The position numbers and the translations under genes are program-made. The notes beneath the pieces are model-generated. The model searched no databases and was not told the origin of the DNA. It saw nothing but the letters and a program-made list of their open reading frames with translations. Shown piece after piece: positions 1-64,000 of a DNA stretch of 64,000 nt; the first letter of the stretch is position 1; every line of letters starts with the position of its first letter. The stretch is from Syntrophales bacterium (GTDB lineage: Bacteria; Desulfobacterota; Syntrophia; Syntrophales; UBA2210), in contig CAXXKT010000001.1 in NCBI GenBank assembly GCA_963662405.2, positions 1,504,001 to 1,568,000 of the forward strand, read 5' to 3'.

Positions 1-1284
1 AAAATCATCCGGTGTCTTGCTGTGGACGAGGATCCCGAAATTCGGTTCCAGCATCCGCGTGTGGATCATCCCTTCGACGAAGAGAAAGGACAGCTCGTTG
101 GTCGCATCACTCCCGTCTTCTTTGAGTCCCCCCACATCCATGTGAGACGCAAGCCCCGCCTGGGGGATGTACGGGGCGATCCCCTGGGTAAAGCGCATAA
201 GCCAGCAGTCCACCAGTTCCTGCGCCTCCTCACGGGTGATGAGGCCTTCCCGGATGTCTCTTTCGTAGTAGGGATACAGATACTGGTCGACCTTTCCGGG
301 AGAGATGGCATAAATGATCGGTGTCTCACACCAGTTCAGGATCTGGGTGAACCAGACCGATTGCAGGGCCTCATGGAATGTTCGGGCCGGATGGGCGGGA
401 ACGCGCTCGCAGATGGCGGCGATTTTCTTCAACTCCGCCTTTCTCCACGGTTCCTTTTCCCGGCGGACCGCCGCACGGGCCGCGTCCGCGAATTTCATGC
501 CCACCTTTGCCGCCGCGTCCATGGCGATTACCACCCCTTTGAGAAAGGGGACCTTGCGCAGATCTTCCGCGTCCGCCCAGTCGATCCGGGCCAGCCGGTC
601 TTCCGCGTCCTTCTTGACGCCGAGAAATCCCTTCTTCAGGATCTTTTCATAGCCGAAGGAACTGTGGCCGATATGGTGGCGGGTCATGCCGTCATTGATA
701 ATCCCGCGGCCCAGGCCGTCCGTTTCGCCCGGGACTTCCTTGACCGCGACACGGGGGAGAGCGGGCACCTTCGACCGTGTGATGATCCCGACCTTGTCCA
801 GATCAGGGTCGGGATCGCCGTAGAGGAGATCCCGCGTCTCCGGCGGAAGCATGGAGTAATTCCGATAGAACCAGTGGCGCCGCCAGTCGCCTTCGCCTTT
901 CCAGTAGGGGATGATCTCTTCCTTGACGGTCCTCCGGTCTTCATCGCTCATGTGTTTGTAATGGTCGATCTCGATCTCCAGCCGCGCCCCAAGCTGCTCG
1001 GCGCCGATACAAACGGCCGTCGGAGTTCCCGCAAACCAGCCGAAAAACGGTTCGTCCGGAAAGATCTCTGCGGGCATGGCCTCCACGGCCGCCGCGAATG
1101 CCTTCCCCCGGCGCAGGACCATCGGTTCCCCTTCCGTCGCCTTCATGGATCGGGCGATGGCCAGGTCGTACTCGATCCGGTATTCGGGGTCCGTCCGCTT
1201 GGAATTCTCGACGTAGTATTCACGGAGCCGTTTCATCCGCCCCGTCGGTTGGATCGTCATAACTGTTTCCAGGAGATCGGCCAT
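1..1284 (-). CDS. Glycyl-radical enzyme (PFL/GD superfamily), N-terminal part; runs off the window
   Basis: Not in the ORF track. Hand translation from ATG 1284 gives MADLLETVMTIQPTGRMKRLREYY...ARSMKATEGEPMVLRRGKAF...PGKVDQYLYPYYERDIREGLITREEAQELVDC...DATNELSFLF, which are typical GRE motifs. Confidence 0.9.
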   Translation of the reverse strand, partial: MADLLETVMTIQPTGRMKRLREYYVENSKRTDPEYRIEYDLAIARSMKATEGEPMVLRRGKAFAAAVEAMPAEIFPDEPFFGWFAGTPTAVCIGAEQLGARLEIEIDHYKHMSDEDRRTVKEEIIPYWKGEGDWRRHWFYRNYSMLPPETRDLLYGDPDPDLDKVGIITRSKVPALPRVAVKEVPGETDGLGRGIINDGMTRHHIGHSSFGYEKILKKGFLGVKKDAEDRLARIDWADAEDLRKVPFLKGVVIAMDAAAKVGMKFADAARAAVRREKEPWRKAELKKIAAICERVPAHPARTFHEALQSVWFTQILNWCETPIIYAISPGKVDQYLYPYYERDIREGLITREEAQELVDCWLMRFTQGIAPYIPQAGLASHMDVGGLKEDGSDATNELSFLFVEGMIHTRMLEPNFGILVHSKTPDDF

Positions 1285-1295
1285 TTGTAAATCTC

Positions 1296-1679
1296 CTATT
1301 CAGACAAGATATCTTTGAATGTGGCGGGGTCCGTCGCGTACAGGACGGCATGTTCCACGCCGTCTTCCCGGTTTTCGTGGACTTTTATGTAACCGGGGTC
1401 GTTGGCCATCGTCAAGAAGGCCTTCCGTGACGGATATTGAACAAGCATGAGGATGTCCCACTCCCCCGTTCCCTGAAGTATCTCCTTCGGTTTCCCGAAA
1501 TATATCACCTTGGCGCCGACTCCTTCGACATAGGGGCCCGATTCCTTGATATAGCGAAAATAGGCCTCGCGACCGCCCTCCTTTTTAAACTTCAAGAGGT
1601 TCAGCATGACAAAGGGCTCCTGGTTGGAATTATGGGCAAGCGCCTTGAATTGATCATCGTTGCTTTTCAAAGCCATCAT
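1296..1679 (-). CDS. DUF1330-family protein
   Basis: FVMLNLLKF...WDILMLVQYPSRKAFLTM motif; GGAG RBS. Confidence 0.75.
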   Translation of the reverse strand: MMALKSNDDQFKALAHNSNQEPFVMLNLLKFKKEGGREAYFRYIKESGPYVEGVGAKVIYFGKPKEILQGTGEWDILMLVQYPSRKAFLTMANDPGYIKVHENREDGVEHAVLYATDPATFKDILSE

Positions 1680-1820
1680 TTTTCTCCTTTAGTGTTTTTT
1701 GTAGACAGGGTGCACCTTCCAACCCGATAGAAAAGACCCACCCTGTTGGTGTAAGCAATGACGTATCCTCGTTTCCATGTATTGAACGTCGAGACAATAC
1801 AGTCCCTCATCACGGCACAT

Positions 1821-2339
1821 TTACTCTTCCAGGGTTGCACGGAGCCGGCAGCATCTGTCGCCTTTCGGGAGTAATTTCGACCAGCCGTCTGTTTTATATT
1901 TCGGATTCAAAGACGTCAGCATGCCTCTGTATGATTCCGCAACAAGGAGTTCGCAATAATCCGGCTCCAAGGATATGGGTTTTACAATCGGACAGGTTGT
2001 GATTTCTTTTTCAAAGGCCTTCGGTGTGTGCTCTATGTACCCATCCCAGAAATTGGCATAGCGATCGTCGACATGGTCTTGGATCGTGGCTAACGGCAAA
2101 CAGTCGGTACAATCTTCCCGCTTGATTCCGGTTTCGCGCAGCCACCTGTCCGTGGCTTTCTGGCCAATCTTAAAAAACTCCTGCTTCATACGCTCGACAA
2201 ATTTCTCTCCGCCGAACTCTTTGCCGACCTTGTACATGAGAACCACCTGCCAGGCGAGGGTGTCCGTCCAGTTCTTGTAACGCTGACACATCTCCACGTC
2301 GCTGACCGGGTACTTTTCATAATCGGGTGTTTCCTTCAC
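1821..2339 (-). CDS. ATC-hydrolase-like / V4R-fold small protein
   Basis: TTCPI...YC...LPKGDRCC cysteine pattern; in operon context. Confidence 0.55.
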   Translation of the reverse strand: MKETPDYEKYPVSDVEMCQRYKNWTDTLAWQVVLMYKVGKEFGGEKFVERMKQEFFKIGQKATDRWLRETGIKREDCTDCLPLATIQDHVDDRYANFWDGYIEHTPKAFEKEITTCPIVKPISLEPDYCELLVAESYRGMLTSLNPKYKTDGWSKLLPKGDRCCRLRATLEE

Positions 2340-2410
2340 GATATACTCCCCCTGAAAAACGGAATAAACTCATTTGAACAGAGCCGCGATAATCTCCCCT
2401 GGTTCCGACC

Positions 2411-3277
2411 CTACCGTGCCTTAAAAAAATTGTTCATGAACGTTGCGACCTCGCGGGGTTTTTCTTCCTGGATAAAGTGTCCCGCCTGGAGGGTCTCGAT
2501 CTGAATCGAGTCGAAACAGTCTTCGAGGTGATTCAGATTCTCTCTGACGATGACGATCTCTTCCTCGCCGTAGATGTACAGGGCCGGCATGTGAAACTTC
2601 TTCCCGGCAAGAGACTTCCAGTGCTTGGCGTCAAGGCGCGCGGAGCGATACAGGAAGGCTGCCGTGGCCGGCGTGTTCTCAATGCTGTAACAGCGGATAT
2701 ATTCTTCGATGGCATGGCGCGGGATGGTGCCGTCTTGACCCTTTTTGCCGAAGAAGTAGGAGACCCAGACATCTTCATTCCCCTTGATCATGGCCTCGGC
2801 GAGCCCCGGCTGTTGCTGAAAATACTGATACCAAAAAGGCAGATATCTCCTGGCGATCAGGGTCTGCATGGCCTCCTGTTCTCCCTTGGTGTTGGTGACG
2901 ACGGGGATGTTCATGAGGACCAGTTTCTTCACCCGGTTCGGGATGAGCAAAGTCAGTTCCTGCGCCACGATGCCGCCCCAGTCGTGGCCGACCAGAAAGA
3001 ACTCATCGATACCGAGGGCGTCGATGACCTCGATCATATCCTTGGCCAGTTCCAGTTTCTGATAGGCCTTCATGTCCATCGTGCGTTCGCTGTCGCCGAG
3101 ACCGCGCAGGTCCGGGGCGATGATCCGGAGAGACGGATCGAGAAATTCCGCCACGCCCTCCCAGCAGTAAGAACTCTCCGGCCATCCGTGCACCATGACT
3201 AAAGGGAATCCGCCCTCGTTTCCCCGATCTCGAACATTAAATACCCCCCGCGCGACAGTGATCTTACTTGTATTCAT
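2411..3277 (-). CDS. Alpha/beta hydrolase (epoxide hydrolase/dehalogenase-like)
   Basis: HGWP, GHDWG nucleophile and GHF motifs. Confidence 0.9.
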   Translation of the reverse strand: MNTSKITVARGVFNVRDRGNEGGFPLVMVHGWPESSYCWEGVAEFLDPSLRIIAPDLRGLGDSERTMDMKAYQKLELAKDMIEVIDALGIDEFFLVGHDWGGIVAQELTLLIPNRVKKLVLMNIPVVTNTKGEQEAMQTLIARRYLPFWYQYFQQQPGLAEAMIKGNEDVWVSYFFGKKGQDGTIPRHAIEEYIRCYSIENTPATAAFLYRSARLDAKHWKSLAGKKFHMPALYIYGEEEIVIVRENLNHLEDCFDSIQIETLQAGHFIQEEKPREVATFMNNFFKAR

Positions 3278-3349
3278 GTACTCGCTACTCCTTTCGTTTC
3301 ATATGTATGGATTATTTGAAAGTCAATCTTTTACCTATTCGTCTTCGCA

Positions 3350-4894
3350 CTACATTGTATATTCGGTCCTGGCAATAATGCCGTCCTGTAGAGGCTTGAG
3401 AAGCCGTGTGTAATAGGCGCTGTATCCTGCCACCTTGACCACGAGGTCTTGGTATTGAGCGGGATTCTTTTGGGCCGCCCGCAGTGTCTCCCCGCTGACC
3501 ATGTTGAACTGAACATGGAAAATCCCCTGATCCGCGAAGGAGCGGATAAAGTGAGTGAATCGCCTTATTCCGTCTTTCAACGTGAAGAAACTCGGGTCGA
3601 ACCTCAGATTCAGCGTTACCCCGCCTGTCAGCTCCGCGTTGTCGATCTTTCCCATGCTCGCCAGGACCGCCGCGGGCCCTTTTGTGTCGCACCCGGCAGA
3701 GGGCGACCATGCATCCGAGAGGGGTTGCCACGCTTTTCGTCCGGATGGCAGGGCCCCGACTACCCATCCCCCGAACATTTCGTACTGGAGGGGAGCGCCG
3801 AGAGGAATGGAAAATCCGCCTCTGGTATTCGGCTGTTTCCCCATCTCTTCAGCAAAGGCATGACTGACCCACGCTGCCTCTTCAGTCGTGAGATCGCCTG
3901 AATCAATGTCATTCCGGTAATATTGATAGAGGTATTGGTCGATTCTCCCGGGTGTCTGGGACATGCGGCGCGGCGATTCCCAGTAGAGGAGGACCTGCAG
4001 CAGGAAAATCGATTGCAGTGCCTCGTGCAAACTCCTCGCCGGTTCCACGGGGACGCGTTCGCAAATCTGCGCCATCTTGAGGAGCTCCGCTCTTCTCTTG
4101 TTGTCTTTCTCTGATGCGGCGATTTTCCTCGCCTCTGCCGCAAATCTCCCCCCCACTTCCCTGGCCGCCTCCAAGGCCAGCAGCACACTTTCTAAAAACC
4201 GTCTCTTCTTGGTGCTGCCTGGGGGCAGAGAACCAAGTTTCTCCTGTGCTTCCCGGGCTATCCCGCTGAGTCCCTTTTTCAATACCTTTTCGTAGTTGGC
4301 GGAATTATGCCCGTAGTGGCCTCCCTTGATAAACGGGGTGTAGATTAATGAGCGCTTTGAGGGGAACGCCGTGTCATCGATAAGGAGGAGTTCTTTTAAG
4401 CGGGCGGGAAGGACTTTCAGGTTGCTGCCGATCTGGGTCCGCGCCCAGTCGCCGTCCCCTCTCCAGTAGGGAGCGATTTCTTCTTTCAACTCTCTTTGTT
4501 CGTCGGGATCAAGGTCTTCGATGGCATAACTGACTTGTTCTTTAACCGGTGTCACTTTTTTGCCTGCCAGGAGAACCGGTATGTCGTCGGGGATGACGTC
4601 TTCGTAGAGAGGTCGTATGCCGGCATGGCCCACAATCAGTTCGTCCGGTAAAATCACTGGAGGCGTTTCCCGACACACGGCGGCGAAGACTTGTGCCCGG
4701 CGCATGACCATGGGCTCATCCTCGGTCTCCTTCATCACGCGCGTCTCAATCCGCAATCGGTTAATGGAAGCGGCATCATGGGTAAGTTTGAAATGGTGTT
4801 CCCGTAATCTCGCCACGCGTATTCGCATTGGTGTCGTTGAAACATCCGTCGAGATTGGACGCTGTATATCGACGTCGTCTTGAATCGTTTCCAT
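3350..4894 (-). pseudogene. Glycyl-radical enzyme with a large in-frame internal deletion (514 aa; no Cys loop)
   Basis: GRE N-terminal motifs and C-terminal VKVAGYS glycyl loop are present. The sequence jumps from LTTEEA directly to AWVSHAFAEEM, and no GCxE motif is present. Confidence 0.7.
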
Positions 4895-4954
4895 ACAACC
4901 TCCTTTCTATCCCAACGGCACCCTCCGGATCGTGTGATACCATAAAGGCACAAA

Positions 4955-5872
4955 TTACCCACCGATCTCTACAGTGATGCCGGCCGACCGGGCCACGTCC
5001 CGCAACGTCGCCATGTGCGCCTCCGTCGGTGCTTGAATGGATGCAACCGGGCATTCCCGTTCCAACTCATCGTAATGGTGAACGCCGTAAAGATGGTACG
5101 GCAGCAGTTCCATCCGGAGGATATTATTGCCAAGTTCACCGGCAAACTGTGCGCTCCTCCGAATATTTTCCTCGGAATCATTGAATCCGGGAACCACGGG
5201 AATACGCAGAATCACCTGATTGTGTCGGGCGATCTTCCGGATGTTGCCCAGAATCCCTCGATTGGACACCCCCGTCCACTCGGTGTGGAGTCTCTCATCC
5301 ATGTGTTTGAGATCGATATAAACGAGATCGAGCAAATCCGCCAGCGGCGCCAGTCGTTTCCAAGAGGTAAAGGCGCATGTTTCCATGGCCGTATGAAAAA
5401 AATGGGACCGGCACAGAGCCAGGAATTCGCCTACAAATTCCGCCTGCATGGTCGGTTCTCCACCGCCCACGGTCACCCCGCCCCCGCTGCGACGGTAGAA
5501 GGAAGCATCCTTTTCAACCTCCCGGAACAGTTCTTCCGGTGAGTAATGCCGGCCCGACAGCTCGCGGGCCTGGTTGACACAGGTATCGAGGCACTCGCCG
5601 CACCCGGTGCAGAGTGCCCGATCCGTTTGGACCGGTGAGGGGTCTGTCCCCCTCGATATGGCCGTGTGGGGGCAGACCTCAATGCACCGCCCGCACCCTT
5701 GGCACCTGCTGCTGATGTAGAGAAGTTCGGTATGAGTATTCTGGGTGTATGGAGAAGAGCACCAGAGACATCGCAAGGGACATCCCTTCGTGAGAATAAG
5801 TGTCCGGATACCTGGACCGTCGTGAAGGGAAAATCTTTCTATTTTATGAATCAGACCCCTCTGAACATGCAT
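4955..5872 (-). CDS. Glycyl-radical enzyme activating enzyme (radical SAM with ferredoxin insert)
   Basis: HDGPGIRT...GCPLRCLWC, two CxxCxxCxxxC motifs, GGEP. Start placed at ATG 5872, downstream of the sigma54 site and a GGAG RBS. Confidence 0.93.
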   Translation of the reverse strand: MHVQRGLIHKIERFSLHDGPGIRTLILTKGCPLRCLWCSSPYTQNTHTELLYISSRCQGCGRCIEVCPHTAISRGTDPSPVQTDRALCTGCGECLDTCVNQARELSGRHYSPEELFREVEKDASFYRRSGGGVTVGGGEPTMQAEFVGEFLALCRSHFFHTAMETCAFTSWKRLAPLADLLDLVYIDLKHMDERLHTEWTGVSNRGILGNIRKIARHNQVILRIPVVPGFNDSEENIRRSAQFAGELGNNILRMELLPYHLYGVHHYDELERECPVASIQAPTEAHMATLRDVARSAGITVEIGG

Positions 5873-5897
5873 GGCTTCATTCTCCAAAGATGATGGC

Positions 5898-5913
5898 AGC
5901 AATTTGTGTACCA
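5898..5913 (-). promoter_or_regulatory. sigma54 -24/-12 promoter for the activase-GRE operon
   Basis: Minus strand TGGTAC-ACAAA-TTGCT (GG-N10-GC). Confidence 0.75.
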
Positions 5914-6115
5914 ATCAAGAACAGGCGCCTGTAGCTTATGATCACAATATTGTAACTGCTTATCAAAGAACACCATGGACAGTGATGGTGACAGCGTATC
6001 ATTTTTGTTTCGATACGCGGCCATGTGAGTCAAAAGTGAGAATAAGGTCTGACGGGGGCACACAACAACCTTCCGGAAGCGGGTTGATTTCGTCGAACAG
6101 TCTGAGATAGGGCTG

Positions 6116-6149
6116 AAAAAAGCCGGGAGGTCATCCCCCCCGGCTTTTT
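6116..6149 (-). terminator. Intrinsic terminator
   Basis: AAAAAAGCCGGGAGG...CCCCCCGGCTTTTT hairpin with T tracts on both strands. Confidence 0.8.
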
Positions 6150-6161
6150 ATGGCGCCTATT

Positions 6162-7277
6162 TTAGGCAAGAATTCTCTTTGACATATTTGCCAGTGTCTC
6201 TTCCGCCTCTTTCATGATGGTCTGGACCAGGTCTTCGACCTTCGGCATGCTGGTGATGCGTTGGGCAATCTCGCCGCCGGCCATCATGGCCTTTTCCTTG
6301 TTTCCCTCGTATACGGCATCAATTGACTCGTCCTCGTAGTCAATCAGCGACCTGTCTTCCATGTCCATATAGCTGTCGGGTGTGCCGAGGAACACGCCGG
6401 GTGACTTTTTCAAGGTGTTGAGCGCGTGCTCTTCACTGCGGGCGTTTCTCAACCACCGGGCCGGACCGACATACCCGCGGGCAACCAGGGTGCCCCGATC
6501 CTGGGCGTCCACAACGGCCTGTTTCCAGAGAGGGGGAAAATCGCTCTCCTCCGTCGCGAGGAAACGGGTTCCCATCAGTGCCCCGTCACAACCCAGGGTC
6601 AGCGTAGCCGCCAGACTCCTCCCGTCACCGACTCCTCCTCCACCGACCACGAGGGTGTTTTCATCGGATACGGCATCGACCACGGCGGGGAACAGTACCA
6701 TGGAGTGGAGCGGTTCCCAGTGCGTATGGAAGCCCCCTTCATGACCCGAGGCGACGATGACGTCAACGCCCGCCTTCTTGCAGCGCTGGGCGGCCCTGAC
6801 GGAGGGGATGATATGGACCCAAACGAACCCGGCCCCCTTGATTATGTCTCCCCATCCCATGGGATCACCGGCGGAGGTATACATAACCTTGAGGGTATCT
6901 TTCATCTCGGGATTTTCTTCCCGCGCCTTAATGGCCGTCTCGATCATGATTTTCGAGTATTCTTTGAGTTCAGCGGATACCATCACGTTCGGGCCGAAGA
7001 CACCACCCTTGTCCTTGACCAGACGGTGGGTACGCTTCAGGACCGTATCCAGGACCGTGGCCATATCATCGTCACGGTTGGCCTCGCCGGTGTCGCAAAA
7101 TGCGTTATAAACCATGGGCTGAGTCTCTTTGTTGAAGAGACCGCTGGTGGAAAGCAGCCCGAGGCATCCTGCATTGGCTGCGGCAACACAGAGGTTGTTG
7201 TTGGAAAAGGGGCCCATCCCCGCCTGCATAATGGGATACTTGATCCCGATCAGGTCACACAATCTTGATTTGATCAT
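6162..7277 (-). CDS. Nitronate monooxygenase / FabK-like flavoprotein
   Basis: YPIMQAGMG, GHEGGFH, GGGVGDG, MGTRF motifs. Confidence 0.85.
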   Translation of the reverse strand: MIKSRLCDLIGIKYPIMQAGMGPFSNNNLCVAAANAGCLGLLSTSGLFNKETQPMVYNAFCDTGEANRDDDMATVLDTVLKRTHRLVKDKGGVFGPNVMVSAELKEYSKIMIETAIKAREENPEMKDTLKVMYTSAGDPMGWGDIIKGAGFVWVHIIPSVRAAQRCKKAGVDVIVASGHEGGFHTHWEPLHSMVLFPAVVDAVSDENTLVVGGGGVGDGRSLAATLTLGCDGALMGTRFLATEESDFPPLWKQAVVDAQDRGTLVARGYVGPARWLRNARSEEHALNTLKKSPGVFLGTPDSYMDMEDRSLIDYEDESIDAVYEGNKEKAMMAGGEIAQRITSMPKVEDLVQTIMKEAEETLANMSKRILA

Positions 7278-7304
7278 TACACATCTCCTTTTATTTTTTG
7301 TTTC

Positions 7305-9020
7305 CTATTCATTCATCTCATATTCGCCGTTGAGCGGCTTCACATATTGTGTCCAGACCCGGTTATACTGAGCGTCGTCTCCCTGTGGTTTGATCAGCAT
7401 TATTTCTTTGCAATAGGTGCGCTGTTCGTCTTTCGTGTTGTCCATGGCATATATCTGCAGGGCGAATCGGGAAAAATCACGCACCATAAAATCAAAGATC
7501 TGATTGATGATATCACTATCCATGTCACCCAATTCGCACTGCTCAAGAATCAGCTGACCGTAGACCACCACCGAAAACATCTCGCCCAATGGAAGCGAAA
7601 AGGACGAATCCATATCCTGGTTTTTGTCCGGGCCGGCCTTTTCCAGCAGTTCTTTAAAAATTTCAATTTGTTTCATAAAGATGCCGACGTTGGGAAGATG
7701 GGCAAACGCCTCGAAGATCGGCTTGTAATCGTGGAACTGCACGCTCCCCAGCCCCTTGGTCGGCCCCTGGTTGAAAACGAACAAATCATCTTTCGGGGAT
7801 AATTCGGGCAGGATCTTTTCATACGATTTCGGGCTGAAAAAATAATTTTTCATGAATTTACGGATCAACTGAACGTTCACATGAACCGTTCCCTCCAGTT
7901 TGGAAGGACCCCGGATTTCGCTGGTAGCGGTGAAGAAATAGGTGTCTTTTTCAAAACCTCTTGCGGCAATAACATCCCACAGCAAGGCCATCACTTCTTC
8001 GGACTGAAGGGTTACTTTCATCTTACTGGTCGGATTGTAAAGCATGTACCGCCGGTCGTCTGGCGAAGCGTTACGGAAATAATCCGTCGCTCGCCTTTGG
8101 TACAGCTTCATTCCTATCAGTCTCAGCCAGGCCTCCATGAAATTGCGGCGCACATGCGGCATCTCAGTCACAGGCTTCCCGTAAAGGATGCGATTGCTGG
8201 CATGGGTGATTGCTTCATAAAAGCTATGCTCATTCATGGCGATTGAGCAGGGGGCAATATTGAATTTGCCGATGTTGACGGTGTTAAGCGAGCAATCCCA
8301 GGCATGGGGTCCCCGGGAAAGAATATCCTCTTCGGCGATCGGATAATCATGCAGGGCAAAATTTGAGACGTACTGCTGATGGGAGATAACGTTCTTTTTC
8401 AGTTCATAGGCTTTATTCAGATAATTAGTCACGAAGAATACATAGTCGTCCGTGCCGTCCTTCACTTTGCCGAAGGTGGAAACCATCTCCGCTTCGTTGC
8501 CGTTGCCGATATAGTATTTCTCTCCGTTGGCCACCCAGGTGCCGTCGTCTTGAGGTGTTAATGTCGTCTCGGTCGAATAGATATCAGCACCATGGTCACG
8601 TTCGGAGAGGCCGAATGCGAAGATAGCGCCTTTCTTGAGCAACGCGGCGGCCTTCTCCTTGGCTGTTTCATTGGTGCTCATCCAGATCGGCCCCAGCCCC
8701 AGGATACTGACCTGAAAGCAGTACCAGTAGCCGGATCCGTAAAAGGCCAAAAGTTCGCTGTATTCGTTATTACGGGCCGTATCCCAGCGGCAGTCCGGAT
8801 CACCGCCACCGTAGCGGCTTGGAGTCAGGAGTTTGGCGAAAATCTGCTCACGGCCGACAAAATCAACGAAATTTTTGTACCAGACCTTCTTATGAAAATC
8901 ATCGGTGAGCTTGGTTTTCCCAAGGCCTTCAAAGAAGGCGATGGTTTTTCCCATGATATCTTTTGATCCCGCATCGGCCATGAGACTCTGATACTTGTTG
9001 GGCTGCAACAGATAATTCAT
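7305..9020 (-). CDS. Acyl-CoA dehydrogenase (long, about 570 aa type)
   Basis: AFGLSERDHGAD, GEKYYIGNG, KLEGT motifs. Confidence 0.88.
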   Translation of the reverse strand: MNYLLQPNKYQSLMADAGSKDIMGKTIAFFEGLGKTKLTDDFHKKVWYKNFVDFVGREQIFAKLLTPSRYGGGDPDCRWDTARNNEYSELLAFYGSGYWYCFQVSILGLGPIWMSTNETAKEKAAALLKKGAIFAFGLSERDHGADIYSTETTLTPQDDGTWVANGEKYYIGNGNEAEMVSTFGKVKDGTDDYVFFVTNYLNKAYELKKNVISHQQYVSNFALHDYPIAEEDILSRGPHAWDCSLNTVNIGKFNIAPCSIAMNEHSFYEAITHASNRILYGKPVTEMPHVRRNFMEAWLRLIGMKLYQRRATDYFRNASPDDRRYMLYNPTSKMKVTLQSEEVMALLWDVIAARGFEKDTYFFTATSEIRGPSKLEGTVHVNVQLIRKFMKNYFFSPKSYEKILPELSPKDDLFVFNQGPTKGLGSVQFHDYKPIFEAFAHLPNVGIFMKQIEIFKELLEKAGPDKNQDMDSSFSLPLGEMFSVVVYGQLILEQCELGDMDSDIINQIFDFMVRDFSRFALQIYAMDNTKDEQRTYCKEIMLIKPQGDDAQYNRVWTQYVKPLNGEYEMNE

Positions 9021-9506
9021 TTGTTCCTACCTCCATCCTCCATTAGTGTAAGTATATTCAAGCTTTCAGCGAATACTATCCACTCCATAGATAATCGGAT
9101 CAGAGACGGGCAGTTTATCGGACGGGAACCAGTTCATGTAAACTGGTTTATGGGATTTGCACATCTTTCTGTGTTGTTTACATTTCAGATATGTTACCGA
9201 AACATCAGCACAAAAATCCTTACAGTCGCCACGTTATCTATTGCCTGCTGCTTCTCACCCCTCTTCGCTGTCTGTTGCGCGCCCAGTGGGCAAGCCTCCT
9301 TGCGTATAATCTTTAAAGCCACATGTACATCGGATCACCGGAGATACCAAAGCGATTCGAAGCAGGAAAATTCCGGAATAATTAAAGAAAAGCCCTGATC
9401 CCGAGAGTAATGCCACTCCCCACACATTGCACGGACCATGAAGCATGATGTAACTGAGGAACTCGTATCATCCCCCCGCTTCCCCCTCATTCACAAGAGA
9501 GATACC

Positions 9507-9522
9507 TGCACGTATTATACCA
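9507..9522 (-). promoter_or_regulatory. sigma54 promoter candidate
   Basis: Minus strand TGGTAT-AATAC-GTGCA (GG-N10-GC). Confidence 0.55.
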
Positions 9523-9610
9523 ATTATCATTACGATATCATGGTTTTTTATCCCTTTATTTTTTTTGAGTTATCAACTTTTCCTCTTGTGCGGTTGTTAT
9601 AAATGGAGTA

Positions 9611-9651
9611 TCACGTTTGTCTCATTATCTGTTCGCATGAGACAAACGTGA
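9611..9651. promoter_or_regulatory. Perfect inverted repeat; likely enhancer (UAS) for the adjacent bEBP
   Basis: TCACGTTTGTCTCAT-N11-ATGAGACAAACGTGA. Confidence 0.6.
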
Positions 9652-9679
9652 GAACTCTTTGAGACGGGGGCGTGACACG

Positions 9680-11710
9680 ATGGCTTCAAAAGACTCCAGA
9701 GAACTGCGTCAATTTAATGAAATTAAACTCCGTGAACTCGATTATTACAAGGAAAAATATCGTAAGACCCTCAAGGAATGGAAGAAATTTATCTCCGGCC
9801 GGGACGATATCGATGACTCCATCGTCCCTTCTGAAGTCCTGGCAGCATGGATTCGCTCGCGCGATTACGGCATCGATCCTCTGAAACTGCCGGAAAAAAA
9901 TATCTTGAAAGGGAAGGAACTTGAAGATCTCCTGGAGAGAAACCGCGAATTTATCGATGTGAGCAGGCCGTTCCTGCTGAACCTGTATCAGTTCCTCGAA
10001 GGTTCGGGTTTTGATGTTATCCTCTTTGATCGTGAAGGTTATCTGTTGGAGATCATGGGCGACCACGATACCGCCGAGATGATGCAGAACACGGGTGGGG
10101 TTGTCGGCGCCCTGTGGAACGAACGGTCGGCCAGCCATAATGTGGCGGGTACGATTGTGGAGGTGAAAAAGCCCATCCAGATCTTCGGGAGCCAGCATTA
10201 TATCAAAGACTACCATGGAGAAACCGGTTCCGGCGCGCCGATCTTTTCACCGGATGGAGAATTGGTCGGGGGAATTACCTTAACCGCCCGGAATTCCAGG
10301 GTCAATCCGCACACCCTCGGCATGGTGGTTGCCGCCGCGTATGCCGTCGAAAATGAGCTGCGGACCCGGAAGGCCTTTGCAGAGTCTCAGACGGCCTATC
10401 GGTATCAACAAACCGTTATGGCATCGATTACGGAGGCCATGATCACCGTTGATAATGCAGGCATTATTTTCCTGATCAACGATCCGGCAAAAAAGCTGCT
10501 CGCCCTGCATTCCGCCCATACGGAGGGTGTCTCCTTGGGCACCGTTTTGAAGGAAGAAAATACCCCTCTCCTTCAATTGATTGAACGCAATGACCATCTG
10601 ACGGATAATGAGGTTCAGATATTTTCTCACAACTCATGGAATGATTATACCCTCACCATAACCCCCATTGTTTCCTCCGAAAGTCGGCATATCGGAAAGA
10701 TTATTGTCCTGAATGAAATCAAAAGGGCGAGAACCATGGTCACAAAAATGCTGGGTGCGAGCGCTGTCTATCATTTCAAAGATATCTGCGGCCGGAATCC
10801 CCGGTTCCTGATCACCATGGAACAGGCAAAAATGGTTGCCCACAACAATTCCAACGTTCTTCTCCTCGGAAAAAGCGGAACGGGGAAAGACATATTCGCT
10901 CAATCGATCCACAATGCAAGCAGCCGGAGGGATGGTCCCTATGTTGCGATCAATTGCGGCGCTATCCCACGAGATCTGATTGCCAGTGAGCTGTTCGGCT
11001 ACGAGGAGGGATCTTTCACCGGTGCCAGGCGCGGCGGCAGCCTGGGAAAATTCGAACTGGCCGATGGCGGCACGATCTTTCTCGATGAGATTGCGGAATT
11101 GCCTCTGGAACTACAGCCGGTCCTGCTGCGGGTCATCGAAGACAAGTCGATTACCCGCATCGGCGGTAAACAGATGCGGAAAACCGATGTACGCATCATC
11201 ACGGCCACCAATAAAAACCTGAGAGAAGAAATCGACAAGGGAAGCTTCCGCGAAGATCTCTTTTACCGGATCAATGTGTTCAGTATCGAGATGATTCCTC
11301 TGCACGAGAGACCGGACGATATACCCCTCTTGACCCAGTGGTTCATAAAACACTACGAAGAGAGCCTGGGGAAACACATCTGTCATGTGGATGGTCGCAT
11401 TATTGATGTGTTTGAGCAGTATGCCTGGCCCGGTAATGTCAGGGAATTACAAAATGTTATCGAGAGGATGATGAACTTTGCCCGGTCCAGCGAACTGACG
11501 TATGACCTGCTTCCCGGAGACATCACCAAAACCCGGATGATGCACGATCAGTTAGGCGATATGGAATCGCCCATGGAAAAAGAAAAGAACATGATCATCA
11601 AGATGCTGGATCTGAATTTTGCTAAAATGGATATCGCCGATAAGCTGCATGTCTCCCGGGCGACCCTCTATCGGAAATTCAAGAAGTACGGGATAAGGGT
11701 ACGCAGATAA
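9680..11710 (+). CDS. sigma54-dependent transcriptional activator (AcoR-like GAF-PAS-AAA+-HTH)
   Basis: GKSGTGKD, SELFGY..GSFTGA, FLDEI, WPGNVREL, C-terminal HTH SRATLYRK. Confidence 0.93.
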   Translation: MASKDSRELRQFNEIKLRELDYYKEKYRKTLKEWKKFISGRDDIDDSIVPSEVLAAWIRSRDYGIDPLKLPEKNILKGKELEDLLERNREFIDVSRPFLLNLYQFLEGSGFDVILFDREGYLLEIMGDHDTAEMMQNTGGVVGALWNERSASHNVAGTIVEVKKPIQIFGSQHYIKDYHGETGSGAPIFSPDGELVGGITLTARNSRVNPHTLGMVVAAAYAVENELRTRKAFAESQTAYRYQQTVMASITEAMITVDNAGIIFLINDPAKKLLALHSAHTEGVSLGTVLKEENTPLLQLIERNDHLTDNEVQIFSHNSWNDYTLTITPIVSSESRHIGKIIVLNEIKRARTMVTKMLGASAVYHFKDICGRNPRFLITMEQAKMVAHNNSNVLLLGKSGTGKDIFAQSIHNASSRRDGPYVAINCGAIPRDLIASELFGYEEGSFTGARRGGSLGKFELADGGTIFLDEIAELPLELQPVLLRVIEDKSITRIGGKQMRKTDVRIITATNKNLREEIDKGSFREDLFYRINVFSIEMIPLHERPDDIPLLTQWFIKHYEESLGKHICHVDGRIIDVFEQYAWPGNVRELQNVIERMMNFARSSELTYDLLPGDITKTRMMHDQLGDMESPMEKEKNMIIKMLDLNFAKMDIADKLHVSRATLYRKFKKYGIRVRR

Positions 11711-11761
11711 GGGGGGATGGACATTCCTTTCAGGACGGCATAACGGCTCAGCGCCCCGTCT

Positions 11762-12250
11762 TCACCGTGGGCCGTGCCCCTTGCCTGGGAATGACGCCGG
11801 TGCTTGATCAGTGGTGTCGGTGTGCACGACCTCCCACGGAGCGATCGGACCGGGGACGATACGGAAAAGGGGGTGCGGGTCGGGACGGTCAACGGGCTCT
11901 ATCCCCGCCGGCCACGACGGGGCGCGGAGGCGCAGTTTTTTCAGGAGATGTGCCCACTCATAGTCGATTTGTCCCGACGTGACGTCGATCGGTTCGACCG
12001 GCCCGGCGGAAGGTATCTTTCCCCCATCGAAACGGTACCCCCGCCGCACGCCTTCGGCATGGATTTCCCTCAGGTAAAAAGCAATCGAAGCCATAGGAGC
12101 GGCCGTTTCGCGGAAACGGATCAACTGGGGATGATTCACATACCCGCGGGTTGTTCCCTTGAGGACCGCCTGTGCGAGAAGCGCCTCCCGCCAGAGGGCG
12201 ACCAGCCCCCGGGGATCGAGGTATTTTGGGTGTAGTGTCCAGAGTCGCAT
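11762..12250 (-). CDS. Pyrimidine dimer DNA glycosylase / endonuclease V family
   Basis: MRLWTLHPKYLD..GLVALWREALLAQAVL...GY.NHPQL.RF signature. Confidence 0.85.
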   Translation of the reverse strand: MRLWTLHPKYLDPRGLVALWREALLAQAVLKGTTRGYVNHPQLIRFRETAAPMASIAFYLREIHAEGVRRGYRFDGGKIPSAGPVEPIDVTSGQIDYEWAHLLKKLRLRAPSWPAGIEPVDRPDPHPLFRIVPGPIAPWEVVHTDTTDQAPASFPGKGHGPR

Positions 12251-12281
12251 TGTTCAGAAGTAATCGGCAGCCTTAACTGCA

Positions 12282-12545
12282 CTATTTGTAAGGAAAACAT
12301 GGATCATCAGGAGTGCCAGCCGTGGTGTGTTTTCTTATAATTTCAACTAATTCAACTGAATGCTGGGCAGCCGAATTCAATTCCTCGAGTGAATCGGAAA
12401 GACTCTTATTGGCCTCTCTCAGAGAATCTATTTCTTTTTGCAGCCCTTTACTTGATCGTCTGTGATAGAGTTCAGCAATAGATATTGAGACCAATGCACC
12501 TATTAGAGCACCGATAATTAATTCAATCATGTGACTCAAGCTCAC
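12282..12545 (-). CDS. Small hypothetical membrane-anchored coiled-coil protein
   Basis: AAGGAG RBS, N-terminal hydrophobic helix, AT-rich. Confidence 0.6.
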   Translation of the reverse strand: MSLSHMIELIIGALIGALVSISIAELYHRRSSKGLQKEIDSLREANKSLSDSLEELNSAAQHSVELVEIIRKHTTAGTPDDPCFPYK

Positions 12546-12561
12546 TGTTTATCTCCTTGGC

Positions 12562-12676
12562 TGCTAACAGCATTGAAAATGGAAGTTTCCTTAATTGTTC
12601 CGAAGGATTTCTTAGGAATGCAATCCATAAAGTAGATCGCTTTCCATAATTATCAGTAGGTTCTAAATTGTTAAAC
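12562..12676 (-). repeat. attC-like imperfect palindrome between small genes
   Basis: Minus strand GTTTAAC overlaps the upstream stop; inner ATGGAA/TTCCAT arms; ends in GTTAGC before the next RBS. Confidence 0.35.
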
Positions 12677-12886
12677 GAGTTTTCCATTATCGTATTTTTT
12701 GAGGAGTTGACCTTTGTGATTTTTAACGATTACCTTTGAGTAAGTATCTTTCTTGCTTGCAGCAAACTCTAATGCTTCTATCTTATTATCAAAATGTTCT
12801 ATTTTCATGCTGGGATCTTTGGGGTGATTTGGGCTCAGTGAACTTGTTCCTATATTATACATCGATACAGTAAAAGGGCTGGGCAT
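12671..12886 (-). CDS. Small hypothetical protein (71 aa) whose RBS is the IS insertion site
   Basis: ATG at 12886 preceded by ATAGGAG from the IS end; MPSPFTVSMY...KKYDNGKLV. Confidence 0.6.
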   Translation of the reverse strand: MPSPFTVSMYNIGTSSLSPNHPKDPSMKIEHFDNKIEALEFAASKKDTYSKVIVKNHKGQLLKKYDNGKLV

Positions 12887-12948
12887 GTGTCCTCTCCTAT
12901 AAAAAGTCAATTCATGGAGAGCCTGTCAAACAGGCCCATGGTTAAAAT

Positions 12949-14061
12949 TTAAACGGCCAAAGCATAACACCTCGCAACCTTACTCATCTCTACATATTTC
13001 GGGTCTGGCAGCATTTTCGATGGATCAAACGGCTCCCCCTTCTTCAAGATGGCATATACAATAGTGCTCATCTTTCGCGCCGTCGCTATTACGCTCTTCC
13101 CGGTTCCCTTGTTCTCTTTCATGGCTTTGTATTTGTACATAAGCCAATATCCATCGGTTTTATTCCGAAGCCGTAGCATCCCCATTACCATTTGCACAAA
13201 AGCCGTCCTCAGTTCCACGGGGCCTCGCTTGGTAATATGACCATGGCGAATGGTCTTGTTGGAGTTTTGAACCCATGGTACCAAACCGGCATGAGCAGCA
13301 TACTGCTTGGCGCTCTCATATCGGTTGATGTCATCGGTATAAGCCCGAATCGTCGCTGCTGTTATTATTCCAACGCCAGGAATCGTTTGCAACAGAGCAA
13401 CATCCTCGTCTTCAGAAACAAGATCAGATAATACGCGCTCAAGTCCTTTGACCTCGGATGCAATTTGGTCTATTGTACCAAGAAGCGGTTTTACCGCTCG
13501 GGCAGCGTTTCCGTAACTCCTATGGTCCGCGAGACCGTCAAGGATTCGCTGCCTTTCTTTTTTGCTCTGCAGCTGTCCCCGCCGACTCTCTATCCCATAT
13601 CCAAGCAATAAACCGTGTATCTGGTTTTTCAAGGATACCAAAGCTTTCACCAGAACAGAACGTGACTTGAGAAGCCTTCGAATGTCCTCGCTTTCCTGCG
13701 AACAAAGAATGGACTCGGGAAGCATATCTTTCTCAAGAAACTCAGCCAATGTGCGGGAATCATGCTTGTCAGTCTTTTTTACTGACTCATTTACAACCTT
13801 GAATTTCAAGGTGTTCACTATCTTGACCTCAATCCCCGCCTTCAAAAACCGGTTGCGAAAGTGTCGGGTGTTCCCTGTTGATTCCACCGCTGCCGTGACC
13901 TCGTAACCGCCCTCATTCCAGTTGGACACCTTCATGATAAATGCCCGGTAACCTCGATCAGTCGTCGGGTAGATGCCCGACTCCTGAACACTCCGATCTT
14001 CACTCAAACAACAAACGGTAAACTGCGTCTTGTGAAGGTCAACCCCGATACTCATCTTCAT
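12949..14061 (-). CDS. IS110-family DEDD transposase/recombinase
   Basis: GVDLHK, AVEST, KKTDKHD (DEDD tetrad), TIPGVG, AGLVPWVQNS, GHITKRG; GAGGAGG RBS. Confidence 0.95.
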   Translation of the reverse strand: MKMSIGVDLHKTQFTVCCLSEDRSVQESGIYPTTDRGYRAFIMKVSNWNEGGYEVTAAVESTGNTRHFRNRFLKAGIEVKIVNTLKFKVVNESVKKTDKHDSRTLAEFLEKDMLPESILCSQESEDIRRLLKSRSVLVKALVSLKNQIHGLLLGYGIESRRGQLQSKKERQRILDGLADHRSYGNAARAVKPLLGTIDQIASEVKGLERVLSDLVSEDEDVALLQTIPGVGIITAATIRAYTDDINRYESAKQYAAHAGLVPWVQNSNKTIRHGHITKRGPVELRTAFVQMVMGMLRLRNKTDGYWLMYKYKAMKENKGTGKSVIATARKMSTIVYAILKKGEPFDPSKMLPDPKYVEMSKVARCYALAV

Positions 14062-14089
14062 AGAACGCCTCCTCACATCTTGGACAGCG

Positions 14090-14262
14090 CCTGTCAGGTG
14101 AATTGGTCCCAATCTCCTATTCGATCTCGAAGATCATTGAATGTTGCGGCTACAGCTCTTCATTCTCCTTTGCGGTCTCGAAGACCAGTAAACATGTCGA
14201 ACAGTAGCCTTGCTGCCCAAAACTATAAAGTTTCAAACAGTGTATCCCAATTCACAGCTCAT
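14090..14262 (-). ncRNA. Putative IS110 bridge RNA
   Basis: Closing stem GTGAATTGG/CCAATTCAC; two twin hairpin loops carrying target-matching (CAAAGGAGA) and donor-matching (ATAGGAG, CATTC) segments. Ends are approximate. Confidence 0.75.
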
Positions 14263-14447
14263 GAAGACTTTTTATCATTCCTCCTTTGTCGTGAGTTCAT
14301 AATGGTCAAAACTATATACCACATATTTTAATCTTACCCGAAAATATCAGCGAAATGAAATCCAGGGGAAAATAGAAAAACAGCGACAACAGCGCCCATT
14401 TTTGACACAAACCGGCGTCCGGGAAAAGAGAGCCGAAAAGCTTGGAA

Positions 14448-14990
14448 CTATATATTTCTTGACATACCATGACAATAAAATTATACGAAGATTACGTTTT
14501 TTTGAATCAATCGTATCGCCGGATGATTGTGAGCGGCAGTGACCCGGAGTGGATTATGGACTGATCATGGAAAGCCCCATTTCTGAAAGAAAGAGATGGG
14601 GCTTTTGTTTTGTCTGATTGAGCAGATCGAGCGATCAAAGCAACGAAACAGACCGAGAAAGGGAGATGGTATGAACCGTCTGCGCAGAATCATCGTCACT
14701 CTTCCGGCCGTGGTTGCCGCTGTTGGCCTCCTCGCCGATCCCGTCCCGGCCGGGGACCTGGATTCCCCGTTCGCCCCCGGCGCCACCAGTTCCTACACAC
14801 TGGAGGACCTCTACAACCGCCTCGACACCGGTGCAGCCGGGACCCAGTCCAGCTTCACCGAACCGACTAACGGCCCGACCGCGGGGACCGTGCACACCGT
14901 CAACGAGATCATGGCCAAGGCCCCCGCCGCCGATGAGGACAGCGGGGCCACGGACACCGACGTGTCGGCCGGAAAGACCTACTGGGGCCT
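14448..14990 (+). repeat. Duplicated promoter + leader + N-terminal coding module, copy 1
   Basis: Near-identical to about 15882-16425. Confidence 0.9.
14571..14611 (+). terminator. Intrinsic terminator in a 5' leader, copy 1
   Basis: AAAGCCCCATTTCT...AGAGATGGGGCTTTTGTTTT. Confidence 0.75.
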
Positions 14991-15807
14991 CACCAACGGG
15001 GCATGGGGCGTGCGGAACGGGACAGGCTCCGCCGGTGGTCTGGCCCCCTCGGCGGCCCAGTATGTCTTCGTGGAGCTGGCCGAGGGGAACACCGACGTCC
15101 AGAACGGAGCGGCCCTCCTGGCGGCCTATACCCAGGCAAAGGGGCTCACCCCGGGGGCGGCCAACCGTATCGCGGTCATTGTCCCGCCCGGGCGCTACGA
15201 CCTGGGCACGGGGGCGGTTACCCTCGATACCGCGTACATCGACCTTGTGGGCCTGACCACGGACCGGGAGGCGCAATGCATCTACGGGACCTCCAACGGA
15301 GCAGGCACCGGCGTCCTCATGCAGACCGCCGACAACGTGGTCATTGCCAACCTGACCATCGAGTGCACCCGGAGCAGCGGGAGTTTAAGCCAGGATGCCA
15401 CCGGCCCGGCGGCCTATTTTCCGAACACCAATCTGCCTCATACGACCGTCAGAAACTGCCTGTTCACGGCCACGGAATATGCCTGGTCCATGCGTATTTC
15501 CATCGAATATGCCGGCACCTATGAAGACTGCACCGGGGGAAGACGCTCTTTCGGCGGCGCCGGCGCCGGCGGCACGGCCAGCGGCACCTTCACGAACTGC
15601 ACTGGCGGGGGGGGCTCTTTCGGCGGCGGCGGCGGCACGGCCGGCGGCACCTTCACCCGCTGCACCGGGGGGAATCAATCTTTCGGCAGCTTTGGCACGG
15701 CCGTCGGGGGCAGATTCTATTACTGCAACGGCGACGGTTCCCATTCCTGGAACGGCGACGAAACAACCACCGTGTACTGCATCAAAAACGGCAACCCCTA
15801 TCCGTAG
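14671..15807 (+). CDS. Secreted protein: shared N-terminal module plus beta-helix/Gly-rich repeat C-terminus
   Basis: Signal peptide; GTFTxCTGGxxSFG repeats; VPPGRYDL beta-helix-like start. Confidence 0.75.
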   Translation: MNRLRRIIVTLPAVVAAVGLLADPVPAGDLDSPFAPGATSSYTLEDLYNRLDTGAAGTQSSFTEPTNGPTAGTVHTVNEIMAKAPAADEDSGATDTDVSAGKTYWGLTNGAWGVRNGTGSAGGLAPSAAQYVFVELAEGNTDVQNGAALLAAYTQAKGLTPGAANRIAVIVPPGRYDLGTGAVTLDTAYIDLVGLTTDREAQCIYGTSNGAGTGVLMQTADNVVIANLTIECTRSSGSLSQDATGPAAYFPNTNLPHTTVRNCLFTATEYAWSMRISIEYAGTYEDCTGGRRSFGGAGAGGTASGTFTNCTGGGGSFGGGGGTAGGTFTRCTGGNQSFGSFGTAVGGRFYYCNGDGSHSWNGDETTTVYCIKNGNPYP

Positions 15808-15881
15808 AGGAAAGAGGGACAACACCACCTGTTTTTGAAAAATAACCAAGCCCCGGAAAAGGGGTTTTGGAAAATCCAGAG

Positions 15882-16425
15882 CTATATATTTCTTGACATA
15901 CTATGACAATGGGATTAGATGGAGATTACGTTTTTTTGAATAAATCGTATCGCCGGATGATTGTGAGCGGCAGTGACCCGGATGAGGATTATGGACTGAT
16001 CATGGAAAGCCCTGTTTCTGAAAGAGAGAGATGGGGCTTTTGTTTTGTCCGATCGAAAAGATCGAGCGATCGAAACAGCGAAACAGACCGAGAATAAGGA
16101 ATTGATATGAACCGCCTGCGCAGAATCATCGTCGCCCTTCCGGCCGTGGTTGCCGCCATGGCCCTTCTCGCCGGTCCCGCCACGGCCGGAGACCTGGATT
16201 CACCGTCCGCCCCCGGTGCCACCAGTTCCTACACACTGGATGACGTTTACAATCGTCTGGACGCGGGCACGGCCGGTTCCCAGTCCACCTTCACCGAACC
16301 GGCTGGCGGGCCGACCGCGGGGACCATGCACACCGTCAACGAGATCATGGACAAGGCCCCGGAGATGAATGATACCAGCGGGGCCGCCGCCGGAGATGTA
16401 ATGGCCGGAAAAACCTTCTGGGGGC
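15882..16425 (+). repeat. Duplicated promoter + leader + N-terminal coding module, copy 2
   Basis: Near-identical to about 14448-14990. Confidence 0.9.
16006..16046 (+). terminator. Intrinsic terminator in a 5' leader, copy 2
   Basis: AAAGCCCTGTTTCT...AGAGATGGGGCTTTTGTTTT. Confidence 0.7.
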
Positions 16426-17222
16426 TCCTGTCCGGAGGCGGATGGGGGCTTCAAACCGGAAGCCTGGCCACTCAAACCCCGGACAGCGCCACTGTCAATC
16501 AGGCGGCAGGGTATTATAACGCATTTGATCTCTCCACGGTGGATACCGACCTTACGGCCGCCAACATCAAATGCGGGGTGACCATCTTCGGTGTGGCCGG
16601 GACCCATCTCCCCGGTTGCGTGGCGAAAACGGGCCAGACCGCGTGCTACGACGCATCAGGAACCGAGATCGATTGCTCCGGTACCGGCCAGGATGGCGAC
16701 TATCAGAAGGGATGTGAACCGGCAGTTGCTCCTTCCACCTCTGGCTTATTTGGTGGTTACAATCGGAAGTCGTTCCTCCCGTGCGACGCAGGGTTCACCG
16801 ACAACGGGGACGGCACGGTGACCGATAACCTGACCGGGCTGATCTGGCTGAAGAATGCGAACTGCACGGATACGGTCGGAGGTGTGGACAAGAGCGAAGG
16901 GAACCTGATATGGGCGGATGCTTTGACGTGGTGCAACAATCTGGCGGACGGCGCTTGCGGGCTCACCGACGGTTCCGCTGCCGGCGACTGGCGCCTGCCC
17001 AATTTAAATGAGTTGAGGAGTCTTGTGGGCGCCACCAATATTGAGCCCTATTTACCGTCCGGTCATCCCTTTATCAACGTTCAGGGTAACATGTACTGTT
17101 CGAGCACGACCAAAGCGGACGAAACGGGCAAAGCGTGGCATGTGGACACGCATTTTGAAAGGGTGTCGTCCTCTGACAAAGGCCTCGTGCGCTACGTATG
17201 GCCCGTCCGCGGAGGGCAATAG
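16107..17222 (+). CDS. Secreted DUF1566 (Lcl C-terminal) domain protein
   Basis: KTGQT, FTDNGDGTVTDNLTGLIW, DWRLPNLNEL, YVWPVRGG. Confidence 0.88.
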   Translation: MNRLRRIIVALPAVVAAMALLAGPATAGDLDSPSAPGATSSYTLDDVYNRLDAGTAGSQSTFTEPAGGPTAGTMHTVNEIMDKAPEMNDTSGAAAGDVMAGKTFWGLLSGGGWGLQTGSLATQTPDSATVNQAAGYYNAFDLSTVDTDLTAANIKCGVTIFGVAGTHLPGCVAKTGQTACYDASGTEIDCSGTGQDGDYQKGCEPAVAPSTSGLFGGYNRKSFLPCDAGFTDNGDGTVTDNLTGLIWLKNANCTDTVGGVDKSEGNLIWADALTWCNNLADGACGLTDGSAAGDWRLPNLNELRSLVGATNIEPYLPSGHPFINVQGNMYCSSTTKADETGKAWHVDTHFERVSSSDKGLVRYVWPVRGGQ

Positions 17223-17435
17223 GAGTTTGGGTTCTCCGGACCCTTTGCCGCCAATGTAAGGCTCGGTCCGTGCGCGGCGGCATTTTTAGAGGGGCTTTCA
17301 GGTGCGGCGTCAGCCGCACGACCCGCTTGCGTGAGTGGCCTCACGGCGAATACAGAGGGAGGACGTGACCATGAAAAACAGTGACGGGCACCATCTTCCA
17401 AATCAGGAGGAAAAGAGGGACAACAGCGCCCGTTT

Positions 17436-18998
17436 TTGACCAACAGGAAGGATGAACATCCCGTGAACAGACGAACGACCCGCGACCCTGTCATCTTCAG
17501 ATTCACATCACGGGCAATAACGGCCCTGGCGGCACTGGTGCTGCTGATCTGCGCGGCTTCCCCGGCCCCGGCCTGGGAGATCGACACCACCCACAAATGG
17601 GCGTGGTCCGCCACGGCGGGGTGGGTCAACCATCGGGCCACACCGGCCCAGGCCGCCGTGTACGCCGATCACCTCGAAGGGTACGCCTGGGCGGAGAATA
17701 TCGGCTGGGTACGCCTGGGGACCCATACCGGGGGCGGCGCGCATACCTATCTGAACACCGCTGCAGACAACTACGGGGTGAACAGCGACAGTTCGGGGAA
17801 CCTCTCGGGCTTCGGGTGGTCCGCCAACGCCGGGTGGATCAGGTTCGACCCCACCCACGGCGGGGTCAGCGTCGATCCTGCCACGGGCGATTTCTCCGGG
17901 TATGCCTGGAGCGAAAACACCGGCTGGATCAGATTCGCCGGGACGGCCCAGGACAGCACGGCCTATAAGGTGCAGTACACCACCACACCGTCGCCGACAA
18001 CCTATACCGTCACCTACGACGGCAACGGAGCGGAGAGCGGCAGCGTCCCCGCTGATCCGAACAGCCCGTACGCCGGCGGCGATGAGGTCACCGTCCTCGG
18101 CAACACGGGCAGCCTGGCCCGGTCCGGTTTCGTCTTCGGCGGCTGGAACACCCAGGCCAGAGGGGACGGCGTCCAGTACGCATCCGGCGCAACCTTTGAC
18201 ATGCCGTCGTACGCCGTGACACTGTACGCCCAGTGGTCGTCTTCCGAAGTGACCATCTCCCCGACCCGGAGGACGCACGCACCGGACGCGGTTTCCAGGC
18301 AGGACATCACCGTCACCACCGGCATGGCCACTACCTGGACGGCATCGCCCGGCGCGGTCTGGATCACCATCATCGGCGGGGCATCGGGGACGGGGAGCGG
18401 CACGGTGACGTACGAGATCGATGCCAACACCGCGCCCAACCTGCCGCGCACAGAAACCATTTCCATTGCCGACAAGGTGTGTACCATCACCCAGGGCACC
18501 AGTCATTGGCAGATTTCGAACGGAACCGGAACGGGCTGCCAGGGCCAGGTCACGGGAGAGCCCTATTTCGTCGAGGTCGCATGCCAGGCCGCGCCGCAGC
18601 CCCGCCCCCCGGGCATGGTCTTCCCCTGGGGCCTTTTCGGTTTCCGGATCGTCAATGTCCCTTCCGGCGGCCAGGTCACGGTGACCTTTACCATGACATA
18701 CGATATCCCGGCCGGATCGGTCTTTTACCGGTACGATCCCGGAACGGAAACCTACACCCCATACGCCAATACAGGGGGTCTGGATGACGGCGACGACATA
18801 TTCACGGTGACCCTGACAGACGGCGGCGCGGGCGATCGGGACGGGGTCGTCAACGGCGAGATCCTCGACCCCGGAGGCGTGGGCATCCTCGCCACAGCCA
18901 TACCCACCCTGACCGAATGGGGGATGATCGTATTCGCCCTGCTGATCGCCGGAGCGGCGATCGTATCCGTGAAACGAAGAAGAGGTATGACGGGATAA
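17436..18998 (+). CDS. Cell-surface protein: InlB B-repeat, BACON-like and choice-of-anchor U domains, IPTL-CTERM sorting signal (true start may be GTG 17463)
   Basis: YTVTYDGNG...FGGWNT; LTDGGAGDRDGVVNGEILDPGG; AIPTLTEWGMIVFALL + TM + KRRR. Confidence 0.85.
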   Translation: MTNRKDEHPVNRRTTRDPVIFRFTSRAITALAALVLLICAASPAPAWEIDTTHKWAWSATAGWVNHRATPAQAAVYADHLEGYAWAENIGWVRLGTHTGGGAHTYLNTAADNYGVNSDSSGNLSGFGWSANAGWIRFDPTHGGVSVDPATGDFSGYAWSENTGWIRFAGTAQDSTAYKVQYTTTPSPTTYTVTYDGNGAESGSVPADPNSPYAGGDEVTVLGNTGSLARSGFVFGGWNTQARGDGVQYASGATFDMPSYAVTLYAQWSSSEVTISPTRRTHAPDAVSRQDITVTTGMATTWTASPGAVWITIIGGASGTGSGTVTYEIDANTAPNLPRTETISIADKVCTITQGTSHWQISNGTGTGCQGQVTGEPYFVEVACQAAPQPRPPGMVFPWGLFGFRIVNVPSGGQVTVTFTMTYDIPAGSVFYRYDPGTETYTPYANTGGLDDGDDIFTVTLTDGGAGDRDGVVNGEILDPGGVGILATAIPTLTEWGMIVFALLIAGAAIVSVKRRRGMTG

Positions 18999-19079
18999 CA
19001 ACCGCGCGGCAGATGGAATTGTTTCCACCTCTCTTTTGTGCACAAAATCATATAAACCAGACAACCAACTGATTACGAA

Positions 19080-19685
19080 TCAGACTGTCTTCAGGACCAT
19101 CTGATCCAGCGGCAGACGGGGACGCTGCGGGGGGAACTGCGCCGGGTAGCCAACGGGGAGGAGGGCGACGAGGATGGTGTCGTCGCCCAGTTCCAGTATC
19201 CCGCGCACCTTCTCCTTGTCGAACCGCCCGATCCAGCAGCTCCCCAGACCGAGATCGACGGCCCGCAGGACCAGGTGCTCGATCGCGATGGCCGCGTTCA
19301 TCGAGAGGTACGCCTCCGCGGCGAGGTCATCCATGGGTGCGGTGACATAGGCCTGCAGGTTGGCCGAATCCGCCTCAACATCGGTGAAGGCCCCGGTCTC
19401 CAGGAGTTCCCCCACGCGCCGGTTCCGCGTTGCCAGGGACGCCCGGTCGGCGCAGCAGACGAATATGACGGGAGCCCGGGTGATGAACTTGTAGGGGGTG
19501 CTGGTCCCCAGCCGCTCCCGCATGGCAGGGTCTTTCACGACGACAAAGCGCGCCGGCTGGATATTGGACCCCGACGGGGCCAGGCGGGCCGCGGTGAGGA
19601 GCTGTTCGATCATCTCGTCGGTGATCTGGTCTTCTTTGAATTTCCGTATACTGCGCCGCCGTTCGATAGTCTGTGTGAATTCCAT
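19080..19685 (-). CDS. Nitroreductase family protein
   Basis: RRSIRKF, APSGSNIQP, GLGSCWIG. Confidence 0.92.
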   Translation of the reverse strand: MEFTQTIERRRSIRKFKEDQITDEMIEQLLTAARLAPSGSNIQPARFVVVKDPAMRERLGTSTPYKFITRAPVIFVCCADRASLATRNRRVGELLETGAFTDVEADSANLQAYVTAPMDDLAAEAYLSMNAAIAIEHLVLRAVDLGLGSCWIGRFDKEKVRGILELGDDTILVALLPVGYPAQFPPQRPRLPLDQMVLKTV

Positions 19686-19739
19686 CTGATACCTTTTTCT
19701 GGTCTATGGGGGACGGCGAGGCCGTCCCCCTCATGGTTT

Positions 19740-21188
19740 CTAGAAGCTGCCCGGGGGCAGGATCCCCGCCGCCACCTTCGCCATCGTCTCGTATTGTTTC
19801 AGAGGGGACTCGGCCAGGATCATCATCTTCTGCGCCGCCATCGAGCCCTCGGCGTGGACCGTTGTCACTTCGTGGAAGGCCGACTCGTGCGAACAGACGT
19901 GCCGCATCGTCTCGTGGATCATCTGCATCCGCTCCAGGGTGCTGTACTTCTCGGACCCGCCCAGATAGTGATCGAGGTAGTCGTGGATATCGGGATTGTC
20001 CCAGTCTCTCTTGTCCGGCGTGGTCGCGATGATCCCCCCGGCTATATCCTGTATCAGCTCGACGAATGCGTGGTACTTGCTGGCGAAATGGAGCTTTGCC
20101 ATATTCGCGATCAGGGGATTAGGGACGGCAATGTCGCCGTACATGACGGGATTCTGGGCCGCCGCGTTGGTCAGGGCGCGCAGCGTTTCCACATAGGCGG
20201 CGATGTCCGCCAGCTTGTCCCGTATGTGCCCCACCTTGTCCAGCCCGTTATAATTGGCCATGGCGACGGCGCAGCCGGCCATCACCTCCACCGAGGGGAC
20301 CTTGTAACTGATCGCCGTGAAGCGGTGGAAGGTCGCGAAGGTGTAGGCGATCAGCATGGAGAACTGCCATTCGCCGCACATGAAGACCCGCTCCCACGGA
20401 ACGAAGACGTTGTCGAAGACGATCATCGCCTCCGTCAGTTCTCTGACCGGCCTGTCGGGATGAAACTCCCGATCCGACCAGGCCCCCCGCCCGCCGCGGC
20501 AGATGAAGGTGACCCCCTCCGTGTTGGCCGGTATGGCAAAGCTGACTGCGTATTCCGCCTCGTTTTCCCGCATCTGCCGGGTCGGTACGACGACGATCTC
20601 GTTTGCCGCCGGGGCGCTGGTGATGTGGATCTTTGCTCCCTTGACGATGATACCGTCCTTGTTCTTATCGACCACGTGGAGATAGTAGTCGGGGTGTTTC
20701 TGCTTGGCCGGTTCTTTTCCCCTGTCCCCCTTGACGCAGGACACGGCGCCGCAGGTATGCAGGTCGTTCTTCCGCAGGTGCTCGAGGAAATTTTTCGCGT
20801 TGTCCTGATATTCCTTTTTGCCCATCTGACCGGCGACGACAAAGGCCGCGTTGAGACAGTCGGTTCCGATATCCTTCCCGAAGGGGAGGCTTCCGATGAG
20901 CTGGATGGATCGCTGGATCATCTTCGTCCGGTTCGCCAGGTCTTCCGTGCCGCCCGGCGTGATGAAGAGGCGGTTGATCGCTTCCCCCGTCTCGGGGTGG
21001 GGGGCCACGAAGAGGTTCTTCACCTCGGGGTCCTCCGACGCGGTCAGTCCGTACCCGGCCGCGATCGTGTCGCAGGTGATCCCCAGGATCGGATGTGTGG
21101 TGATGTCTTCCACCTTCTCGCCGCTGATGTAGACCCGTCGCCCGTCTCTCAAACTCTCCTTGTACTCTTCAACGCTTCGAATTCCCAT
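19740..21188 (-). CDS. 4-hydroxyphenylacetate 3-hydroxylase / 4-hydroxybutyryl-CoA dehydratase family flavoprotein
   Basis: YKESLRDGR.VY..GEKV.D...HP, KGAKIHIT, VFDNVFVPWERVF, HAEGS. Confidence 0.88.
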   Translation of the reverse strand: MGIRSVEEYKESLRDGRRVYISGEKVEDITTHPILGITCDTIAAGYGLTASEDPEVKNLFVAPHPETGEAINRLFITPGGTEDLANRTKMIQRSIQLIGSLPFGKDIGTDCLNAAFVVAGQMGKKEYQDNAKNFLEHLRKNDLHTCGAVSCVKGDRGKEPAKQKHPDYYLHVVDKNKDGIIVKGAKIHITSAPAANEIVVVPTRQMRENEAEYAVSFAIPANTEGVTFICRGGRGAWSDREFHPDRPVRELTEAMIVFDNVFVPWERVFMCGEWQFSMLIAYTFATFHRFTAISYKVPSVEVMAGCAVAMANYNGLDKVGHIRDKLADIAAYVETLRALTNAAAQNPVMYGDIAVPNPLIANMAKLHFASKYHAFVELIQDIAGGIIATTPDKRDWDNPDIHDYLDHYLGGSEKYSTLERMQMIHETMRHVCSHESAFHEVTTVHAEGSMAAQKMMILAESPLKQYETMAKVAAGILPPGSF

Positions 21189-21341
21189 GGGTTTCCCTCC
21201 TTGATATTGTAATCCCATTCACGATTATACGATGGGTTTTAAACGGACTTCCCCCCGGTGGGGTACGACACCACCTCCACCGCCAGCTATTTGACCACGT
21301 GCCGCCGCGACATGCAAATCATTTGCGTCTCACGGTCTGGA

Positions 21342-21893
21342 TTATCGCTCCGGTCCCCTCCACGGGAAGAACATCGGCGTCTTTGCCTTGTATTCGATGT
21401 ATTGGCGACCGAGGCGCATTGCGAGTTCCGGCTCCTCAATCACTTTCAGTTCAATGACATTGATCAGGATGAAGAGGGGGGTAAAGACGAACAAGAGCGA
21501 GGGAGATCGGAAGGCCAGGGCGAGGCCGAAGAGGGAGATGAAGAGGCCGCCGAGCATCGGGTTGCGGGTATAGGCATAGGGGCCGGAGGTGACCAGCTCG
21601 GGGGGCGGGTTGAAGGGAATGGGCGTCCCCTTGACCCGTAAAAAGTGGAGCACGGACCAGAAGGCCAGGAAGAGGCCAATGAAGATGATCGGGATCGACA
21701 GGACGGCGCTGACCGAAAGAGGAAAAAGGTCGGGAAGGCCCAGCAGGCGATCTGTCGGGAATGACAGGATGACGAAGAGTGACGCGAACAGGAAGTAGGA
21801 GAGGGCGACGATCGGTGTAATGAGGAGACGGACCTTTCTGCTCCCCGTCGCCGTCCGGTATATGAGATGTATCCACCTTTTTTTCAAACTCAC
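21342..21893 (-). CDS. Isoprenylcysteine carboxylmethyltransferase / PEMT family membrane protein
   Basis: GTPIP..PP.LVTSGPYAYTRNPM, EEPEL..RLG..Y..Y. Confidence 0.85.
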   Translation of the reverse strand: MSLKKRWIHLIYRTATGSRKVRLLITPIVALSYFLFASLFVILSFPTDRLLGLPDLFPLSVSAVLSIPIIFIGLFLAFWSVLHFLRVKGTPIPFNPPPELVTSGPYAYTRNPMLGGLFISLFGLALAFRSPSLLFVFTPLFILINVIELKVIEEPELAMRLGRQYIEYKAKTPMFFPWRGPER

Positions 21894-21942
21894 AGCAGCC
21901 TCCGTGTGTCAGGGAAAACAGCTGGAAACGGTCGGAAACGCT

Positions 21943-22290
21943 TTATACGCAGCGAGGTTCGTTTTCCCTCGGCAGATAATCATCCCGCACCGGTGAGAAG
22001 ACCTCGACGGCCACGGAGTCTTCGAGGATCGCGGCACCATGTTCGATACCGCTCCCGACGCACCAACTGTCGCCGGGGAAGGCGTCGTGTTCATCAGTCC
22101 CGATGGAAAGACGGATCCGACCGCTCACGAGATACCCGGTCTGCTCGTGGGGATGGGCGTGCCGGGGTAGGACACTTCCCTTTTTGAGGAGGAATTCGGT
22201 CATCAGGGTCCGTTCTCCGTATACCGTCGTCTTCATCTCGATCCCCTCGATGGCGGGGATGTACCCGTCTTTACTGCTTTTCTGAAACAT
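21943..22290 (-). CDS. Cupin domain protein
   Basis: PRHAHPHEQTGY...H...EVFSPVRDDY. Confidence 0.88.
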   Translation of the reverse strand: MFQKSSKDGYIPAIEGIEMKTTVYGERTLMTEFLLKKGSVLPRHAHPHEQTGYLVSGRIRLSIGTDEHDAFPGDSWCVGSGIEHGAAILEDSVAVEVFSPVRDDYLPRENEPRCV

Positions 22291-22320
22291 GTTCACATTC
22301 CTTTCTCTCCGTGGCAACAG

Positions 22321-22932
22321 TCAAAGGTCCGCATCAACACTCCATGCACGGGCAATGGGAGGATTCCGCCGAAAGAAATCTCTCCGGACCGCCGCGCTCA
22401 CCGTATTGAGGGGGCAGGCGAAATTGATGCACTGGGAGCAGAGGTATCGCTTCAGAGTCATGAAGAATCCTGCGGTGGCGGAGAGGTACACGATCAGCAG
22501 GAACCACGGTGAGCCCGGAATCAGGAAGAAGAGCGGAAATCCCCACACGACGGCGAGACCGCCAATAAAAACTGTTTTTTCTATCAGGTTCATCGACCCC
22601 GGGTGGTATCGCCACACCTTGGGGGAACCATAGTTCGCCCAGCACTTCAGAGAGTACCCCTCCTCGGCGTAGTGGGGACAGTGGGTGCAGAGGACCCGGA
22701 TCTCGATAAATCCAAAGAACCCGACGATGACGGCGATCCACAGGACGAGCATCCACCCGTTTGCATGGTAGATCCCGGCCCCTCCCGCCAGAAAAGAGGG
22801 GAGGGCGGTCAGGATGAAGTGGGTAAGGTCCCCGGGGGTGAAGTGGCGGTGGAGCGTTGTTTCGACCGGGCATCCGTCACACCCTTTGGAAGCACACGAG
22901 GCAATTGGTTTTCTGGGATCGAGAAACAGCAT
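22321..22932 (-). CDS. Cys-rich integral membrane protein of unknown function
   Basis: Four hydrophobic helices; CTHCPHY and CSQCINFACPLN motifs. Confidence 0.65.
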   Translation of the reverse strand: MLFLDPRKPIASCASKGCDGCPVETTLHRHFTPGDLTHFILTALPSFLAGGAGIYHANGWMLVLWIAVIVGFFGFIEIRVLCTHCPHYAEEGYSLKCWANYGSPKVWRYHPGSMNLIEKTVFIGGLAVVWGFPLFFLIPGSPWFLLIVYLSATAGFFMTLKRYLCSQCINFACPLNTVSAAVRRDFFRRNPPIARAWSVDADL

Positions 22933-22950
22933 GATAACACCTCGATACAA

Positions 22951-23752
22951 TCAGCCCATGACGGCGCCGCCGTCGACGTTGATCGCCTGCCCCGTGATGT
23001 TCTGTGCCTCCTCAGAAGCGAGATAGGCGGTGAGGCTTGCAATATCCTCGGCGGTCTGGGGGCTGCCCCAGCGGGGTGAGGGGCCGTACCCGCTCCTCGA
23101 AGATCTCCTCGAGTTCCTTGCCCGCCATGGCGGAGAGGTTGTCCTTCATCATTTGGGCGAGTTCCTGCCATCCGGGGGTATAGACGTAACCGGGGCAGAC
23201 GGCGTTCACCGTAATGGTGTATCGTCCCAATTCCTTGGCCAGGACCTGCGTCAGGCCGAGGACGGCAAACTTGCCCGCGCTGTACGCGCCGATCATGGAT
23301 TCACCGACCTTTCCCGATATGGAGGCGATGTTGATGATCCGTCCCTCTCTTTTCTTCATCATCTCTCGGGCGACGGCCCGGGAGCAGAGAAAGGCACTCT
23401 TCAGGTTGAGTTCAATCGTCCGGTCCCAATCCTGTGTGGAAAACTTGGTGATGAATGTGGATCCGCCGCCTCCGCCCACGTTGTTCACCAGGATATCCAC
23501 CGTTCCGTAAGCCTTCAGGGTTTCAGCGATCATCCGGTCGACATCCTCCTCTTTCGTCGCGTCCACCCGGAGGGCCATCCCATTTTTCTCACCGTCGGTG
23601 ATCTCGACGACGACTGCCCGGGCGTTTTCCTCATTGAGATCCGTTGCCACAACGATAGCCCCTTCATCGGCAAGACGCAGGGCAATAGCCTTTCCAATTC
23701 CGCTTCCAGCGCCGGTGACGACGGCTACCTTGTCTCTGATTCGCAGGTCCAT
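22951..23752 (-). pseudogene. SDR oxidoreductase, frameshifted near the C-terminus
   Basis: TGAGSGIG and YSAGK motifs. The canonical end QTAEDIASLTAYLASEEAQNITGQAINVDGGAVMG* lies in another frame after a C5 run (23058-23062). Confidence 0.8.
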
Positions 23753-23767
23753 TCTCTCTCCTCTATC

Positions 23768-25684
23768 TCATATCTCGAGCCCGGCCCGGTACCCCTCGGC
23801 GACCGCCTCCAGGGCCTTGCGTACCCCCGCAGCGTCGCCGATGGTGATTATCCGGCCTGCCTTCTCTTCGATCTTTGATTGGAATCCGCTCCGGGGTTTC
23901 AGGCCCGCGGCACGCACCACCGTGTCGAAGGGGCCGATCGTCTCTCGTCTCCCGCCCTGCTCGATGATCAGACCCTCGTCCGCAATCGCGATGACCGTGG
24001 CCTTGACATAGATCGTAACCCCCTGATCGGCAAGCCCCTTGAGGAGAAAGGAGCGGGTATGATCCTCTTCATCCTGTGCCACGGCCGGGAGCATCTCCAC
24101 GATGGTCACCTCCTTGCCGTGATGGGCAAGGTGGTACGCCGTCTCCGCGCCGATCATCCCCCCACCGATAACGGCGACCCGCGGTCCGGCGGTGACGTTT
24201 CCGGCCAGGATATCGTGTGCGGTGACGGCAAGCGCCGATCCCGGGACACTGAGAGACAGGGGGACACTCCCCGTGGCAACCACGACGACGTCCGGACCCT
24301 CGCGGCTCACAACCTCCCCGGTTAACTCCGTATCTAGATGAACGGTGACACCGCTCTCGGCAAGCTGCCTTGCGAGCCACTCAATGAAGGCCGCTATTTC
24401 TCCCTTGGCGGGGGGGACGGCAGCCAGGGTGAACTGTCCACCCAGCCGCCCTTCCTTCTCGAAGAGATGGACCTCGTGCCCCCGTTTGGCGGCCGCCATC
24501 GCCGCCTCCATCCCTGCGGGACCCGCCCCGGCAATAAATACCTTTTTTCTCGTCTTCGCGGGGTCTATCCGCAGTTCCTCTTCTTTCCCCAGCGTCGGAT
24601 TGACCAGGCAGGTCGCGGGTTGATGGCGGGATATCATCCCCGTGCAGCCCTGCATGCAGCCGATGCAGTGATTGATCTCGTCGAACCTCCCGGCGGCGGT
24701 CTTGTTCGGCAGATCCGGATCGGCGAGAGAGGCCCTCCCCATGGCCACCAGATCGGCCGTCCCGCCGGCGACGATTGTCTCTGCCAGGAGGGGATCGGTG
24801 ATCCTCCCCACGGTGATGATCGGAATACCGACGACCTTCTTTACCTCCCGCGCATAGCCGGTAATCCACCCGTGCGTGACGGCGGCCGGGGGCGTAATCG
24901 CGTACCCGCTCCCGTAGGTCCCGGCCGAGATGTGGACGGCGTCGATCCCATTTCTCTCCAGGATCCGTACGACAGTCTTGGTCTCTTCAATCGTCCTCCC
25001 TCCGGGGACCAGCTCATCACCCGATATCCTGAAGATCACGGGGAAATCACTCCCCACTTTCGATCGAATATCCGCCAGGACCTCCAGGGGAAACCGCAGC
25101 CGGTTCAGGAGAGAGCCGCCGTACCCGTCGGTTCGTTTGTTGGCATGAAGGGACATGAACTGGGCGATCAGATACCCGTGGGCACCATGGACCTCGATCC
25201 CGTCAAATCCGGCCCTCTGCGCCCGCAGGGCACACGCTCCGAACGCCTGCACGATCTCTTTGATCTCGGAGATTGTCAGGGCGCGGGGCATCTTACCGAT
25301 ACTCGGGCAGGGGATCGGCGAGGGGGCCACGGGTTGGGAGCCCGTGACACGCCTGGTGGTCTGGCGCCCGGAGTGGTAGATCTGGGCGAAGATAATCCCC
25401 CCCGCATCGTGGACCCTCCGGGTCAGCTCCGCGTGACCCGCGATCTGGCTGTCGTCCCACAGGCCCGGTATATTGGGAAAGCCCTTTCCTTCAGGGACCA
25501 CGGCGTAGTCTTCGGTGATGATCAGTCCCCATCCCCCGCGGGCCTTTGTCTCATGGTAGGCGATGTACCGCTCCGTCGCCGTCCCATCGGCATTGCAGTA
25601 GTTCATCACCATCGCCGGCACTACCAGCCGGTTGGGGATCTCAATTGATCCGATCCTGACAGGGGAAAAGAGCGTCTCTACCAT
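23768..25684 (-). CDS. NADH:flavin oxidoreductase (OYE + FeS + FAD; 2,4-dienoyl-CoA reductase/BaiH-like)
   Basis: EVHGAHGYL, NKRTDGYGG, CIGCMQGC, GAGPAG. Confidence 0.92.
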   Translation of the reverse strand: MVETLFSPVRIGSIEIPNRLVVPAMVMNYCNADGTATERYIAYHETKARGGWGLIITEDYAVVPEGKGFPNIPGLWDDSQIAGHAELTRRVHDAGGIIFAQIYHSGRQTTRRVTGSQPVAPSPIPCPSIGKMPRALTISEIKEIVQAFGACALRAQRAGFDGIEVHGAHGYLIAQFMSLHANKRTDGYGGSLLNRLRFPLEVLADIRSKVGSDFPVIFRISGDELVPGGRTIEETKTVVRILERNGIDAVHISAGTYGSGYAITPPAAVTHGWITGYAREVKKVVGIPIITVGRITDPLLAETIVAGGTADLVAMGRASLADPDLPNKTAAGRFDEINHCIGCMQGCTGMISRHQPATCLVNPTLGKEEELRIDPAKTRKKVFIAGAGPAGMEAAMAAAKRGHEVHLFEKEGRLGGQFTLAAVPPAKGEIAAFIEWLARQLAESGVTVHLDTELTGEVVSREGPDVVVVATGSVPLSLSVPGSALAVTAHDILAGNVTAGPRVAVIGGGMIGAETAYHLAHHGKEVTIVEMLPAVAQDEEDHTRSFLLKGLADQGVTIYVKATVIAIADEGLIIEQGGRRETIGPFDTVVRAAGLKPRSGFQSKIEEKAGRIITIGDAAGVRKALEAVAEGYRAGLEI

Positions 25685-25773
25685 ACCACCTCCTTGGCTG
25701 CGTAAGATTGGACCGGCGATTCGGCAGAGCGGTGAAAAGAAGTGCCGATATTCTCTGTTTGCCCGGCCATGGG

Positions 25774-26367
25774 TTATCCCAGCCGGGCGTTGACAAACTC
25801 CCAGTTGACGAGGTGTCCCATGAAGGCATTGAGATAGTCGCCCCGTGCGTTCTGATAGTCGAGATAATAGGCGTGCTCCCAGACGTCAACCGTCAGGAGG
25901 GGGGTGATTCCATGGGCGATGGGGGTGTCGGCGTTCGCCGTCTTCATGATCTCAAGCCTGCCCTCGCGCATGACCAGCCACGCCCAGCCGCTCCCGAACT
26001 GGGTGAGTCCGGCGCTCTTCAATTCCTTTACGAAGGTTGTGTAGGCCCCGAAGGCACCTTCGATCTTCTCTCCCACGGCATCCGTGGGGGGACCACCGCC
26101 ACCGGGCTTCATACAGTGCCAGTAAAAGGTATGGTTCCAGGCCTGGGCCGCGTTGTTGAAGATACCGGCCCTGGCGGGGTCGCCTGCGGTCTTCGTGATG
26201 ATATCCTCCAGCCCCATACCGGCCAGGTCCGTGTTCTCGATCAGGTTGTTCAGATTCGTCACATAGGCGTTGTGATGCTTTCCGTGATGAAACTCCAGCG
26301 TCTTCGAACTGATGTACGGTTCGAGGGCATCCTTTCCGTACGGAAGATCGGGCAGGGTAACGGCCAT
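25774..26367 (-). CDS. sodB: Fe superoxide dismutase
   Basis: HHGKHH, NNAAQAWNH, FGSGWAW, DVWEHAYY. Confidence 0.93.
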   Translation of the reverse strand: MAVTLPDLPYGKDALEPYISSKTLEFHHGKHHNAYVTNLNNLIENTDLAGMGLEDIITKTAGDPARAGIFNNAAQAWNHTFYWHCMKPGGGGPPTDAVGEKIEGAFGAYTTFVKELKSAGLTQFGSGWAWLVMREGRLEIMKTANADTPIAHGITPLLTVDVWEHAYYLDYQNARGDYLNAFMGHLVNWEFVNARLG

Positions 26368-26438
26368 AGGTCCTCTCCTTTCTGGTGGTAAGAATGGCAG
26401 GCCAAACGGTCGGGACCGCATACCCCCTACCCGGTCCG

Positions 26439-27371
26439 TCAGGCGGCCGGACAGGTTTCCGCAAGCAGTCTCACGCCGTTTGTGTACAATACCTTATCAT
26501 AAAAATCATCCGAAAGATCAAGGCTTAAAAGATGGTCGATCTCTTCCTCCCGGGGGAGTATCACATTGGGAAAATCCGACCCGTAGAGGATGCGAGATTT
26601 ATGTCGCTCCAGATATTCCGGTCCGAGGTTGAAGGTGAAGGGGAGTCCGGGCCAGAAACTGTAGGCGGTGTCGAGGTAGATCCCGGGATGATCGTCCAGG
26701 AGGTCCATGAACTGTCTGAACTCGAGCCCTCCCATATGAGGGACGGTGGCGGGGAGGTCCGGGAACCGATCGAGGACCTTCCTGAAGTGGACGAGCCCCA
26801 CGAATTCATTCCCCTGCGGGCCATTCCCGACGTGGAGGAGGAGGCGTTTTTTCTTTTCCATGATCAGCTCATAGAGGGGGAAAAGCCGCCGATCGTGGGG
26901 ATACAGCCGCTGGACCTGGAAGTGTATCTTGATCCCGACGACACGGGGATGAGCCACCATCCGTTCGGCGTACGCGAGGGCGTTGCCGTCGTCGGGATGA
27001 TAAGGGGCGAAACAGTACAGATCGGGGAATTGTTCGAGGAGTTCGATATTCCATTCGTTCATCGGTTCCGCGACACCTTTTCTGTGGGCATAGTTGGAAA
27101 AGACGATGGGGGAGACGCCGCGCTCGTGGAGGTACTCGATGCACTCCCCGCTGTAGTATCGGTGGAGGACCTCCGTCCCCGCCGCAGCGAAGAATGACCA
27201 GATGGCGTCAAACCCCCTATCCGGAAAGAGATGGACATGAAAATCCACAATTCTGGAAGGGAGTGAGGCTCTGAACTCTTTCGTCACGGCGCTCGCCGGG
27301 CGACCTTTTGCCCATCCCCTGATCGCCGCACGGAACGTCTCATCTGTATCGCTCAATCCCAGCACCCACAT
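26439..27371 (-). CDS. Amidohydrolase family protein
   Basis: DFHVH, GIKIH, PHMG, YGSDFP. Confidence 0.85.
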   Translation of the reverse strand: MWVLGLSDTDETFRAAIRGWAKGRPASAVTKEFRASLPSRIVDFHVHLFPDRGFDAIWSFFAAAGTEVLHRYYSGECIEYLHERGVSPIVFSNYAHRKGVAEPMNEWNIELLEQFPDLYCFAPYHPDDGNALAYAERMVAHPRVVGIKIHFQVQRLYPHDRRLFPLYELIMEKKKRLLLHVGNGPQGNEFVGLVHFRKVLDRFPDLPATVPHMGGLEFRQFMDLLDDHPGIYLDTAYSFWPGLPFTFNLGPEYLERHKSRILYGSDFPNVILPREEEIDHLLSLDLSDDFYDKVLYTNGVRLLAETCPAA

Positions 27372-27421
27372 TCAGCAGACGGAAACGACACGACAGGGAA
27401 GCGTGTCCTCTGCCGCGCGAT

Positions 27422-28639
27422 TTAGCCCGCCATCTTGGTGAGATCCCACATGGGGAGAAAGATGGCCATGGCGAAAAAACCGACCACTGCCGCGAGAGAG
27501 ATGATCAGGATCGGTCCGATCGACTCCGATAACCCCTTGACGGCATATGCAACTTCATCGTCATAGTGCGTCGCAATTCCCCGAAGCATCTCTTCGAGCT
27601 GTCCGGATTCTTCACCGATCGCGACCATATCGACGACCATCGGGGGAAAGTAGCGCGATGATCTCAGCGGACCGGAAATCCCCTTTCCTTCCTGAATCTG
27701 ATCCTTCAGACCGGAAAATTCCCTGCTGATGGCGGCATTTCCGATGGTTCCGACAAGGATATCGAGGGCACTCAGGACCGTTACACCACTCGCCTGGAGG
27801 ATCGAAAAGATGCTCGCGAACCGGGACATGGCGGCCTTGACCAGGAGCGTGCCGATCAGGGGAATCCGCAAAATGAAACGGTCCCGTACATACCGACCAT
27901 GCTCCGTTTTGAACCAATACCGCAGCCCGAGAATGACCACGAAGAGCCCTCCCACGAGCAGATACGCGTATTCGGAGAGCATACGGTATAGGTACAAACA
28001 GATCAGAGTCGGGATGGGAAGATCCAGACCGGCCTTGGTAAAGATCGACACGAATCGGGGTATGACAAAGGTGAGGAGAACGAAAAAAGCGACGCCAAGG
28101 GTGATGAAAACCATCATCGGATACTGCAGGGCCGATTTGATGTCCGACCGTACCTTGTTTTCGTGTTCCAGGAGATAGACCAGGCGTTCAAGAACATCGG
28201 AGAGGGCCCCACTGGATTCTCCCGCTTCTATCATGCTGACATAAAGAGAGGGGAATATGCCGGGATGTTGAGCGAATGCTTCGTGCAGGGCCGACCCCTC
28301 TTTTATTTCCGATGATATGGTCGCTATGGATTTCTTGAGTTTCAGATTCTGCGTCTGATGCTCCAGTATCTCGAGCACCTTGAGAATCGGGAGACCGGCG
28401 ATGAGCATGGTTCTGAACTGCTTGGTAAAGAGGATCAATTCCTTCATCGTGACCGATGTCAGATCCGCTTGTATCCGAGAGAGAAAGCTGCCGGATCGAC
28501 CGTCTCCTTCGGCCACGGAGGACGGAATGAGCCCCTGTTCACTCAAAAGATACTGCGCCGTCTCAATCGATTGCGCCTCGATCGTCCCGGAAATCTCGAT
28601 CCCTCTCTGATTGATCGCTTTATAAAGAAAGGTCGGCAT
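27422..28639 (-). CDS. pilC: Type IV pilus/T2SS platform protein (GspF family)
   Basis: Two GspF repeats, AGESSG/IGEESG. Confidence 0.88.
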   Translation of the reverse strand: MPTFLYKAINQRGIEISGTIEAQSIETAQYLLSEQGLIPSSVAEGDGRSGSFLSRIQADLTSVTMKELILFTKQFRTMLIAGLPILKVLEILEHQTQNLKLKKSIATISSEIKEGSALHEAFAQHPGIFPSLYVSMIEAGESSGALSDVLERLVYLLEHENKVRSDIKSALQYPMMVFITLGVAFFVLLTFVIPRFVSIFTKAGLDLPIPTLICLYLYRMLSEYAYLLVGGLFVVILGLRYWFKTEHGRYVRDRFILRIPLIGTLLVKAAMSRFASIFSILQASGVTVLSALDILVGTIGNAAISREFSGLKDQIQEGKGISGPLRSSRYFPPMVVDMVAIGEESGQLEEMLRGIATHYDDEVAYAVKGLSESIGPILIISLAAVVGFFAMAIFLPMWDLTKMAG

Positions 28640-28641
28640 TA

Positions 28642-30351
28642 TTACAGCACCATGACCGTCGAGGCTGCCTCTTCGAGGGTCGTTATTCCCCTGACGACCC
28701 GGTCCGCAGCGTCATCCTTCAGTGTTGTCAGTTTTCCCGCTGCCTGCGCCCGTCGTGTAATTTCCTGTGTGGTGTTTCCCTTGAGAATCATCTCTTGGAT
28801 CTCCTCATCGACCTGTAAGACCTCGAAGAGACCCGTGCGCCCTTTATACCCGGTATTCATGCACTGGGGACACCCCCTCCCACGCTGAAAGTCGGCCCCT
28901 TCGACCTTGTCGAGGCCCCAGGCCCTGAGGGCATCAATCGGCGGTGTGTAGGGCTCCTTGCAGTACGGACAGATCGTTCGCACCAAGCGTTGGGCGAATG
29001 ATACCAGGAGGACCGAAGAAATCAGGAACGGCTCCACCCCCATCTCCATAAATCGGGTGATGGTCCCTGCCGCGTCATTGGTATGGAGGGTACTCAGGAC
29101 CCGGTGTCCGGTCAGGGCAGCCTGCACGGCGAGTCCCGCGGTTTCACTGTCCCTGACCTCCCCCACCAAGATCACATCGGGGTCCTGACGGAGTATCGAT
29201 CTGAGTCCGCTCGCGAAGGTCATCCCCGCCTTGCGGTTCAGTTGAACCTGCCGTATGTGCTCCACCCGATATTCGACAGGATCTTCCAGCGTAATGATGT
29301 TGATATCAGGTGTATTGAGTTCCCGAAGGATAGCATACAAACTGGTGCTTTTACCGCTTCCCGTCGGTCCGGCGCTGAGTATCATGCCATAGGGCTTGAC
29401 GATGGCCGATTCTATTTTTTGTCTGTCCAGAACGGACATGCCCAGCTGCTCAAGGGAATAGACGCCGGAACTCATGTCGAGGAGACGAAGCACGACGTTT
29501 TCCCCATAGATGGTGGGAAGTGATGATGCCCTGACGTTGATCTCTCGCTTGTCCATCCTGACCGTGAAGCGCCCGTCCTGGGGTACCCGTGATACGGAGA
29601 TATCCATATTGGACAGGATCTTGATCCGCGAAACGATCGGGAGCATCAGGGCCTTCGGGGGAGAGGGAACCTCATGCAGTTTTCCATCGACACGGAACCG
29701 CAACTGCGCCTTTTCCGCCTCAGGGCTGATATGGATATCGCTCGCTCCTTCCCGGACGGCTTGGGCGATGATGGAATTCACGATCCTGACGACGGGGGCC
29801 TCCTCGGCCATACCTTGAAGCGAACTGACATGGACATCGACATCCTCTGTTGCGGTATCTTTCTGAACGGCGAGCGGGACATCTTCAACTCCTTCCAGGA
29901 CCTGTTGCAGTCCCCCCGCCTGGGTGCCGTAGGTGAGTGTGATCAGCTGGTTTATCTCTTTTTCGGAACAGACGACGGGCAAGACCTCCATGTTGGTAAA
30001 CACTTCCGTGGAGTCAATGGCATTGATATCCATGGGGTCCGCCATGGCAACCGTGAGGAGCCGCATCTTCTTCCTGAGGGGAACGATCTGATATTTCTGG
30101 ACCATCTCGTAGGGAATCAGTTCCGAGAGACCCTGGTCTAGCGGATATTCCTTGGAATCATATTTTTCAATCTTCAGTTGCCTGCTGATCTGATCGATTA
30201 CCTGTTCTTCCCGTACGATCCCTTGACGGACCAGGTATTGTCCAAGCTTCAGGCCTGTTCCCTTTTGAGCGGCCAAGGCCTTTTGCAGTTGATCATCGGT
30301 CAAAAGACCCGCATCGACCAGCATTTCCCCAAGTTTTTTACGTATATTCAC
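28642..30351 (-). CDS. pilB: Type IV pilus assembly ATPase (GspE/PilB)
   Basis: KLGEMLV MshEN-like N-terminus, GPTGSGKS, LRQDPD, CxxC pairs. Confidence 0.9.
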   Translation of the reverse strand: MNIRKKLGEMLVDAGLLTDDQLQKALAAQKGTGLKLGQYLVRQGIVREEQVIDQISRQLKIEKYDSKEYPLDQGLSELIPYEMVQKYQIVPLRKKMRLLTVAMADPMDINAIDSTEVFTNMEVLPVVCSEKEINQLITLTYGTQAGGLQQVLEGVEDVPLAVQKDTATEDVDVHVSSLQGMAEEAPVVRIVNSIIAQAVREGASDIHISPEAEKAQLRFRVDGKLHEVPSPPKALMLPIVSRIKILSNMDISVSRVPQDGRFTVRMDKREINVRASSLPTIYGENVVLRLLDMSSGVYSLEQLGMSVLDRQKIESAIVKPYGMILSAGPTGSGKSTSLYAILRELNTPDINIITLEDPVEYRVEHIRQVQLNRKAGMTFASGLRSILRQDPDVILVGEVRDSETAGLAVQAALTGHRVLSTLHTNDAAGTITRFMEMGVEPFLISSVLLVSFAQRLVRTICPYCKEPYTPPIDALRAWGLDKVEGADFQRGRGCPQCMNTGYKGRTGLFEVLQVDEEIQEMILKGNTTQEITRRAQAAGKLTTLKDDAADRVVRGITTLEEAASTVMVL

Positions 30352-30401
30352 CTGCAGACCCTTTCAATGCAACGGCATGCTCTCGCCACGGTTTCCCCCT
30401 T

Positions 30402-32009
30402 TCATGATACCCGTTCCACTCGTTTACGAACGAATACCACCTGGGAGAAAAAGATCGTGTCACCTTTCCAGCTGTGAATGATGCGTGCTTCCGAAGCGAT
30501 AGGCGACGGCAATCGGTCAATCGCGTTTTGTGCTTCGTTGCCATCGGTAAAACGTCTCTTTAGAATGATATCGAATTGAAGCCCTTTGCCTTCGTTCCAG
30601 TGTGGAAATAGCTGTATCGGAGCGACTTTGGTCAGATAGCTGCGGTACACGGCGTAGGCATCCTCAAGGTTGTCGCGTTGTGCAAGGGCTATCAAACACG
30701 TTCCTTCGAGAAGGGGAGGACCATCCACGGCGGTCGCCGGAAGCTTGAGCATGGTCCCCGGCTCGATCCTGTTCGGATCATGGATGTGAGGATTGGCCTT
30801 CCAGACCGATGCTATACGATTGCCGGTGCATTGAGCCCCGTACAATCCCCTGATCACCTTGCAGATGGTCTCGTCCTTCTTGACGATGAGCCACCCCAGC
30901 GACTCGGGGCGGGCCGGTACCGGTTGGGTCCGCGCCTCTTCGGCAGGAACACTTTTTTGAAGGGTAAGCCTTACGGAGGGGGGGACGGCTGTTCTCTCGG
31001 ATTCAACCGGTACGGCAACGGCAGCCGCATCCCCCGGCTGAAGGGCGACGCCTCGTATCGGTTGTGTCGAGTTCTCCGGAAACAGGAGATTGTAGCCAAC
31101 GTCCAGGCCAACCACGGTAATCAAAAGCCCTCCGAGAACGGCAACCAGGGGAATCTTCCACGACCTCCGGGGGATTTCGCGTCCGCGGGCGCAGGTCCTG
31201 ACCAGAAATGCACCGGCCTTTGATTGATTTCGTATGATCAGCGCGAGAATAATCCGGTGGCACAACCCGATGATCTTGCGGGGATATCCTCTCGTAGCTC
31301 GATATATCTCCCAGAGGGCCGGGAGGGTGAATCGAATCTCTTTCCCCGTCCCTCTTTCCCTGGTCGTATCCAGACGGAACTGCACCATCCCCCGCGTATC
31401 GGCAAAGCCCAAAGGGTGCAGTTCATACAAGAAGTTGACCCGATCCGCGAATGCCCGGTGAGCTTCAAGGATCGGATAAAACTCCTTCTGCGCGAATATA
31501 ATGATCTGGAGCAGTTTGTGCTCATTTGTCTCATAATTGAGAAATTCTCTCAGGATCTCCAGGCAGAAATCCTGAATCTTCTGCCCCTCGTCGATAATCA
31601 AAACCAGATTTTTTCTCTCGCCTACGCCTTTATCAAAAAGATGATTTTTGATCTTCTCTTTCAAGTGCCATTCCGTCAGGTCCGGGGCGATGCCCTTGAT
31701 CCCCAGGATCTCCGCGACGGCACGGAGAAAATCGATCGATCTGCTGAACGAGGGGTCGAGAATCAGGTATGTCTCGATGTCCGTATCGTCGGCGAGTCCA
31801 CGTATAATCCGCCGGCAGATGGTGGTTTTACCCGCTCCCACATCCCCGATGACAACATTCAACCCGCGGAGCAGACGAACCGAAAGTTCCAGTTTCTGCA
31901 GACACTCCACATGCTGGGGAGACCGGTAAAACAAGTCAGGTTCGGGAGAGTTCGAAAAGGGTTCCCTGCCGAAGTCTAACAGCCTGAAATAGTCCATGTC
32001 ACGTATCAC
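30402..32009 (-). CDS. ExeA-like AAA ATPase with TM and LysM-like C-terminal region
   Basis: GDVGAGKT, IIDEGQ, GYPR; ANPHIHDPNRIEPG. Confidence 0.8.
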   Translation of the reverse strand: MIRDMDYFRLLDFGREPFSNSPEPDLFYRSPQHVECLQKLELSVRLLRGLNVVIGDVGAGKTTICRRIIRGLADDTDIETYLILDPSFSRSIDFLRAVAEILGIKGIAPDLTEWHLKEKIKNHLFDKGVGERKNLVLIIDEGQKIQDFCLEILREFLNYETNEHKLLQIIIFAQKEFYPILEAHRAFADRVNFLYELHPLGFADTRGMVQFRLDTTRERGTGKEIRFTLPALWEIYRATRGYPRKIIGLCHRIILALIIRNQSKAGAFLVRTCARGREIPRRSWKIPLVAVLGGLLITVVGLDVGYNLLFPENSTQPIRGVALQPGDAAAVAVPVESERTAVPPSVRLTLQKSVPAEEARTQPVPARPESLGWLIVKKDETICKVIRGLYGAQCTGNRIASVWKANPHIHDPNRIEPGTMLKLPATAVDGPPLLEGTCLIALAQRDNLEDAYAVYRSYLTKVAPIQLFPHWNEGKGLQFDIILKRRFTDGNEAQNAIDRLPSPIASEARIIHSWKGDTIFFSQVVFVRKRVERVS

Positions 32010-33616
32010 TCGTGTGTCTTAATGTGGTTGTCGGTATCCGCCTGTTGCGGGGCCACTTCCGGCTTCAGGATACGAGGGGTGATAAAGATCAGCACCTCTT
32101 CCAGCTTCTCGGCCCTGCTGTCTGCCTTGAACAGATACCCCAACGCCGGGATGTCTTTGAGCCCCGGAACGCCGGCATCTCCTCCGGAGGTTCGCTGCTT
32201 GCTGAGTCCCGAGATCACGACGGTCTCTCCATCATTGACGATCAGTGTCGTGTCGGTCTGTTTCTTGATGATGTAGGGATTCCCCGCGACATCGCGTGAC
32301 GTATCCACTTCATCTTTCTTGATCAGTATCTTCATCTTCAGGCTTTGCCCGTCAATGACATGGGGGGTGATTTCCAGACGCAACACGGCGTCTTCCCAGC
32401 TGACCTCCTGGTCACCATCTGAATACGAAACGAAAGGAACACGTTCACCATTTTCGGTAAAGGCCATCTGGTTGTCGAGGGTCGTGATGGAGGGACTGGA
32501 AAGGATATTCAGCTTGCCTCTCGACTGCAGGGCACTCAGCTGCATCTCAAGGATGTTCCCTCCGATCTTTCCGAACATGAGTCCCAGGGAGGCTGCTCCG
32601 CCTGCCGTGTCTATGGCGCTGCCGCTTACGGGAAAATTGATGCCCATACCATGGCCACTGACACCCGTGCTTCCGTACACGGGCGTATACCCGCCGCCGG
32701 CGGGATCTGCCCCGGTCGTTCCGGTATTTCCACCGGGGGTAATATAATAGTTATTCCCCCCGGTGGTGTTACCATACATGCCCCCCCACTGTATTCCCAG
32801 TTCACGAGCCGTCTCTTTGGTCGTTTCAACGATATTCGCCTCTATGCGAATCTGGGGGGTGGGTCTGTCTATGTCGTCTACCATGGCAACAATCTTTTCG
32901 AGGTCCCCCCTCGTCGCCTGTATAACCAGCGAATTGGTGTGCTCATCCACTCGGATCGAACCATGCGGGTTTCCCTTTTCATCTTTGCTCAAGAAGTTCT
33001 CGAGTGTTTCTTTCAATTTTTCGGGGTCCGCGTAATTAACGGGAACGACCATGGGGAGCAGGGGAGACAATCTCTTCTGGATGATCTGCTGTTCAGTTCG
33101 TTCCCTCGCGATCTTCTCCAGTTCGAGATCATTCTGCATATCCGCCGCCGTCGTTATCCGTATAATATCACCGTCCCACACATAGGTAAGCATCTTAGAG
33201 CGCATAATACTGAGAAACGCCTCATCCCACCTGACTTTTCTGAAATCAACACTAATCTTCCCTTCTATCTCCGATTTGATGAGGATGTTTTGTCCGGCTG
33301 CCGTGGCGAGCGTGCGGAGGATAACGCCGACATCGGTGTCACGCATGATGAGGGTGACTTGCATGGTGGGGAGATCCTTGCGCTTCATTTTAATGGCCGC
33401 CGTACTCGGATCTTCCGGTATCGTAAGAGAACGGCTCCGAACAATCGGTGAGCTTCCCGCAGACTCCTTCGCCTTGATATTCCACTGCTCGAAAAACGGA
33501 TCTCTCTCGGGCGCTTTCTGTGTGCCGGCACAACCGAAGGCACATGCACCGGCCATGAGGGCCAAGGTTATCCATGCCATGGTATTTTTTCTCATTACCT
33601 TCACCGTACTCCCCAT
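32006..33616 (-). CDS. pilQ: Type IV pilus secretin
   Basis: Lipobox FGC; QIRIEANIVE...LGIQWG; VPGLKDIPALGYLF; IFITPRI. Confidence 0.9.
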   Translation of the reverse strand: MGSTVKVMRKNTMAWITLALMAGACAFGCAGTQKAPERDPFFEQWNIKAKESAGSSPIVRSRSLTIPEDPSTAAIKMKRKDLPTMQVTLIMRDTDVGVILRTLATAAGQNILIKSEIEGKISVDFRKVRWDEAFLSIMRSKMLTYVWDGDIIRITTAADMQNDLELEKIARERTEQQIIQKRLSPLLPMVVPVNYADPEKLKETLENFLSKDEKGNPHGSIRVDEHTNSLVIQATRGDLEKIVAMVDDIDRPTPQIRIEANIVETTKETARELGIQWGGMYGNTTGGNNYYITPGGNTGTTGADPAGGGYTPVYGSTGVSGHGMGINFPVSGSAIDTAGGAASLGLMFGKIGGNILEMQLSALQSRGKLNILSSPSITTLDNQMAFTENGERVPFVSYSDGDQEVSWEDAVLRLEITPHVIDGQSLKMKILIKKDEVDTSRDVAGNPYIIKKQTDTTLIVNDGETVVISGLSKQRTSGGDAGVPGLKDIPALGYLFKADSRAEKLEEVLIFITPRILKPEVAPQQADTDNHIKTHE

Positions 33617-33622
33617 GAAAGG

Positions 33623-34105
33623 TTACTCCTCCCATAAAGGAACGGCAATCGTTCTTCCCGTTCCCTTTTCTTCAATATCGATCGATGAAGCTCCGATACG
33701 TTTCACAAGGAATCCTCCCTGCTCCAGTTCTTCGCCGGGTTCATAACTCACACCGTCAACAACGGCTATTTTGCGCGTGCCGATTTCCAGATATCCCGTG
33801 TAGGCGATAGGCCTCAGATCGGGCGTCCTCTTCACGGGTTTGTTCTCTCTGTAAAAAGGATCTCGTTCCCATTCGCTCTGGGCCTGGGTCAGGACAGCGG
33901 CATAGAACGGATAGGAACCGCTTTCCTGTAGGGTCTTCGAGGCCGTTGCTATCAGCATGTCGATTTCCTTGGCACGTTCATTCCCGACACCCGCTTGCCT
34001 CGGTGATGAATCGATAAAAAAATCATACGCGCCATACAGGACAACAGTCAGCATGACAACCATGATGACAACCTCTCGCGCTGATACCTTGATCTTTCTC
34101 ATCAT
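33623..34105 (-). CDS. PilP-like pilus assembly protein
   Basis: Position between pilO-like and pilQ; WERDPF motif. Confidence 0.55.
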   Translation of the reverse strand: MMRKIKVSAREVVIMVVMLTVVLYGAYDFFIDSSPRQAGVGNERAKEIDMLIATASKTLQESGSYPFYAAVLTQAQSEWERDPFYRENKPVKRTPDLRPIAYTGYLEIGTRKIAVVDGVSYEPGEELEQGGFLVKRIGASSIDIEEKGTGRTIAVPLWEE

Positions 34106-34644
34106 TCAACCGCCAGCCGTACCGTGAGGTAAAACGCCTGTTGTACGCCTTCTTCCCTGATCTTGATTTCTTCCACTCCTTTGAGGGAGGGGAGTGCTCC
34201 CGTTCCCAACAAAAACTTTCGGAAGTCGAAGAATCCCCCTTTCAGATGAAGAGCAACTACTATCTCATCGGATTTACTTATGATGCTTTGCAGGTTCGGT
34301 CTGACGGCGACCACCTGTACCCCGCTTTCAGCACCGATCTTCTGAAACAAAGAGGCGACGAGGTCTATTGCTCCTCGCGGAAGTGGTTTTGTATCAGGAA
34401 CCGGCAAGACGATCTCGGTCGGATGGTTGTTGTGCTTGGCCATCTCTTCATAGAGAGGCCGGAGGTCCCGTTGCTTTTTTATCAGGTCCGTTACCTGCCG
34501 TATCTTGTCATCGATAGACGCCGAGAATCGCTGGTGCGGATACACGAGGCCGAAATAAAGAATAATCAATATTACAAGAGACAAAAGGCAATACATGATG
34601 CTCCGTTCGGGGATGCTGCCTCTCTGTGCGGTAACAGGCTTCAT
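34102..34644 (-). CDS. PilO-like pilus assembly protein
   Basis: TM + coiled coil + LKGGFFDFRKFL; position in operon. Confidence 0.6.
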   Translation of the reverse strand: MKPVTAQRGSIPERSIMYCLLSLVILIILYFGLVYPHQRFSASIDDKIRQVTDLIKKQRDLRPLYEEMAKHNNHPTEIVLPVPDTKPLPRGAIDLVASLFQKIGAESGVQVVAVRPNLQSIISKSDEIVVALHLKGGFFDFRKFLLGTGALPSLKGVEEIKIREEGVQQAFYLTVRLAVE

Positions 34645-34645
34645 T

Positions 34646-36508
34646 TCATGCTCCCGGAAAAGAAACGCTTATGTTGAAGTGAAGCGCATCTTCGGTATGG
34701 AAGGGTTTTACGGTCTCTTTATCTATCGTGACCTCTTCGAAGATCTGCGACCCCTTGAGGGCAAGGACATATCTTGCCAGAGACGCCTCAAGGGAATCGG
34801 GAGGACCTGTGACGACGCCGCTGATCATCATGCCCGCCGACGCCGGTGCGGCCTTCTTCTCGGCATTCCTCCCCATGGTAGCCGTGACCGTTGAGAGGCA
34901 TATGTCCGGGGGACTCAATCTCGACAGCTCTCCGATGACTGCTGCTCCCCAATACCGCCGGTGGAACTGTTTGAGCGTGAGGCGGTTTTTATCGATTTGT
35001 GAGACCATCGTGTAAGCGCTTTCCTGAACCGTTTTTATATCGGTTTTCATCTGGTGGTCGAGCTGGGTCAGGACGGCTTCTTTCCGTTCAATGACGATTC
35101 CCATCCAGAAAAAGAGTCCGATCAGAATCAGTGCTGCCACGGCGAATGCTGACGCGATCGACCGGTTTACACGGCTGGTTTGTGCAATCTTTTCCTTGTC
35201 TCTGTGGGTGCATATGAGATTCAATGTACGAGACATGCTCGACAGCGCCAGGCCCAGCGCGGAAGTCAGCGAAGCCCTTTGAGAGACGGATGTATGTTCC
35301 GTTATCGCATTCAGCGGATTATCCGGGCCCATGGGATCCAGTACCGTGTTATCCACCCTGAGTTGGCCGCCGATATATTCGGTAACGGGCCGATACACCC
35401 CGCCATCGGAGAATACATAAATGTAATCGATCCCCTCATTACCCAGAATAACGGTATAGTGCTCAAGGGTTCTCTCCACCTGCCTCACGAGTCGTTCCAA
35501 GGCAGGCTGAATCATCTCGAAGATCTTCTCCTTGCTGAGACCGAAACGGTCGGTTTTTCCATGGGGCGGAGGGGAATCAACCCCCAGGCTGAAAACCAGA
35601 TCCCTTGCATCTTCGAGAGTTATGATGGTTTGTGGCTGTTCGTGATCGATCTCTGTATCGAGAATGTCATCCTGTTCTTTCGGAAGAATCGTGGCTGTAT
35701 GCTCTTCCAAGAGAGAATCAGCCATACTGTCGATTCCCGCTCGTATGCCGCGCGTCATCGTCAGGTTCCCCAGAGAGAAGACGTCGATGCGTGAAGAATC
35801 ATCCCCTATGAAAAGCGTGGCCGCCCGAGCGGGGACAGGGATCCAATCGGCCCTGAACAGGTTTTGCAAGGCGAAGGGGGCAGCGGTCAGGCCGGTCAAC
35901 GGAAAGCCGATTCCTTCAAAGAGTTTTTCAATCTCTTCAACTTCGCGTTTCGGAGCGGTACAGACGACTACCGACAGCTTGGTGACCCCTTCTTCGACCA
36001 CTTCACCCTGGACTTCAAAATCAAGGATCATGTTTGCTTTATCGAAAGCCGAGTTTTTTTTAACGGTCCAGTAGACGGCGTTTTCGAGCTGTTTCTTCGC
36101 CACTTTCGGAATCCGGATGTTTTCCACGTCTACCGTATCAGACCGGATCAGGCTCCAGATATTGAGGCCCCTCCCGGAACCGCAGAACTCTTCAAGGGTT
36201 GCCTTCATAAAAGAGGCATGCTCGGCGGTTCCCCGCACTATCCCCCTTGCAACGGAGACCCGTTTATAACTCAGCAACTCCGACTGGCCGTTCGAGAGCT
36301 GTCTTACCTTGACTAGCCTCAATTCGTCATCCGTGATATCCACTCCCACGGACAGGGCTTTCTTTGCGAAACCACCCCGCAGGTTTTCCTTCCTTGCGGT
36401 TTCGGATGGGGAAACCTTTGGTGTGCCGGATATCACCTCCCGCGTCTCCTTATTGCGGATCAGGGTGAGCAACCGTTCAGTTGAAGAAATGTCTTTGTGG
36501 GAAGGCAC
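34646..36508 (-). CDS. PilM-PilN fusion protein
   Basis: Actin-like VGVDI N-terminal domain, then LNL + TM + coiled coil + PilN-like C-terminus. Start GTG 36508 is inferred. Confidence 0.7.
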   Translation of the reverse strand: MPSHKDISSTERLLTLIRNKETREVISGTPKVSPSETARKENLRGGFAKKALSVGVDITDDELRLVKVRQLSNGQSELLSYKRVSVARGIVRGTAEHASFMKATLEEFCGSGRGLNIWSLIRSDTVDVENIRIPKVAKKQLENAVYWTVKKNSAFDKANMILDFEVQGEVVEEGVTKLSVVVCTAPKREVEEIEKLFEGIGFPLTGLTAAPFALQNLFRADWIPVPARAATLFIGDDSSRIDVFSLGNLTMTRGIRAGIDSMADSLLEEHTATILPKEQDDILDTEIDHEQPQTIITLEDARDLVFSLGVDSPPPHGKTDRFGLSKEKIFEMIQPALERLVRQVERTLEHYTVILGNEGIDYIYVFSDGGVYRPVTEYIGGQLRVDNTVLDPMGPDNPLNAITEHTSVSQRASLTSALGLALSSMSRTLNLICTHRDKEKIAQTSRVNRSIASAFAVAALILIGLFFWMGIVIERKEAVLTQLDHQMKTDIKTVQESAYTMVSQIDKNRLTLKQFHRRYWGAAVIGELSRLSPPDICLSTVTATMGRNAEKKAAPASAGMMISGVVTGPPDSLEASLARYVLALKGSQIFEEVTIDKETVKPFHTEDALHFNISVSFPGA

Positions 36509-36590
36509 CGCACCACTCTCCCGTCTAGTCGTTACCAAACAACCGTTTATGTGCGTACAAATCAATGTCCTCCATGCTGGAAACAAGCTA

Positions 36591-36839
36591 TCAAAAGATG
36601 CTTAACTGCTTGTCCCGTCTGCGAGTCATTTGCGTGCGCCGATAATTTTCAAGGATTTTTTTGGCCTCCCCGATATAATCCGTGGGGAAGTGCTTGAAGG
36701 TTCGCAAACCGGATTGAACCTCCGGAGGCTCCGGGATGATGCCTTTCTCTATATAGCTCCGTATCGTCTTCGCAGAGACCCCGAGAGCCTTTGCCGCATC
36801 TGCAGTTGTGTAATATGTCTTTCCTTCGATAATAACCAT
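36591..36839 (-). CDS. MerR/excisionase-like HTH protein
   Basis: YTTADAAKALGVSAKTIRSYIEKGIIP. Confidence 0.8.
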   Translation of the reverse strand: MVIIEGKTYYTTADAAKALGVSAKTIRSYIEKGIIPEPPEVQSGLRTFKHFPTDYIGEAKKILENYRRTQMTRRRDKQLSIF

Positions 36840-36924
36840 GTGATTCCCCCAGAAACTGCGAAATCATGTACCCCTTGTCGTTGGATCGGAAAGTTCGTCC
36901 ATATCGGAATATCCAACAGGTACT

Positions 36925-36954
36925 AACATACCCTACCTTTCGAACCTATGTCAA
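36925..36954 (-). promoter_or_regulatory. sigma70-like promoter of the HTH/pilus operon
   Basis: TTGACA-N18-TATGTT on the minus strand. Confidence 0.5.
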
Positions 36955-37163
36955 GGTTTTTCGTTTTCCCCTATATCAGGTGAAACGCAATATATTCTTT
37001 AAAATTCAGCTAATTATCAACAATGATATCTTATGCAAAAATAATTATCTTCAATAAGGCCTAAAACCCCGGATAAAGTATTGACACAATCGCTGATCTC
37101 GTAATAGGGAATAATGGCATCTGTCATGAATGTAAGCTGTATGGGGGGGGAGTACCGGTGTGT

Positions 37164-37246
37164 ACAATTCCCACGGACAACAGGCGGGACCGCATCTTCC
37201 TTGTTATGCGCGATAATGCCCGCACAATTCCCACGGATAACAGGCG
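37164..37246. repeat. 23-bp direct repeat, two copies, period 60
   Basis: ACAATTCCCACGGA(C/T)AACAGGCG at 37164 and 37224. Confidence 0.85.
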
Positions 37247-37281
37247 AAACACCTCACAGGCCCCCCGGTCGTTCTGTGTCT

Positions 37282-37297
37282 TGGCAGGCATCTTGCG
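37282..37297 (+). promoter_or_regulatory. sigma54 promoter candidate for the thiolase operon
   Basis: TGGCAG-GCATC-TTGCG, about 43 nt before the ATG. Confidence 0.65.
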
Positions 37298-37339
37298 GAT
37301 CGAGAACACCGCATACACTATATGAAAAGGAGAGGAATT

Positions 37340-38809
37340 ATGATCGGTATCACGTCGTACGGCGCCTATATCCCCTGGTACCGGATGAACCGCTCAGTCA
37401 TATTTGAGCAGTTGGGGTGGTTCAACCCGGCCCATGCCTCCGTGGCACGGGGTGAAAAGGCGGTTGCCAATTATGATGAAGACAGCATAACCATGGCCGT
37501 CTCGGCGGCCTTGGATTGCCTGGGAACACAAACTCGGGACCGTATCGGTGGCCTGTACCTGGCATCGACATCACTCCCCTTCGCTGAGAGGCAAAACGCC
37601 GTGATTGTCTCTCAGGGGCTTGACCTTTCATCAGGGATCAGGACCGCCGATTTCGGCGGTTCCACAAAGACGGGAACCAGTGCCCTTCTCGCTGCACTTG
37701 ACCGGGCAGGAAAGGAGAAGACCTTAGTCTGTGCGAGTGAAAACCGGCTTGCAAAACCCGGAAGTGTGCAGGAGCACACCTACGGTGACGGCGCTGCGGC
37801 CTTTCTGACGGGGAATGACGATGTCCTGGCAGAGTTCAAGGGGTCCTTTTCCCTCTCCACGGATTTCATTGATTTTCGCCGTACTCAGGGTGAGGAATTT
37901 TCCCACGGATGGGAGGAGAGATGGATCCGCGATGAGGGGTACTCGCGGATTATACCACAGGCGGTGACAGGGCTTCTGGATCGTTATGGTTTAAAGATGT
38001 CTGATTTCGCGAAGGTTATCCTGGCTTGTCCCGTCGCGGGAGCTCTCAAGGGACTGCTTAGGTCTATCGGCGCCGTACCCGAACAAGTGCAGGATGCCAT
38101 GGTCGCGCAGGTGGGGGACACCGGGTCGGCCCTTTCTTTGATGATGCTCGTTGCCGCCTTGGAAGAGGCACGGGCGGGGGATAAAATCCTCGTTGCCAGC
38201 TATGGAAGCGGGAGCGACGCCCTCTGGTTCGAGGTGAAGGACACGATAGAAACGTTCCACCGGACAGGAAGAAAAGGGATTCAAGGTCATCTTGCTCAGA
38301 GAAACGACCTGTCCCCTTACGGCAAATATCTGGTTTTCAGAAATCTTATTCCCCTCGAGGTGGGGATTAGGGGGGAAGAGATCACACCAACGGCAATGAC
38401 CGTTCTCGGGAGGGATGGGAACGCCATCTCCGCCCTCGTGGGCTCACGATGCAGGGCCTGCGGAACGCCTCAGTATCCGAAACAGCGTATCTGTGTGAAC
38501 CCGGACTGCGGTGCCGTGGATGATATGGAGGAGTATCGCTTTTCCGACAAGGTAGGGACCCTTACCGCCTATACCGGGGATAACCTGGCCTTCAGCTGGG
38601 ATCCTCCCCAGATATACGGTCTTGTCGATTTCGAGGGGGGGGGGAGAATCCTCCTCGACCTGACCGACTGTTCGCTCGATTCCGTCAAGGTCAATATGCC
38701 GGTTGCCATGAGTTTCCGCAGGAAGTACGCCGATCCCCAAAGAGGATACTCCGGTTATTTCTGGAAGGCGGTTCCCGGCAAACAGGATTTGTCATCCACC
38801 AACCGGTAA
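37340..38809 (+). CDS. HMG-CoA synthase-like domain fused to a DUF35 Zn-ribbon/OB-fold
   Basis: GITSYGAYIP, DEDSITMA, GDGAAA, SYGSG; C-terminal CRACG...CVNPDC and OB fold. Confidence 0.85.
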   Translation: MIGITSYGAYIPWYRMNRSVIFEQLGWFNPAHASVARGEKAVANYDEDSITMAVSAALDCLGTQTRDRIGGLYLASTSLPFAERQNAVIVSQGLDLSSGIRTADFGGSTKTGTSALLAALDRAGKEKTLVCASENRLAKPGSVQEHTYGDGAAAFLTGNDDVLAEFKGSFSLSTDFIDFRRTQGEEFSHGWEERWIRDEGYSRIIPQAVTGLLDRYGLKMSDFAKVILACPVAGALKGLLRSIGAVPEQVQDAMVAQVGDTGSALSLMMLVAALEEARAGDKILVASYGSGSDALWFEVKDTIETFHRTGRKGIQGHLAQRNDLSPYGKYLVFRNLIPLEVGIRGEEITPTAMTVLGRDGNAISALVGSRCRACGTPQYPKQRICVNPDCGAVDDMEEYRFSDKVGTLTAYTGDNLAFSWDPPQIYGLVDFEGGGRILLDLTDCSLDSVKVNMPVAMSFRRKYADPQRGYSGYFWKAVPGKQDLSSTNR

Positions 38810-38824
38810 AAAAGGAGGAATAAA

Positions 38825-40027
38825 ATGGCACGAGGAATAAAAAATGAGGTGGCCATAATCGGTATGGGGTGTACCACCTTCGGCGAGCTGTGGGACAAGG
38901 GCGCGTCCGATCTGATGGTCGATGCCTTTCAGGAGGCTCTCGCGGACGCCGGGATAGAGAAGAAAGACATCGATGCGGCGTGGTTCGGCACCTGCTTCGA
39001 TGAAGTCAATGTGGGGAAAAGCGCCCTGTCCCTGACCAAGACGCTGAAACTCCCCTTTATACCGGCGACCAGGGTGGAAAATTTCTGCGCCAGCGGGACG
39101 GAATCCTTCCGGGGTGCCTGTTACGCCGTCGCTTCCGGGGCATGCGATATCGCTTTGGCCCTGGGGGTCGAGAAACTGAAAGACACCGGATACGGTGGTC
39201 TTCCCGATTTCGGCAACCTGCTGGGATCGCAGAACAGGGCTATCTTTGCCAACCTCACGGCCCCCGGCGGTTTCGCCATGCTGGCAACGGCCTATTTCAA
39301 CAAATACGGTTTTTCCCCCGAGGAGGGTAAACGGGCCCTGGCACACATATCATCCAAGAGCCACCACAACGGGACCCTGAGCCCCAAGGCGCACCTGAAG
39401 AACGAGGTATCCGTCGAAAAGATCATGAACGCCCCGATCATCGCCTGGCCGTTGGGGCTCTTCGACTGCTGCGGCGTGAGCGACGGGGCCGCGTGTGCCA
39501 TCGTCTGCCGCGCAAATAAGGCCAAAAACTTCAGGAAAGATCCCGTCTATGTCAAGGGCCTGCAGATATCCGTCACCTCGGGGGAAGAGATGGCGCACCA
39601 GAAATGGGACGGCACCCACGTCATCCCAACCTATCGGGCCGGATGCGCGGCCTTCAGGGAGGCGGGTATTACCAATCCCCGCGATGAGGTCAGTATGATG
39701 GAAGTCCATGACTGCTTCTCCATCACGGAGCTTTCCACGTATGAGGATCTCCAGATATCTCCCCGGGGGAAGGCCGTCTTGGATATCGAAGCGGGCTTTT
39801 TCGATCTCGATGGGAAGGTCCCCTGCCAGACCGACGGTGGGCTGAAGTGCTTCGGCCATCCCATCGGAGCCTCGGGGATCAGGATGATCTACGAGGAATA
39901 CAAGCAGCTCCAGGGGAAGGCAGATGCACGCCAGATCGAAAACCCCCGGATAGGATTGACCCATAATCTGGGAGGGTTCCCTTGTATGAGCGTTGTCAGC
40001 GTGGCGCTCTTCGGCAATACCCTGTGA
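38825..40027 (+). CDS. Thiolase (SCP2/archaeal-type acetyl-CoA acetyltransferase)
   Basis: [26 protein letters not shown]. Confidence 0.92.
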
Positions 40028-40097
40028 CGGTATTGTGGGGGAGCCGATGCCTGATAGAGGAGAGAGGGATCCGTCAATGAAAGTAAAGGAGGAAGCA

Positions 40098-40955
40098 ATG
40101 GAAATCAAGAAAGTATGTGTTTTGGGAGCGGGGCTGATGGGGAGCGGTATCGCCCAGGTCTGCGCACAGGCGGGATATGCCGTTGCCATGCGCGACATTG
40201 AGCAGCGCTTTATCGACGGGGGGATGGACTCGATTCAAAAGAACCTCGCTCGGGTCGTCTCGAAAGGGAAAATGGAACCGGAAGAGATGGATGCCGCCCT
40301 TGAAAGAATCATTCCTACCCTGGATATACAAGAGGCCGCCCGTGACGCAGACATCGTCGTTGAGGTGATCGTCGAGGTGATGGATATCAAAAAGCAGGTG
40401 TACACCGAGCTGGAAGAAATCGTGCCGGAACGGTGCCTCTTTTTCACCAACACATCAGGCCTGAGCATCACCGAGATGGCGGCCATCACGCAGAGACCGG
40501 ACAAGTTCATCGGCACTCATTTCTTCAATCCCGTCCCGGTCATGCGTCTCTTGGAGATCATCAAGGGGCAGGAAACCTCCGCGGAGACTCTGGCGGTGGC
40601 GAAGGAATGGGGGAAAAAGATCGGCAAGGAGATCATCGTCGTCAACGAGGCGCCTGCCTTTGCCGTCAATCGGATCCTGTGCACCATGCTCAACGAGGCC
40701 TTCTTCGCCCTGGGAGAGGGGGTGGCCAGCGCGGAGGACATCGATACGGGGATGGTCCTGGGATGCAACCACCCCATCGGCCCTTTGGCCCTTGCCGATC
40801 TCGTCGGCCTGGAGACCCTCCTCCATGTGATAGAGGGACTCCACGAGGAACTGGGCGACAAATACCGACCCGCCCCCTTGCTTAAGAAGCTGGTTCGGGC
40901 AAAGCGGTACGGCAGGAAAACGGGGAAAGGGGTATACGATTATGGTGAGGGGTAA
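40098..40955 (+). CDS. hbd: 3-hydroxybutyryl/3-hydroxyacyl-CoA dehydrogenase
   Basis: [28 protein letters not shown]. Confidence 0.85.
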
Positions 40956-41117
40956 GGATACGTTACCTTGTCAACCGGTGAGGAATATTGCTTAAAGCGA
41001 TTCTTTAATTTCATACTAAAGTGGTATTTACAAACCGTACGTATCCAAGGATACTGCAAACGTGCTGGGGATTCTTGTGCCACGTGTGCGGATACATGAC
41101 GGGGATAGGGAGGGGAC

Positions 41118-42260
41118 ATGGATTTTGAACTATCGGAAGAGATGACGATGCTGCAGGACATGGCCTACCGCTTTGCCCAGGCGGAGATAGCCCCCGTCTC
41201 GGAGGAGTGTGACCGGGAAGAGAAGTATACCCCTGAGCTGCGGAAGAAGGCCGCCCGCCATGGCCTCGTGTGTTCATGGGTCCCGGAAGAGTATGGCGGT
41301 GCCGGGGTCGGAATATTGGGGAACTCCCTGGTTATGGAACAATTTTCCCGAATCGACACGGGGATCGGACTCAATATCGTGGCGGCAGGCTTCGGATGTG
41401 AGGCGGTCTACGCCTTCGGGACGGAAGAGCAGAAACAGCGATATCTCCCCCCCGTATGCAGCGGCCAGCAGGTGAGCGCCGGCGCTTTTACGGAACCGAA
41501 CGCGGGGACGGACGTGGCCGGATACGCAACGAGAGCGGTGCGAGACGGTGATGAGTACATCATCAACGGCAGCAAGATGTTTATCACCAACGGGACCGTC
41601 TGCGACTGGATGGTCTGCCAGTGTATCACCCATCCCGATGAAAAGACGCACAACCGGTTCAGCCAGATCATTGTGCCCGCCGACGCACCTGGTGTCACGC
41701 GAACCAAGATCCACGGTAAGATGGGAATCAGGGCTACCGATACGGCCGAGATCGCCCTCGAAGATGTTGGCGTTTCCCGGGAGAATCTGGTGGGGGAAGA
41801 GGGGAAAGGTTTCTACCAGCTGATGCATTTCTTTGACGTCACCAGGATCATGGTGGCCGCGCAGGCACTCGGTATGGCCCAGGGCTGCCTGGATGAGGCC
41901 GTCAGATACGCGCAGGAGCGCACCGCATTCGGCAAATCGATCGGGACCTTTCAGATGACCATGCAGAAGCTGACGGAGATGGCGATCAGGACGGAGGCCT
42001 TGAGGGGTCTTGTCTATAAGGCCGCATGGTCGGTGGATGCGGGGAAGCCCGATTTTCACCTGGGGGCGATGGCAAAATTCTACGGGGGACAGACCGCCGT
42101 ATTCTGCGCCAACGCCGCCGTTGAGATCCACGGAGGATACGGCTACATTGAAGAGTACCCGGTCCAGAAGTGGTATCGGGATGCCAAGATACTGGAACTG
42201 TATGAAGGGACGAAGGAAGCTGAAATATTGACTATCGGGAGGGTCCTGCAATCCCGATAG
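41118..42260 (+). CDS. Acyl-CoA dehydrogenase
   Basis: FTEPNAGTD, NGSKMFITNG, HGGYGY, YEGT. Confidence 0.93.
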   Translation: MDFELSEEMTMLQDMAYRFAQAEIAPVSEECDREEKYTPELRKKAARHGLVCSWVPEEYGGAGVGILGNSLVMEQFSRIDTGIGLNIVAAGFGCEAVYAFGTEEQKQRYLPPVCSGQQVSAGAFTEPNAGTDVAGYATRAVRDGDEYIINGSKMFITNGTVCDWMVCQCITHPDEKTHNRFSQIIVPADAPGVTRTKIHGKMGIRATDTAEIALEDVGVSRENLVGEEGKGFYQLMHFFDVTRIMVAAQALGMAQGCLDEAVRYAQERTAFGKSIGTFQMTMQKLTEMAIRTEALRGLVYKAAWSVDAGKPDFHLGAMAKFYGGQTAVFCANAAVEIHGGYGYIEEYPVQKWYRDAKILELYEGTKEAEILTIGRVLQSR

Positions 42261-42571
42261 ACTGAGGGCGGAGGAAGGCTCGTAAAAGAAGTTGTCCGGG
42301 AAAGAGGTCTTTGAGCACAATGCCCTTGTGTCCCTCAAAGAGAATTTTATATAACGACCAAAGATATTGCAGGATGGTGGATCCGTTGCCGTCGGCTTTC
42401 CGGCTGATCGAGATGGATAAAAAAAGATCATTTACACGGAAGCACGAATAAAAACAGGTGAAAAAAGTTGATTGGCCGGCATGGACCATCGTGTTCCTGC
42501 CAGGGTGAGTAAAACGGTGTTTATCGGTAATCGCGGTATTGTTCCGGTAGAAGGGGAAATGGGAAGATCAG

Positions 42572-44764
42572 ATGAACGATTGGGACAAAGAAGACGATTG
42601 TTTCCAAGACTCTTCTGATACGAGAATCGCACGAGGGGGTGTTGCGCAGGATCCCCGTGAGGAATCTCCCCACGGTACCCGGGGGGAGATTGGGGGGAAG
42701 TTTTTCCAACCGCCGCCCCTCTTCAAACATCGTGATCTCACGAAAATACCCAAGTCCGCGCCTCGAGTCACTCAGCGCACGCTGATCAATATCATCAATC
42801 ACCTCAATTTTATCGACGGATACCTATGGGTCCATGTGAAAGACCCTCGGTACGAAGAGGATACCTTCATACATGCCTATCCCGATCCCTGTATGGGAGA
42901 GGCATGTATCTGCCGATGGTCTCCGGAAAACGTCCCGGGGATTGAATATCACCGCTTCCTGAATCTCGTGATCGATGACGGTATATCCGTAACCGTCATA
43001 CCCATAAAACTGTTACGCATCGATGACGAAGGTTTTACGGTTCAGATGCCTGAGGAGGGATATGTCCTCGGGAAGCGTCAGACGAGGCGATACGCGGCTC
43101 AGGCGATAACCGCGGAAATCGACCAGAGCGGTTTTCTGGCTCGGGGTGATCTCCTGGACTTCAGCCCCCTCGCTTTTCGTGTGAGGGTCGCCCCCTGTTG
43201 TGGGGGGACCTTTCATTGGCTCAACTCTGATGAACCAGTCAATCTTACTCTTTATCAGGGGCAAAAAATCATTTTTTCATCTCCCTGCCGGCATATCGAC
43301 CAGACAAGCAACATGTCTGTAAAGGAGATCGTGCTTGTCCCGCGGATGAGCCATTTCCATCGTTTCAAGGGGAGAAAGATACGGAGTCCCCGCGTTCATC
43401 TGGCACCATCATCCAGTATCAGCTTCGTCCATCCCCTCTCCGGAGAAATGGTGCAACGTGATATCCATGACATCTCCGTTACCGGTTTTGCCGTGCAGGA
43501 GGTGGAAAACGAAAGTGTCCTTGTTCCGGGAATGATTATCCCTCGAGTCGATATCCACTGTGCGGGTTCAGCCGTTATTCATTGTACGGCACAGGTCGTG
43601 TATCGGCGAAAAGAGAAGTCCAACCTCTTCCGCTCCGGTCTCGCTATCCTCGACATGGATGTCAAATCGTACGGAAACGTAATCAACATTCTCGGGAATG
43701 TGGTAGATCCGAACATCCGGGTTTCCCAGGAAATCAACATGGATGCCCTGTGGAAATTTTTCTTCGAGACCGGTTTCCTCTATCCAAAAAAATATTCGCT
43801 CATCGAACCACAAAAAAATATTTTCAAGGAGACGTACCGTAAACTCTATCAGGATAATCCTGAGATTGCCGACCATATGGTCTATCAGAGAAACGGTCAG
43901 CTATACGGCCATGTCTCCATGATAAAGGCGTACGAACGGGCATGGATGGTTCACCACCTCGCGGCATATCCCGATCCGATAACCGGGAGGAATACGGGTA
44001 TCCCTCTTCTGAAACAGATCATACATTATTTCGAAGGATTCTACCGGCTTCCAGGTTATAAAATGGATCACTGGATCTGTTACTACCGCCCAGAAACAAA
44101 ATTCATGGACATGTTCTTCGGTGATTTCGCACGATATCTGAAAAACCCGCGGGCCTGTTCACTGGATACTTTTGCCTACAAGGGCTATCCCACCGGAACT
44201 TCCCCCGTGCCGCTCCCCGATCGGTGGCTGTTGAAGAAATTTTCACCCGCAGATCTGTTCGAACTCGAACGGTTCTACCGAAATCACGGCAACGGACTTC
44301 TTCTGGATGTCCTGCGTCTCGGGCGCGCCGATTCAGGTGACGATTCTTTGGAAGACCTCTATAGACGTCACGGTTTTACGAGAAAGTGGAAGGCCTATTC
44401 GCTCACACACAACTACGAACTGAAGGCTGTTCTGATTGTGAATCAGTCTGATCTCGGCCTGAATCTATCTGAGCTTCTCAACGGCATCAAGATTATAGTG
44501 ACCGACCCGACGGGATTGCCGTGGGAAATGTTGACCAACGCAATTACCCACCTGACGGGGATATATGAGGTTGAAAAAATACCCCTTCTCATATATCCTC
44601 ATACATATTTGGATAATAATCGCATATCATATGAGAAGCAGTACATAATGTTTTCCATGGATATGCAGTACGGTAAAGATTTTCTGGATTACCTGAAGGG
44701 GCGGGTGAAGACGAAGATGCGGTTTCTGATTAAGTTTCTCATCCGACGGTATTTGAAAAGATGA
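42572..44764 (+). CDS. Multi-PilZ domain protein with uncharacterised (possibly acyltransferase-like) C-terminal region
   Basis: RQTRR...DFS and RSPR...DISVTG PilZ motifs. Confidence 0.7.
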   Translation: MNDWDKEDDCFQDSSDTRIARGGVAQDPREESPHGTRGEIGGKFFQPPPLFKHRDLTKIPKSAPRVTQRTLINIINHLNFIDGYLWVHVKDPRYEEDTFIHAYPDPCMGEACICRWSPENVPGIEYHRFLNLVIDDGISVTVIPIKLLRIDDEGFTVQMPEEGYVLGKRQTRRYAAQAITAEIDQSGFLARGDLLDFSPLAFRVRVAPCCGGTFHWLNSDEPVNLTLYQGQKIIFSSPCRHIDQTSNMSVKEIVLVPRMSHFHRFKGRKIRSPRVHLAPSSSISFVHPLSGEMVQRDIHDISVTGFAVQEVENESVLVPGMIIPRVDIHCAGSAVIHCTAQVVYRRKEKSNLFRSGLAILDMDVKSYGNVINILGNVVDPNIRVSQEINMDALWKFFFETGFLYPKKYSLIEPQKNIFKETYRKLYQDNPEIADHMVYQRNGQLYGHVSMIKAYERAWMVHHLAAYPDPITGRNTGIPLLKQIIHYFEGFYRLPGYKMDHWICYYRPETKFMDMFFGDFARYLKNPRACSLDTFAYKGYPTGTSPVPLPDRWLLKKFSPADLFELERFYRNHGNGLLLDVLRLGRADSGDDSLEDLYRRHGFTRKWKAYSLTHNYELKAVLIVNQSDLGLNLSELLNGIKIIVTDPTGLPWEMLTNAITHLTGIYEVEKIPLLIYPHTYLDNNRISYEKQYIMFSMDMQYGKDFLDYLKGRVKTKMRFLIKFLIRRYLKR

Positions 44765-47052
44765 GCGATATTCCGCTTTATAACATACGAATCGCGAAAA
44801 CCTATGTAGAGTATATCAACAAACACTATCCCGAAATCGACATAGCCCCCATACTGGAATACGCGGGGATTACCACGTATCAGATGGAGGATGACGGTTC
44901 CTGGCTCACGCAGGATCAGACAGACCGATTCAACGAAATCGTCATCGATAAGACCGGCAATCCCAATATCGCGCGAGAGGCGGGGCGCTACGCCATTGTT
45001 TCCAAGGCGGGGCTACCGGTGCAGCAGTATGCCCTCGGGTTCATCGCACCCGCAACCGCCTATGCGGTTATCGAACGATTGTACAACCAGGTAAGCCGGG
45101 CCATTACCGCAACCACAAAACGCCTCGGCGCCAACAAGATCGAGGTAACGGTCACACCGAAAGGCGATGTCGTAGAAAAACCATACCAGTGTGAAAACCG
45201 GATGGGGACATTCGAAGGGGTGGCCAAGATGTTTACGAATCAATTTGCCGAGATTGACCACCCGACCTGTATCCACAGAGGCGACAACGCCTGCACATAC
45301 ATTATCGCCTGGAAACAGACCCGCTCCATGATATGGAAACGCATCCGTAATTACTCGACCGTTCTCAGCATCATTGGATGCTTCAGCGCCTTCTTCCTGG
45401 TTTCTCACTTCCACTGGCTATTGATTACAGGGTTGTGTGCCCTGGCCACCACGGGTATTTACGCCTACTCGGAATATCTCGAGAAGGAAGAGGTCAGCTC
45501 CAAGCTCCGGAGTGACAGCGAGACGGCCAGCGATCTCCTGGAACAGATCAATGCCCGGTACAACAATGCCCTCCTGATTCAAGAAATCGGTCAGGGGACG
45601 GCCAGCATACTGAATACGGATGATCTCCTTGCCTATGTTATGGAGATACTCCAGAAGCGCCTCGATTTCGACCGGGGGACCATCATGCTCGCCGACGAGG
45701 AAAGACACCACCTGGTATATGCGAATGGTTATGGATACAACCCTGAGTTGGAAGATTTTGTAAAAAAAACGAAGTTTCATCTTGATAAGGAAAGCTCTCT
45801 CGGGCCGCTGGTCGTGGCTTTCAAGGAACAAAGGCCCTTCCTGATAGAAAACATCGATAAGATTCAAGCGGATGTGACGCCGAAATCCAGGGAATTCATG
45901 AAACTGTTGGGGATCAAGTCCTTTGTCTGTGTGCCGATCATATACGAGGGGCGATCGGAGGGGGTGCTGGCGGTCGAAAATCTGCAATCAAAGAAACCAT
46001 TCAGCCAGAGCTACATCAACCTCCTTATGGGTATTGCGCCTGAAATCGGCATCAGTATGAACAATGCCAAGGCATACCAAAAGATTCGGCAGAGCGAACA
46101 GCAGTTCCGCGCACTAGGAGAAAATGCTCCTGATATCATTTACACTTTGGATGCGGATGGGGCATTCAGTTATATCAACCCCGCCTGGGAAATCATTTTG
46201 GGGTACAAAAAGGAAGAGGTCATTGGACGGTATTTTATCGATTTTATCAAGAGAGAAGATGTGGGACGCTTTTCCCGGTATCTGGATCAGGTAAAAAACA
46301 ATAAGGAAACCTTCATGGGTGTTACGGGCGCGATGCTGACCAAGGATGGCGGTGAGCGTCTTTTCAATATCAGTTGCTCGCCGAATCTCGGCACGAATGG
46401 CGAAGTGATCGGGGCGATAGGCACCATAAAGGATATTACCGATCTTGAGAAGCACGTTGAAATGCTTGAGACCGCCCTGCAGAGTACCATTGATGCCATG
46501 GCGGTCATCGTCGAATCAAAAGATCCATACACATCCGGCCATCAGAGGAGGGTCATGGACATTGCCGTTGCTATTGCCGAAGAGATGCATCTTCCCGAGG
46601 ACAAGATCAACGGTATCCGTATGGCCGCCATGATACACGATATCGGCAAGATAAACGTCCCGGCGGAGATCCTCAATAAACCGGGTAAGCTGTCCGATAT
46701 TGAATTCAAGATAATCAAGACCCACCCCGAGGCAGGGTACCATATCCTGAAAAATATCGAGTTTATGTACCCCGTCGCCCAGATTATACACCAGCACCAT
46801 GAAAAAATGAACGGTTCAGGATATCCACGAGGTCTGTCCGGCAATGCCATATTGATAGAAGCACGGGTCATCACCGTCGCAGATGTCGTTGAGGCCATGG
46901 CGACAGACAGGCCATACCGACCATCACTGGGTATGGCCGAAACCTTGAAGGAGATAGAGGCCGGTGCCGGGACCCTGTATGATCAGGATGTGGTGGACGC
47001 CTGCCTGACACTTTTTGAACAGAAAGGGTTTCAGCTTGAGCAGGCGGTATGA
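44761..47052 (+). CDS. HD-GYP phosphodiesterase with HNOB/V4R-like sensor, 2 TM, GAF and PAS
   Basis: QCE.R.G...HPTCIHRGDNACTY; ENAPDIIYTLD PAS; HDIGK, HHEKMNGSGYP. Confidence 0.88.
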   Translation: MSDIPLYNIRIAKTYVEYINKHYPEIDIAPILEYAGITTYQMEDDGSWLTQDQTDRFNEIVIDKTGNPNIAREAGRYAIVSKAGLPVQQYALGFIAPATAYAVIERLYNQVSRAITATTKRLGANKIEVTVTPKGDVVEKPYQCENRMGTFEGVAKMFTNQFAEIDHPTCIHRGDNACTYIIAWKQTRSMIWKRIRNYSTVLSIIGCFSAFFLVSHFHWLLITGLCALATTGIYAYSEYLEKEEVSSKLRSDSETASDLLEQINARYNNALLIQEIGQGTASILNTDDLLAYVMEILQKRLDFDRGTIMLADEERHHLVYANGYGYNPELEDFVKKTKFHLDKESSLGPLVVAFKEQRPFLIENIDKIQADVTPKSREFMKLLGIKSFVCVPIIYEGRSEGVLAVENLQSKKPFSQSYINLLMGIAPEIGISMNNAKAYQKIRQSEQQFRALGENAPDIIYTLDADGAFSYINPAWEIILGYKKEEVIGRYFIDFIKREDVGRFSRYLDQVKNNKETFMGVTGAMLTKDGGERLFNISCSPNLGTNGEVIGAIGTIKDITDLEKHVEMLETALQSTIDAMAVIVESKDPYTSGHQRRVMDIAVAIAEEMHLPEDKINGIRMAAMIHDIGKINVPAEILNKPGKLSDIEFKIIKTHPEAGYHILKNIEFMYPVAQIIHQHHEKMNGSGYPRGLSGNAILIEARVITVADVVEAMATDRPYRPSLGMAETLKEIEAGAGTLYDQDVVDACLTLFEQKGFQLEQAV

Positions 47053-47164
47053 TGAAACAAAAGGGCTCTGAACCGAGCCTCTTTTCCCAACCGCTGTCTT
47101 TCTCTACCTTCCGTGATACGCGCTCCTTTATCGCACGGCACAAGCTATATGGACCCGAAAAACA

Positions 47165-48295
47165 CTAGAGGTTCAATGAATAAATCGCACTGAGACAATG
47201 ATTGTCTATATTGATATCGGCATGTGCTGCCTCTAAAGAGTCCTGATGGACAATGTCCTTTACGGAATTTGCTTCATTCCGTACATCTTTAAACAACAAG
47301 GAAGAGAACCCTTCAAAGTTGATGATATTAGGGACAACTAACGCAAAATTTTGACCTGCCCTGTTGAGAATATCCGTTTCCCCCACATGTGTTCCCAACT
47401 GGAAGCGAATCCCTGCTGAGAGGGCAAAGTCGGCGATTCGTTTTGACTTGAGAAGACCCCCGCATTTCGAAATCTTAATATTCAGCAGATCACACGCGCC
47501 CGAATCGATTAACAGTGCTGCATCGGATAATGTGCACATCGATTCGTCAACCATGACCGGTATCCCGGTCATCTTCCTGACATTCTTCAGTCCTTCCAGG
47601 TCATCACTGCGCACAGGCTGTTCTACCGCCGTAATATTGAATGCTTTCAGTTCATTCAGGTTGTCAATGGCCTGTCGATAGGTCCATTTGCCATTCGCTT
47701 CGATACTCATGTCCATGTCCAAACCGAATATGGATCTGATCAATTTCAGTCTTTCCACATTGTTGGCCACCGATTCTTCCATCAAGACCTTTACCGAGCT
47801 GAATGTGGCGCCCGTCAGAGATGCGGCCATCTCACGTATCGTATCGATGGGGAGAAGAGGTATGGGGATGGTATACGGTATGGTATCTCTTGCGACGGGA
47901 CCTAATAAACTGCTCAGAGGGGTTGCCAGACTTTTACTGAGGCCATCCAACAGGGCGATATCGACAGCACCTAAGGCGGAAAGATAGGCGGAGACATTAT
48001 CTTTACGGCATTTGTTTTCTAAGGTGTCCAGTATATTTTCAATATCGCTGACGGAGGCTATTTGTTCCCCCAAGAGAAGCGAGGAAAAACGGTCACGTAT
48101 TACACTTGCAACGGACTCGGGCGTTTCTCCGGTGACATATTGTCTCGGTGCGCTTTCACCGTACCCGGAAATACCGTTTTCAAAGGTGATGTGAATAATG
48201 ATCGATTCCGCCTGGATCCTGAAAATATGAGGCGAATGATAATTATTCTTAAAAGGGGTGTTACAGTGGGAAACATCTATTCTGATTATTCTCAT
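47165..48295 (-). CDS. Enolase superfamily (dipeptide epimerase/MLE-like) protein
   Basis: GYGESAPRQYVTGET, EANG, EQP, DES, NIKISKCGG. Confidence 0.85.
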   Translation of the reverse strand: MRIIRIDVSHCNTPFKNNYHSPHIFRIQAESIIIHITFENGISGYGESAPRQYVTGETPESVASVIRDRFSSLLLGEQIASVSDIENILDTLENKCRKDNVSAYLSALGAVDIALLDGLSKSLATPLSSLLGPVARDTIPYTIPIPLLPIDTIREMAASLTGATFSSVKVLMEESVANNVERLKLIRSIFGLDMDMSIEANGKWTYRQAIDNLNELKAFNITAVEQPVRSDDLEGLKNVRKMTGIPVMVDESMCTLSDAALLIDSGACDLLNIKISKCGGLLKSKRIADFALSAGIRFQLGTHVGETDILNRAGQNFALVVPNIINFEGFSSLLFKDVRNEANSVKDIVHQDSLEAAHADINIDNHCLSAIYSLNL

Positions 48296-48543
48296 ATATT
48301 GTTGGTTCCTCTCGCCTGACTCAGTTGCCCTGTTCAAAGATATCTATAATATGCGCTCCAATCATAACGCCGTTCGCTACCGTCTCGTGTGACGATCCCC
48401 ACTGTTATATGTACCAAAAATCCTTGAGGAGGAACGGTCTATTGTGACCATGGTTCCCCCGTTGTGGGGGATGAGAAAAACCGTACCCGGTCTCGCCGTC
48501 AGGAGATCGCTCTCCCCCTCACCCCATCGGCAGTATTCGGTCT

Positions 48544-48849
48544 CTATTCGGAACGATATCCATTACCAACATGGATACCAACGATACCAAGATCGTACTC
48601 TTTATTGAAATAACAGGCGACACGGCTCCTGTCCCTGCCGCCGCTCAGGCCGATAACGGCGTCGTGTCTTCCCGTATCACGGCGGGGTCGGGCGGTAATC
48701 CCCCGTTGGTTCTTCAGTGTTTTTTCCGAAGGGAGGCTTCTCTGCCCTGGTTCGGGATGAATATTGCGAACGCCGTTCTCATCGAAACGGATACCGGCAT
48801 ATGTTTCCGGCAAGATACAAACCGTACATCTTTTTAAGATCTTAGGCAT
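48544..48849 (-). pseudogene. Truncated N-acetyl sugar amidotransferase / N-type ATP pyrophosphatase fragment
   Basis: LKRCTVCILPETYAGIRFDENGV and DAVIGLSGGRD motifs, then an early stop. Confidence 0.6.
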
Positions 48850-49094
48850 TTCCGATACCGCCGAACATAGTCGATAATAACAGGAACATCAGGGGCACCC
48901 AATTGAAACTGCGCCGTGAGCAAACCCACAACTATGCAGCCCTTTTCCAATTACAGAAGTATAGGAACAACTTATCTTGTATGTCAAGGGGAAAGTACTA
49001 CAAGATATTGTGGTCATATACCGTTGAGTGGAGACAGTCACCCCTCGGGCGGCACATTACACATCAAACATTCTTTGTATGGATCAGACCGATG

Positions 49095-51302
49095 TTAATA
49101 GGGGCGAGGATTCTCATGTCTGCCGGGGATGTTTTCATGACGGGACGGGCCGCTACCCCGTTTCAATTTCTTGGTGGATTCGATGATATTGAGGGAGCGC
49201 TTTTTCAGCTCATAGAACCCATGCCACCAGGCGTAGTCGGGTGCCATCATGGCGGCTCCCATGCGGGCCCGGCGTCCCTCGTGGTGCCAGAGTTCATAGA
49301 ACTCCCACTCGAGGTCCTCATCGAAAAAACGCTCATCGCAGAGAATCCCGGCCTGGTAGAGTTCGTCCATGAGGGTACGCATGGGACGGTAGTATTCCTT
49401 GTTATAGTTTTCAACGACACGGTCCAGATTCCGGAAATGATCGTCCGTCCACGTACCGGAGTGGCACTGGAGACAGACTCGTTTCATGGTGCCTTGCTCT
49501 TCTCTCCAGTCCGTCGGGGCCGGGAAGGGCCGGAACTCCGAGGGGCGGACCGTCAGGGGCGCCTGGGTCTCCCAGGAGAGGCGTTTCGTCACGTCGTGGG
49601 ATCGCTCCACGCCGGGGGCCGCCGACATATGGCAGGTCGAACAGGTGGGGGCCCGATAGTCTCGCCCCGCCGTCCAGGTCCCGTCGACAGGTTCCCACTC
49701 CCACCCGTCCCCTTCGGCGTGATAGAGCGTCCCGTGTTTGGACTCGTTGTAGATTTCGATCTGGGGATGATCGGGTCCCAGATGACACTGATCGCATGCC
49801 TCCGGTTTCCGCGCCTCGGCTGCGGAAAAGCGGTGGCGGGTATGGCAGCTCGAACAGCACCCCCGGCTGCCGTCGGGGTTGATCCTGCCGATCCCGACGT
49901 TAGGCCAGGTCCCCGGTGTGGGCCGGCCGTCGATGACCTCGACGGCCGTTCCGTGACAGGTATAACACCCCGTTGTCCTCTCGATCTCGTTGTTCATGTC
50001 GTGGTTCAGCCAGTAATCGACCTTCCAGATGATATCCCGGGTGTGGGCATGCTTGCTCCGGTCGAACTGGGAGGCCTCTTTCGGGTGACAGCCGGCGCAG
50101 CGTTTCGGAGAGACCACGACCGATATGGGGGTGGAACTGTTTTCCCGGTGGGCCGTGCTGGTGGCGTTTGTGTTGTCGCTCCCCCGGTGGCAGTCGTAAC
50201 AGGTGACGCCCACGGCGGCGTGGACGCTCTGTTCCCAGTCGCGGTACAGGGCCGGTTTGGTGCGACGGTGACAGGACAGGCAGGTCTGTTCGATCGCCGC
50301 GGTTGTGTGGACCTCCGGTGCCGCGGTGAGGGTGAGAGAGAACGGTCCCCATCGCCAGACGCTGATACAGGCGACGATGAGGAAGATGATGAACAGATTC
50401 GTATAGGCCATCAACACGAAGACCCTGTGGGCCCGAGCGGGAGGCGCAGAGGGTTCGCCTTGATCCTCTGCCAGTCTTCCCGCCTGCTCCACCTTTTCGA
50501 ATACTTCCGTTCCGTGGGGGGCACCCTTGAGGGCCTCCGTCAGATCGGCCCCGGCCGCGTGCCTCCCGAAGTGACGTCCCCCCTCCCACTTCACGCTGTC
50601 CGTCACATCGTATATCGTGTTCTCATAGACCACATAGGCCGCTTTTCCCCCGGACCCATCAAAATCGGCAAGCGATGTCCGCGTTACCACACCGGAGGAT
50701 GGCGGAGGCGGGGGGGCTGATGCTTCCTCCTTCATCTTCCGGTGAACGACCGTTATCGCCGCGGCCGCGATCATGATCATCATGAGAAAGAGGACGATTT
50801 TGACGAACAGCATGAATCCGAAGGTATTGTTGAAGAACTGCTCCCACCGGTCGATGCGGTACCTCGTCAGAAAGAGACCGGTGATCGCAAGGGTGGCCAT
50901 GCAGGACAGGCCGAGGATCCTCTCGGATCTCGGAATGCCTCCCTTGAGGCGGGTGGGACGGATGAAGATATGGATGTAGAAGATGGCGCCGAAGAATATG
51001 ATCGCCGCCAGGAGATGGATATACCCGATAATCAAGCGGGCGGCCCGGTGAAACGGAGACTGATACCGGACGGATGTGGTCAGGATCTTTTCCGGGATCG
51101 GATAGTCGTACCCATTCCGGATATAGGCGAATCCGACCGGTGTCAGGGGACCGCCGAGGGTGTCCCGATGACAGTACGAGCAGGTTTTCCCCGTACGGGC
51201 GGCGTATTCCTCCTTCCCGAAGCAGGGTGGTGCCCCCGGCCACATAACCGTGAACAGCACCGCTAATACAAGAAAGAGTGGCAGACAGGCAGCCTTCCTC
51301 AT
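49095..51302 (-). CDS. Multiheme cytochrome c: monoheme + TM bundle + cytochrome b5-like + octaheme Hao-like domain
   Basis: 9 CxxCH motifs; CHLGPDHPQIEIYNESKHG; WHHEGRRARMGAAMMAPDYAWWHG; YDVT..W.GGRHF.RH.AG.DLT..L..APHG. Confidence 0.88.
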   Translation of the reverse strand: MRKAACLPLFLVLAVLFTVMWPGAPPCFGKEEYAARTGKTCSYCHRDTLGGPLTPVGFAYIRNGYDYPIPEKILTTSVRYQSPFHRAARLIIGYIHLLAAIIFFGAIFYIHIFIRPTRLKGGIPRSERILGLSCMATLAITGLFLTRYRIDRWEQFFNNTFGFMLFVKIVLFLMMIMIAAAAITVVHRKMKEEASAPPPPPSSGVVTRTSLADFDGSGGKAAYVVYENTIYDVTDSVKWEGGRHFGRHAAGADLTEALKGAPHGTEVFEKVEQAGRLAEDQGEPSAPPARAHRVFVLMAYTNLFIIFLIVACISVWRWGPFSLTLTAAPEVHTTAAIEQTCLSCHRRTKPALYRDWEQSVHAAVGVTCYDCHRGSDNTNATSTAHRENSSTPISVVVSPKRCAGCHPKEASQFDRSKHAHTRDIIWKVDYWLNHDMNNEIERTTGCYTCHGTAVEVIDGRPTPGTWPNVGIGRINPDGSRGCCSSCHTRHRFSAAEARKPEACDQCHLGPDHPQIEIYNESKHGTLYHAEGDGWEWEPVDGTWTAGRDYRAPTCSTCHMSAAPGVERSHDVTKRLSWETQAPLTVRPSEFRPFPAPTDWREEQGTMKRVCLQCHSGTWTDDHFRNLDRVVENYNKEYYRPMRTLMDELYQAGILCDERFFDEDLEWEFYELWHHEGRRARMGAAMMAPDYAWWHGFYELKKRSLNIIESTKKLKRGSGPSRHENIPGRHENPRPY

Positions 51303-51540
51303 AGTCAGAGTCCCTGAAAAACAGGCTTTCTTTGCCGAGTACCGTACAAAATACTACCGGTTATTGCGGGAATGATCAATAAGAATTGATCACTATTTTC
51401 CGCAATGGCAACCGAAGCCTCCCACCTGAGAAATTCACTCCCCGGCCACTGATTTCAAAGGGTTATTTTCCCTTGACCATGGCGGGCATATTGTATAGGA
51501 AGGTGTGCGGGTGCGCAGTTCGCGTTTTTCGAGGAGCGGG

Positions 51541-52155
51541 ATGGACATCGAAACGATCGAATCAAGGGAGATCAAAGGGTTTATTGCCAGAGAGGAGGCA
51601 CTGCGGCTCTACGAACTGGCGCGGGAGGCGAGTCGCATCGGTCCCTGCCTGGAGATCGGGAGCTACTGCGGGAAGACCGCCGCCTACATCGGGGCGGGAT
51701 GCGAAGAGGCCGGCAGTGTCCTCTTCTCCATCGATCACCACCGGGGTTCGGAGGAGCAGCAGCCGGGGGAGGAGTATTTCGATCCGGAGCTCCTGGACAC
51801 GGAGACCGGCCTGATCGATACCTTCAGATTCTTCAGGAAGACGATTGATGCACTTGGACTGGAAGAGACGGTGATCCCTATCATTGCGCGGTCGGAGGTC
51901 GCCGCACAGGAATGGAAGACCCCCCTCGGGATGGTCTTCATCGACGGCGGTCACACCTTCGAGGCGGCGATGACCGATTATACCTGCTGGACCCCCCACA
52001 TCCTCCCGGGCGGCTTCCTCGCCATTCACGACATCTTCCCCGACCCCTCGCAGGGGGGGCAAGCCCCTTACCATATCTACAATCGCGCCCTCGACTCGGG
52101 CCTCTTCACCGAACTTCCGATGGTGCAGACCCTGGGGATCTTGAAGAGAAAATAG
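51541..52155 (+). CDS. Class I SAM-dependent methyltransferase
   Basis: LEIGSYCGK, IDHHRGSEEQQPG, FIDGGH. Confidence 0.85.
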   Translation: MDIETIESREIKGFIAREEALRLYELAREASRIGPCLEIGSYCGKTAAYIGAGCEEAGSVLFSIDHHRGSEEQQPGEEYFDPELLDTETGLIDTFRFFRKTIDALGLEETVIPIIARSEVAAQEWKTPLGMVFIDGGHTFEAAMTDYTCWTPHILPGGFLAIHDIFPDPSQGGQAPYHIYNRALDSGLFTELPMVQTLGILKRK

Positions 52156-52238
52156 GATGGAGGGTACGATCTTTTGCGGTGGAGCAGCCCCATCCGTTCT
52201 GCGCCGGTGAGGAGCGGTTTCACACTGCGTGACACCGA

Positions 52239-53825
52239 TTAGCCATCGACACGGTTATTGTGCGTCCAACGCCACGCGATGCGGTAGTCCATACGGTGTG
52301 CCTTGAGGTAGCCGGCACCGATAAAGTCCTTTATGGTACCCGAAACCAGTGCCGAATCAAATCCCGTTGCCTCCTCGATCCTGCGGCACAGGGCGCGGAC
52401 GGAACCGTTGTCCGACGCGTCGTCGATGGGAAAACAGCCGTAGGTCTCGATCAGGTCCTCGGATAGCAAACGGTAGGTCAGCTGCATCCTGAAATGTCCT
52501 CCGACCTGGAGCTTGTCTTCGGGCAGCCCCCGCCCCTCCCGGCAGTCACGCACCTGTTTCTCCCATTTTTCGGCTATTTCACGATCAAGCGCTGCGACGA
52601 ACGATTCCATCTCTTCGGGGGCGAGCCGGGACGTCCTGACGATAGCGCTGTTCGCATCATACCGTGTCCAGTCGTCCGTCAGTATTTCGAGATCATACTC
52701 CTCAATCCTCTCGCGCACGTCCGTGCCGGGGAAGGGGGCGAGAAAATGATATCCGTAGGCGATTCCCAGGCTCTTCGCGAATTCCCTCGTGTCGACGAGG
52801 GACTCCGGCGATTCTCCGGGGAGTCCCACCATAAATGAGGCGTGGGCTATGATCCCCGCTTCTTTGCATAGCCTGACCGCCCGTCGTGCCTGTTCGAGGG
52901 TGATTCCCTTTCTGACCCGTCGGAGCATTTCGTGATTGCCGGACTCGATCCCGAAACTGATCCCGTCGCATCCGGCATCGCGCATCATCTCGAGTATCTC
53001 CCGGTCGACCGTATTGACCCGCGCAAAGGCACTCCACTGGAAGGCGAGGCCCCGCTTCATGATCTGTTCGCACACCTCGCGGACCCGCCGCTTATTGGAG
53101 GTGAACAGATCGTCCGCCACGTTGATCCGGGAGATCCCGTACGACAGGATTTCTTCGATCTCATCCATCACGCATTCCACCGTACGGTAGCGGACCTTTT
53201 GGCCCACCATCCGTCTTCCCTGACAGAATATACAGGGGTTCGGACATCCCCGGCTCGTGATGATGCTGACCGGGAAGCCGAGCGCCCGATAGCGTGACAG
53301 GGGGAGGAGATGACGGGCCGGAGGGGGGATGGAATCGAGATCCTCGATCAGTTCCCTCGATTCGGTAACGATGATTTCGCCGTTCCGCCGGAAGGCGATG
53401 CCTCGTATGTCAGGCCACGCGGACCGATCCGCGTAGTGAGGGACCAGTTCCGCGATGGTCTCTTCCCCTTCACCCAGGACCAGGAGGTCGATCTCGGGGT
53501 ACGTCTCAAGGGTGCGGGAGGCATCGAAGGAGACATGGGGCCCTCCCATGATGGCCAGGATAGAGGGGCGGTGTCTCTTGGCCGTTCGCACGATATCCGC
53601 GGCGGTGGGGAAGGTCATGGTCACCGATGTCGCCCCCACGATGTCGGGTTCAAAGGCGTCCAAATCCGCCTTGAGTTTTTCCACGGTATACCGCGATACG
53701 ATATAGTCGATTATTTTCACCCGGCACCCCGCCGCCTCGAATGCCGCTGCCGCATACGAGACCCCCAGCGGGGGGGCCGGGGCCTCGTCAAGGGGGTATG
53801 GAGGAGCAATGATGGCTACTTTCAT
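52239..53825 (-). CDS. Cobalamin-binding radical SAM protein
   Basis: PPLG, GGPH, GEGE, SRGCPNPCIFC. Confidence 0.9.
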   Translation of the reverse strand: MKVAIIAPPYPLDEAPAPPLGVSYAAAAFEAAGCRVKIIDYIVSRYTVEKLKADLDAFEPDIVGATSVTMTFPTAADIVRTAKRHRPSILAIMGGPHVSFDASRTLETYPEIDLLVLGEGEETIAELVPHYADRSAWPDIRGIAFRRNGEIIVTESRELIEDLDSIPPPARHLLPLSRYRALGFPVSIITSRGCPNPCIFCQGRRMVGQKVRYRTVECVMDEIEEILSYGISRINVADDLFTSNKRRVREVCEQIMKRGLAFQWSAFARVNTVDREILEMMRDAGCDGISFGIESGNHEMLRRVRKGITLEQARRAVRLCKEAGIIAHASFMVGLPGESPESLVDTREFAKSLGIAYGYHFLAPFPGTDVRERIEEYDLEILTDDWTRYDANSAIVRTSRLAPEEMESFVAALDREIAEKWEKQVRDCREGRGLPEDKLQVGGHFRMQLTYRLLSEDLIETYGCFPIDDASDNGSVRALCRRIEEATGFDSALVSGTIKDFIGAGYLKAHRMDYRIAWRWTHNNRVDG

Positions 53826-53882
53826 GAAGAATATACCGTTTTCGTTTTGATTACCGTGTGTTGTCCGGTTCCTGCGGACGGA

Positions 53883-54812
53883 TCACCCCGTTGACAGAGG
53901 CGTGTCCTGATCTCCTTTCAGGAGGGCGTCGATCAATTCATCCTTTTCCTGCCAGAGCCGGGCCACCCATTCCTGAAACCTTTGTCTGAAATGGGGATCA
54001 TCCTGATAATTCCCCTCGACGAATTCCGGGGGGATCGGCCGGGTCTTGACCCGCGCGATGATTCGTGACACGCGACCGGAGACAAAGTCCCAGAAGGTAA
54101 AGGCCCCTTCGGGGTACACGATCGTCACATCGAGCATCTTTGTGATCTTTCCCGCCATCGCATTGATGGCGAAGGCGAATCCGCCCGCCCGGGGACGCAG
54201 GAGGTGCCGGTAGGGGGAGTGTTGTTCCCTGTGCTTTTCAGGGGTGAAACGCGTCCCTTCGATAAAATTGAGGATGGCAACGGGTGTCTGCTTGTACCGT
54301 TCGCACATCCGTCGTGTCGTTGCCAGATCCGCTCCGTGAAACTCCGGGTGCTGAGCAATGAACTCTTTTGAGTAACGCTTCATAAAGGGGTAGTCGAGGG
54401 CCCAGAAGGCGGTGCCGAGGATCGGGATCCAGAAGAGTTCCTGTTTGAGAAAAAATTTGGGGAAGGGGATGCGGCCGGTAAATATCTTGAGAAGGACGAT
54501 GATATCCGCCCAGGCTTGATGGTTGCTGTTGACGAAATACCATTCATTCAGATCCAAACCGTCGGTCCCCTTCACATCCCACGAGATCTTCTGCGTCAGG
54601 GTGAGGACGCAGAGGATCCCCCTGATCCACCAGTAAATAGTCCCCATCAGCAGTCGTGCGCAGAGGCGCTGCCACGGGGGGAAGCGGATGACGAACTTCA
54701 GCAGTGCCAGGATATAAAGAGGGATCGAAAAGACAAAGGTATTCAGCGCTGCCAGAAGGATCGATACCACCCCCAGAAGGTATGGCGGGAGAAAAGACAA
54801 CATCCCGATCAC
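53883..54812 (-). CDS. Acyltransferase (PlsC family, YihG-like)
   Basis: NHQAWAD, FFLK, FIEGTRF. Confidence 0.88.
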   Translation of the reverse strand: MIGMLSFLPPYLLGVVSILLAALNTFVFSIPLYILALLKFVIRFPPWQRLCARLLMGTIYWWIRGILCVLTLTQKISWDVKGTDGLDLNEWYFVNSNHQAWADIIVLLKIFTGRIPFPKFFLKQELFWIPILGTAFWALDYPFMKRYSKEFIAQHPEFHGADLATTRRMCERYKQTPVAILNFIEGTRFTPEKHREQHSPYRHLLRPRAGGFAFAINAMAGKITKMLDVTIVYPEGAFTFWDFVSGRVSRIIARVKTRPIPPEFVEGNYQDDPHFRQRFQEWVARLWQEKDELIDALLKGDQDTPLSTG

Positions 54813-55387
54813 TCGAATTTAACCTGAGGAGCTGCTTGGGCTGATTCGGGTACCTCGAAAAACTCCGCCTTCGTGAAACCGAAAAGACCCGCCATCAGAT
54901 TGGCCGGGAAGGTCCTGATCCTGACATTATAGGCCCTCACGGTTTCGTTGTAGCGTCTTCTCTCGACGGCGATCCGGTTCTCCGTGCCGGCCAGTTCATC
55001 CTGGAGTCTGATGAAGTTCTGATTCGACTTGATATCCGGATAGCGTTCCACGGTCACGAGCAGTCTGCCGAGGGCGCTGGTAAGCTGGTTGTTCGCCTCT
55101 ATCTTATCGGGAATATTCTTCGCTCCCCCCACCTTGGCCCGGGCCTCGGTCACGCCGATGAAGACCTCTTTCTCCTGAGCGGCAAACCCTTTTACCGTTT
55201 CAACGAGATTGGGGATCAGGTCGTAGCGCCTCTGCAATTGATTTTCCACCTGGGCCCACGCCGCCTTTACCCCTTCATCCAAAGTGACGAAGCTGTTGTA
55301 TGTCCCCTTGAGGCCGGAATAGAACATCAGCAGGACCACAACGACCACCCCCACGGCGATCAAAAGATTTCTTTTCCCCTTTGTCAT
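54809..55387 (-). CDS. lemA: LemA family protein
   Basis: QLQRRYDLIPNLV, ERYPDIKS, TENRIAVERRRYN. Confidence 0.93.
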   Translation of the reverse strand: MTKGKRNLLIAVGVVVVVLLMFYSGLKGTYNSFVTLDEGVKAAWAQVENQLQRRYDLIPNLVETVKGFAAQEKEVFIGVTEARAKVGGAKNIPDKIEANNQLTSALGRLLVTVERYPDIKSNQNFIRLQDELAGTENRIAVERRRYNETVRAYNVRIRTFPANLMAGLFGFTKAEFFEVPESAQAAPQVKFE

Positions 55388-55469
55388 CGATACGCTCCTC
55401 CTTCATACAATATGATTGTTTTTATTGAAGCCTGCGGGCCGCATGCGGGGCAGGTCGTTCAGGATATCG

Positions 55470-56201
55470 TTACTCTAAGGTGTCGACACAATTCCACAGC
55501 CGCCTCACCTCGGCAAGATATTTCTTCATGGCGTCGTCCGTCTCGGGCGGGGGAAGTTTCTTTCCCTCTTTGATATCGAGACAATGGAGAAATGCATCGG
55601 CATCGATCCGAAGTTCACGGGTAAGTGCCTCCACGATCTCCCGCCGTGTGGAAGGGATCGCCACATCTTTGAGGTACAAGAGCCCTCTGAAGATCGAAAT
55701 AAAGGCGGTGATCGATTCCGCAATCAGGGCCTGTATGCGCTTGGTCTTACCTTCCGTCTCCAGGAATCGCTCCCTGAGAAGGAGCAGTTTCCCCTTGATC
55801 TCCCGTTCGCACTGAAGCCTGAGGTGCTCCCGCCCGAATGCTATGCCGCCCAGCACATCCGTGCCGTACACGAGGAGGTAACTCTCCCGCATGTTCAGGA
55901 ATTCGAGCGGGTACGAGTCAAGTGAAGAGTCGATGTAGGATGTGGTCATAAAGAGCGGTGTTGCCACCCCCTTTTTGCGCCACCGGGAAACCGTTGCAAT
56001 GGCCCGATCCAGATGATCAATGGCCTCTTCGGAAAGGACGATCAGGAAGTTCAGATCCGATTTCCCCGGTCGGTAGTCTCCCCCCGCCGCGCTGCCGTAC
56101 AGGGTGATCGAAATGAGGTCATCCCCATAGAGCTTCCGATACTCCTCGGAGATAGCGGGAAAGATCGTTGCCGGTTTGTCTGTTTTTACCATGGTATTCA
56201 T
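55470..56201 (-). CDS. Nucleotidyltransferase-domain protein
   Basis: LYGSAA.GD...SDLN; in the lemA/TPM cluster. Confidence 0.75.
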   Translation of the reverse strand: MNTMVKTDKPATIFPAISEEYRKLYGDDLISITLYGSAAGGDYRPGKSDLNFLIVLSEEAIDHLDRAIATVSRWRKKGVATPLFMTTSYIDSSLDSYPLEFLNMRESYLLVYGTDVLGGIAFGREHLRLQCEREIKGKLLLLRERFLETEGKTKRIQALIAESITAFISIFRGLLYLKDVAIPSTRREIVEALTRELRIDADAFLHCLDIKEGKKLPPPETDDAMKKYLAEVRRLWNCVDTLE

Positions 56202-56225
56202 TTCCTCCAGGATAGTGAATCGGGG

Positions 56226-56987
56226 TTAAAACCCCCGTCCCGCGCCGCCGCCGCCGCTCATGCCGCCGCCGAATCCGCCGAATCCGCCGCCGAATCCGCC
56301 GAATCCGCCGCCCCCTCCTCTGCCGCCCATCAGGAGCATGAGCAGTAGGAATGGGAGCATGCGTCTGCCTTGACGGGTCCCCAGGAGCAGGGACATGACA
56401 ATCAGGAGCATGATCAGAGAGAAAACGCTGCTCCCCTTTTTCTGTCGTGACATCGAGTTCTTGCGTGTCTGCGGCACCCCGGTTAGCGAGACGCCCGCGT
56501 CCTTCGCGATAACGGATGAGACGGCAACCATGGCGCTCGACAGGCCCTTATCGTAATCACCTGTCTTGAGGGAGGGGATTACGTATCGGTCCAGGATCTC
56601 TCCCACGAGACCGTCAGGCAGGATCCCCTCAACGCCGTATCCCGTTTCAATCCTGATGCTCCTCTCCTGGAGGGCAAGGAATATCAAAACCCCCTTATCT
56701 TCTCCCTTTTTCCCGATACCCCATGCCTCGTACAAACGGTTTGCATAGCTGGCGGGATCATCCCCCCCGATCTCCTTCATCGTGACCACAACGACCGATG
56801 TCCCCGCCTTTTCAATGACCTCCCGGGCGAGAGATTTCATCGACTGTTCGTATCGTGGCGAGATAACCCCCGCGAAGTCGTTGACGGCCCCCGCGGGCCT
56901 CGGAAAATCATTCCCAAAGGCGCACGTGGCGATCAGACAGATCGCCATCGTTACAATGAGCAGGGCCGCTCCTATTTTTTTCTTCAA
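56226..56987 (-). CDS. TPM domain protein
   Basis: VNDFAG, WGIG, IETGYGVEG.LPD, Gly-rich tail GGFGGGMSGGGGA. Confidence 0.9.
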   Translation of the reverse strand: MKKKIGAALLIVTMAICLIATCAFGNDFPRPAGAVNDFAGVISPRYEQSMKSLAREVIEKAGTSVVVVTMKEIGGDDPASYANRLYEAWGIGKKGEDKGVLIFLALQERSIRIETGYGVEGILPDGLVGEILDRYVIPSLKTGDYDKGLSSAMVAVSSVIAKDAGVSLTGVPQTRKNSMSRQKKGSSVFSLIMLLIVMSLLLGTRQGRRMLPFLLLMLLMGGRGGGGGFGGFGGGFGGFGGGMSGGGGAGRGF

Positions 56988-57031
56988 ATCAGGGGTTCCT
57001 TTCGTGCAATCTAATCATAGCCGATACCGTC

Positions 57032-57730
57032 CTACTCTGTGTCAACCGCTTTCTGCACACCCTTGAGGAATTCGCCGACGGCCTTTCCCTTTTCCTCGGG
57101 AGTCAACTTCTCGAATTCCTCCTGAGAATGGCTCCACCCTTCCATCTTGTTATTGAGGTGACGGGTACTATAGGTGGCGCTGAGGTTTGTCACCAGGAGG
57201 ATACCGAAGAGGACACCGAAGACGATCCAGGCTCGTTGTGCCCTGATTGCGTGTACCTCGATACTGGCGCATACCACCAGGTAGGTCATCCATACCAGCC
57301 CCAAGGCCGCCCCCAGATAGGGGACAATGCCGAGGATAGTAGTGACGGGTGTGATCGCTGCGGCATAGGCTCCGCAGCGGTAGGCGGTTTCGAATGGCTC
57401 CTGCGATCCCATAATTTTCCAAATGACGAACATGATAGCTGCACCCACGAATCCGAATATGATCGCGAATACCGGAGTTACTATCAGAAACAAAAGGGCC
57501 GTGCCGAAAGATCCGGCAAAACCGAGCCCCGTGATCGACAGGATCAGATTAATGACACCCACGATAATCCCTATCCCCGCCACGAATATCAGAGGGTCGC
57601 TGAATCCGCCGCCTCTGGGCATTGTCCTGAAAAACCCGGCGGGATTCAGAATCACCTCTTTCATCGTGTTGAGTATCGCTACTATATTTTCCTTCATTCG
57701 TTTTTCGATCTTCGATTTGTCGTCCCCCAT
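57032..57730 (-). CDS. YIP1-family membrane protein
   Basis: P..FF motif and five hydrophobic helices; start ATG 57730 after a GAGGGG RBS. Confidence 0.75.
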   Translation of the reverse strand: MGDDKSKIEKRMKENIVAILNTMKEVILNPAGFFRTMPRGGGFSDPLIFVAGIGIIVGVINLILSITGLGFAGSFGTALLFLIVTPVFAIIFGFVGAAIMFVIWKIMGSQEPFETAYRCGAYAAAITPVTTILGIVPYLGAALGLVWMTYLVVCASIEVHAIRAQRAWIVFGVLFGILLVTNLSATYSTRHLNNKMEGWSHSQEEFEKLTPEEKGKAVGEFLKGVQKAVDTE

Positions 57731-58350
57731 TGATCCCCCCTCTGAGTAGCTGCTGATTTTACAACAAGCAATCGCATCAAAGATTGTGCCGGATAGCCAT
57801 ATCCTGTAGACGCTCCCTGTTCGAGCCGAAAATATCCTGAACAAGACGGCAGATAGGCTCAAAATCAACATATTACGGAAGCATTGAGTGTGCATTCTGC
57901 CACAACTGTAGATGACAACGCAACTTTTTTCCCAAGCAGGACGATACCGGTGTGCTCGAAACGTCTCTGGATTTGCTCACAATATATGGTGAACTCTTAC
58001 GGCTTTGTCGAATTTTCACCCGAAGAGATTGGGTGGTGAGAGGGACTTGAGTGGGATACGGGAGAATGTATGGCTTTGATATCAAATTGTTATCTCGAAG
58101 TGATTCAGAAAAAAGATGATGCCGCCGGAGGGCGGCAGGCTCTGGGTATTTCCCCGAGAGGAGGCAATATGAAATGTAACCCCGGGAAGGGACACGACGG
58201 CAACCGCACGGTGTGATCCGAGGGTGGTTGATTGGAGGCGTTTTTTTGATGAATTGACTTGATTTTTTGCGCGCGGGATACGAAACTTAGCCGATCCTTG
58301 GGGGCTCCTCTGGGGAGAGGCGGCTCAATACTTTATCTGAGAGGTTTTCT

Positions 58351-58939
58351 ATGTCGAAACAAATATGGATCGTGGGAATACTGATTTCCCTTATGGCCTT
58401 TTCCCTGGGCTGCTCGGCCTTTATGAAGGCGGATATCCTTGTGATTCAAGACGATTACAGGGGAGCTATCGAACTGTACCAGCAATATCTTGTGCACCAT
58501 CCCGGCGATTTCGATGCGATCCGCAATCTCGGATTTGCCTACTTCAAGGCGGGAATGTCGGATCGTGCGGTTGAGGCATTTCGGGCTTCACTCGAGATAA
58601 CTCCCTCAGACCCCTTTACAATCCTGTACCTCGGTGCGACATATCTCGGGCAGAAAAAACTCAGTCAGGCTACAGAGGTATGGGAACAATTTGAAGATAG
58701 TGGCCGACCGCAGGTTGAAAATGAAATCGAAAGGCAGTTGGTATTGCTGCGAGCCGCATCCCGTGCAACCGGATCAACCCGTGACGCGAAAGCGTCACTG
58801 GTCAGGCAGATGGAGCAAGCGGCCTTGCAGGTTGAAGCAGCGTGGCAGAAAGCCGAGGTTCAGGCTGCAACCGAAGGGGGAGGAAATCCAAACGCCAACG
58901 GCGATGGTGATGGAGGGGGGGGGGAGCGGCGGCGGGTGA
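58351..58939 (+). CDS. TPR lipoprotein; probable true end at TGA 58939 across a G10 slip (the as-read ORF extends to 59073)
   Basis: Lipobox SLGC; TPR helices; poly-G at 58915-58924. Confidence 0.65.
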
Positions 58940-59128
58940 GGGTGCTAGCACCGCGTGTGTTCTGTATGAACGCCTCATACATCATATTCATCCGAATCGT
59001 ATGGAAAGAGGACTTCCGTTGTCGTCTGTTTCATACGCATACCCCCGGTTATCTGTTTTTGGTCTTGACATGAAGAATAAACTACTATAGGAAGCTTCTT
59101 TCAAGATTCCACAAAGGAGGAGATATTT

Positions 59129-59392
59129 TTGGCAAATCACAAGTCCGCCGAAAAGAGGGCGCGGCAGAGCGAGAAGAGACGGATACGGAACGCCTCCGCG
59201 AGGTCTCGTGTCAAGACGGCAGTCAAAGCTGTGCTCAGGTCCGTTGAAGAGAAAGACGCAGAAAGGTCACGAGAGGTGCTTCGTGACACAACAAAGACGA
59301 TCGCCAAGGCAGTCCCCAAGGGGATATTCCATAAGAAAACGGCCGCTCGTAAGATATCCAGACTGACCAAAAAGGTAAATGCCCTGGGGTAG
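59129..59392 (+). CDS. rpsT: 30S ribosomal protein S20
   Basis: ANHKSAEKRARQ...HKKTAARKISRL; TTG start with AAGGAGG RBS. Confidence 0.97.
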   Translation: MANHKSAEKRARQSEKRRIRNASARSRVKTAVKAVLRSVEEKDAERSREVLRDTTKTIAKAVPKGIFHKKTAARKISRLTKKVNALG

Positions 59393-59394
59393 CG

Positions 59395-59910
59395 TCAGAA
59401 CCCCGACATGATGTTTCGGTAAGCCTTGTCCGCCATGTCGACCGACAGCTTCCGGAGTGCATTTATCTTGTTGGTGTCGGTTACGGAGGTGTTCGCGTCT
59501 ATCGTGTAGGCCTCTCGGTCCGAGAGGCCGCTGTTTGCCCAGATAACCTCCTTGTTGCCGGTTTTCCTGAATACGATTTCCAGCGTCATGGTCACGCGAT
59601 CTTCCCTGGCAAGGTCGCTGCTGCTGTAGGCAAGATGTGAGGTGGTAATACTCACGATTTTCCCCGTCAGAAGCGCATCCGCCTCGCCTAAACGCGCGAC
59701 GGGTGTGAACCGACTGCTCTTCCTGAAGCGGTTGAAAAATGCGTTTCTCACATAGTTCCCAATATTCGCTTCACTTGTCCTGTTGGCGAATTCGCCGATA
59801 AAGACCGTTTGGACCCCGGTATCGATATGATCGCCTCCGGGGGCAAAGTGATACCCGCATCCCAAACAGAGAAGCGCCAGTATAACCGGTAGAACCCGTT
59901 TCACCTTCAT
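59395..59910 (-). CDS. lptE: LPS assembly lipoprotein LptE-like
   Basis: LGCGYH lipobox; downstream of leuS. Confidence 0.75.
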   Translation of the reverse strand: MKVKRVLPVILALLCLGCGYHFAPGGDHIDTGVQTVFIGEFANRTSEANIGNYVRNAFFNRFRKSSRFTPVARLGEADALLTGKIVSITTSHLAYSSSDLAREDRVTMTLEIVFRKTGNKEVIWANSGLSDREAYTIDANTSVTDTNKINALRKLSVDMADKAYRNIMSGF

Positions 59911-59979
59911 GGACACCCTCGCGTTCGCCGGGACCCCGAACTATGGTGATCCCTTCGCGACTTCCAAAAATTCCGATCG

Positions 59980-62562
59980 CTATTTAATGACGATATTCAC
60001 CAGTTTTTTCGGCACATAGATCTCCTTGATCACCTGTTTGTCACCGATAAACTGTTTGATCTTCCCGTCGTTCAGGGCCAGTTCCTTGATCGTGTCGTCC
60101 GATTCGGATGCAGAGACCTGGAGGCGGCTCCGCACCTTGCCGTTGACCTGTACGACGATGGTGATCTCTTCCTCGGCGGCGACCTGCTGATCGAACGAGG
60201 GCCACGGGGTTTCGGAGAGCCGCTGCGCACCGCCGATTGTTTCCCACAACTCTTCCGTTATGTGCGGCACGATCGGTGAGAGGATGATGATGATATCTTC
60301 AACCGTCTCACGGATCACGGAGAAGGCCTTCGTATCCCCCGCCTCCGGACGCCGTGTCTGGTAGAGGGTATTGACCAGTTCCATTACCGCGCTGATCGCC
60401 GTGTTGAAGTGGAAACGATCCTCAATGTCGGTTGTCACCTTCTTGATGGTCTGGTGTGTTTTTTTCCGCAGGATCTTGAGATCGCCGTCGAGTTCCTCGC
60501 CGCCGTCAAAAGGCGCCAGCCTTTTGATATCATCGAGATAATCAATGATAATGCGCCACACCCGGCTGAGAAAACGGAAGGACCCGTCCACTCCCTGGTC
60601 ACTCCACTCCAGGTCACGTTCAGGAGGTGAGGCGAAGAGGCAGAACATCCGGGCCGTATCCGCACCGTACTCTTCGATGATATAGTTGGGATCGACCACG
60701 TTCTTCAAGGATTTTGACATCTTTTCGGTCTTCCCGATTGTCACCTCGCGGTCGCAGTGTACGCACTTTCCGTCCCTGACTTCTTCGGGGAGGAGGTAGC
60801 CGTGTTCCCGGCACCGCATCGTCTCTTTGCAGACCATCCCCTGGGTCAAGAGGTTGGAGAAGGGTTCGTCGACACCGAGCACACCGAAGTCCCTGAGCAT
60901 TTTCGTATAGAATCGGGCATAGAGGAGGTGCATGATCGCATGCTCGATCCCGCCGATGTACTGATCGACAGGAAGCCAGTAGTCCGTTTGCCCCCGGTCA
61001 AGGCCGGGTTTCTCGTCGTTGTGCGCCGAGCAATACCGGGCGAAGTACCAGGAGGACTCGACAAAGGTGTCCATCGTGTCCGTCTCGCGCCGTGCCGGCC
61101 CTCCGCAGTTGGGGCACGTGACATGCACGAATGAGTCAACCTTCCCGAGGGGAGATTCTCCTTCGCCCGTCAATGCCACATCCTTCGGGAGGACGACGGG
61201 GAGATCCGCTTCCGGCACAGGGACGACCCCACACTTCTCGCAATTGATCATCGGGATAGGTGCCCCCCAGTAGCGCTGCCGCGATATCCCCCAGTCCCGC
61301 AGACGATATTCGATCGTTTTTCTCCCCCTCCCGAGCGACTCCAGATATTCCGCGATATCCTCGAGGGCCTTCAGGTTTTTCATGCCGTCGAATTTCCCGG
61401 AATTGATGAGAATCCCCTCGTCCACATAGGCCTCGGTCATCGTCGCCGCATCCAGCGGTTCGTCGGGATTCTGGATCACCACGATCTTTTCGAGTCCGTA
61501 TTTCTCGGCGAACTCAAAGTCCCGCTGATCGTGGGTGGGAACGGCCATGACGCACCCCGTTCCGTAGTCCGCCAGGACGAAATTCGCCGCGTAGATGGGC
61601 ATCCGTTTGTTCGTCACCGGGTTGAGACAGTAGGCATCCAGAAAGACACCTTCCTTTTCATAATAATCGGAGGTCCGCATCATCCGGTCCTGTTTCTTGA
61701 CACGCTCGACAAAGGCCTTGACGTCACCCTCCACCGGTTTTCCCGCCGCAAGCTGCATCACCAAGGGGTGCTCCGCCGCGATCAGCATGAAGGTGGCCCC
61801 GAAGATCGTGTCCTGCCGAGTGGTAAAGACCTTGATGACATCGCCGGAGTCGGCCATGGGGAAGACAAGCTCGCACCCGTGACTCTTGCCGATCCAGTTT
61901 TTCTGCATGGTGAGGACGCGCTCCGGCCACCCGGGGAGCTTGTCGCAGTAGTCCAGGAGTTCCTCGACGTAGTTGGTGATACGGAAAAACCACTGATCAA
62001 AGTACTGCTCGGTCACCTCGCTGCCGCACCGCCAGCACAGACCCGCCTCGACCTGTTCATTTGCCAGGACGGTCTTGCAGGTGGGACACCAGTTGACGGA
62101 TCCACCCTTCTTGTAGGCAAGGCCCTTTTCGTACATCCAGAGGAAGAAGAGTTGTTCCCACCGGTAGTAGTCCGGTTCACAGGTGGAGATCTCCCGGTCC
62201 CAGTCATAGCTGAACCCCATCCTCTTGAGTTGCACCTTCATGGAGTCGATGTTCTCGTTGGTCCACTTCGCGGGGGGAATCCCATGTTCGATGGCGGCGT
62301 TTTCAGCGGGCATGCCGAAGGAATCCCATCCGATGGGATGCAGGACGTTATACCCGCGCATCTTCATATACCGGGCCACGACATCACCGATGGTATAGTT
62401 TCTCACGTGCCCCATATGGATTCGTCCGGAGGGATAGGGAAACATCTCGAGGAGGTAATATTTTTCCTTCGTGGTGTCTTCAAATACCGTGAAGGTCTTG
62501 TTACGGTCCCAGTAATCCTGCCATTTTTCCTCTATCTTCCGAGGGTTATACTTTCTCTTCAT
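59980..62562 (-). CDS. leuS: Leucine--tRNA ligase
   Basis: [28 protein letters not shown]. Confidence 0.98.
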
Positions 62563-62721
62563 AACGTACTCCCTTGATCAATGTGGAAGGAATCTCTAAC
62601 ACGTCTCCGGCATTCTTTCAATCCCATTTTTCCAATTATTCACGTCCCTTCACGTCCCTTCCTTGACATATATCGAGGCGATCCCTATATTACCTTGCAA
62701 GACGAAAGCAGTGGGGGCAGT

Positions 62722-63315
62722 GTGGAAGATATCGAAGATATCGTCATACGGTCATTTCGGGAGAGCAGTCGTGTGAAAGAGGTCTTCGTGAATGAAAACC
62801 TCTCCCGGATTGTGAAGGCCGTCGATATAATCACCCAGGCCTTGAACGAAGGGCATAAGATACTCCTTTTCGGGAACGGAGGAAGTGCCGCCGATGCCCA
62901 GCACCTTGCGGCGGAATTCGTCAACCGGTTCCTCATCGAACGTCCCCCCCTCCCGGCCATTGCCTTGAGTACGGATACATCGGTAATCACCAGCATCGCG
63001 AATGATTATGATTTCTCAGAGATCTTTTCAAAGCAGATACGGGCTATCGGGAGCGAAAGGGATATAGCATGGGGGATCAGCACGAGCGGTACTTCTCCCA
63101 ACATGCTGAAGGCATTCAAGATTGCTTCAAAGATAGGAATGATCACCATGGCATTCACGGGAAGGGACGGAGGGAAGATGGCGGGGATGGCGGATATATG
63201 CCTCAATGTTTCATCCAACAGTACCCCCCGTATTCAGGAAGCGCACATCACGGCAGGACACATCATCTGTGAGATGGTGGATTACCGGCTGTTTAAAAAA
63301 CCGGGGAAGGAATAA
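62722..63315 (+). CDS. gmhA: Sedoheptulose-7-phosphate isomerase
   Basis: GNGGSAADAQHLAAE, STSGTS, RIQEAH; start GTG 62722 is inferred. Confidence 0.93.
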   Translation: MEDIEDIVIRSFRESSRVKEVFVNENLSRIVKAVDIITQALNEGHKILLFGNGGSAADAQHLAAEFVNRFLIERPPLPAIALSTDTSVITSIANDYDFSEIFSKQIRAIGSERDIAWGISTSGTSPNMLKAFKIASKIGMITMAFTGRDGGKMAGMADICLNVSSNSTPRIQEAHITAGHIICEMVDYRLFKKPGKE

Positions 63316-63332
63316 AGGATACGTAAAGCATC

Positions 63333-63893
63333 ATGGGAGAAGAGTTGACTGAAGACAAGGGGCGGACGGAAGAGAAGAAGGATGATGCCGAGAAGCGGGA
63401 TACCGTTCATCTCAAATCGGCCTCGAAGAAGGATCTGATCGCACGCCTGGAAGAGGCCCAGCGGGAGGGATCCCAACATTACGACCGCTATCTGCGGGCT
63501 GTCGCCGAACTCGATAATTATAAAAAACGGGCGGCACGGGATCGTCAGGACTTTGTCAAGTACGCAAACGAGAATCTTATCAGGGATATCTTGCCGACGG
63601 TGGACAACATGGACAGGGCCCTCGGGCAGGTGGCTGATGCGGCCGATCTCGAGGCGTTTGTGGACGGACTCAGGATGATTCGAGACACCTTTATCTCTGT
63701 CCTCGGTAAACACGGTGCCACGCAGATCGATGCCGTGGGAAAGATCTTCGATCCCAATTTTCATGAGGCGCTCATGCAGGTGGAGGGAAGCGAGGGACAG
63801 GACAACACGGTCGCGGAAGAATTTGAAACGGGATACCTGCTGAACGGGAGACTGCTGCGGCCATCCAAGGTATCCATCGCAAAACATAAATAA
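63333..63893 (+). CDS. grpE: Nucleotide exchange factor GrpE
   Basis: AELDNYKKR, FDPNFHEA, GYLLNGRLLRP. Confidence 0.96.
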   Translation: MGEELTEDKGRTEEKKDDAEKRDTVHLKSASKKDLIARLEEAQREGSQHYDRYLRAVAELDNYKKRAARDRQDFVKYANENLIRDILPTVDNMDRALGQVADAADLEAFVDGLRMIRDTFISVLGKHGATQIDAVGKIFDPNFHEALMQVEGSEGQDNTVAEEFETGYLLNGRLLRPSKVSIAKHK

Positions 63894-63905
63894 CGAATAT
63901 CTTAA

Positions 63906-64000
<95 letters not shown>

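Follow-up and report, generated by a model that had tools for sequence, protein, structure and literature searches.

A predicted bridge RNA with an unusual guide layout in an IS110-family element inserted at ribosome-binding sites of a Syntrophales bacterium

The element, its copies and its boundaries

The window considered here, i.e. the whole stretch of 64,000 nucleotides that was analysed from a Syntrophales bacterium (GenBank assembly GCA_963662405.2, contig CAXXKT010000001.1, positions 1,504,001 to 1,568,000), carries on its minus strand an insertion sequence of the IS110 family. The genome contains nine copies of this element, which are 100% identical and are surrounded by flanks unrelated to one another; judged from these nine identical copies, the element is active. 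The element and its immediate surroundings comprise the following features (coordinates are those of the window).

12894..14280, minus strand: whole insertion sequence, IS110 family, 1387 bp, GAATGATAAAAAG ... TTGACTTTTTATAGGAG, defined as the common part of the nine copies
12949..14061, minus strand: recombinase gene, 370 aa, start MKMSIGVDLHK, preceded by GAGGAGG
14281..14287, minus strand: left target half (LT) AAAGGAG, a Shine-Dalgarno sequence, from the flanks of the nine copies
14276..14280, minus strand: right donor half (RD) GAATG, the element's first 5 nt, complementary to the 5' side of loop 2 of the predicted RNA
14268..14275, minus strand: right arm ATAAAAAG of a subterminal inverted repeat, the reverse complement of CTTTTTAT at 12906-12899, kept in relatives
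12894..12910, minus strand: right end TTGACTTTTTATAGGAG, with a -35-like TTGACT, the repeat arm CTTTTTAT and the left donor half ATAGGAG, from comparison with relatives
12921..12935, minus strand: small hairpin GCCUG-UUUGA-CAGGC in the right end, directly upstream of the -35-like box
12671..12893, minus strand: right target half and downstream host ORF, with its ATG at 12886, 71 codons

The non-coding ends of the element are 219 nt (left) and 55 nt (right) long. The left flank reads AAAGGAG in eight of the nine copies and TAAGGAG in the other, and the nine right flanks have no mutual similarity. The ends of the element, GAATG... and ...ATAGGAG, lack terminal inverted repeats, and AGGAG is present at both junctions in all nine copies; since AGGAG is common to the left target half and the element's right end, the crossover point within it is undefined. 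The subterminal inverted repeats (CTTTTTAT / ATAAAAAG) are 8 bp long and would lie 10 bp apart at the junction of a circular form. This junction, ATAGGAG|GAATG, is deduced from the ends of the nine identical copies, and the same sequence is directly present as a head-to-tail junction in a metagenome contig (L120); in another relative (L092) two copies of the element lie 8 nt apart. No uninterrupted (empty) site with the flanks of locus L007, whose left flank is itself repetitive, was found in 20 relatives, and therefore the boundaries rest on the nine copies, the tandem junction of L120 and an unoccupied duplicate of the target that lies 30 nt upstream in L115. The genome also holds two other IS110-type elements.

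The recombinase and the sampling of its relatives

The recombinase contains both IS110 domains, PF01548 (8.1e-19) and PF02371 (3.2e-20), and scores 228.9 bits against the NCBIfam model NF033542, 'IS110 family RNA-guided transposase' (cut-off 140). The residues D8, E60, D98 and D101 (DEDD) as well as S267 are invariant in an alignment of 14 proteins. The only relatives of solved structure are two bridge recombinases, ISCro4 and IS621 (E ~1e-18, mainly through the C-terminal domain), a type that Hiraizumi is said to have described in 2024 together with its bridge RNA. The recombinase is 26.6% identical to IS4321 across 77% of the query, and identities to IS4321 and other named elements are ~22-27%, so that, as far as these alignments indicate, the recombinase is about equally far from IS4321 and IS621 and no closer to the former.

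Among 8000 candidates scored, 3696 matched the recombinase, and the best 120 of these are 67-91% identical to it. Two sets of loci were used, i.e. 40 from reference genomes, mostly Spirochaetia MAGs, including one genome with 12 copies and a Marispirochaeta assembly with eight, and 80 of 211 confirmed metagenome loci. Left ends were gathered in 103 instances, 76 of them distinct, of which 75 remained after one false start had been dropped. The right end TTGACTTTTTATAGGAG is unchanged in nearly all the relatives read, down to 55% protein identity, by an untallied inspection by eye; a duplicated variant in L027 and a diverged variant in L032 are the exceptions. The same inspection showed that relatives carry a hairpin of other sequence at the place of the small hairpin in the right end.

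A conserved RNA fold in the left end

The initial annotation, which was made from the letters of the window, had described two near-identical modules on the minus strand upstream of the recombinase gene (14196-14164 and 14143-14113), with a GGCTAC/GTAGCC stem closing the first (14209-14204 / 14153-14148) and an outer stem GTGAATTGG/CCAATTCAC closing the whole region (14255-14247 / 14106-14098). All of these strings are located where it had placed them, and they belong to the following predicted RNA, in which the closing stem surrounds a 5' hairpin and two modules, each with an internal loop and a small hairpin at its tip.

14262-14095 (both ends approximate), minus strand: predicted bridge RNA, in the element's left end
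14247..14255, minus strand: 5' arm GUGAAUUGG of the closing stem, pairing with 14106-14098
14213..14240, minus strand: 5' hairpin CUGUUUGAAACU / AGUUUUGGGCAG, 12 bp, from the MFE fold
14148..14209, minus strand: target-binding module, with basal stems GGCUAC/GUAGCC and GUUC/GAGC around an internal loop and a hairpin (helix 3)
14188..14196, minus strand: 5' side of loop 1, CAUGUUUAC, a U-rich stretch and CAU, candidate right-target guide
14173..14187, minus strand: loop-1 hairpin UGGUCU-UCG-AGACCG (helix 4)
14165..14171, minus strand: putative left-target guide AAAGGAG, 3' side of loop 1, in top-strand sense, which would pair with the bottom strand
14139..14143, minus strand: putative right-donor guide CAUUC, 5' side of loop 2
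14122..14136, minus strand: loop-2 hairpin UGAUCU-UCG-AGAUCG (helix 6)
14114..14120, minus strand: putative left-donor guide AUAGGAG, 3' side of loop 2, identical to the right end at 12900-12894
14098..14106, minus strand: 3' arm CCAAUUCAC of the closing stem (helix 1)

The MFE fold of 14090-14280 reproduces the helices that had been proposed, i.e. the closing stem, the GGCUAC/GUAGCC stem and both small hairpins, and contains the 5' hairpin as well; its stability corresponds to z = -2.65, with 2 of 200 shuffles folding as well. It is the comparison across relatives, rather than the fold itself, that excludes chance. The initially annotated helices and the 5' hairpin were tested for covariation in 73 left ends (70 distinct rows), from which L044 (a deletion) and L046 (a duplication) had been excluded. 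Standard pairs occupy 88.6% of the cells, and sliding the 3' partners by 1-3 columns lowers this share to 28.5-42.6%; both-sided change is seen in 24 of the 42 pairs among the 70 distinct rows, and none of 500 shuffles attains the observed pairing or covariation score. The closing stem (helix 1) changes on both sides in seven of nine pairs, e.g. at pair 27/217, where 44 rows have GC and 20 have AU, and at pair 28/216, where 39 have AU and 23 have GC. All six outer pairs of the 5' hairpin (helix 2) change on both sides as well, and only 69% of its cells are paired because the alignment is poor there across sub-groups. The base of the target module (helix 3) is paired in 91.9% of cells, with both-sided change in four pairs; the loop-1 hairpin (helix 4) in 92.9%, with both-sided change in four of its six pairs; and the loop-2 hairpin (helix 6) in 97.9%, where 38 rows have GC and 32 have AU at pair 182/193, and 42 have UA and 25 have CG at pair 183/192.

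Covariation was absent from a two-pair stem at the base of loop 2 in the 70 distinct rows. A stem between the CAU 5' of loop 1 and the AUG 3' of it was considered and rejected, as it shows no covariation and its pairing is broken in 6-19 of the 70 rows; a purely structural role of CAU was dropped because the group of retargeted relatives described below is without CAU yet retains AAUGA. An Rfam search of 12500-14700 gave no bridge-RNA or other credible family, the best E-value being 1.

The donor loop

In 67 of 74 relatives, the element's first 5 nt are perfectly complementary to the 5' side of loop 2, through seven variant pairs (GAATG/CATTC, GTATG/CATAC, GAACG/CGTTC, GCACG/CGTGC, GCATG/CATGC, GAGTG/CACTC and GTACG/CGTAC); the remaining cases are three relatives with G.U-type wobbles and four with one mismatch. 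The 3' side, i.e. the left-donor guide AUAGGAGA, is present in all 74. The match of module 2 to both sides of the circle junction ATAGGAG|GAATG, which had initially been predicted, is borne out by the ends of the nine copies, the junction in L120 and the relatives. That loop 2 covaries with the donor DNA, as expected of a bridge RNA, is supported by these sequence comparisons.

The left half of the target and natural retargeting

Covariation between loop 1 and the insertion sites, by which the initial annotation had proposed to check its reading, is evident among the relatives. At 92 distinct sites of 66 elements, the identity between guide and left flank at positions -8 to -1 is 0.25, 0.83, 0.93, 0.97, 0.95, 1, 1 and 1, respectively, and the five variable positions have on average 3.92 identical bases versus 2.94 +/- 0.08 when permuted (2000 permutations, maximum 3.17). 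With 25% identity at -8 and 83-100% at -7..-1, the left guide is 7 nt long. This shortens the 9-nt match that had been noted between module 1 and the reconstructed empty site CAAAGGAG|A: its seven bases at -7..-1 are guide, and its first and ninth bases agree by coincidence, the former because -8 matches in no more than a quarter of the sites and the latter because the RNA always has A after GGAG, with the target varying at +1 and the donor having G there.

At least 24 different 8-nt left-guide strings (the seven guide bases and position -8) occur among the 66 relatives. In ten of the relatives, all from one group of closely similar metagenome contigs, AAGGAG has been replaced by CACGGAG, CGCAGAG, AGGGGAG or TAGGGAG, and the flanks follow the rewritten guides, with rG.dT wobbles in three cases.

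Guide (G/C)CACGGAG: flank CACGGAG or CACAGAG
Guide TCGCGGAG: flank TCGCAGAG
Guide CAGGGGAG: flank AGGGGAG
Guide CTAGGGAG: flank ATAGGGAG
Guide CCACAGAG: flank CACAGAG

The natural programmability that had been proposed for this system is visible as a reprogramming of loop 1 among relatives. Since only GAG is common to target and donor in the retargeted elements, the shared core is bounded at 3 nt. In the genome of L011, eight of the 12 left flanks read ATAGGAG, which is closer to the donor guide than to the target guide of L011 (UUUAGGAG). A handshake-type guide was also considered, as the left-target guide is followed by AAUGA, which is similar to the element's start, but it was rejected, for AAUGA is constant where the element starts with GCACG, GAACG or GTATG.

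These joint changes bear on the question of whether the left end might be merely a leader that regulates translation of the recombinase, the protein itself reading AGGAG to choose its site. Such a leader would fit the invariance of AGGAG in the donor and in most targets, and both loops hold a Shine-Dalgarno-like AGGAG that could bind ribosomes. However, flank positions -7..-4 and element positions +1..+5 change jointly with the loop sequences in many relatives, the retargeted elements sit at non-AGGAG sites that match their loops, and the recombinase is a member of a family for which RNA guidance has been demonstrated, according to the accessible text of two reports (PMC11208160, PMC11187229). 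We regard the leader explanation as very improbable. Taking together the domains, the NF033542 score and the covariation of the loops with the DNA of target and donor, we are highly confident, in agreement with the initial annotation, that 14262-14095 (minus strand) encodes the bridge RNA, with a target and a donor loop, of an active IS110-family element. This RNA would be produced, bound by the recombinase and required for recombination.

The right half of the target

CAU followed by a U-rich run makes up the 5' side of loop 1; the complement of this strand is an A-rich spacer and an ATG. At the aligned place, CAT occurs in 63 of the 64 relatives with an AGGAG (Shine-Dalgarno-type) guide and in none of the ten retargeted ones. 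In two retargeted elements the 5' arm of loop 1 instead matches the right flank, i.e. GCGC at +1..+4 in L115 and GCACAGA at +1..+7 in L092. Over 80 sites, pairing with the right flank is weak, with 2.92 of 7 positions versus 2.63 permuted at the best register; values as high were reached by 1/1000 and 5/1000 permutations at registers 0 and 1, respectively, and by 104/1000 when wobbles were allowed. The 5' strand of loop 1 probably adds a weak recognition of the right target half. The spacing of the ATG was considered as independent support for CAU:ATG pairing and rejected on background counts in the L011 genome: ATG follows WTAGGAG 56 times versus 13 in the control at N6 (+7), and 166 versus 113 times over N3-N10, counts that include the element's own right ends, and with such an excess at +7 the spacing lends no independent support.

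Insertion between ribosome-binding sites and start codons

As the 7-nt target is a Shine-Dalgarno sequence, the element inserts ~6 nt upstream of start codons and parallel to the gene. Seven of the nine copies in this genome precede an ATG-led ORF of 71-239 codons, with the ATG at +6 to +10 and no peak, and the other two are without a credible gene behind them (ORFs of 11 and four codons). Family-wide, an ATG is found at +4..+13 in 69 of 73 Shine-Dalgarno-type sites and at +7 in 40 of 73. In this genome, every copy reads in the same direction as the downstream gene. With ATAGGAG as the element's last bases, a GGAG remains at an unchanged distance from the start codon of that gene. Upstream of the copy in the window lies a promoter-like site (14475-14447), identified as a consensus match only.

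By comparison, of the genome's 908 unoccupied AAAGGAG sites only 233 have an ATG-led ORF of at least 60 codons behind them (binomial P ~0.002 for the seven of nine copies), so that the 7-nt match alone is insufficient to explain the placement; either the right arm helps to choose the sites, or selection removes other insertions. The second possibility can be carried further, to an explanation in which the same bridge RNA selects its site through the 7-nt left guide alone, the 5' strand of loop 1 being structural or nearly neutral, and the enrichment at gene starts is produced by selection, in that insertions within genes are lost and those at ribosome-binding sites are tolerated as the element restores the site. 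Consistent with this explanation, right-flank pairing is scarcely above the permuted level, the ATGs of the own copies are spread over their range, the +7 peak elsewhere matches the spacing already present in the host, and two of the nine copies lie away from gene starts; half-site recombination has moreover been reported for IS621, in the accessible part of a preprint (bioRxiv 10.64898/2026.08.31.748434). It does not readily account for the near-universal retention of CAT in Shine-Dalgarno-type relatives (63/64) and its complete loss in the retargeted ones (0/10), for the matches of the 5' strand to the right flanks of L115 and L092, or for the weak non-zero signal at registers 0 and 1. We consider targeting by the left guide alone a real possibility, on the less probable side.

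The literature offers an older parallel. IS900 and IS901 of Mycobacterium avium insert between a Shine-Dalgarno sequence and a start codon, as stated in the accessible text of PMC2942039 (citing Doran 1997 and Inglis 2003). Seven of the nine copies here do the same, and the present element contrasts with these two in that it rebuilds the site with its own end and reads parallel to the gene. IS900 and IS901 lie in the opposite orientation relative to their target gene.

Comparison with known guide layouts

The predicted system resembles IS621 and ISCro4 (PDB 8wt6, 9t56) in having DEDD and Tnp domains, in encoding the RNA in a long left end upstream of the recombinase gene (219 nt here, against 55 nt on the right), in the order of 5' hairpin, target loop and donor loop, in that each loop would read opposite strands of the two halves, one strand on the left and the other on the right, and in a -35-like box in the right end. 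It differs from them in that protein similarity is only ~1e-18, mostly in the C-terminal domain, and, from IS621, in that the target is a ribosome-binding site here and a REP sequence there. Furthermore, as far as the accessible text of Durrant 2024 (PMC11208160) describes IS621, the strand order within each loop is reversed, the 3' sides AAAGGAG and AUAGGAG being in top-strand sense here and the 5' CAUUC being the top-strand complement; the initial annotation had already described the order as opposite to that of IS621, in agreement with this text. By the same text, the long arm that contains the core is the 3' arm here and the 5' arm in IS621, and the 5' arm here is without a core.

The accessible parts of that article also assign to the IS110 group long left ends and subterminal repeats of 2-3 bp, and to the IS1111 group long right ends and subterminal repeats of 7-17 bp. 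The 8-bp subterminal inverted repeats here thus depart from the IS110 group, IS621 included, and fall within the IS1111 range. In the text available of Siddiquee 2024 (PMC11187229), the top-strand complement comes first in the IS1111 seekRNAs and second in the IS110-type ISEc21; here it is likewise 5' of the bottom-strand match, as in the IS1111-type elements ISEc11, ISPa11 and ISKpn4. Unlike the IS1111 elements, as these sources present them, the element here has its RNA upstream, in the 219-nt left end, and its 55-nt right end holds only a small hairpin and the end motif; its recombinase, only 26.6% identical to IS4321, is no closer to that protein than to IS621. Judged on architecture, then, the guide order and the 8-bp repeats are IS1111-like and the position of the RNA is IS110-like.

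The reversed order could, however, be canonical IS621 geometry viewed from the other DNA strand, with the site inverted relative to the RNA and recombinase genes and the guides unswapped. Written on the bottom strand, the donor is CATTC-CT-CCTAT; the 5' guide is then identical to its left half, and the 3' guide is complementary to a CT core together with the right half. The two descriptions are equivalent by the two-fold symmetry of duplex DNA, the invariant bases beside the crossover, (G)AG, are complementary to the CT core that the accessible literature gives for IS621, and the 3' guide has AG at its end, as expected of a core complement. Nevertheless, the 5' guide lacks the core, as CAUUC is followed by AA and not by CU, whereas the core is part of all four pairings in the available text of Durrant 2024 (PMC11208160), which also places the long arm on the 5' side in IS621 and not, as here, on the 3' side; the cleavage positions are unreadable from sequence. 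We give this inverted-site description a little less than even weight.

In a more far-reaching reading, the clade would represent a third IS110-family architecture, with an IS110-like RNA position and an IS1111-like strand order and 8-bp repeats, possibly an intermediate in the proposed move of the RNA between ends; its target loop would mirror a translation-initiation region, and the element would park between ribosome-binding site and start codon, borrow host transcription and supply a replacement site. We put this combined reading forward tentatively, as one that may well not hold in full.

The principle is not new, in that predictions of 2024 gave most IS110 elements a bridge RNA and a 2026 preprint modelled 32,190 of them, according to the accessible text of these sources; what is found here belongs to a known kind of system and is unusual in its guide layout. 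In the article text available on bridge RNA, Shine-Dalgarno sequences and IS110, a target or layout of this kind is not described; the comparison covered the text, and the figures and supplements of the 2026 preprint may already include the family. The element adds a natural case in which bridge-RNA targeting can be read and has been reprogrammed, and it offers an RNA-level explanation for the old observation that some IS110-family elements insert between ribosome-binding sites and start codons. It also suggests that RNA position and guide order are not always coupled, contrary to the IS110/IS1111 split, which bears on the evolution of both groups. For engineering, a donor code of 7+5 nt and a target code of 7 nt would be compact and of low specificity.

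A possible transposition cycle and its promoters

By analogy with IS621, the element would be excised or copied out as a circle that joins its right end to its left end (ATAGGAG|GAATG); the complex of recombinase and RNA would then hold this junction through loop 2 and, through loop 1, a chromosomal (A/T)AAGGAG, and strand exchange would follow inside the shared (AG)GAG. The element's own end, ATAGGAG, would serve as the replacement ribosome-binding site with the spacing unchanged. Once the element is integrated, transcription from the host would run into the RNA and the recombinase gene, and in the junction form a promoter TTGACT-17 nt-TAAAAA may arise.

A promoter scan called an internal promoter, TTGGGA-17-TATAGT (14250-14222), which is not conserved in relatives and was taken as chance. 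The scan made no call on the junction of L120, because TAAAAA is without T at position 6. TTGACT, the 17-nt spacing and TAAAAA with its upstream TG are conserved in relatives, and TAAAAA, with TG before it, may play a -10-like role at 14268..14275.

Left flanks identical to the right end of the element

In the other genome that carries 12 copies of the element (L011-L022), the left flank of eight of the 12 is ATAGGAG, which is identical to the element's own right end and to its donor guide and mismatches the target guide of that element, UUUAGGAG, at position -6. A T-rich sequence is also common to the right end and several of these ATAGGAG left flanks. Such flanks could reflect targeting by the donor loop (a 'half-match'), or they could be leftovers of earlier copies.

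Element copies arranged head to tail were found at two loci, with no gap in L120 (junction near 1439) and with 8 nt between the copies in L092 (near 1473); these could be either tandem insertions or assembled circles. Variant left ends were seen at three further loci: that of L044, where the recombinase frame is broken, has a single chimeric loop made of the 5' side of loop 1 and the hairpin of loop 2; L051 has an insertion of ~17 nt within the loop-1 hairpin; and in L046 the left-target guide is tandemly duplicated.

Surroundings of the retargeted relatives and of one own-genome copy

Eight of the relatives with rewritten target guides (L092, L101, L107, L108, L115, L124, L125 and L127) lie in short, repeat-like sequence, for example CACGGAG followed by GACACAGAG, runs of TAGGGAG and TGGGGAG, or CTCTCGCAGAG|GCGC occurring twice, ~30 nt apart. 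The left motif of the retargeted relatives often recurs in the right flank.

The left flank of L007, a copy in the own genome, also holds an additional repeat of 1083 bp (L007:1-1083), which is present in three copies in that genome and in 73% identical copies in another genome, G019; a stretch of ~190 nt in the same flank (L007:1229-1421) is multicopy in genomes of the same genus, with, e.g., seven matches in G006.

Other features in and near the element

Further features in the window are:
12921-12935, minus strand: small hairpin directly upstream of the right-end TTGACT
14251-14278, plus strand: promoter-like site TTCACA-16 nt-TATCAT (consensus match only)
14596-15807 and 16107-17222, plus strand: adjacent paralogous ORFs of 403 and 371 aa

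The hairpin is kept at the same place in relatives although its sequence varies; it may stabilise the 3' end, work in the manner of a terminator or serve as a protein site. The promoter-like site lies on the other strand from the bridge RNA and faces out of the element at its left end; it was called in L120 as well, again by consensus match only. The two paralogues, which look like secreted proteins, share almost the same N-terminus (MNRLRRIIV...LDSP.APGATSSYTL) and resemble each other in their upstream regions, and one of them has a glycine-rich tail.

Other IS110-family elements in the same genome

The own genome (contigs C1 and C2) also encodes two additional, unrelated IS110-family elements:
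C1:128994-130139 (L130) and C1:879849-880994 (L131): first element, two copies
C2:343326-344246, C1:158598-159518, C1:164082-165002, C1:1415830-1416750 and C1:305385-306305 (L132-L136): second element, five copies

Going by provisional boundaries, the first is ~1484 bp long, with an ORF of 400 aa and a left end of 239 nt; the second is ~1340 bp long, with an ORF of 322 aa, a left end of ~260 nt and TCTTGACAA close to its right end.
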